Shown one piece after another: positions 1 through 64,000 of a stretch of DNA of 64,000 nt. Position 1 is the stretch's first letter. Each line of letters begins with the position of its first letter. The notes beneath the pieces were generated by a model. The model searched no databases, had not been told where the DNA came from, and saw nothing but the letters and a program-made list of their open reading frames with translations. A program made the position numbers and the translations under genes. The stretch is from Salpingoeca rosetta (Eukaryota > Protista > Choanoflagellata): contig JAWQFM010000006.1 of NCBI GenBank assembly GCA_033442325.1, positions 1,019,200 through 1,083,199 of the forward strand, read 5' to 3'.

Positions 1-11
1 CGCGCGCGCGC

Positions 12-75
<64 letters not shown>

Positions 76-1217
76 TGCGTGTACGCAAGTGAAAGAGAGC
101 GTGTGTGTGTGTGTGTGTGCGTGTGTGCGTGTGTGTGTTGTGTATGTGTGTGTGTGTGTGTGTGTCGACTTGCACTGCGTTGTGTTTGTACCATTGTGCC
201 ACAAATGACCCACGCCAATGTGAACAGAGCTCTGTAACAGTTGTGACAAGTAGAATCAAGTCACCCCTAATCACCTGAGCATATGTGCCGACAATCTGCA
301 TGGTTTCTGCGAGCGGAAGCCACTTGGCCTGCTGCTCCTTTGTCCCTTGCCCTTTGATGCAAGGAATGAACATGGCCTGCCAGCAGATTTGTGATTACAC
401 CACAGAGCACGCGCGGCAGAATGAGAGACCCACGCTTGTGTGTGGGCAAGAAAACAATAAAGTCGAGTGGGAAGAAACCACCTTCTCACTTGGGCAAGAA
501 GGCGCGTGGCATTGTGGGTCTCCCAGTATCAAACCGCACGGGAAGCATGCGCACATTACCCAGTGGAGCCCGACAGGCAGCTGTTCCCGGATACAGCGGC
601 GAGCATAGATGGCGTCCTGGTCCTTCCACCCGTGCATGCGCACCAGCTGTACGAACCGCACGGTCTTTTCAAGCGCCCGCTCATACCTAAGGCGCCACCA
701 CGCAATGTAGGAAAGGAGAGGGTGATGTTGCGTGTGTGAGTACGTGTGTGAGTTGCAGGGGCCACAAAGATTGCACGCAGCGATGGAGAACGCACGCAGC
801 GATGGAGAACGCACGCAGCGATGGAGAATGCACACAGCGGCAGTGAGAGCAGTTTACAGCGGTGGGTAGTCCACACAGTGATGAGGAGTGCAAAACAATG
901 ATGGGGAGTGCAAAACAGTGATGGGGAGTGCAAAACAGGAATGACGGGAACTGTTACGTGGTGGATAATTCATGTACACTGCCTTCACGATGCCACAGAG
1001 CAAGCGCTGTCACTGACCTGCGAGTGCGATCACAGAAGTAGTAGTCGTCCACGCTCATGACTTCGTCTGCTTCGATGACCCGGCGAATCTGCCTGCGCTT
1101 CTCCACAACCTCTGGCGATCCAGCGAGGAGAGCCATCACAGCATCCACATCCATCTCTGCCCCTTTCCTTTCCTCATCCAGTGGGCCCCTTCCGCCCACA
1201 CCAACACTGCCATCCAT
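1..1217 (-). CDS. ACOX1: Peroxisomal acyl-CoA oxidase, 5' part (gene runs off the left edge)
   Basis: Exons ~1217-1018, 686-560 and 376-275 join through GT-AG introns. They give MDGSVG...LDEERKGAEMDVDAVMALLAGSPEVVEKRRQIRRVIEAD...RYERALEK...PVGLHWAMFIPCIKGQGTKEQQAKWLPLAETMQIVGTYAQ, matching the ACOX N-terminus up to the GTYAQ(TE) motif. Confidence 0.92.
773..839. repeat. 19-bp minisatellite, ~3.5 copies, in an ACOX1 intron
   Basis: GCACGCAGCGATGGAGAAC repeated; a 20-bp repeat follows at ~886-936. Confidence 0.9.
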
Positions 1218-1388
1218 CGTCGCTTGCTTTGCTTCTCGCTTCTTGCCTCGTTTGTGCTCTCCTCCACACACGCAACAACAGTGGTCCTGTGTGCGGAAAA
1301 TTACAGAAAGATGTGCCCATTCTTCACGATCGATGACGAAGCAGCCAAACAAGCGAGGAAGAAGAAGGAAGACGATCAACACAGAAGA
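1218..1388. promoter_or_regulatory. Probable bidirectional promoter (ACOX1/VPS45) containing GAAAATT at 1296-1302
   Basis: 171 bp between divergent start codons. The heptamer is shared with four other divergent intergenic regions. Confidence 0.6.
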
Positions 1389-5986
<4,598 letters not shown>

Positions 5987-6251
5987 GCTTGCGATGGACG
6001 GATGCGTGGATGGGTAGGTGTTGGATGGATGGACACGTACATGGATGCATGCGTAGATGGATGGATGGGTGAAGGGTGGACGTTTGTGTGGCATGTGGCT
6101 GTGGTGCTGAGGGGCTGAAGTCGGTTGCTTGCGGCATTTCAACGGGTTTTGTTTTTTGTTGCACAACAACGTGCGCAAGCGTGCACTCTTGTCTTTGTTA
6201 CCGTGAGAAAGACAACATACATCAGAGACTGTGTTCCGAAGCGCGAGAACC

Positions 6252-6334
<83 letters not shown>

Positions 6335-6445
6335 AATAGCAACAACGCAAGTCCGACAGCATGAAATGCATTTTCAAAGGGTCCGTTGCCAACACCACGC
6401 CAAAGCAACAACACGGCGGACAGACACACACACACACGCCAACCA

Positions 6446-9400
6446 ATGACGATGAGTGAAGGTGAGACCACCAGCAATAGCGGCAACGACGGCAGAGGCA
6501 GTCAGGAAGTGAAAAGGGAGGCAGGAGAGACAACAGCGAAGATGGATGGAACAGAAAGGGTGCAGCCACAGCAGCAACCGAAGCCAACCTCATCAAATGA
6601 CGGCCCACACAAGCCACCAGACGACACACAACAGCAGCAGGAGGAGCAAGAACAAGGTGGCACTGCCAGCAACGAGCGAGAAGCAGAACACGATACAGAA
6701 GGCAACCAAGCACACGACGATGATGAGAGCTTACCTGTGGAAGAGGCTCCGGAAGGGCTGAGACCGCAGCGCCCAAAATCTTCCCGCCCACGCTCGTCAC
6801 GCCCACGCTCGTCTCGCCACCGCCCAAAGAAGGCGGCGAGCTTGAGCAGCAGCAGCAACGACGATGATGACATCGATGACAGCGACAACGCTGGTGACGA
6901 GGCTGGCAATGACGGCGACAAGTCATCCAATACATCAGAGGGTGCTGGAACTGACAACGCGACAGAGTCAACGCCATCTTCTCAGCAACAACACCAACAA
7001 CAGCAACAGCAGCTCAGCGGTCATGCCATCGCCGTGCATGTAGAGGATGAGGATGAGGACACAAGGAGCAACACAGCAAGCCAGCAAGCGCAGCAACACA
7101 AGCAACAACAGGCCACAACAACCGCCACAGAAAGCAGCAAGGAGGAAGAAACAATGCCTGGGCAACACGAGGCAGGCACGGGGAGCGCAAAAGCAAGTGG
7201 GACGGAGGAGAAGGAGGTCAAGACACGGGATGGCGGTGACGATAACGAAGGTGGAGACAACAAGGTGGTCATGGAGCGAGGCGGAAAGATTGTTTACGTG
7301 GACGCAAGCGATGTCAATGCATCCGTTGACCCAGATCTCATCTTTCACGACGACGATAAGGTGGTATTTTGGTGTGTGTGGGTGTGCGTGTATGCATGCC
7401 TCTGTGTGGCCTGCATCTATGCATACGTCTGTCTGTCTGTGTGCGCACCTCTGTGCCTTGTGTGCTCTACTTCTCTTGACTTGCATGCGCGCTCACGTAT
7501 GAATGTGTTGCCACCACAGCCGCCTGCACCTGAAAAGCAAGGGGATGCTGGTACCACCACAGCAACCGCAGCTGCAACCTCCCAACAAAACGAGCAAGGG
7601 GAGACTACGGCCTCAGACGACCAGCAATCTTCAAGACCAAAGCGCCTGGCCCAGTCCGCACGCCTCGCAAGGTGTGTGCTTTGGCTGACAGCGCGTGCAT
7701 TCGTGTGCGTGCGGTCCGTGTGTATGTGCGCGTGTGCGTGTGTGTGTATCCGCGTGTGCGTGTGTGTTTGTGTCTGTGTCTGTGTCTGTGGCTGTGGCTG
7801 TGTCTGTGCGTATCTGTGCCTGCGTGTCTGTGTCTGTGTCTGTGCGTATCTGTGCCTGCGTGTCTGTGTCTGTGTCTGCATCTGTGCCTGCGTGTCTGTG
7901 TGTATCTGCCACTCATCGCCCCCACTCCATCACCAGGTCCTCGCGCGCGCGTTCTGCCCGCCCCGCAACAGCGCGGCAGGCGTCCTTTGGTGAGTCGAAA
8001 CACAAAACGCGCGGTGGTGCTGGTGGCAATGATGATGATGATGATATCGATAGCGGAGTGTACACACTGCGTGGTGGTGGAGTGCATCTCACCTGGCAAC
8101 TCGTCACCACATCACCTCACCATCCTTTCACCCCTCCCCTCATGCCCTTAATGTCTTCAACCATCATCGACCATGTGTATGTGTGTGTGTGTGTGCAGGT
8201 GGGACGTCTGAGGAGGCAAACGCGGCGTTTCGGGCGTGGTACTATCGCAAGGAGGAAGAGAGGCGACGGCAGCGACAGCACAGCCGCAAACTCACAAAGG
8301 AGCAGATACTCGAGCAGGAGGTGTGCGGTGATGGTGGTGGAGAGAGATGAAAAGCGTACATGGCTTGAGCGAACCACACTGCATCGCGTATTCGTGTGTC
8401 AACACGCGTGTGCATGTGTTGGGAATCCTGCTGAGATTGCAACATCCGTGTATTTGACGCTTGCATGCATGCCCATTGCCCACCATCACCATTGTCATTC
8501 ATCACGATCCCTCCTTCCTATCCTTCCTATCCTTCCTATCCTTCCTTTCCTTCCTATGCTCCCCCCCCCCTCCCCGAATTCACAACACCACCAGCGAAAG
8601 CGGCGGGAAGAGGCTGAGAAGACGTTCCAGGCCTGGCTGCAGAACAAGCGCGCCTCCTCCGCTCGCGTAGGTTGCTCTGGGCTGCCGTCGTGTTACTGTC
8701 CTTGTCGCGGCCTCTCTGGAAGCGTGTCGTGGGATGCCACTACCACGTGTCACAACGTGTTATCTTGTCATGGAGGAAGGGTGCATCTGGATCTTTATCA
8801 CCTTATCCTTGGGTGTTTTGTCGTGCAACAATTCATCACCACCCCCTCACACCTTGAGTTTCGTTGTTGCTTGTTGTTGTTGGCGGCGTCGTTGTTGTTG
8901 CTTTTACGTGCATCATGTGCACGACAACCCTGTGTCCGTCCCTCCCCCTCCCCACCATCATTTGCTACACAGCACCGCCCTGCACATCGCACGCAACATG
9001 ACGAGCGTGCAAAGACCGCGCGGGCACGCATGCACGACAAGGAAGGTTGGTTTTGCGCCAGGACACTACTGCCAAGGATTTGGGTTTGGGTTTTGCGCTT
9101 GTACGCATTCATGTGTTTCCGTTTCTCGTGCACATTATGAATACTTGTCAACGCCCTCCATTGACACGAACACACACCCGCACATGCACACACACGTATG
9201 TTTCCACGCACACCGTTTCCCTCACATGAATACACTCTCCCGTGTTTGGTGCTGTTGCCAGAGGCCGACGAGGCGTTTCAGGCGTGGCTCTCACGCAAGC
9301 GCGATCAACTCACCCGCGAGAAGGAGTGAGTACAGCGCACGGTGTAGAGGATGGACGTGGTGACGCTGCTCACGGGCAGCCAGTGGGCTACTGCTGCTGC

Positions 9401-9451
9401 TCGCGTGCCCACGCGGCATTCTCTGAAACAGAGTTGCTGAACTACCTCGCT

Positions 9452-9484
<33 letters not shown>

Positions 9485-10042
9485 ACAGGGAGAAGCGTGC
9501 GCGAAGTCGGATCTTCCGGGAGCAGCTGCAACTTCTGGAGGAGCAAAAGCGGAAGTCGAACGAGGCCGTGGCCGCCTGGCTCAGGGAGAAGCGAAGGCAG
9601 GAGGAGGTACGTGTGCAACCCCGCACACGCGAACGCGCACACAGACACAGACACAGACACACATGCACAGACACGCAGATAGAAGCATGCATGCATGTAG
9701 TGAAGTACAGTGCTGCTGGTTGTGTGCGTGGTTGTGTGCGTGTATTCTTGGTACGCTTCGTGCTGTGGTGTTTGCTTACTTCTGCTGTTGCCGTTCATCC
9801 ATCCCGTTGACTCCATCGCACACCGCCAATTTCACGTCAACTGCAGGCAGAGCGCCAGGAGCTGAAGCAGCGCATGCGCAAACACAACCAGGAGCTTCGA
9901 CGCATCTACACATCGCTCCACAGGTGTGCACACACACACACATGCACGCATGTACACACACGCACACACACGTACATACACAGCTGCAACGATACAACCC
10001 TGGCAGTTCCGATCACTCTGCACAGCTAACACCATCGATCGC

Positions 10043-10111
<69 letters not shown>

Positions 10112-10297
10112 AAACGCGTGTCTTCTCCTTTCTTCTGCACCCCTCCACTCATCCATCCATCCATCCACATCAATGCCAGGCCGCGGACGGGGCGGTCGGA
10201 GGAGGCGGCGTCCTTCTCTCCGAGCACATCCATCGGGCGCTCAACAACAGCTGCCGGCAACACGCTGGGCATGTCTGCACACAAGTCCCACTTTTGA
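6446..10297 (+). CDS. CCDC181/CCDC34-like coiled-coil protein with a long acidic low-complexity N-terminus (multi-exon)
   Basis: KVVMERGGKIVYVDASD resembles the ILVERDGKFEL motif of CCDC181. Repeated C-terminal motifs EEAEKTFQAWLQNK, EADEAFQAWLSRK and NEAVAAWLREK. The last exon ends ...SAHKSHF*. Internal exon boundaries are approximate. Confidence 0.65.
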
Positions 10298-10519
10298 TGC
10301 GCTACACCTGCTCACAGTCACGCGCGCGCGCGCGTGTGTGTGCTCGTGATTGACATGTCATGCACTGCGTCCAAAGTCCACGAGTGCTTGATGCAGACAA
10401 CCCTCTCCCCATCCCGCCTTGGTTCTCTCATGGTGGTGCTGTTGTGACACGATGCCTCCTTGTCGGCCCATTGTGGTGTCAGGTGTCTTTGTCGTTGCTT
10501 CATATTGTTTTGATTGCCC

Positions 10520-10626
10520 TTTGTACAACTGCTGGCTGTGAAGACCGTACTGTACGTGCACACATGCTTCCTTTTTGTACAACTGCTGGCTGTGAAGACC
10601 GTACTGTACGTGCACACATGCTTCCT
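10520..10626. repeat. 54-bp-period direct repeat, 2 copies
   Basis: TTTGTACAACTGCTGGCTGTGAAGACCGTACTGTACGTGCACACATGCTTCCT occurs twice in tandem. Confidence 0.92.
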
Positions 10627-11055
10627 ATTCCTGGCTCCGCACAGCCGTCATTGCTGTTTCTCGTCGCGTTGTGAGACTCGTTCCTTGGTTTCCTTGCCGC
10701 TTCGCGTACGGCCAGGCGTGTGCCCGTGCACCCATCCTTTGCTCCTCATAATTGCTCTCGTTACATGAAATGAACACACACATGTGTGTGCGCGCATCTT
10801 GGGTTTGTTGTTTCACCATTTTTTTCATCTTTCACTCCTTTGCCCCTGATTTGCCCCAGCGTCGTTCAATTCACCCTCCTCTTGCCATCGTTGCGCAGAT
10901 GTATGCTCGTCGCGTGTGCGTGTGTGAATTGCGTGGAGTGCTGTTCAAATCCGTTATAAATCTCCCACATCCTTCACATCTGCCTTGATGACAGTCCATG
11001 CGGACACGTGATCTTGATGGGGTGGGGGGTCTCTTTAACGCGAGACACAGACACG

Positions 11056-11056
11056 C

Positions 11057-11142
<86 letters not shown>

Positions 11143-11143
11143 C
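11056..11143. repeat. (CAA)n microsatellite in the GGH 3' region; similar tracts at 15072-15170 (coding polyQ) and ~55437-55523 (intron)
   Basis: Pure CAA runs. Confidence 0.95.
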
Positions 11144-11237
11144 CATCATGCAACCACTGCCAGCAAATCTCTGACAAGACAGCACACATGACGTCACAGC
11201 GTCACGTCATGTCACGCCACTGCTCGCGTGTGCTCAG

Positions 11238-12608
11238 TTAAACGTCCCAGAAGTAGCACTGCTCAAACCCTGAGCCGTCCTTGCCCGTGAAGACGGGGTT
11301 GTAGTTGTAGATGATGTCCTTCCGCAGCTGCTCCGGTGGGTACGCGTGGTTGGACTTGCGGGCCTCGTTCACAAAGAACGTCGACGTCAGCTGGCACGTC
11401 TCAATTGCCAGCGCAGAGTGCGGAATCGCCTGCGGTTGGTTCATTGGAAGTGATGGTGTGTGTGTGTGTGTGTGGGGGGGGGGTGATGGTGGTGATGGTG
11501 TGTGTGTATGTGTGTATGTGTATGTGTGTATGTGTGATGGTGTATGTGTGATGGTGTATGTGTGATGGTGTATGTGTATGTGTGTGTATATGTGTGTGTT
11601 GTGTGCCATGCTTGAAAATGACACTGCAGAAGCACACAGCATGCATCACCATCACCACCACCATCACCACCCAGCCTCAGCATCACCACCACCACCATCC
11701 ATCACCACTACTCCCATTCATCCGCGCCGCACCTCGCTGGCGGTCCACTCAAACGAGTTCTTCTCTGGGTGCCACTGCGTCGCGTAGAAGGGCATATGCT
11801 TGCCTGCAAGCATCCGCACGCGTGGAGTGAGAACAACACTGCGTTGGAAACGAACACCCTTGGAAAAAGCATGTCATCGCGACTTGCGGAAACGGAGAGA
11901 CATGCGCAACAGACGTTGCGCAACACATCACACGCTGGCACTGACACACACACGCACACACACAATTACACACACACACACAGACACACTCACACACACA
12001 CACAATTTAACACACACATACGCACCTTCAATGGTGGAGACAAAAGGGTTGCCCTTGCGATCGACGTTTGTGGAGATGACGTTGAAGAAGGAGGTGAGAT
12101 TGGCGTTGTTGGCAAAGGTGATCGGGGTCACACCGCCCTCGTGGTTGTTCATCGTCAGCGGTTCTGCATGGAAAAGCAAGCAACATACATGCAAACGAGT
12201 GTCATGGGCCGGAGGTGCGAGGGAGTGATGTGGTGCAAAGGGGATGAACAATGGCGACATTCACACACACGTACATAATATGCACACACACGCACACACA
12301 CGCACAAATGTAGACACACACACGCACACGTGGACTCACTCACACTCACGCATTCACACGCACGCACACTCACACACATATGCACTGATGCATTCATGCA
12401 TGTGCACATACGGTTGCGGAGGGCGGTGATGAGTTCTGGGCGGGCGCTCTTGAAGATCTTGCTGGTGGAGATGTGGGACGTGAAGTTGAGGGGAAGCGGC
12501 AGATCCTCCGAGTCAAAGTGGTGACCCAGCACGCTGTTGCCGCCAATAAACACACTCACCATCTGAAACCCAAGGCATGTACCCTGATAAAGAGAAGAGA
12601 GGAAGAGA

Positions 12609-12649
<41 letters not shown>

Positions 12650-13223
12650 GAGGGTGTATTGTGTGGTGAGGCCAAGATAAGGCAGGCATTGGGTGGCATG
12701 GCTGCATCAACACATGGCTGCCAATAATGTGACGCAGCTGCACAAATGTGCAACAAGTGAAAACACAGGAGCATCGCAAACACACACACATACACACACA
12801 CACACGCACGTACCCAAACTGGGAAGTAGTCGCCCTTGTTGTTAAACTCCTTGGCCATGTTCATCATGAACCGGGCGGTGCGGGAGTAGGAGTTCTTGGG
12901 GTCTGTGATGGCTTGGCCACCACCCGGCAGCAAGAACCCGTTGATCATCTTTGCCTTCTCCCGCAGCTCGTCCTCGCTGGCCATGCAGTCAATGGGCACC
13001 ACGCGGGCACCAGCACTCTCCAGATACTTAACGTAGGACGCTGCCAGCAACCGTAAGAAAAGGTGTCAGCCACAGAGCATGTCCGACACAATGTTAGTTG
13101 TGCACTCCGTTTCGCGCTGGACAAAATGCGGTGTACGGGTTCGTTACATACACAAGCACATGCACCAACGCACACACATGCGCGCACATGCACCCACCCA
13201 CACGCACATGCACACACACACAC

Positions 13224-13272
<49 letters not shown>

Positions 13273-13507
13273 CACACACACACACACACAACACACACAC
13301 ACACGCACCTGCAATGTAGGTGCGGGTCTCGTCGATCTCGCCGCCGAGTTTGCCGCCCAGCACTTCGGGTCCGTACGTCTGCGTCAGGACGCCAATCACA
13401 GGGCCGGTCTGGTTGGCTGGTAGCGCATGCGTCCCGCACACCACCGCCACCAAGACGGCCACGACAAGCGCAAGCGTCGCCGTGCTCCGCGTCATCTTCG
13501 CCAGCAT
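11238..13507 (-). CDS. GGH: Gamma-glutamyl hydrolase (peptidase C26) with signal peptide
   Basis: Signal peptide, then PVIGVLTQ, YIAASYVKYLESAGARVVPI, INGFLLPGGG, catalytic Cys in GDYFPVWGTCLGFQ, QWHPEKNSFEW, FFVNEARKSNH, IYNYNP. Start may be 13507 or 13495. Confidence 0.95.
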
Positions 13508-13656
13508 TGCCACCAAACAAGCAAGGAAAGGCAAACAAGCGTGCTCAACTCCAACCAAAACAGCCGAAAATTGTGAATACAGTTCACCAATCGCCAACAA
13601 TCACATCGCATCAGACCTTGCTGCTTGCAGCGTGCAGCGTGCGTGTTTAGCGACCA

Positions 13657-13756
<100 letters not shown>

Positions 13757-13763
13757 CGCATAC

Positions 13764-15659
<1,896 letters not shown>

Positions 15660-16036
15660 CACCTTGCTTACATGACCACATGTGCACACGTGCATGCGCG
15701 TGTGCGCGCTGCACGCGAGAGTTTGTGATCTGCTTCACATGAATGCAGTCACGTCAATCAAGAAAGTAAAGAACAGTCACACACGTCAGCATTGCGCACA
15801 TATCTTGCTCACGGTATGGCTTTCGTGCAGCCCGTGTCATGTATGACATCATCGTGCTTGGGTAGGCTGAGAAATTTGGGCCCCTACGCAAGACTGCATT
15901 CGTGCACAAAGCGTGCTTGGTGTCGTCATTCGCTCGGTCGTAGCATGCATTCTTCGTTCTTCATTCACATCATCGCACCAGCACGCTGCATGCCCAACCA
16001 GTGTACCGCTAGGTTGAGCGGCCATTGCAGGGCACC

Positions 16037-17133
16037 ATGAATCTCCGCATCCGCCTGCTCTTCCGCCGGCTGGTGAGGCTCGCGACAGCCTTGAGTGTGA
16101 AGGCGGGCTTGCTCGTAGCCGTGACGGTGTAGTGGTGATGGTGGTTGTGGTGGGAAATTGGGTGCACTGCGACGCTTGTGTGCACATTTGAGCGCCCTCC
16201 TCCCCCTCCCTCTCTACGCTCACACGCATGCACGCTGTGCGTGTCACGTGCACACAACTGACTCGACACAACACGTAGATCAGAACACTCTATCGGGATG
16301 TTGCGTTCCAGCGCGAGATGGCCAAAGGCCGGCCACAGGTTAGCTGGCTGCTTGATTGCTTGTGCGAGCGTGTGTTTGTGTTTGCTTTGAAGTTGGCGAG
16401 GCAGGCTGGCTTGGCGGGTGCAAGCGAGGGTGTGAACTGCCAAGGCTGCTTGGGCTCGGCCTTGTAGGGTGGTGACCTGTCTGTGAGAGCGCACTTGCTT
16501 GCGCCCGCCAGTGTGACCACCACCACCACCACCATCACCACCTGGCCATCCAGCCATGCTTGCTGCCAGCCATCTCCCAGCCTCACACCCGCCCTTCAAC
16601 GTCTGCTGCTACTTCTGCTGAACAGAAACGACTCAAGCCGGATCAGATTGCTGCGTTGAGGCGGCTGCCGAGCAAGCGCACGAAGCGGCAGCGCCATCTG
16701 GTGCGCATGATGGTGGAGTCCCTCGAGTGCTTTCGCAAGTACCAAAACCTCAACTTTGAGGACATGGCCGAAATTCTCCACTATGAAGCTCGCATGCCTG
16801 GTGATCTCCTTCTTCGCCAAGGTGAACTCAAGGGTGACATGGGGGTGACAGATAGGGTGTGTGTGCGTGTGCACGTGCGCGTGCTCGTGTGCGCGTGTGC
16901 ATCTGTGCATATGTGTGCATGTGTGGGGGGAGGATGGACAGCAGCAACAGCACTGTGTGTCATGCGCACCTTTCCCTGTTACAGCACACATCGCGCACGC
17001 GTCCTCATCACGCACTCGTACGTACAGGTGACCCTGGGTATGGGTTCTACTTCATTGCTTCCGGCAAAGTGGAGGTTCGCATCAAGGATCCCGACGCTGT
17101 CGATGGCTACCGCGTCGTCAACGAGCTCGGGGC

Positions 17134-17166
<33 letters not shown>

Positions 17167-18172
17167 CATGTGTGTGTGTGTGTTTGTTTGTGTTTGGGAC
17201 TCGTATGCATCCAATTGCATATGCTCGCGCTTTCCCCCCTCCCTCTCGCGTCACATTGCACGACGCGCAGAACCGTCGTAGCCATTCTCGCACTCACAAC
17301 ACGCTGCCTTTTCTGTTTCCCTGGTCTACGTTTGTGCTGCAGGCGTGTCGTTTGGGGAGGTTGCGTTGCTGGATCCAACCAACCGTCGTAGCGCCAGCAT
17401 TGTGTGCAAGGAGGCGTGCGAGTTTCTCCGCGTCGAACGCGACGAGTTTGACACGCTCCTGCGACAGTACCACCAGCGCGAGTTTGATGCAAAGCTTAGC
17501 CTGTACCGTGACCACGGCAACTTTGACGGGTGGCACGAGCGCGCCCTTCGTGTTGTGGTGCGGGACACCCATCGTATGGCGTTCCGGCAGGGCAGGCTCA
17601 TTGCGCTCGGATCCAAGGAGCCGGGCACCCTCAACCGCGGGCCGCAGACATTCATCGTGGCCAGTGGCAAGGCGCAGATCCTGCGGAAGCTGCATGTTGT
17701 GCTGGACACGACCACGGGCCGGGTGACGCTGGCGAAGCAGCGCGACAGCAGGATGCGAGCACTGCATCTGCAGCACAAGGCAATATGGCTTGCGTCTGAG
17801 CCCCTCAAGGTTGGCGACGTTGTGCCGTACATGTCTGACACGACGGCGCTGGTGAGCGAAGGGTGCGAGGTGCTGTATGTGCCGCAGACATCGTTTCTGT
17901 TTCGGGACAACGGCACCGTGCTCGACGACATCTTCAAGCGCAGCTACATCCTGAGCGCATCGGACAAGGAGCTGTTCAAGCAGTACAACCAGCTGCAGCG
18001 GTGGGACTGGTTCTGCTTCCAGATGCGAGAGGACCTGAAGCAAGGGGTACCCACCTCTGCAGGGCCGCCCACATTCACGCCCACCTCCCACCTCTCCATG
18101 TCGCCGTCGCTGTCCTCCTCATCGTCGTCCCTCTCCCGCTCCATGCTTCCGGCCGTGCGAAGATCAAAGTAA
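16037..18172 (+). CDS. Cyclic-nucleotide-binding domain protein (CNBD1/2-like)
   Basis: In-phase exons MNLRIRLLFRRL|IRTLYRDVAFQ..|..LLLRQG|DPGYGFYFIASGKVEV..ELGAG|VSFGEVALLDPTNRRSASIVC. This includes the phosphate-binding cassette FGE..L...R.A, followed by a degenerate second cNMP domain (FIVASGKAQI). Confidence 0.85.
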
Positions 18173-18768
18173 CCCGCGATGTAAACGCGCGCTCTGTGTT
18201 CTTGTGTCGTTTATGTCTGCGTGTTTGCGTGTTTGCACGTGTGTGTGTGTGTGTGACCTTGTATACATGCGCGTTCACTCGTGCAACTCGTTGAACTTGT
18301 GCTTCCACGGCTTCACGCAACGGGGTTGTTATGGCTGCGGCGCTGGCTGACCTGCAGGCGCTTGGTTTGCTGTCCTCACTTGTGTTACCTCACTTAGTCA
18401 CTTATTCACTTATTCTGCCTTGTTGGCGAGAATTCAGCCTTCCTGCTTCCTTGCCCTGCTGTTGCGCTCCCCTCGCCCATAGCTTGCTTTGTTACACATG
18501 ACATTCTGACATTACAACCCGACCATCGAATGGTGTGCGGGCGTGCTACCTGCTCAGGCTTACGGCACAACAAAGCCATCAAGAAGCCAACAAGAGCAAG
18601 CACACAACCCAAAAAACAAGCAAGCAAACTCGCAAAGCACGAAAGCAAAGTCGTGGGTGTACAGGAAGGGGGAAAACAGTGTGGGCGTTGCTCTTTTGTT
18701 TGTTTTGTTGTTTGGTGGGAGGACAACAACCGCAGCGACGCTCATCTCACAACCACAAACAACCAACC

Positions 18769-19111
18769 ATGGCGTTCTTGAAGCGAAAGGTGGGATGGTG
18801 TGCTGTGCTGCTTCTTGGGCGTGTTCTGCTATTTGGTGGCGCTTCTCTTGCCTGCATATGTGCGTGCACAACAGCTTGCTTGCTTGCCTGCTGCACCATC
18901 TCCGTGCCGGCCGTCGTATGTCTCACACCCTGCCTGACGCTGTTGCCTCGGCTTGCATCGACGTCTTCGCTTCAGCTGAGACGCTCCACGTCAACAACCA
19001 GTATCGATAGCCAACAGAGCCAGGTCTCCGTGAGCAGTATTGCAAGTAATGTCAGTCGAGTCAGCGTCACTCCAAAGGTCGCCGACGATGCCATCAGCAC
19101 AACGTCCAGCC

Positions 19112-19148
<37 letters not shown>

Positions 19149-19157
19149 TGTGTGTGT

Positions 19158-19214
<57 letters not shown>

Positions 19215-20039
19215 TGTGTGCGCGCCGATGCCCATACGTACGCGAATTGCGGTGGAGCACGCCCGGCGGGAACGGGGTTGGGGTGCGCTTGGGTCGTGGA
19301 GTGAGTTTCATGCAGGGCAGGGAGGAAGATAGTGAAGCGNNNNNNNNNNNNNNNNNNNNNNNNNNNNNNNNNNNNNNNNNNNNNNNNNNNNNNNNNNNNN
19401 NNNNNNNNNNNNNNNNNNNNNNNNNNNNNNNNNNNNNNNNNNNNNNNNNNNNNNNNNNNNNNNNNNNNNNNNNNNNNNNNNNNNNNNNNNNNNNNNNNNN
19501 NNNNNNNNNNNNNNNNNNNNNNNNNNNNNNNNNNNNNNNNNNNNNNNNNNNNNNNNNNNNNNNNNNNNNNNNNNNNNNNNNNNNNNNNNNNNNNNNNNNN
19601 NNNNNNNNNNNNNNNNNNNNNNNNNNNNNNNNNNNNNNNNNNNNNNNNNNNNNNNNNNNNNNNNNNNNNNNNNNNNNNNNNNNNNNNNNNNNNNNNNNNN
19701 NNNNNNNNNNNNNNNNNNNNNNNNNNNNNNNNNNNNNNNNNNNNNNNNNNNNNNNNNNNNNNNNNNNNNNNNNNNNNNNNNNNNNNNNNNNNNNNNNNNN
19801 NNNNNNNNNNNNNNNNNNNNNNNNNNNNNNNNNNNNNNNNNNNNNNNNNNNNNNNNNNNNNNNNNNNNNNNNNNNNNNNNNNNNNNNNNNNNNNNNNNNN
19901 NNNNNNNNNNNNNNNNNNNNNNNNNNNNNNNNNNATCATGTCGTTTTGCTATCCGTCTTTTAACCACCAGATAATACATCCTTAGGGCGCTCGTTTCTCC
20001 ACTCTTCGCTCTTGTCATATTGCCCTCTCCTTCCTTCAT

Positions 20040-20102
<63 letters not shown>

Positions 20103-21028
20103 AACAAACAAACAAACAAACACACACAAACACACAAACACACACACACAAACACAAACACACACAAACGGGTTGCAGTTGGATGAGCACAAGTTTGATG
20201 CGTATCTGACGTTCTGCGCAAACCAGACGCCCGCAATCGAAGTGTACACGCAGCAAAAAGGCGACAACGCGCGCTTTGCGGAGGTGATGGCGCAGTGCGA
20301 CGCCAAGGTTGAGGAGTCTGGTGGATTTGATCTTCCGTCGTTCCTGCTGAAGGGCATGCAGCGTCTGCTCAAGTACCAGCCGCTGTTGGAGAACGCACTG
20401 CGCGCCACAACGCCGGAGAAGAGGGAGGAGCACAGGAACCTGCAGAAGGCCATCGAGCGCATGGGGGTACGTGCACGCCGTGAATTGGGCCGTGCGTGCG
20501 AGAGAGAGAGAGGGTGTGTGTGTGTGGTGGGCTTGAGGGAAGGCAGGGGAAAGGGGAAAGGCGTTTCTGCGAGTTCTTCAGTGACATGACACAAGCACTT
20601 TGCATACACCCACACACGAACACACCCTCAACACACCCTCAACTTACAGTCAACACATTCTCACCCGCACATATCACACACGTCACCCCCTCCTGCGTTG
20701 GTGCTGAGCAGAAAGTTGCGTTCAAGGTGAACGAGGCCGTGCGCGAGTGCGAGAATGCGCGACGCCTTCCCGTTCTCGAGAAGCAGCTGGTGGTAGAGTC
20801 GCTGCGGCCGTGGGTTGGCCGGCCGGCGTTTGACACCAACCTCTCCAGCGACCCCACGCGCCGCCTCTTGCTTGAGGGCGCACTCAAGCTCGTCAGGTCA
20901 GCACACGCACGCACACACACACACACAAATTCACATGTCACATCACACACACACATTCACACACACACACATTCACGTACAAGCACGTGCATTCGAATGT
21001 CACATCACGCCTCACATAACATCCCCCC

Positions 21029-21098
<70 letters not shown>

Positions 21099-21287
21099 AA
21101 CACCAGGCCTGTGCTTGGGGACGAGCGGCGGCTGCTGGATGTGCACGCCATCCTCGTGTCAGACATGCTGCTGGTGACGGTGGAGAAGGAAGGGCGGTAC
21201 TGTCTCCGCGAGACGAAGGACATTGTGCCCGTCATCAAACTCAACAACATCACCGACATCCGCGGCGAAATCACATGTGCGTGTGTG

Positions 21288-21320
<33 letters not shown>

Positions 21321-22271
21321 TTGTAGCACCTCTTGCGCCCGCCTCCCACTCCATACATGCCTCTCCTTTACTCTCGTTCACACCCTCACACACACACACG
21401 TCCACACACTCGCCCCCCATATCTCGACGGTCCCCACAACCCACCACCCACCACCACCAGCAAGCACGCGTGAGCGGACGACGCTTATGCTTGAGGTTGG
21501 CAGCGCTGCACGCGAGATCCACCCGCCACCATCACCGCTGCTGGTCCGTGACAGTCCGCGTCCCGTCGTGCGGTCGCCCCAGCGCCGCACCCTGCGCTTT
21601 GAGGCCGCGACGACAACGGCGCTGCGCACGTGGGTGGTGGAGCTGCTGCGGGCACGGGAGGCCGTTCGCACGAAATACGCAGAGCTACAGCGCACGCAGA
21701 GTCGCAATTCATTTGCGCTGCCCGACGGCGACTTTGCGGTGACGCTGCTGGTAAGCACAACGTTTGAGGACGACGGCAGCATGCGCGCTGCGGGCATTGA
21801 GCACGTGCAGCAGCAGGTACCGGACTGGGAGATCAGCTTTGAGCAGGGCGACGACGGGGAGGAGGGCCCGACGCTGGTGGAGACAACACGCAACGTGCGG
21901 GTGTTTCAGGGGCAGGACGGGCTGGGCATGACGCTGATTGGGAAGAACCCCGTGACGATCCAGGAGGTGGAGAAGGACGGGCCCGCGTATGCTGCCGGGT
22001 TGCGTGAGGGCGATGCAATCCGCGCCGTCAACGGGGAGGAGTGCACGTCGCTGTCGCACGTGGAGGTGATACACTTAATCCGGGAGGCGCTGCTGTCCCA
22101 GCGGCGCGACTGGCACCCGGTGGAGCGGCCCCTCGATCCGATTCCGGACATTGAGGGTGGCGAAATTGTCCGCGCCGCACACACACGCGGGTATGATCGT
22201 CATCATGATATGCACGCAATCAAACGAAGGCGGAGTTGGGTCGGGATGGGGGAGAGAAGAGGGAGGAGGAA

Positions 22272-22321
<50 letters not shown>

Positions 22322-22326
22322 TGGGT

Positions 22327-22363
<37 letters not shown>

Positions 22364-22536
22364 GTGTGTGTGGAGGTGCGCCAAGTTATACCTAGGTGCG
22401 TGCTTGCTTGCTCGCACTTGTTATGATCATGCTGCTTCCCTCTCATATGCACGCTTGCATTCACCTGGCTATCCTTCCATCCACGACTCTCAGGCCACAC
22501 AAGACAAAGAAGATGACGTTCCTCATGGAGATTTAA
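18769..22536 (+). CDS. Dbl-family RhoGEF with DH-PH-PDZ architecture; part of the DH domain falls in the assembly gap
   Basis: DH: YLTFCANQ..DLPSFLLKGMQRLLKYQPLLE..VNEAVRECEN. PH: RRLLLEGAL..VHAILVSDMLLVT..LRTWVVELL. PDZ: DGLGMTLIG..IQEVEKDGPAYAAGLREGDAIRAVNG..SHVEVIHLIR. The last exon (..KMTFLMEI*) is inferred. Confidence 0.85.
19340..19934. other. Assembly gap (N run)
   Basis: Run of N. Confidence 1.
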
Positions 22537-22940
22537 GCGCGGCCGTCATATGTACACACATACATGCACACGCATATGCAGCTGCATACCAACACGCGCA
22601 CAGTTTCCTGCCGCATAATTACCATCCTCATCACACCCGCCACCTCCGCCACCTCGATTACCACACCAGTATCATCGTCGTCATCGCTGCGGCTGCTGCC
22701 TCCTGGCCTTGCAACACATGTTCTGCTCCAGACCTTGTCATAATGGAACTCCTATTCTTTGTTTGCTTGTTTGTTTGTTTCCGCGTTGTTCACATCGCTC
22801 TTTCATGGAAGCAAGCGCTTGTTTGTTTCTCTTTCCGTTCTGATCTCTCTTGTGATATTGCAGACGCCCATCGTACCGGCTGATTGAATCACACGTGGCA
22901 TACTCACACACAGGCACACACACACACACAATTGCTCGCT

Positions 22941-23029
<89 letters not shown>

Positions 23030-23482
23030 GGAATGATTTCGTAGTGGACAGTGTTGTTTCATTTCGTGTGCCAGCCGTGCGACGGGTGAAAGAGATAAAA
23101 GGACAAAGCAAGCGAGCGCAGTTACAACCACCACCAACCAATACAGACAGACAGCGAAGACGCACACACCGCGAGTAGGGCAGGGATCAACACAAAGCAC
23201 CACCACCATGTCATTGCAGTCACGTCCAATGAACGATACACACGCCCAGTCCCCGGGCTCCGTTCATGGAAGAAGGGCACGCGCACACATGAATATGCGC
23301 ACACAGTCACAGACAGACAGACAGACAGACAGCCAGACAGCCAGACCCAGACACATATCCAGACAGACACATACACGGACGCACATGCACACAATTGTGC
23401 AGCATGGGAAAGGGGCAGGGGAAGGGAAATTGTGGGTCAGGGAGGCGCGGTTGCGAGCGTGAACGAGTTTGCGATGGCTGCT

Positions 23483-24873
23483 CTAGTACTTGTTGATGTT
23501 GAACAGGCGAACCTGTCGTGATTGGCAAGGCATTGTGGCGGTGGCGGAAGCGGAGCGGGAGGAAGTGCAGTGCGCTTCTGGGTGAGTCCAGGGGTTGGCA
23601 GCTGATACAAACAAATGGAAATCAGACACAAACACAGAGACACACAATCACAGAGGCACAAACACAGACACAGACACAAACACAGACACAGACACACACA
23701 TACACACAGACACAGACACACAGACACAAAGCAAAGCAAGGCAAAGCAAAGCAAAGCAAAGCAAAGCAAAGCAAAGCAAAGCAAACATACCCCGTGCATT
23801 TCTGGGAGCTTGGGGATCATGATGAGTGCGAGGAAGGAGAGGTTCACAAAGAAGTGCAGGTTGTCATGGTGCGTGTACGCCGTCGCCAGGAGGAAGCTGC
23901 AAGTTGTGGCGGTGATGTTAGAGGTAACCACACGTGCGTGTGTATGTGTGTGAATGACAAATGCAAGTGCAGCCGAGGTTGGAGAGGGAGCGTGGGTTTG
24001 CAGGATGAGATCTTTAACGCCCGTGACAACACACCCGCACACGAGCACACACACACACACACACAAGCAACAACTTACACAAGCACTGGGAACCCGATGA
24101 GGAATCGCTTCGTCTGCGTCATGTCGGGCGAGCTGCCAATCTGAATGAAACAACAAGCACAAACAAGTCGTGGATGGCAACGCGATCAGTTGACGCGCAC
24201 GTACGGATGTGTGTGTGTGTATGTGATGGGTGTTCATTGAAAGTGGCTTCGCACAGTTGCAGACCTGTTCCCATTGTGTGAGGCTGAGCGACTCTCCCTC
24301 GTCCATGGTCTCAAACGGAGCACCCTTGAGCCAGTGGAATGACACAAAGGTGATCTGTAGCAGCAGGGCATGAGCACAAAGCAAGCGCGCACACAGTTGG
24401 GCAGGGAATGAGAGGTAGCTGCGCGACATTCAGAACGCGAGGTTGTGGTGCGGGAGTGGAAACACTCGGGTGCGCACGCAAGTCAACATTGACGCACGCG
24501 CATGCACAGGTGTCGCACACAACACAACTAGTGCTGTAGACAAGGTTCGCTTGTGCAAGCACCAATCACACCGCATATTTACACACACACACACACACAC
24601 GTACACACACACACACACGTACACACACACACACGTACACACACACACACACACACACACACAGAACACACACATTCACAAACTCATGCGCAGTGTACGA
24701 TGACGCACCAGGCTGTGGCAAACATTTGTCAGGGTCCAGACGAGCTCGGTGGTGATGGGCAAGCTCAACAGCACCAAGTGGCACGCTGTGAAGAGCACGA
24801 GGTACATGGCAATGAAACCTGGGTGGTTCACCCAGGTCTCGTTTGGGTTCATCGCGTTGTATTTCAAGGCCAT
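23483..24873 (-). CDS. ORMDL: ORMDL/ORM sphingolipid biosynthesis regulator
   Basis: MNPNETWVNHPG, WTLTN, FHWLKGAPFETMDEG..LTQWEQI, KRFLIGFPV, IPKLPEMHG|VRLFNINKY*. Confidence 0.95.
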
Positions 24874-25286
24874 TGTCGCTGTTTCGGAAGAAGAAGGAAG
24901 AGGAGGAGGAGGAGGAGGCGCACGGGAGCTGTAGAGCTGAAGCGAATCAACCCACCACAACCACAACTGACAAGAGCTGTTGTGCAGAGCGCTGCGTATG
25001 CACACCGATGACGCAAATCAGTGGAGGCCACCAAAGAAAGACAGAAAGAAAGACAGGCAGGCAGGCAGGAAGTGTCGTGAGAGGCTGGCTGGTGCTGCTG
25101 TAATGCGTGAGTGAGTGGCCGCCACAAATAACCGAGATCGCAAAAGCTGGTGATTGTAGAAAATTATTAAACATATAGCAATTAATCGTATGTGCGCCAA
25201 CAACAAACACAACAAACCACCACCACAACACCTCAGCACAGCACAACAAAGCAAGCAAGCAGCGCGGCGACAGTGGCGAGCCAACG

Positions 25287-28045
<2,759 letters not shown>

Positions 28046-28577
28046 TCACAGTGGTCGAGCGTGTGGTTTGAAGTAGCGCACTTGTTGTGGCTGCAGCAGC
28101 GGGCCCTGTTTGCAGTTTGGGTTACCTTTTTGGAGTTGTGTCGCTCTTTTCGTGTAGCCGTTATCGCTGGCTTGTGGTTGGATTGGGGGGGGGGGGGGTT
28201 GGTTGGTTGGCTGGTCGTTTGGTGCGTGGTGAGGTGTATGAACTGGGCTTTGAACTGGGCTTTGAGTGAGCCCTCGCCCAGCATGGGTTATGCGTAGTTG
28301 TAGGTACGATGGTGGTTGTGGTGGTGGTGCGTTGTCTTGTGCCTTTGCTACTCGAGGTTTGTTATGTGTTAATTACATACAACAACTAAAGCACGATTAG
28401 CCAGAGTACAAACGAGGCAGAGAAGGGAAGAGACAGGGAAGAAGAGGGTTACAGGGAAGCAGCATGAACGCGTTGGGGGAAGGAAATCACGCTCATGCTC
28501 GGCAGATGGCATCGGAAAAGAAGGGGGGTGGGGTGGGGTTTGTGAGGTAATGATGGTGCCACGAAAGGAGGGCCCAG

Positions 28578-29385
28578 TCATCTCCTTCTGCCTGACTGTT
28601 TGCTCTTCTTGTCCTTCTTCTTCTTGTCCTTGTTCTTTTTGTTGTCTTTCTTGTCTGTCTTGTCCTTGCTTTTCTTCCGCCATGGCAGTGGTACTCTTGG
28701 CAGCTTGAGCTTGCGTGTTGAGCGTGAAGAGCTGTTGCCGCCTGTCTGGCTGCCATAGCGTTGCACTCGTTGTAGCGATCGTCGTTTCGCTTCCTCATAC
28801 TCTCGTCTAAATAATTGGTTTTGTGTTCGATGTTACGGTGTGGTGTCAGGACGGGCGCATGGTTAGGTGTCAAGTGCACACAGGAACGCAATCACGAGCA
28901 CACATGGGTGCACACAAGCACATGAACGCAATCAATCATAGCACGCCTGGGTGCACATAAGCACATGAACGCAATCAATCATAGCACGCATGGGAGCACA
29001 TGGTGCGCACACACAGAAGAAATACACACAGCATCCCTACACACACCAACGCACACACACGCACACACACACGCACACACATACGCACACAAAGCATCCC
29101 TGCAGCATTGCATGCCAGTGCTTACAGTCGCTGTTCGCGCTCAGTGTTTGCCATGAGCGGCGCCATCTCCATCTCTGCTTCAGCGCGCGCAATCTCTTCT
29201 GGGGTTGGCTGCCTTTTCCTGTTTCGCCGACACAGCTTCCAGCACCACAACCGACATGCCTTCTTGTCCCTGCTTGACATGCAACAAAAGCAACACCAAG
29301 GCACGCAGCACAGCACATACGGTGCGCTTGTCTCAGCGCCAATCGTCCGACTCCGCCGATCCGTCTCAACACCACCGCCACCCAT
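28578..29385 (-). CDS. Small two-exon orphan protein (162 aa): N-terminal MG, cysteine cluster, helical middle, lysine-rich tail
   Basis: Exons 29385-29126 and 28806-28578 join in frame through a GTAAG...TTTAG intron (489 nt total). Product: MGGGG..VLCCVPWCCFCCM..EEIARAEAEME..REQRLREYEEAKRRS..KKSKDKTDKKDNKKNKDKKKKDKK. The start codon is inferred. Confidence 0.6.
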
Positions 29386-29518
29386 CGCCAGTTGGTGTCC
29401 TGTCTTGACGCCTTTTTGTGGTGTTGTGTGCCTTGTTGTCCTCCACTCCACTCTTCCTTCCTCCTTCCTCCTCCTCCTTGTTTGTCTTCCTTGACTTCGT
29501 GGACACCACTGCAGCGTC

Positions 29519-30224
29519 ATGTCTCAGCTTCGCACCAAGATCACCCAGAAGGTCATGCTGACCCTGGACTCCTTGCAAAAGGGCATCACGGTACGCCTTT
29601 GCCCCCCCCCTCAAGCGCATTGTCTTGACGTGTGTGTGTGGTGGATGTGGTGTTTGTTTCAAGAGGCTCGTTTGTGTTTGTTTGTTTGGTTTGGTTTGGG
29701 TGTTTTGAATTGTGGGTTGTGTGTTCGTATGGACACTTCACTTTGTCTGCCCATCTCTCCGTTTCTCAGTGTTTCTCTTTGTACGTTGCACCAACTGATG
29801 CTATTCCCGCCTATTGCTGCGATGGCACTTGGCAGGACTCCAACTTTTCCAAGACGGGCAAGCTCACAGCCAAGGAGGTGCGTTGTGTGCATTGTGTGTA
29901 TGGTGTGCATTTTGTGCGTGAGCATGTTGTGGTGCTATTGTTATGTCCTTGGACAACAGGGGCGATGTTGTTGTTTCTCCAGCCGTCTCCTTCAATCACT
30001 CACCACGCGTGTAATCAACTACAATTGCACCTCTCGATGATGTTGGCAGTTTGTTGAGGCCGGGGACTTCCTTGTCGCCAACTTTCCATCGTGGTCCTGG
30101 TGCGTGCGCATTGCACCGCTTGAGATGCCGCTTCTCACCTTTGCTCTGATCGAACCCATTGTTTCGTGGCTCACACACACAATCCCTGAGCAACGCGTTT
30201 GGTGGCTTTGACTCATCGTCTGTG

Positions 30225-30283
<59 letters not shown>

Positions 30284-30436
30284 GCCGCGGGATTGGCTGA
30301 GAACAAGCGGTCACACCTGCCAGATGACAAGCAGTTTCTCATCAGCAAGAACGGTAGCACCCATGTTACGTCTGCATGTAAATGCCAACGTCGTGCCCCT
30401 CGCTGCAACGAGTCACACGCATGCAACCACACACAC

Positions 30437-30470
<34 letters not shown>

Positions 30471-32408
30471 TATCACCCGTTCTCATTGCCTTCACCTTGC
30501 CTGCTTGTGCAGTGCCGTGCTTCCCGCGCGAGGAACGTGAAATCCAGCTTGACGAGCTGAAGCTGGATGACGACGATGACGGCTGGGTGCAGACCAGTCT
30601 TGTCGGTGCGTCACAAGCCACATCGCCGCGCCTTGCACTGTTGTTCTGCTGCTCTTTTACACTCCTTCTGCACGAGCGTACGTGTGCATTGACGCGCCCA
30701 CATCTGCGAATCGTGTACCGCCATCCCACTTTTCACACACACACATACACACATACACATACACATGTATGCGTGCATGCAGGGGCACCGGAGGCGTGCG
30801 GGGTTGTGCCCGACCTTGAGGACGACGTGCCGGTAAAGGCGCAGGAGGAGCTGGACGACGATGCAGCGGAGGCGGATCTCGACGATGTGCCCACCCTCGA
30901 CGATGACGACGACCTCGAAGGTGAACAGTCAAGGGAGGGGCAGCTGTGGCTGCGTTTGGTGTGTGAATGTGTGGTGAGGTAGCAGCGTGTGTGTGTTGCG
31001 AAATCGTTGTCCAATGTTGCATTGCAACGCCTGACGCGTCACCCATCCCTGCTGCTGCTGCTGCTGCTGTTGCTGCTGTTGCTGCTGCTGTTGTACAGGC
31101 GCATATTACAAGGACGCCGTGGAAGACGACGACGAGGTGAGATGCACAATATATGCGCGCGCACGTGCGTGTACAGATGCTTTGCAGGCCTTCTTCATCA
31201 CGTGTCTCGCCTGTTTCTTTTGTCGTCGCCAGCACGGTCACCACCGCTACCACCACCACCAACCCCTCGCATTTCCGCCATCTGTGCACTTGTGTCTTCG
31301 CGTCTTCTCTGCTCAGGCTGCGCTTGACCCGTCTGGCGATGCCGACAACATCAAGAAACTCCGCTCCTATGACATCAGCATCCACTACGACGCACACTAC
31401 TCGGTGTGGGCATGCGGTTGTTGTACATCACCAGCCAGCACGCTCCCACGACATGATGTGCACTCATTTGGCTACTTTTCTCTCACCCAATCGCTTCTTA
31501 CTTTCCATCTCATCATCTAAACCAAGTTCCACCCATCCTCTCTCCACACCCTCACTTTCACACTCACACCCTCTCCGCCCTCGCCACCCCTCGTGTCCAC
31601 ATCACCGCGGCCAAGACGCCGCGCGTGTGGCTGTTTGGCTACGATCCCGACGGCAAGCCGCTGCAGGGCGACGCGTGGAAGGCGGACTTCAGCCCCGAGC
31701 ACGTCGACAAGACCGTCACCTTCGAGCGACACCCGCACCTCGGCTACCACTGCGCCTCCATCCACCCCTGCAAGTGCGTTGCCTCGGGGGTGATGTGTGG
31801 AGTGGTGTGGACTGACGTGGGGTAGAGTGTGTATCTGTGTGTGTGTGTGTCTGTGTTCATGTGTGTGTATTTGTATCACAACCAAGAGCTGCCCACTGCG
31901 CTCCTTTTGTGATACCGGCCCGCTCGTCCACCACATCCGTCCCCGCCTCATTCTCCTCGTTTTCGCACGAATCAAAGGCACGCTGAGGGCATGAAGAACA
32001 CCGTGGAGCTTCTTGTTGGCGACCAGGGCGCCGTCAGCGCAAAGTTGTACGTCAATCTGTACCGTGCTGATGACATCTGCCCTCGCACTGCTTCCCCTCT
32101 CGGCCGCATCTGTGCGCATGCAGTGCTTGCTTGAGTTGCGTGGTGGTTTAGACAGTGGCTTGCTGTGGTTCCCTGTAGCTTCTGCCCTCCCCGGCCCCAC
32201 TCGTCCCTGTCGTGTGCATTTCTTTTCATTGTGTACGCGTCAGCGTCAAGTGGGCTCGATTGCGTCCAGGGAACGCTCACACACATGTGCACATGCCACT
32301 AACCCTTCCCCGCGCTCTGACCATGCGACGCCACACCACACCATGCTGTGCTGTGCTGTGCCATTGCAGCTACATGGTCATCTTCCTCAAGTTCATCCAG
32401 GTGCGGCC

Positions 32409-32450
<42 letters not shown>

Positions 32451-32680
32451 TGTGTGTGTGTGTGTGTGTCTGTGTTGGGTGAGTTGTTCTTCTCGCAGCG
32501 CCCCTTTGCTTATGCGCCCTGCCGCTTCCTGATTTCTGCCGTTCATGCATCTCACATGCTCACCAACGAAACCCCAACCTCAAATGCTGCCCCTTTGTGC
32601 CCTGTGCCCAGTCTGTCATCCCCAACATTGAGTACGACTACACCAGCAAGTTTGAGGTCTCCCCGCGCCAGGCTGACTGA
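29519..32680 (+). CDS. ATG3: Autophagy E2-like conjugating enzyme ATG3
   Basis: [39 protein letters not shown]..NVPC, acidic flexible region, RSYDISIHYD, TPRVWLFGYD, catalytic SIHPCKH, YMVIFLKF, VIPNIEYDYT. Confidence 0.96.
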
Positions 32681-32869
32681 ACGCACAGCCTCGTACGTTG
32701 CGCTCGCTCGCGTGTGTGTGTGTGTGTCTGTTTGTCTGTGTCGCTGCGCGTTGATTGTGGACTCGAGAGTTAGGGTTTACTTTGGGCGTTGATTACGGCA
32801 TTTCAACCGCACGCACACACGCACGCATACATGCACCACCACCACACCACGATTCACATTCTGCCTTTC

Positions 32870-32931
32870 TCACTTTCCTGTCTTCTTCTTGTTCTTCTTC
32901 TTCTGTTTCGCCGATGTGTCACCCCCGCCAC

Positions 32932-32978
<47 letters not shown>

Positions 32979-33878
32979 GTGCCCGTACCCTTCTTGCTCT
33001 TCTTCTTCTTTTTTCGCTTCTTCTTGTTGCTGAGCAGCGCGGACGCCGACGCGGACGCCTGCTTCTGCCGCTGCAACACTGCGTTGAGCTTGCGAAGCAG
33101 CTTCTCCTCGTGCGACTCAACCCCAAGCTTCTCCTCAGACTTCTGCTCAGCACGCGTGGGGTGTATTTGTTGTTTGGTGTTGTGTTGTTGTGTTGTCGTG
33201 TGGTTGTTGTTATGGTGGTGATTTGTGGTATTGTGGTGTTGAGGATGCATTCATACACGAACCTGAACGCTCATCGACTTCAACAAGCACGAGAAAGGAG
33301 GCGCAGAGGGGGACAGGGAGCGAGGGAGCGAGAGAGTGTGTGCGCATATCGCATCTCGTGCACACACACACACAACACAAACACAAACACACACACACAC
33401 ACTTACACACTTCACAACACGCACCTGTTGCAAGTGTTCCTGTGTTGCGGGGCTCGGTCGCATGAGAAAGAGCCGGCCGCCATTGATGGTGATGATGGGC
33501 ACGCCGGCGACGTGTTTGAACTGCTGCATCACCTGCGGGTCCTGCGTCGCAATCACGTAGCGGTGCTTGTTGCTGTCGCCCACCATATCCTTCAGGCAAG
33601 CGGCAGCACTGCATCCTTTTGCGTGGCCGCAGTGGCGGTTCTGAAAGCGGCGAAGTACGAGCTTTGGACCAAGAAACTGATCACGGTCCTTCAACGCAGC
33701 AGCCAGTGTGTCAAGCTCACTAATCAAGCAGCGTGTCGTCACTGCCATGAAGCGTGCGCGCGCGCGTTATGCGTGTGCGTGCAAGTGTGTGTATACGCGA
33801 GTGTGTGTGTGTGTGCGTGCGTGCGTGCGTGTATGCGTGCGTGCGTGTATGCGTGTGCGTGCGAGAGTGTGTATACGC

Positions 33879-33929
<51 letters not shown>

Positions 33930-34641
33930 GGTGAGCAAATCAGCAACAAACACATGATTCAGAAGAGCAGAGCAAGATGACATACAGCTACTCCACCACC
34001 ACACACACACACACACACGCACGCACGCACACACACACACACGCACATGGCTTACATAGCTGTACGGTCGAGGCAAGGTATCGTGGTAGCTGCTCGGCAA
34101 TGTGCACTTTCACTCGCAGGGCTGCCTGCGCGAACGTTCCATCCACTGCGGCATCATAGCAACAGGAGCAGGAAGCGCATGAAGAATCCACGTGAGGGAG
34201 CAGCCACCAAACATGTAACTGTGTATGCACGAGCACACAAACTGTACAAGCCCATGCGCGTGTGTGTGCATGTTTGCATGTTTGTGCTGCTGACAGTGCT
34301 TGTGGTTGAGCTCACCAATCACTTGGTACGGTTCGTGGAAGCCAAACGCGCTCTGGTACACGGCCAAGACCTTCTTGGCCTTCTTCGTCTACCCCAACAA
34401 ACCCACATGCACACAGAGTGAGACGGAGCGTGAGACGGAGCGTGAGACGGAGCGTGAGACGGAGCATGAGACGGAGCGTGACTCCTCTCTTGCAGGCAAC
34501 AGGCCAAAGGAAGAGAGCAGAACACGAGAGAGGGGACCACGCACACAGGCAGACACACACACACACACTCACACACACTCACACACACGCACACACACAC
34601 ACACTCACACACACTCACACACGTACTCGGTTGATGCGCAT
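32870..34641 (-). CDS. UTP23: rRNA-processing PIN-domain protein UTP23
   Basis: MRINR|[24 protein letters not shown]|[47 protein letters not shown], with a lysine-rich C-terminus. Confidence 0.92.
34418..34481. repeat. 12-bp minisatellite, ~5 copies, in UTP23 intron 1
   Basis: GTGAGACGGAGC repeated. Confidence 0.9.
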
Positions 34642-34712
34642 GGTTGGTTGGTGCGTGTGTGCATGTGCTCGTTGTCGTGTCCTCTTTCCTTTTCAAAAGG
34701 AATTTTGGCGCA
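34642..34712. promoter_or_regulatory. Very short bidirectional promoter region (UTP23/UROS)
   Basis: Only 71 bp between divergent ATGs. Contains an AT-rich core CCTTTTCAAAAGGAATTTTGG. Confidence 0.6.
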
Positions 34713-36423
<1,711 letters not shown>

Positions 36424-36740
36424 TGGGTCGATGCCGTCCCACACCCATACCCTGCTTGCCTCACTCACTCGTTCTTTTCACCTGTGCGTGGTTCGCACTG
36501 ACGCATCAACCGCGCACACCGGAATCGTTCTGTATGTATTTTGCCTCCATTGCTTCTATTGCCATGCTGATGCTGTGTGTATGTAGTGTGTGTTTATTGG
36601 GGAAAACTCGCTGAAATCTTACACTGCTCCCAGCGCTCAAAGATGGGGAAGGCAATTGCGGCAAAACAAAGGGCAGCGGTGCGTATGGGCGAATGTGTGT
36701 GAGAGCACGCGCCTCATAGACAGAAAGAAAAGTGAATCAA

Positions 36741-39420
36741 TAGATAGATAGATAGAAACCAAGTGCCTCGGTGCGAGGCTCATGTGTAGTGCTGCGACTG
36801 TCGCTTAGACAGTTGCAGGGGGCTCTGTTGCGGCCGGGCCACCCGGGCTTCGTGAGGTCACTGGGGCGCTGCGTGGCTGTCCCTCATCGTTGTCGGTGGT
36901 GGCGGTGGCAGCGGCGGTGGCAGCAGTGCCGTTGTTGCTGTCATTGCTGCGCTGGCCGCTGTGGCCGGGGGGTGTGGTCTGCGGATGCTTGCGCTTGCGG
37001 GTGCGCTTGCCCTGTTGGTGGTTGCGCTGGGCTTGAGCGCGCGCTCGTTGTACCGTCTGGGTGCTCTGGCGGGGAGTGTGTGTGTCTCCCGCCCGGACCG
37101 AGCCCGGCTGGTTTTTGCCCCGCTTGTCGTGAGGCATCTGGCCGATGCACCGGAGGTTCGCGTAGCACTCAGCCTTGCATCTCGCGATGGACAACACTTG
37201 CCGCCAGTACGTGCTGCTGTGCATGGAGGTAAAAGTGCGCACGTGTGGTGGTGTTTGTGGGTCCGTCGTGGACATAAGGTCGCTGCTGAAGAACTTCCGG
37301 AACTTCGAGCCCCAGGCGCCCGAGCCGGCCTCGATCGCAATCGGCACAAATTTGAAGTCGCCCTGGTCGCGTAGGATGGCCTGGTACTTCTTGATCTTGC
37401 GTTGTTCCGCCTGCGACGCCGCGTAGAGGTTGACTTTGGCGGCCTGTGGTTGGTACGAGCTGGCCGCGGGGGCGGCAAACACGAGGTCAAACACGGTGTA
37501 ATCGCCAGACTTGTCGAAGCTGAGGATGTCACCGCGCTTGCCGCCTGCGCCTGGGAAGCCGGAGGGCTCTTGTGTCGCGCGGCGGTTGAGCTGCATGAAG
37601 GCCCGGGCAATGGCGTTCTGCATGTAGTCGTGCCGGCCCGTTCTTGTGGAGTCGCAGACTTCTGCGTGGTCCAGCTTCATCTCGCGCCCGCAGCAGTAGC
37701 AGCTGCCTGATGCACGCGACTCGGAGCAAGGTGTCCGAATCCGCTGGCTCAGAGCAAACCGAAACACCTTGTCCGACATCCGTAGGTCCTTGCAGCTGGG
37801 CAGGGCCAGGAGCCACTCGTAGCCGCCGTGCAGGCTGGCTCCTCGTTGAATGGCTCGGTTGCGTGGGTTCTCGTCCCAGCCCGTCTTCCTGTCCATGATC
37901 TGGGTCAGGAACTGCTGCAAGCTGCGAGCGTCGTGGTTTAGAACGTCCCTCGTGTCACGGGGGCCGTCGTCGCCGAGGTGCAGATCCGCGATGGCTTGCG
38001 CTATCTCCGCCTCCAATTCGGCGCCCGGCGTGGTGTATGCTTGGAAAGGGTGGTGAGGGCTCTTGCTGAAGCTGCAGACGGAGCCGAGGAAGGCGGCGGG
38101 GGCGACGCTTGTCTGCCTCCGTAGCCCAAGGCCTCCTTGTTTGATGGGTCGTCGTGCCCGCGTCAGGGCCCGCGATGACAGGGGCTTGAAGGCGCCCATC
38201 ATGCGCCGAAGCTGCTCCGCGATAATGTCGTCGAGCGCTTCGCAGTGCTCCTTCGACCGACGGGTCGTGCGCATGAAGTAGCCGGACTTGGTCGTAATGC
38301 AGTACCGAAGGAACTGGAAGACCAGTTGCGCCGGCAAGTGGGCGCTCGCCAGGTCGAGAGCCCTCCGTGTCTCGTCGAGGTGGGATGCCTCGTATGGCCC
38401 GAAGAGGGGGACGCCCAGCACTTTCGCGGTCTGGTCGCCGTAGGGGATGACGACCGTCTTGTCTTCATTGATCTTCAGCCCCGTCCGGCGGATCTCCATG
38501 TCGAGCCGCTCCGCGGCCGCCTTGACGTCATCGCGCGGGCCAACGATGTAGGTGTCATCAAGGTACGCGACGACGGTGACCGTGGGGTGGGCCTTGTCGG
38601 TTTCCTTCAGCGCGTGGATCGTGGCGAGGGCAAAATACGCCGGTGAGAGCGGACCGCCCTGCGCGATGCCATCGCGCATGTGGAGGGTGTCGCCACCCGG
38701 CGTGACGACGACCGGTGCCTGGCCGTACGTCGCCAGGAAGCAATGTGCGAGGCTCGGGAAGCGGCGGCTGATGGCGTCGTAGATTGAGCGTCGCGTCACT
38801 GCGCCAAAGGCGTTGGAGATGTCGAGCGCCTGCGCCACGTGGTCCCGGTGGGCCCGCAGGTACTCACGCAGGCCATGCACGATGCACTCTGTGCCGGCGG
38901 GGATGCCGACGCCGAGTTGGTGCGGGCATAGGGCGTCGGCGATCTCGGCCTTGTGCGCGCTGAAGACCGTCTTCTCCAGGAGCTTGGCGATGCTGTCCAT
39001 GGGGACCACAGGTCGGATGCCGCCATTGCTCTTCGTCAGCGGCACCACGCGTCCACCCATGAGGAGTGGCATGCGCTTCCGAAACTTGCCATGATATAGC
39101 GCGTTGACCAGCTTCGGCAGGGATGCTCCGTGCTCGTGCAGCTGCGCCAGGGTCGCGGGCGTGAGCCCGGTGGCGCCCGCCGCCGCCTGCCTGTCCAGCG
39201 TGTACAGCGCATCCGTGATCTTTTCTGCCGGGAGATCGTCGATGGTGGTTCTGGCGAGTGGCCCGTCGCCGCCAGCGTCGCCGCCGCTGTTGTCGTCGCC
39301 CCTGCTGGGCAGGCCTGCGCTGCCTGTCGTGATGATCTTCTGCTTCACCTGCTCCTTGATGTCGTCGCTCCACTCCGCGACGGAGGCGGTGTCGCGGAGG
39401 ATCGAGTGGCCTTTGGACAT
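36741..39420 (-). mobile_element. Non-LTR retrotransposon of the restriction-like endonuclease (RLE) type, CRE-clade-like; 5' boundary uncertain
   Basis: Intact intronless 871-aa ORF, a ~50-nt 3' UTR with two hairpins, and a (TCTA)4 tail at 36741-36756. The region lacks the microsatellites seen in host DNA. No target-site duplication found. Confidence 0.9.
36805..39420 (-). CDS. Reverse transcriptase + CCHC knuckle + restriction-like endonuclease polyprotein
   Basis: RT motifs: PLTKSNGGIRPV, HQLGVG, LDISNAFG, GIAQGGPLSP, VVAYLDD, GLKINEDKT, KVLGVP, GGLGLR. Then CYCCG..DHAEVC, RHD, and EPSG..KRGDI..FDLV..EQRKIKKY..FVPIAIE..GAWG. Confidence 0.95.
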   Translation of the reverse strand: MSKGHSILRDTASVAEWSDDIKEQVKQKIITTGSAGLPSRGDDNSGGDAGGDGPLARTTIDDLPAEKITDALYTLDRQAAAGATGLTPATLAQLHEHGASLPKLVNALYHGKFRKRMPLLMGGRVVPLTKSNGGIRPVVPMDSIAKLLEKTVFSAHKAEIADALCPHQLGVGIPAGTECIVHGLREYLRAHRDHVAQALDISNAFGAVTRRSIYDAISRRFPSLAHCFLATYGQAPVVVTPGGDTLHMRDGIAQGGPLSPAYFALATIHALKETDKAHPTVTVVAYLDDTYIVGPRDDVKAAAERLDMEIRRTGLKINEDKTVVIPYGDQTAKVLGVPLFGPYEASHLDETRRALDLASAHLPAQLVFQFLRYCITTKSGYFMRTTRRSKEHCEALDDIIAEQLRRMMGAFKPLSSRALTRARRPIKQGGLGLRRQTSVAPAAFLGSVCSFSKSPHHPFQAYTTPGAELEAEIAQAIADLHLGDDGPRDTRDVLNHDARSLQQFLTQIMDRKTGWDENPRNRAIQRGASLHGGYEWLLALPSCKDLRMSDKVFRFALSQRIRTPCSESRASGSCYCCGREMKLDHAEVCDSTRTGRHDYMQNAIARAFMQLNRRATQEPSGFPGAGGKRGDILSFDKSGDYTVFDLVFAAPAASSYQPQAAKVNLYAASQAEQRKIKKYQAILRDQGDFKFVPIAIEAGSGAWGSKFRKFFSSDLMSTTDPQTPPHVRTFTSMHSSTYWRQVLSIARCKAECYANLRCIGQMPHDKRGKNQPGSVRAGDTHTPRQSTQTVQRARAQAQRNHQQGKRTRKRKHPQTTPPGHSGQRSNDSNNGTAATAAATATTDNDEGQPRSAPVTSRSPGGPAATEPPATV

Positions 39421-40015
39421 TTCTCTTTGTAATCATGATCGAACAGCGAGCATGTCAACAGCCACATCACAGCACATCAAACACAACAATTGCTTCTTGG
39501 ATGGGCAGCAAAGCGGCACGCTACACATGCACCATCGGGGCCAGCCAAGAAGCGCACCAAGCAAAAGCGTACAACGAGCTGGCTAATACGCAACACAAGC
39601 ACACGTTCTCGCACACGTGAGCGCTCACCTGGCACAGCACACGAAATACACCTCACACAAACATAACGTGTCCAATTAACACCACTGAGGCAACGGGAAA
39701 GCTGAGGTGAGAGGGAAATGGGACGAAACAGAAGACACAAGCGAGCGAGGAGCATATGAGCAACGCACACTGACGACGCTCGCGCCTGTCCAAGCAAAAC
39801 AGGCCAGAACAGAGGAATTAAGGCCAGGGCAAGGAGGAAGGAAGGAAGACAGAAACGCGAGCAAGGGAAGAAGGGAAGAAGGGAAGAGGGAAAGGGCAAA
39901 GGGGAGGAGAAAGAAAAGAAACGATTGGGGAGATCGGGGAAGGAAAAGAAGTGCAGCCATAAGAGGCCGCAGGCACAGCGGCGATGCAAGATGCATCAGT
40001 GCAATGGCAGACGCA

Positions 40016-43000
40016 TTACGCGCTGGTGCCATCGCGGTACCGCAGCTTGAGCTCGCGGCCCTTGACAATCTTGCCCCAGCCAATGAGGCGCCAGTGCTTG
40101 TCAATACGGCGGCTGAGTGCAATGGCCTCGCCAGGCTGCATCAAGCAATGCAATCAGAGAGCGAGCAGCAAAGGGTGAGTGGCATCACAAACCTTAGCAT
40201 CAGGTCAAACTGCGCAACACTGATTAACACGCACCAGACCTCAACTAGGCACCACCCACAACCCCAACTTCCACACACACACACATACACGCACACGCAC
40301 GAAACAGGCATCAGAACAGAAACCAACATCGCTCTCCTCCCTTCCCCCCCCCCCCCCCTCGACAACCAGTCTTGATGGTTCACCCACTGACCTCTGTGCA
40401 GACGGGCTGTGTGAGCGAGACCTTGGCAAGATCGCCCTTGACGCTCTGGACACGGCAGCCGGTGGACAGGGAGCCAATGTTGACCATAATCACCTCGCCC
40501 TTGCCCAGCTTGCTGACCTTGGCGGCCTTCTTGTCGCCCTCCGTCTTGACACCAAGGAGGCGGCGCAGCAGGAAGTAGTGGATCTCAAGCTCGCTGTAGA
40601 CAGGAGGAAGAGCACCAACGCCGCCGAGGACCTGACCAACAAGACGGTCTGCACGGCACAGCGTGGGGTCGATCAGCGTGCCCACGCCAATGAGGCCGCC
40701 AGGCACAGCATACTGCAGCGAGTTGCGCTCGGCAAAGAGCGACACAACCCGCGACTTGATGGGCATGCACTTGAACTTGTTGCCAGAGTCCTTGGTTACA
40801 ATACCAGGGCGCACCTCAATCTCCTGTAGTTGGACAGACACAGACCGAGAGAGACAGACAAACAGAGGCAGAGAGAAACGAAAGTGGAAGTATGCACAAG
40901 TTCAGGTGAGGCAAGGAAACCCACCAGGAAAACGCAAAATAACACACACGCACACACGCACACACACACACACGCACACACACACAACAGCAGCAGCAGC
41001 AGAAAATGACTGAAAGCAGGTCCACCAGTGCAAGGGGGGTCGGACCTGTCCATGCTTGAGGATGCCGTGGAGGATACTGCCGCCGGCAACGCCGCCCTGC
41101 AGGTCATCGACCTCACACCCGGGCTTGTTCACGTCAAAGGAGCGGATGACAATGAGGCGGGGGTCGGAAAGGAAGTCGCGCGTGGGGACGGGGATGTAGC
41201 GAGCAAGGTACTCGCACACAGCCTCCACGTTGTACTTGAGCTGGGCCGAGATGGGGATGATGGGGGAGCCCTCCGCCACCGTACCTGTTGGTGTTGAGCG
41301 TTAAAGAGTTGAGTGTTGAATGTTGAATGTTGAATGTGGAGTGGAGCACGTGGCACGAACGGAGTCAGGACGCAGACAAGAACAAGACGACACGACACAC
41401 ACAGTCGAGCTGCAAACCGCTGCAACGGCGCACACACGTACAAACACAGAGAGATACACACATGTATGCACACACGAGCACACATGCACGCATTTACACG
41501 CGCATGCATGGCCCATGCGGATCGACGCACCTTTGATGAAGGCTGTGATCTCCTCCTTTTGTTGTTTTGCCTGGACCTTGGTGATGAGGTCAACCTTGTT
41601 CTGGATGACGAGAATCTCCTTGAGCTTCATAATCTCGACGGCAGCAATGTGTTCCGCAGTCTGGGGCTGGGGGCAGGACTCGTTGCCCGCTGTGTCGTCA
41701 AGAACAGTGGACGTGAGCATTGGACGCAGCACAGCGCAAGCAGCAACCCTAGCAGCAGCAAAAGCACAGCAGAAAAGGCAGCAGCAGTGCACACACATCA
41801 CATAATCACACGCGCGCACACCACTCACATACACGCGCACGAAAGACCGACATGCACACATATCACACACACACACAAAAGACAAATATACACACACCAA
41901 TGAGGAGGAGAGCGGCGTCCATGACGGCGGCGCCGTTGAGCATGGTGGCCATGAGGATATCGTGACCAGGGCAGTCAACAAAGGACACGTGGCGAAGCAA
42001 CCGCAGGTGACCCTCGCAGCCGGGGCGTGGGCAGCGGGACACATCAGGGTGTGAGCTGCCTTGGGACCTGGTGCGCGACAAATACGGTGCGTGCGCATGC
42101 ACATGCATGGTGAGCAAATCAGGTAGGTACGACGGTCACCACTACCACCGCCACCGCGAACGAGCTTCAACCTCGGAACTCATCAAAGGGTCGCATGCAT
42201 GCATGCATGCGTAAAGGGCACTGCCGCAACTGCCACACAACAAGTTCCCGACATGTCTTTGCAGAAAGGAACTCACTTGTATCTGAGAAGAGGAGGGCAC
42301 GCACTGCACCTGTAGATCTACAACGAGGTTGCAGCACGAGGGGCAAGTACAGCACACAAAGACGCGACGCAAGCATGAGGATATGGACGCGAAACAAATG
42401 CATGCGTGCACGCATGCAGCGCACACATATGTGCGCCATCCACGACGAGACACATGGCAACGCTGCATACAGTCGTGGAAGCTGCTTCAGCAAACCGAGT
42501 GGGTGCATGTTGCAAAACACCACCGGGTTCTGGTGCGCAAACAGCATGAACGTGGGTGCGCGAGGGGCTCACCTTGGCGTTGGCGTAACCAAGCTTGATG
42601 GTGATGTTTCGTCGCAACTCGCTCTTGAATCGAACTGTCTGCACGCCAGAGATGGCCTTCACAAGCGTGGACTTGCCGTGGGCGACATGGCCGATGGTGC
42701 CTGCGTGACATCGAGAACAGGGAGGGAGAGGAGGCGACGAACGTGAGTCAAGAGATCAAGCAACATGCGTATGTGTGTGTGTATGTGGTGTGCATGAATG
42801 CATGCATGCATATGTGGCGAGAAATTCGAGAACACGGACGTGTGCGGCATACACGACTTGTGCGCCTTTGCATTATTCAGTGCTTTGCGCGACGCACAAT
42901 TGGCGCGCAGACTCGTGTGCGCGCATGTGCGTGTGTGTGTGTGTGTGCTTGTGGAGGAGGTGTATGAACGTTGCGTGGGTTGTGTGGTCTTGAAAACATG

Positions 43001-43368
43001 GTTGATGGGTTGATTTGATTGGTGCATGTGTGGCTGGGACTCCTTCCGAGTCAAAGTGAAGCGCGTACCAATGTTGATTGTGGCTTGGCGGCTGATGATT
43101 TGTGGGGACAGGGGGTTCAGCTTGGTTGCATCCTGTGGAGAGGGGCCGAGAAACACATGGAGGCAACGGCGGCGTTGGGAAACGCAGAGAGACAGGCCCG
43201 TGAGCAGAACAAGCGGGCATGGTTCCAAGCTGCAAATGGCGTGTGTTCACCAGCACACACAACACGCACGCGCACATGCGCATGAAGAAAGGGCCGTCAC
43301 ACTCGACCCACCAGAGTTGCGAGGTCTTGTTCAACAAGGCCGTCTGAGGCAATCTTGAGCTCGTCCAT
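40016..43368 (-). CDS. EIF2S3: Eukaryotic translation initiation factor 2 subunit gamma
   Basis: [109 protein letters not shown]. Confidence 0.98.
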
Positions 43369-43696
43369 GGCTGGGGTTGTGGAGTCAGAACAAGGGTTCA
43401 GGGACACACGTCGTCGTCAGTCGAGCGAAGGAAATGAGGGCAGTCGATGTGTGTGTGTGCGTGTGGTTGGCTGGCTGACTGGTGGTGGTGCTGGTTCGCC
43501 TTGTTACATTTGCCCGCGAAGGAAGAGGAAAAGGCACACACACACACACGTGAGAGAGAAAAACGAAGACCATCTAAAGATATTTACCAATTTTCGACAC
43601 GATAGATTTTTCGCGGATGGCTTCAACGAATGCGAAGCAGCAGCTCAAAGACACAAGCAGATCCAACAACAACAACAACAACCACAACCTGCGCTG

Positions 43697-44686
43697 ATGA
43701 GGCCGTTACGAAGGAGGGCTGTGATCGCAGCAGCCACCACCGCCACGGCGGTGCTGCTGTTGGGGGTGGTGTTGGTCGGTGGTGGTGTCGTTGTTGAGAG
43801 GGCGCAGGCCATGGAGAGCTGCCCGCTTCCCACACCAGCAAGGAACAGCGTGTCGGATGCGTTGTACGACCAGAACTACGTGTGGCTGCGCAGCGTCAAC
43901 GCCATTGACAGGAACACGCAGCGACCGACGGCACGGCGCGGTGCCACGTGCTACGTCTCGGACCGGTTCAAGTTTGTGTTCCACCACGTGCTGAAGAACG
44001 GCGGATCAACGATCATGGTGCGCCTGAAGCTTGGCATTGGCGAGACAATCCCAGGCCACAAGCCCGGTGAGCCCTGGCCCGGTGACATGCACAAGCGTGC
44101 CTTCACATCGCACGACAAGTCATGGCTGCGCAGGACACACTGCTCGAAGGCTGTGAGAGAGCTGCGGGACTACGTCCACTTCGCGTTTGTCAGGGACCCG
44201 TATTCTCGACTGCGCAGCATACAGGCATTTGCCACGCACCTGCGGCGACCTGAGCACCGCGCGTTTCCGCGGCCGATCCCGTCCCTTGACACGCTGGCCA
44301 CCTCCAGTGACCCGGAGGGCGCGTTCCGTGGTGCCACCACCATGGAGATCGGGCATGCCATGCCGCAGTCTGGAGTGGTGGCGAGTGGGAGCGGATGGGT
44401 TGTGGACTTTGTTGCGGACATTCGCTTTATGCGGGAGGCATTCCAGGACCACCTTGTCCCCGTGCTGAAGCAGAGGCTTGCTGGCACGGGCGTTGACACG
44501 ACGCCACTGGACAACTTTGCGGCGTACTTTGGCATGACAAAGCAAGTGAACGTGATGAAGAAGAAGGAAGTTGACTTGGAGGAGGAGGAGCGCATTCGCT
44601 GCCTGCTCTACAAGAGCCCCGTTTATCGCCGGGACTACGAGCTCTTCTACACCACGCACGAGCGCAAGCGACGGCAGGCAAAGTGA
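43697..44686 (+). CDS. Intronless type II membrane sulfotransferase (Sulfotransfer_2 / carbohydrate sulfotransferase-like)
   Basis: Basic N-terminus plus hydrophobic anchor (MRPLRRRAVIAAATTATAVLLLGVVLVGG). PAPS-binding motifs FVFHHVLKNGGST (5'-PSB) and FAFVRDPYSRLRS (3'-PB). C-terminal YRRDYELF. Confidence 0.88.
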   Translation: MRPLRRRAVIAAATTATAVLLLGVVLVGGGVVVERAQAMESCPLPTPARNSVSDALYDQNYVWLRSVNAIDRNTQRPTARRGATCYVSDRFKFVFHHVLKNGGSTIMVRLKLGIGETIPGHKPGEPWPGDMHKRAFTSHDKSWLRRTHCSKAVRELRDYVHFAFVRDPYSRLRSIQAFATHLRRPEHRAFPRPIPSLDTLATSSDPEGAFRGATTMEIGHAMPQSGVVASGSGWVVDFVADIRFMREAFQDHLVPVLKQRLAGTGVDTTPLDNFAAYFGMTKQVNVMKKKEVDLEEEERIRCLLYKSPVYRRDYELFYTTHERKRRQAK

Positions 44687-44896
44687 AATTCATGTCGTGT
44701 GTGTGCGTTGTATTTGTGTGCGCGTGAGTGGTGTGTGTGTGTGTTTGTGTGTGCGTGTGCGTTGTGTGTGCGTTGTGTGTGCGTGTGTGCTTGTGTTAGG
44801 TTTTGTGTTTGGATTGAATGCATGTAGCTTCGTGGCTGTTCAGACGAGGAGATATGAGCAGATGGCGGGCATCTGTGGACGTTTGCACTTATGTAT

Positions 44897-45305
44897 TCAA
44901 TCTTCGGTGCAAATCAATACGCGCCCTGCCCAGCCGTCTTGTGGCACAGTAATGTCCTGTTGTAGTACCCCGATATGCGCATGTGTGTGTGTTAGTTTGC
45001 ATCTTCTCGGGTTTGTTTCCGTACCTCGACCCTTGTGTGCAAGCCCCTCCCCCCCCCGCTGTTCTGGGGTTATAGAAGCCTTACCTCTCCGGCGGACATG
45101 TGTTTGGAGACCACCTGCATTGTTGAATTGGTGGAATCTGTGTAGTAAAAGTCCCATTTAGCCTGGCGCTCTGTTGAACACAAACGCGCAAGTGTGAGCG
45201 CGAGTGCGGACACGTCGTGCGCGAGCGAGAGTGTACATGTGAACCCTCAGGCACCGTTCCATCCGACATCCAACGTGTCATCGCAAGCGCGCGCACACAC
45301 ACACA

Positions 45306-45383
<78 letters not shown>

Positions 45384-45893
45384 CTCTCTCTCTCTCGTTT
45401 ACTCATGTGCATACGTACCCCATCCTTGTACGAGGAGGGATTGGATGTTGAGGTGTGTGGCGATGATTGCAAGACCACCACTGCGCACGTGTGCGTTCAT
45501 GGTCACATCACTGGCGCCGCCTGTTGGTCAGTTGCAAGACAAAAGCGGGGTGCAACAGTCGGCATACACGCAAACATATTGATCAGAAACGGATGTTGAA
45601 GAGGGTCGAACGCTCGTGACGCACGTGCGTGTGTCTTGCACGGGAATCCGCACACATCAGCAGGAGTGGAGGTTGACAGGCGAGGGAACAACACCTGGCA
45701 GTTGCGTAAAGTTGAGGTGTTGTAGCTCGTACGGAACATTTCTCCACACATATGTCCGGTCGGAAAAGGCTGTGGCGCCCTCAACAAACGGTCGAATGCG
45801 GAAATCCGTTCCGCTAACACAACAAGCAGGTGCGTGCGTGGACGAATGCTGGTGAGCACGCAGTCCGTGGTTGTGCATTTATTGCATGTGCAG

Positions 45894-45945
<52 letters not shown>

Positions 45946-46234
45946 GCGTGTGTAGCGATGAACAGTGGTTCCAGTTGTATGCGTCATGTTGCCATGTGTG
46001 CGTATGTGCAGGTACGTACGTGATGTGGGCTGCAGCAGGCTGCTGTGGCAACGAGGGAACAACGGCGTGGAGTGTGTACGTGGTTGTTCCAACACGAATC
46101 ACGATGGTGGTCCCGTTCTTCACCCCTGCCACCTGACATGGGAGTGAATGTTGGAGAAACACGTGTGTGCGAAGATAAGAACGCATTGCATGATGAAGCG
46201 TTGCAGAACCAACTGTTGCATGTGAAAGCGCGCG

Positions 46235-46325
<91 letters not shown>

Positions 46326-47609
46326 CGGCTCACGTGTGCATTACCTGCACGGGGTGACGGCTCTCTGCTGGCTGACCATTGATTGTGATGTTGCTGAAGT
46401 CACTCGTCACCGCCACCTGCAGCCGAGGGTGCAATCGAGATGGATGGTGCACAGGTGGAACATGTTGGGCCAGACGTGAGAAGTCCCAAGGAACGCACAC
46501 CAGATTAGCCTGGACAGATGGACGAACACAGACACACAGGCAGCTAGAGCGAAGAAATCTGAACACACAAACACATGCACACACCTGCGCGCACGCACGC
46601 GCGCACACGCACACACCCATGCACACATGAGCGAATTCACAGCCACTCGCGTGCCCGCGACAAACACAGAAAAAAAGCTCACGCCAATGGTCGTCGATGC
46701 AGCGGGAATGTCAACGGTGTACGTGTGAACATCGCGGGAAAACGAAGCCTGCATGCGCGCGTTGGACACAGTGATGTCTGAAGCTGCAAACACGACAGTC
46801 CGCCAGTCCACTGCGTACACGTTGTCATGTGCATGTGTGTGCATGACCGCAAATGTGTGTGTGGTCTTGCGTGAGCGCAAATGTGTGTGGTCTTGCGTGA
46901 GCGCAAATGTGTGTGTGGTCTTGCGTGAGCGCAAATGTGTGTGTGGTCTTGCGTGAGCGCAAATGTGTGTGTGGTCTTGCGTGAGCGCAAATGTGTGTGT
47001 GGTCTTGCGTGAGCGCAGACACACGGGGAAGAGGTTGGTTGGGTGTGATCGACTGCAATCGGTGCTACAGCCTGTGCGTGCCAATGCTGTTGATGCAGGA
47101 AGGACCATGTGTGCGCGTGCATCTTTCGCTGTGGTTGTACAGACCAATGCGCTTGAATGTCATGCGATTGCTGTTATGGTAGGACACGGCTCCCCTGCGC
47201 ACACGTGATGATGCCCATCATACAACAGCGCAAATGCAAGGTGGTGACAGCAGCACAGTTAGCAGCGCCAGTGAGCAAGCAGGGCACCGGCTGAGGTCCT
47301 ACATGAACATGTACCATGCACACGAGTACCTGTGCACACAGGTGGCGTGTGTGTGTGTGTGTGCGTGCCATGCATGACCACACGTTGCACAGACCTGTAT
47401 GCTGTGCGAATGACGTAAATGATGTCATCACTGGCCGTGCCATCAAACTGCCAGTCCACATAATGGAAGCCGGTGTATCGCACGGAATCATCTTCCGGAA
47501 ACCCAGTGTCATCCTTCGTGCACGTGTGATTTTGTGAGTGTGAGTGATTGTGTGTGTGTGATTTTGTGAGTGTGAGTGATTGTGTGTGTGTGATTGTGCG
47601 TGTGTGTGC

Positions 47610-47708
<99 letters not shown>

Positions 47709-48841
47709 CATGGTAGTCGTCGCGGAGGAAGGGCAAAGATGTGAGCCACCCCACCCCCTGGCAGCAGGCACCAAATGTGTGGTGGGTGGCGGGCGTGGTT
47801 GGGCACCTGCAGCAGGGTGGTGACGACGGTCCAGTTGAACAGGTCCTCGGACGCCGACAGCACCAGAACATTGCGCTACAGAAGCAAACACATGCACAGA
47901 GGTGAGTGCATTGTATTCCCATGTGAGTACATCAACATGTGCGCCCACCAGCATGCGAGTACATCAGTGTGAGTGCATGGAAACGAAATGCAACACGCAA
48001 CGAGGAGGCAGAAGGGCGTGGCAAGACGCTAATGTGTGACAGGGGAACACAACGCGCACACTTGGTAGGTGGGCATGTGCGGTTCGCAAGTGCGCGTGCA
48101 TGCAAACACCGTGCACCGGACCTGGTCTGTGTACTTGACATTTGTGTTTGGGTTGGTGAGGGCAAGGTAGACGCCCGTGCGCGCGTCACGGCGGATGGTG
48201 AACTTGGTGTGGCCGCCGGGAAGTTCAAATATCCGATCAAACCTGAGGAGAACAGGTTGTGGGCGTGTATGCGTGCGTGCAGCTGATGAGTGTGTGATGT
48301 GCTGCTCGGGACGCAGCAGTGACGTGTGTTCATGTACGCACGTAAGTACATGCACAGACACGCTCAAACGCACATCAACCCATAAACACAAACACAGACA
48401 CAGACACAGACACAGACACAGACACAGACACACACGCACACAGACACAAACACAGCCACACACGCACACACAGATACGATCGCGCGCGCACACACACACA
48501 CACACACGCAGACACGATCGCACACACACACACACATCCATCCATACACAAACATACTTGAGCGTGTTTGAGTGCGGGTTGTAGCGAAGGGCAACGGCGT
48601 AGTTGCCGAGGACGTTTGGTTCCACATTGAAGCGGAGGATGTTGTAAAGCGTGCCATCGGGGCCCTCAACCATGTTCCCTTCCAAGTACCCTGCAACGTG
48701 GAGCGTGGCATGGTTGTTGTAGGAGGGATGGGTGAGGTTGTGAAGGCGAAGGGTGATGTGTGTGTGTGTGTTTGTGCGTGCGTGTGTGTGTGCGTGTGCA
48801 CAATCAACCCGTTGGTGCAAACGCATGCAGTCACTTCTCCA

Positions 48842-48902
<61 letters not shown>

Positions 48903-49797
48903 CTAAGACCGCAACACACACACACACACATGACACGACACAACGCACACACACACACACACATGACACAGACACACACACAGACACACACACACACATG
49001 ACACGACACAACGCACACACACACACACACATGACACAGACACACACAGACACACACACACATGACAACACAACGCACACACACACACATGACACACCCA
49101 CCTGGCTTGTCCAGGGTTGGCCAGCTAGGCGGAACCCAGGAGCGATTGAAAGGAAGAGGGGGCGTGATGGACCAGCTGGAGGCGTTGAGGAGGTCAGCGT
49201 TGGCATCTGCAGATACGACCACAGCGGCAAAGTCGCGGCCCCACGCGTACGGCGGCACGTCGAGCTCGATGGCGCGGTAGATGCGGCCGTTGCTGGCCAG
49301 AAGCGTTGGTGTGGCGCCCGTGGCGTAGTAGCCTTTCTCTGTGGCGTTGAACAGCATGGTCGTGGACGGCCACGTGCGCCCGCCATCAAAGGACGCGGAG
49401 ATCTTGATGCCGCCGTTGGCATCGCTGGAGGTGCCGAGCAAGTACACTGGCGCCGGCGGCGTGGTTTGTGTGTCGACCTGGAAGAGGTTGGACCAGTACT
49501 GGTTTGTGACCCAGGCGACCTGATTCCAGCTTGTACCGTTGTCCTCGCTCAAGAACACGCTCACGTTGCGCGGTTGTCCCGTGAAGCCGGAGCCAAAGCG
49601 GTCTGCGCCAGCCAGGATGTTGCCATTTGACAGCCGCACCAGCGTCGGGCTCCCAATGTAGATCTGCAGTTGTTGGTGGTGCGGGTGTGCATGTGTTGGC
49701 GTGTGTGTGCGTATGTGTGTATGCGAACGTGTGTATGTGCGTGTTTGTGGTTGTACTAAGCAAGCAAGCAAGCGCGAGGCAAGCAAGTACGAACACA

Positions 49798-49846
<49 letters not shown>

Positions 49847-49962
49847 CAAGCGAGCAAGCAAACACACACCCACAAACAAGTAAACACAAACAAACAAGCA
49901 ACCAAACAAGCAACCAAACAGACAACCAAACAGACAACAAACAAACAAGCAACCAAACAGAC

Positions 49963-49997
<35 letters not shown>

Positions 49998-50124
49998 GCG
50001 GCTTCTCTGGGTGCCAGACAATTTCGTTGAGTTCAAGGGTGGTGTCTTGCATTGGATGAGCTTCAACGGTGACACCCACCACCGCCAATGCCACTGCCAT
50101 CAGCAGCACCACCACAACCCGCAT
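44897..50124 (-). CDS. Secreted BNR/Asp-box beta-propeller (sialidase-like) protein with a cadherin-like beta-sandwich and a further C-terminal domain (multi-exon)
   Basis: Signal peptide. YIGSPTLVRL, Asp-boxes SEDNGTSW, SFDGGRTW and SEDLFNW, YLEGN, ILR, QRNVLVL, GFHYVDWQFDG, IRTAY..HNSNRMTF. Then SFSRDVHTYTVDIP..ITING, then AFSDRTYVWRNVP..GW..FYYTD..VPQDGWAG..*. Exons traced by hand stay in phase. Confidence 0.82.
46848..47017. repeat. 26-28-bp minisatellite, 6 copies, in an intron of the BNR gene
   Basis: CGCAAATGTGTGTGTGGTCTTGCGTGAG repeated head to tail without spacers. Confidence 0.92.
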
Positions 50125-50455
50125 CTTCTGCTTCTCGCACACTGAACACCGTGCTTTCTGCTGCTTCTGTATTGGGTGGTGCTGACTCAGCAAAAACAAA
50201 AGCGACTCAGGCGAGTCCTTCTTCTTCTCTCTTCGATGCAGCGAAGTCGGGCGAGGCGAAACCGTTGCTGCCTCGCTTGCTTGCTTGCTGGATTTGCTTG
50301 CTGGATTTGCCTGTGTTCGTGCCACCACCACCACCACCACACCACGCACTGCCGTTACATGTTATTCTGCACCCACCCCAAGCACCCACGCACCCACGCA
50401 GAGCAAAGCACTCATACTTGACCCCTCCATTCTCTCTTCTCTCTCGATCCAACAC

Positions 50456-50490
<35 letters not shown>

Positions 50491-50520
50491 CACAACAAAC
50501 AAACAAGCAACCAAACAGAC

Positions 50521-50555
<35 letters not shown>

Positions 50556-51013
50556 GCGGCTTCTCTGGGTGCCAGACAATTTCGTTGAGTTCAAGGGTGG
50601 TGTCTTGCATTGGATGAGCTTCAACGGTGACACCCACCACCGCCAATGCCACTGCCATCAGCAGCACCACCACAACCCGCATCTTCTGCTTCTCGCACAC
50701 TGAACACCGTGCTTTCTGCTGCTTCTGTATTGGGTGGTGCTGACTCAGCAAAAACAAAAGCGACTCAGGCGAGTCCTTCTTCTTCTCTCTTCGATGCAGC
50801 GAAGTCGGGCGAGGCGAAACCGTTGCTGCCTCGCTTGCTTGCTTGCTGGATTTGCTTGCTGGATTTGCCTGTGTTCGTGCCACCACCACCACCACCACAC
50901 CACGCACTGCCGTTACATGTTATTCTGCACCCACCCCAAGCACCCACGCACCCACGCAGAGCAAAGCACTCATACTTGACCCCTCCATTCTCTCTTCTCT
51001 CTCGATCCAACAC

Positions 51014-51051
<38 letters not shown>
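49936..51051. repeat. Apparently perfect 558-bp tandem duplication containing exon 1 and upstream DNA of the BNR gene
   Basis: 49936-50493 repeats at 50494-51051 (ATG at 50124 and 50682). Both breakpoints lie in CA-rich microsatellite. Confidence 0.95.
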
Positions 51052-51066
<15 letters not shown>

Positions 51067-51161
51067 AATACACGCGTACATACGAACACACCCACCCACA
51101 AACACAAACACACGCACACACACGCAACAGCACGCTCGCACACGCGAACAGATCATACGAC

Positions 51162-53639
51162 ATGGCGATGGCCTTGGCTCGGCGTGCTGCCTCCGCATGG
51201 GCGCCGGTCACTTCTCGGTCGTTGTTGTGGGCACCCGCGCAACATGCGCATGGCCTTCAGCCACCACGCGCAGCACACACACAGCAACAACAGCAACGCC
51301 AGCAGCCGCCGCATCAACACCTTCAACAGCAGGGTCACCCCATACAGCAACAGGTGCGCTGGAAGAGCGCGCGAGCACAGAAGGTGGAGGCACAGGCGGC
51401 CTCGCCAGCAAGCCGAGTCAAGAACGAGGACCCAAGCAAACGAAAGGTGTTTGTGCAGAAGTTCGGTGGCACCAGCCTGGGAACCTTTGAGAAGCTGGAG
51501 AAGGTGGTGAACATTGTCCGCACCAACCTGGAGAAGGCCCGGCTGGCGTGCGTCGTCTCCGCCATCAGCAGCGAGACAAAGAGCGAGGGCACGACATCAC
51601 GCCTGCTCAACGCCGCGCAGGCCGCCGTCAACGAAGACCCCTTCCACCACTTCCTCGACGCCATTGAAGACACGCACCTCGACATCATCTACTCCATGAT
51701 CCGCAACCCGGACAACCGCGACGCCGCCAAGCAGCACGTGCTCAAGGAGCTGCGCAACGTGCGGCAGTTCTGCGAGTCCCTCACCGTCATTCGCGAGCTC
51801 TCCCCGCGGTCCCACGATATGATTGTCGGCTGCGGCGAGCGGCTGTCTGCGGGCATGATCGCCAGCGTGCTCAAGGAGGAAGGCATCCCCACCGTGTACA
51901 TGAACCTGAGCCACCTCTTCAAGTCCCCGCTCGACGCCAACAAGGTTGGCTATCACCACAAGGCCATCGCCGCCCTGCAGACGCAGCTCGACAAGACGGT
52001 GGATCTCGACTACGTGGTGCCGATCATCACGGGGTACATGGGCGACATCGCTGGCGGCATCATTGACGGCATTGGCCGCGGGTACTCTGATCTCACTGCT
52101 GCCCTTGTTGCCGCGGCACTCAAGGCAGACGCGCTGCAGGTCAGGCTTGCATGAGCTGAACTGACTGTTTCGTGTCGTGTGTGTGTATTATGTCGTGTGC
52201 GTGTGTGTGTATTATGTCGTGTGCATGTATGGTATGCATGTGCGGTGTGCGGTGTGTATGTGTGTGTGTGTGCATGTGTGGTGTGTGTGTGTGTGCATGT
52301 GAGTGTGTGAGTGTGTGTGCATGTGTGTGTATCTCCGTGTGCGTGAATGCGCACGTGATTTTGCCGCCCTCACTTCCGACTCACACCAACTCCTGTGCAC
52401 ATCCCCCACCCGCCAATCATGCACGCGCGCTGCTGGGTTGTGCAGGTGTGGAAGGAGTCTGATGGCATCTTCACCGGCAACCCGACAAAGATCAGCAATG
52501 CGCAGCTGCTGCACGTCGTGTCCCCGCGCGAAGCCGCAGAGCTCACATACTTTGGCAACGAGGTGTGTGCAGTGTGTGTGTGTGCAGTGTGTGTGTGTGC
52601 AGTGTGTGTGTGTGTGTGTGCAGTGTACGTGTGTGTATGATGAAGGCTGGGTGGGTCGCAGGACATTTGTCGAACATCGCATGCACGCATGCATGCATGG
52701 CGTGGTGTGACTGTCCTCCTGATCATGTCATCGGCAATACACTGCATGGTGCTTGTTGTTTGCGATGCGCAGGTTTTGCACCCGTTTACAATGGAGTGTG
52801 CAATTGAGGCGAACATCCCCATCCACATCCTCAACACCTTCAAGATTGACTCGCCAGGAACCGTTGTGAAACCCCACGCCACCCAAACGGAGCTTGCCGA
52901 GCGCGGCTTGCGCAACATCGCCGCTGTCGTCTCCAAGAAACACATTGACGTCATCAATGTTGCATCAAACAAGCGCCTCGAGTCTGCCTCGTTCCTCGCC
53001 AAGGTCGATGCCTGTCTGCTGTGTGATGTCGTGTGTGTGTGTGTGTGCTTTATTTGTGTGTGTGTGTGTGTGTTTATGCTCTTCGTTGTACATATATACG
53101 TGTGCGATACGATAGCACGTGTTTGTTGCGCATCCCATGGAAGAGGTTCCTTCGTCCCTCCTCACCCCAACCACACATACATACACATACACACACATAC
53201 ACACACATACACACACATACACACACATACACACACATACACATACATACACATACACACACACATATACACACGTACACACAGGTGTTTGAGCTGTTTG
53301 CCAAGCACCGCGTCAAGGTGGACCTGATCTCCACTTCAGAGACCAACCTGTCCATTACGGTGCACGAGTCTGTTGAAGGCCATCGCGTGCAGGATTTGGT
53401 TGCGGAGTTGGAGGCGCTTGGGCGCTGCAGCATCAAGCGCAACCGTGCCATCGTCAGCATCATTGGAGAGGGCATGGCTAAACAGGTGAAGAGAGGCTGC
53501 CGTGGCTGCTTGTGGTGCTTGTGCTGTAACGCTTTTGTTGCGTGGTTGAAGCCACAGTGCCTGCGCTGGCTCTCATGTCTGCATCGCTGGGTCTGGTTTT
53601 GTTGCAGCATTCGCAATCATTCTGTTCTCTTCTGTTAAT

Positions 53640-53671
<32 letters not shown>

Positions 53672-53916
53672 CACACACCAACGCGTGCGATGCCGCACTC
53701 AAACTGTGCCGCCATAATAATTACGTACTTCTGCCATGTGTGTGTGTGTGTGTGGTGTAGATTGGGCTTGCTGCGGAGATGATGGACTGCCTCTCCTCGC
53801 AGAAGATCAACTTTGAGATGATCACACAGGGCGCCAGCGAAATCAACACCACCGTCGTCATCAAGCAGGACCAAGCAGGTGCCGCGTCTGGGCGTGTGTG
53901 CGTGTGTGTGTGTGTG

Positions 53917-53996
<80 letters not shown>

Positions 53997-54147
53997 CTGT
54001 GCTGATACCCATCCCGTGAGAAAGCACGAGCTTGGCACTCACTATGCTGCACATGCACACCACCACCACCAACAACAACGGACAACCAATGCAGATCTGG
54101 CTGTTCAGGCCATCCACGAACGGTTCCTTGATGCAAGCAAGAAGTAG
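51162..54147 (+). CDS. Aspartate kinase (fungal Hom3-like) with two ACT domains and an N-terminal presequence
   Basis: VQKFGGTS, VVSAIS..GTTSRLL, GCGERLSA, GRGYSDLTAA, QVWKESDGIF, AAELTYFGNEVLHPFTME. ACT motifs VDLISTSE and MITQGASEIN. Confidence 0.95.
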
Positions 54148-54683
54148 GGCGTTCATGTCAGTTGATGTGATACCCGTCCAGCATCAAGCAGGTGCAACCA
54201 ACGCTCAGTGCATGTTCCCTCGGTGTAGGGTGTGTACTCAACCGTGTGTACTCAGCCGTGTACATGTTGTCCATTCTTCGTTACAATCGCACACGTCGAG
54301 GCGGTGAGGTGTTGTCGCTTGCTTGCTGTTCCTTTGTGACACACACACACACACACACGTACACACACCCTCTTGCTGGTGCCACCTTTCCCTTTCTACG
54401 CAAGCTTGTACACTCCTCCACACAACATTGCATACCGTTACAACATTACACATGGAGCAAACACCACGCTGAAGAGGCAGAAAGAGCTGTGATGATGGGG
54501 AGAGGGCCACGAAGAAAAGGGGAAGGGGATGGACAAGGAGGACGGGTCAGTCCTGCGAGTCAAGGAGTCAGTGTCATCCTTCATCATCATTTCATTCTTC
54601 CACGCAAACAACATGTCCGCTCATGCATGGCATTTCTCTTCACAAACAAACAAGCAAGAAGCTCGGAAAACACCACAACAGCG

Positions 54684-60513
<5,830 letters not shown>

Positions 60514-60629
60514 GGAGGGGGTGGGGCGTTGTTTGCAAGGAGCGATGGTGGGGAACGACACGAGTGAATGAACGTGGGCAGGAAGACAGAAGGAAACAGC
60601 ATCCACAGCTGTGTGCGAGTGTGTGTGAG

Positions 60630-63175
<2,546 letters not shown>

Positions 63176-63474
63176 CGTGTCCAGTGGCCTTTGCGAGTGC
63201 GACAACAACAACAACTGCAGCTGCAACCAACAACTTCAACAAACACCAACAGCAGCTGCAGTTGTCACTGACCCAAAAGCCAAACCAAACCCAAACACAC
63301 GCAACCCGCGAATGTGAAAATTGGTGAGTGTGGCAGCCACTTCTTTCAAGATAGGAAGGACCGAAGAGGGCGAACCAGCAACCCTCATTCTCACAAACAC
63401 ACCCACACACCCACACTGCTGCGACGACGGAAAGGACGTCAAGCAAAGCGAGCAAGCACAGCAGCACAGCCAAG

Positions 63475-64000
63475 ATGAGAACACGAAAAGCGGCGTCGCT
63501 TCTCCTCATCGCCCTGCTGGTCGGTGTTGGGGCGCTCGCCTTGCTGCGCAACATCCACTCGGACAACAAGGCAAGCCATTCCGCTGCGCAGCCAACGAGG
63601 CGCACGCACACGCGCACCCACATCACATGAACCACGTCGCACCGTCGTTTTGCAATGTGAACCAACCAAAACGCCTGCACACATCCCCCTGTGGCATCGC
63701 CGCGTTTTGATCCGCTCGCCTCACACATAGTCATGCTGCTCACCTCCGCCTGATGCCTGTGGCGTTCCACTTCCCCCCTCTACTCTCCAACTTCCCCCTC
63801 TCCACTTCTCTCTCTCTCTCTTGCCTCTGCTCAGGCCCCTACACAGTCACTGACCCGGGCGCTGCGGGAGCAGCGGTCACAGGAGCAGCGGTCGACGGCG
63901 TCGTCACGCCAGGAGCTCATCTCCAAAATCAACAACCTGCAGCACCAGGTCGATGGCCTCTCCCAGTCTGCGACGGAATTGATTGAGAAGCGGCAGCGGC
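63475..64000 (+). CDS. 5' end of a probable type II membrane protein with a coiled-coil stem (runs off the right edge)
   Basis: MRTRKAASLLLIALLVGVGALALLRNIHSDNK, then after the acceptor at 63834 an open helical frame APTQSLTRALREQ..ELISKINNLQHQVDGLSQSATELIEKRQR. Confidence 0.6.

Follow-up and report, generated by a model that had tools for sequence, protein, structure and literature searches.

A truncated copy of a Salpingoeca rosetta non-LTR retrotransposon with an oriented preference for A/C-rich and (CA)n sequence

[quoted passage not shown] The element is of an ordinary kind, and a full-length copy is new for S. rosetta.

The copy covers 2,831 bp, equivalent to element positions 1506 to 4336, with both boundaries fixed by comparison with other genomic copies. 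It carries an 871-aa ORF (36805 to 39420, minus strand) that starts with ATG and runs without interruption, and the original prediction took the element to be intact. A test for a complete ORF failed, as copies C4 and C11 extend 1,505 nt further 5' in frame, adding about 500 codons that encode a Cys/His-rich N-terminal region and are conserved in the paralogous family B. The 3' flanks of C4 and C11 are not alike, so the shared upstream 1,505 nt are not a segmental duplication. Family B, at 38% identity, stays collinear on both sides of the start Met of the window ORF, and both there and in distant relatives this position is occupied by I, L, or V within a conserved motif; the apparent start codon corresponds to a Met in the interior of the full-length protein. 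In addition, RNA reads at 39422 run on into the upstream sequence of C4 and C11. As the copy begins only 2 nt ahead of this internal Met, it mimics an intact 871-aa gene even though the N-terminal region is missing, and what remains is an ORF remnant of a copy that is probably dead.

The full-length element, whose 5' boundary is defined by two copies only (C4 and C11), measures approximately 4,336 bp and codes for a protein of at least 1,273 aa, counted from the first ATG within the element. The N-terminal region of this protein is acidic and is followed by three conserved clusters of Cys/His residues, a helical region that is also conserved, the reverse transcriptase (RT), a linker, a CCHC zinc knuckle, and a restriction-like endonuclease (RLE). 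The RT of the window copy (aa 130 to 338; 38407 to 39033, minus strand) matches Pfam RVT_1 with an E value of 1.4e-15, and its AF2 model matches the RTs of R2 and LINE-1. Its YLDD motif (aa 286 to 289; 38554 to 38565, minus strand) contains two aspartates, D288 and D289, that are invariant in alignment A1, which includes 41 relatives. The knuckle, CYCCGREMKLDHAEVC (aa 574 to 589; 37654 to 37701, minus strand), is conserved among relatives and aligns to the CCHC of R2, and the RLE core (37384 to 37575, minus strand) contains E618, D631 (KRGD), D645 (VFDLVF), and K675 (RKIKKY). Within the same alignment, C574, C577, H585, D645, and K675 are invariant, while C589 and E618 are at least 90% conserved. 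The uninterrupted ORF with its YLDD RT, knuckle, and endonuclease had been described correctly, and so had the identity of the sequence as a non-LTR retrotransposon with a C-terminal RLE.

Homology to R2 through the RLE was recovered by the sequence profile, which aligns to the solved R2 proteins with an E value of 6e-46, and by the AF2 model (pLDDT 82), whose best Foldseek matches are R2Tg and R2Bm (E value, 5e-22); the single-sequence match to R2 is weak (E value, 0.02). A Pfam scan found no Myb domain, and the full-length C4 protein gave no match to Peptidase_C48. Taken together with the TPRT footprint, the YxDD RT followed by a CCHC knuckle and a PD-(D/E)xK nuclease places the element in the RLE-type supergroup of non-LTR retrotransposons (CRE/R2/R4/NeSL/HERO).

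The 3' end of the element lies well beyond the point where it had been placed before. The four TCTA units at 36741 to 36756 (minus strand) are real, and they had been read as a tail that replaces poly(A). Instead, 51 genomic 3' ends share sequence for another 150 nt past this run, to ...TTTTCCCCAATAAA(C) at window position 36592, and the number of units is 3, 4, or 5 in sibling copies, with homology resuming beyond them, which makes the run an internal polymorphic microsatellite. The true terminus is ...CCCCAATAAAC (36592 to 36598, minus strand), as the copies part right after AATAAA or AATAAAC; the base that follows AATAAA is C in 32 of 40 copies. A search with the terminal 32 nt gave 51 genomic matches and none with the reversed control. 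The 3' UTR is therefore 213 nt long (36592 to 36804, minus strand), not the proposed minimal module of about 65 nt, it ends in AAUAAAC with no poly(A), and it is common to all copies long enough to contain it, according to an alignment of 18 copies. The TAGA-CAGA-AAGA run, previously thought to lie just outside the tail, turns out to belong to the 3' UTR and is conserved in every copy.

Both small hairpins predicted in this region exist. GCGAC-A-GTCGC (36794 to 36804, minus strand) is invariant in the 18 copies, and GCCUCG-CAC-CGAGGC (36765 to 36779, minus strand) appears in the MFE and centroid folds and has invariant arms, with one copy (L020) containing 5 extra nt in its loop. They are thus kept among siblings, as a functional role had been expected to require, and, being invariant, their arms show no covariation in the same 18 copies, which include a subfamily of 92 to 94% identity. 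GC-rich hairpins of such sizes would occur by chance about 0.2 (36765 to 36779 type) and 0.7 (36794 to 36804 type) times per 216 nt of window, and the fold of the complete 3' UTR is no more stable than those of shuffled sequences (z = +0.31), so a function for the hairpins finds no backing here. The sole family B copy compared, L028, breaks off within the RLE and offers no 3' UTR for comparison.

The structure of the genomic copies shows that the family integrates by TPRT. The copies have a common 3' end and variable 5' starts, which are spread over positions 1 to 2789 relative to the 2,831-nt window copy, and they are bounded by A/C-rich target site duplications (TSDs) of 8 to 14 bp (14 bp in L007, 13 in L009, 12 in L089, and 9 in both L056 and L072). 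For the window copy, C4, and C11, the same search gave no convincing TSD. Copy identities range from 87 to 100%, with most at 94 to 100%. These values, a pN/pS of 0.10 between the window copy and C4, which indicates purifying selection, and the transcription described below bear out the earlier suggestion that this is a recent, possibly active family.

Relative to its own sense strand, the family has a strong preference for target sequence that is A/C-rich or of the (CA)n type. In the window, the 3' end abuts a degenerate A/C-rich (CA)n flank that reads CACACACTACATACACACAGC in the sense direction (36571 to 36591, minus strand), and the same type of flank is found at 30 of 40 copies. We derived the flank statistics from 40 of the 51 3' ends, taking the 40 nt downstream and a threshold of at least 80% A+C. 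Against a background of 5.3 to 7.5%, the 30/40 copies above this threshold correspond to a binomial P value of approximately 6e-26, and (CA) runs of at least 4 units occur downstream in 17 of 40. None of the 40 has a G+T-rich flank in the sense orientation. There are exceptions to the preference, as 10 of the 40 copies lie in flanks with less than 80% A+C. Aligning the 3' ends and flanks, a check that could have revealed random flanks, thus gave a clear bias. No shared gene target was found among the inspected flanks, which are diverse A/C-rich or (CA)n sequences and include no rDNA, in agreement with the earlier remark that the flank is neither a spliced-leader gene nor a telomere. The suggestion of microsatellite-guided priming holds in that microsatellite-like targets are used, although the guide is not the TAGA/CAGA repeat; the relevant repeat is the (CA)n or A/C-rich stretch that follows AATAAAC.

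It is conceivable, if rather unlikely, that there is no target preference at all, the A/C-rich stretch after AATAAAC being a tail made by the element itself (by untemplated addition, RT slippage, or read-through of (CA)n) at sites that are otherwise random. The TSD is often set off from AATAAA(C) by a filler of 1 to 22 nt, which is A/C-rich in several copies (L007 has 22 nt of it and L072 has 11 nt), so part of the A/C-richness may be element borne rather than a property of the target, and the bias is indeed stronger downstream (A+C of 83%) than upstream (68%). However, upstream A+C is still well over the background of 0.50, the TSDs are themselves A/C-rich, and (CA) runs of at least 4 units stand immediately upstream of the 5' junction in 12 of 39 copies, which means that those copies sit inside a repeat.

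Less probable still is that insertion is random and that copies persist only where they do no harm, in the simple repeats of a gene-dense genome. In this compact genome (CA)n is plentiful, about 5 to 8% of random 40-mers containing a run, and targeting of repeats has been discussed as a way of avoiding harm (Kojima & Jurka 2015, PMC4640811). Yet harmlessness would not impose an orientation, and the complete lack of G/T-rich sense-strand flanks (0/40) is an orientation effect; in addition, most copies are very young (97 to 100% identical), too recent for much filtering to have taken place.

For an oriented target preference, we can propose the following sequence of events. The endonuclease would nick the G/T-rich strand, and the ...TGTG 3'-OH of the nicked strand would pair with a short C/A-rich RNA extension located after AAUAAAC. 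This extension could come from read-through into the (CA)n flank of the donor copy or consist of added nucleotides. Reverse transcription would then start from the point where TGTG and the extension are paired. Insertion of a comparable kind is known from other elements: Kojima and Fujiwara (2004) reportedly described Mino, Waldo, Kibi, Koshi, and Dong as microsatellite-specific LINEs of insects. Mino, Waldo, Kibi, and Koshi belong to the R1 clade and have an AP-type endonuclease, while Dong belongs to the R4 clade, has an RLE, and targets (TAA)n. They resemble the present family in inserting into simple repeats in one orientation with a 3' end that is continuous with the repeat, and this continuity, in both cases, suggests pairing between primer and template at the start of TPRT.

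Transcription was analyzed with three stranded RNA-seq runs. Sense-strand coverage of the element exists and mostly carries the letters of other copies, so the family is transcribed, mainly from copies other than the one in the window. In the RNA reads we found no clean poly(A) signature at AATAAAC; the reads continue into many different flanks, because of which RNA 3' ends are not cleanly mappable. Transcription of the window copy is weak at most, and the copy lies about 40 nt downstream of the poly(A) site of the eIF2-gamma gene. Many RNA molecules end at 39461 in the three runs, the end of the eIF2-gamma mRNA, which is separated from the 5' junction by the flank at 39423 to 39461 (minus strand), and RNA depth across that junction drops from 80-150 to 12-36.

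Very little speaks for the truncated ORF being expressed, for instance by read-through from eIF2-gamma, and working as a shortened RT-endonuclease or as a domesticated gene. The ORF is open, and at 39227 the letter specific to the window copy is found in approximately 40 to 48% of reads in two runs, which suggests low sense transcription of its 5' part. Deeper into the copy, nearly all reads come from elsewhere (letters of other copies in 11/12, 30/32, and 16/17 reads at 38498), sense coverage in its own 3' flank is almost nil, and the eIF2-gamma mRNA ends upstream. The copy is also 98.6% identical to one sibling, and its start lies inside the conserved motif. As for the original prediction of an intact, autonomous 2.7-kb RT-RLE element with a (TCTA)n RNA tail, a two-hairpin module of some 65 nt, and TAGA-like target priming, the open ORF with its ATG, the hairpins, and (TCTA)4 all exist, but the longer copies, the homology of 51 copies past a TCTA run that is polymorphic inside the element, and hairpins within chance in a UTR of ordinary stability leave it next to no probability.

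Protein searches with the ORF and with a 42-sequence profile returned S. rosetta gene models and a few unnamed or unrelated proteins, with no named CRE, NeSL, or R4 reference among them. The only close matches of the window ORF are PTSG_04523 and PTSG_02606, both of S. rosetta, and the best 20 HMMER matches are mostly unnamed metagenome proteins, the named ones being from Cafeteria and Closterium and all annotated as hypothetical. In a tree with 43 other sequences, the lineage formed by families A and B of S. rosetta has a long branch and no near neighbors. Among the distant relatives, P0020 adjoins an antisense tRNA-Leu and P0049 has A/C-rich flanks with a CAAT repeat (a single case each); in the 3' region of P0041 nothing stood out.

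The best profile and structural matches, over the RT, linker, CCHC, and RLE, are to R2 (R2Bm and R2Tg; 8GH6, 9NL3, and 9DOU). R2 and the present element share a single ORF, a defined 3' end without poly(A), and frequent 5' truncation, but the latter is found outside 28S rDNA, is only about 15 to 17% identical, and has no detected Myb. With the CRE clade (CRE1/2, SLACS, and CZAR; Cnl1 and MoTeR) it shares the RLE and N-terminal Cys/His motifs, whereas CRE members target spliced-leader genes or telomeric repeats and the present family targets A/C-rich microsatellites. The Ulp1-like protease of nematode NeSL is not universal in the NeSL clade and has no Peptidase_C48 counterpart in the C4 protein; the C48-like match in PTSG_02606 lies ahead of the transposon-derived portion of that gene model.

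Togen elements of fish are RLE LINEs related to NeSL/HERO and specific for (TG)n microsatellites (Kojima & Jurka 2015, PMC4640811). Both they and the present element combine N-terminal zinc-binding motifs, an RT, and then CCHC and RLE, and insert into CA/TG dinucleotide repeats, a resemblance that is functional only. The present element differs in its choanoflagellate host, in using A/C-rich sequence that is not repetitive as well, and in ending with AATAAAC.

For S. rosetta itself, two partial pol fragments have been reported as a "putative SLACS non-LTR retrotransposon" after a RepeatMasker protein screen (Southworth et al. 2019, Mob DNA 10:44, PMC6875170). They come from the same organism and represent the same kind of pol sequence, and judging from their coordinates they plausibly fall in copy C1 (near 592 to 594 kb) and in the full-length C4. 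The label "CRE-like" for the element is putative and rests only on this published RepeatMasker label. To these fragments we add the ends, full ORF, 3' UTR, copy number, TSDs, target bias, and RNA evidence. A literature search found no S. rosetta transposable element annotation newer than the 2019 survey.

Our broader proposal is tentative, and we put it at somewhat under even chances: families A and B may represent a choanoflagellate-specific lineage of RLE LINEs in which oriented (CA)n or A/C-rich targeting would have evolved independently of fish Togen, with the (TG)n strand priming on a C/A-rich extension after AAUAAAC, and they may be the first non-LTR retrotransposons to be fully delimited, and seen to be still transcribed, in the closest unicellular relatives of animals. 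The window copy is a caution for annotation, as a seemingly intact ORF can belong to a LINE that has lost its 5' part, and the gene models PTSG_04523 and PTSG_02606 can be flagged as chimeric. S. rosetta is a model for animal origins, and its published survey had only partial non-LTR fragments, for which ends, coding capacity, copy number, target, and expression are now available. The element is a source of insertion polymorphism associated with (CA)n, and it adds a unicellular holozoan case to the short list of microsatellite-homing RLE LINEs, which is relevant to the idea of target specificity in early LINEs.

The window copy of family A, a restriction-like endonuclease (RLE)-type non-LTR retrotransposon, carries an uninterrupted 871-aa ORF (36805-39420, minus strand), in which we identified a reverse transcriptase (RT) domain (RVT_1, aa 130-338; Pfam, E 1.4e-15) with its YLDD motif at aa 286-289, the knuckle CYCCGREMKLDHAEVC at aa 574-589, and the endonuclease-type residues E618, D631, D645, and K675. 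On the same strand, 3' of the stop codon, lie the inverted repeats GCGAC-A-GTCGC (36794-36804) and GCCTCG-CAC-CGAGGC (36765-36779) and four TCTA units (36741-36756). As the ORF, motifs, and repeats were all found where the original prediction had placed them, its raw observations are correct.

With a cutoff of E 1e-3, a full HMMER search recovered 7,053 relatives; the top hits other than the element itself are ~27-33% identical and usually cover RT through endonuclease. In an alignment with 41 relatives, C574, C577, H585, H597, D645, and K675 were invariant. The profile matched solved R2 proteins (E 6e-46) across RT, linker, CCHC, and RLE, versus only the RT part of LINE-1 ORF2p, and the AlphaFold model (pLDDT 82, pTM 0.80) had R2Tg, R2Pm, and R2Bm as top Foldseek matches (E 5e-22 to 2e-19). 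A quick maximum-likelihood tree placed family A as sister (SH-aLRT 100), on a long stem, to another RLE-LINE family of Salpingoeca rosetta, here called family B, with no close relative of the pair among the 43 other sequences. Profile, invariant residues, model, and tree together establish the element as an RLE-type LINE; "CRE-like" is a label from a 2019 survey (PMC6875170) and not a result of this analysis.

Family B shares 38% protein identity with family A and is collinear with it (N-terminal Cys/His clusters, RT, CCHC, and RLE); in its copy L028 (G000:C3:230282-233684; ORF 10-3165, plus strand) the sequence stops within the RLE, and A12 comes next. Family B possibly corresponds to the second "SLACS-like" family in Southworth et al. 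2019 (PMC6875170). The only close database proteins found with the ORF were two gene models from S. rosetta, PTSG_04523 (94% identical) and PTSG_02606. Both look like chimeras in which copies of the present element are fused to non-TE coding sequence. PTSG_04523 (L091, GL832964.1:1024062-1047180; 1,375 aa) contains RVT plus an abhydrolase, and PTSG_02606 (L092, GL832960.1:172563-183768; 645 aa) has a C48-peptidase-like N terminus and a LINE C terminus. Among distant relatives, P0020 (1,096 aa, ~31% identical; metagenome contig) is followed after ~200 nt by a tRNA-Leu(GAG) gene in antisense orientation (L093:5993-6066), a single case that may represent a tRNA-associated lineage. P0049 (metagenome contig L095), among the nearest relatives outside S. 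rosetta, has an A/C-rich 3' region of CAAT repeats (4660-4770), whose reverse complement lies upstream of its ORF (L095:440-495).

The copy had been taken for an intact element, which it is not. Two longer genomic copies, C4:601606-605937 and C11 (about 1032244-1036580), match it from 39422 and then extend 1,505 nt further upstream, where they are alike, and their 3' flanks are unlike. The reading frame stays open through 500 extra upstream codons, which encode three conserved Cys/His clusters (CCDDANCWVKDH, CPFGNC...HIRTAH, and CTKCAYVCSPRHKC). The full-length element is therefore ~4,336 bp (4,332 bp in C4), with an ORF of 1,273 aa counted from the first in-element ATG; this ORF is uninterrupted in C4 and frameshifted and partly N-masked in C11. 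Stretches of N, withheld or masked, break up the C11 copy (L004) as well as the sequence 5' of the C18 copy (L019, G000:C18:543183-546444), which limits the analysis of both. The start Met of the window ORF is an I/L/V position within a conserved G-x-[ILM]-S-x-A-x-x-L...LHP motif (alignment of 13 distant relatives), and the family B alignment runs straight through it. Judging from these alignments, what the window holds is a 5'-truncated copy of 2,831 bp that begins, by coincidence, 2 nt before an internal ATG.

The 3' boundary also had to be moved. The 55.4-Mb S. rosetta genome contains ~30 copies, mostly 5'-truncated, in which homology runs on beyond the TCTA run, and the terminal 32 nt (GTGTAAGATTTCAGCGAGTTTTCCCCAATAAA) occurs 51 times at ≤3 mismatches (reversed control, 0). 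In 40 distinct ends, divergence among copies begins directly after AATAAA, the following base being C in 32, so the element terminus is window position 36592 and the 3' UTR is 213 nt. The TCTA block is thus not a 3' tail: in 18 aligned copies its unit number is 3, 4, or 5, and the sequence on either side of it is conserved. The TAGA-CAGA-AAGA stretch, formerly placed just outside the tail, belongs to the conserved 3' UTR, and the proposed ~65-nt minimal 3' module rested on the wrong boundary. The two hairpins are kept in sibling copies, both stems being unvaried in 18/18, including a 92-94% subfamily, and hence there is no covariation to read. The 216 nt of stop codon and 3' UTR fold at -46.5 kcal/mol versus -47.8 ± 4.2 for shuffles (z = +0.31), and GC-rich perfect hairpins of these two sizes occur 0.09 and 0.32 times per 100 nt in the window, a chance expectation of 0.2 and 0.7 per UTR. 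Neither folding against shuffles, chance counts, nor the 18-copy alignment gave evidence for a hairpin role; as R2-type proteins bind their own 3' UTRs, the hairpins may still matter.

The flanks of 40 copies are not random, most being A/C-rich or (CA)n in one orientation. Mean A+C is 83% over the 40 nt following AATAAAC, with at least 80% in 30/40 copies versus 7.5% of random window 40-mers and 5.3% of distal flanks (binomial p about 6e-26); none of the 40 has a G+T-rich 40-nt downstream flank. So strict an orientation points to a mechanistic cause rather than to mere survival in harmless DNA. Runs of at least four (CA) units lie downstream of 17/40 copies and immediately upstream of 12/39, so several copies (L008, L012, L016, L027, and L081) sit inside a (CA)n tract. 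Where flanks are non-repeat, target-site duplications (TSDs) are visible and themselves A/C-rich (for example, GACACGCTTGTGCA, 14 bp, in L007; CAACTACGACAAC, 13 bp, in L009; AACAAACAAACA in L089; ACACCAGAA in L056; AACAAGAAC in L072), often with 1 to 22 nt of C/A-rich filler between AATAAA(C) and the TSD. The 3' end of the window copy adjoins CACACACTACATACACACAGC, in keeping with this pattern, with no TSD evident in the copy's flanks. On C25, two truncated copies (L018/L029/L035, G000:C25:471225-471786) stand head-to-tail, joined by CTTC (AATAAAC-CTTC-GCACTTGG); two further 3' ends, those of the downstream tandem copy and L017, also read ...AATAAACCTTC. RNA reads supporting the joint number 21-53 per run, which shows that the tandem is transcribed.

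From these footprints, which are seen in the data, and by analogy with R2 and microsatellite-specific LINEs, we infer that the protein would nick the G/T-rich strand, with the N-terminal Cys/His region adding DNA binding. The ...TGTG 3'-OH would anneal to a short C/A-rich extension 3' of AAUAAAC on the RNA, possibly donor-flank read-through or added nucleotides, and prime reverse transcription. A second nick, staggered by 8-14 bp, would yield the TSD, and incomplete synthesis the 5' truncations.

Copies are 87-100% identical to the window copy, most of them 96-100%. Between the window copy and C4 there are 24 synonymous and 7 non-synonymous differences (pN/pS 0.10; 0.11 for L003), so selection was acting on the protein as the lineages separated. 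In three stranded RNA-seq runs of 2026, sense coverage was 120-400x in the ~900 nt nearest the 3' end and 4-60x in the more 5' parts. Reads at 39422 run on into the C4/C11 upstream sequence, which implies that full-length RNA exists, and loose read ends match the C25 junction and the 5' flanks of L007 and L022, two other truncated copies. At most variant sites the reads bear other copies' letters (at 38498, 11/12, 30/32, and 16/17); at 39227, near the 5' end, 40-48% carry the window's letter in two runs. As the reads are mostly from other copies and the upstream eIF2-gamma mRNA has its main 3' end at about 39461, transcription of the window copy is weak at best, with read-through as a plausible source. 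That eIF2-gamma-like gene (39461-40500, minus strand) has no AATAAA near its mRNA end and a 256-nt intron confirmed by RNA-seq (40136-40391), with gene-strand borders GT..AG that read CT..AC in plus-strand orientation. The reads of the three runs showed no clean polyadenylation at the AATAAAC of the element. Antisense reads (plus-strand RNA, first mate minus, depth 8-70) cover the element 3' region and flank (36200-37063), which suggests a downstream plus-strand transcript or antisense transcription of sibling copies in host genes.

The traits that made the element seem special (intact copy, TCTA tail, and minimal 3' module) do not hold. RLE LINEs with microsatellite targets were already known, namely the Togen families of fish, specific for (TG)n, and some HERO families (PMC4640811), and the S. 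rosetta family has been known from fragments since 2019 (PMC6875170). New here are the element's full extent and boundaries, numbers for a strand-specific target bias, a sister family, and RNA evidence.
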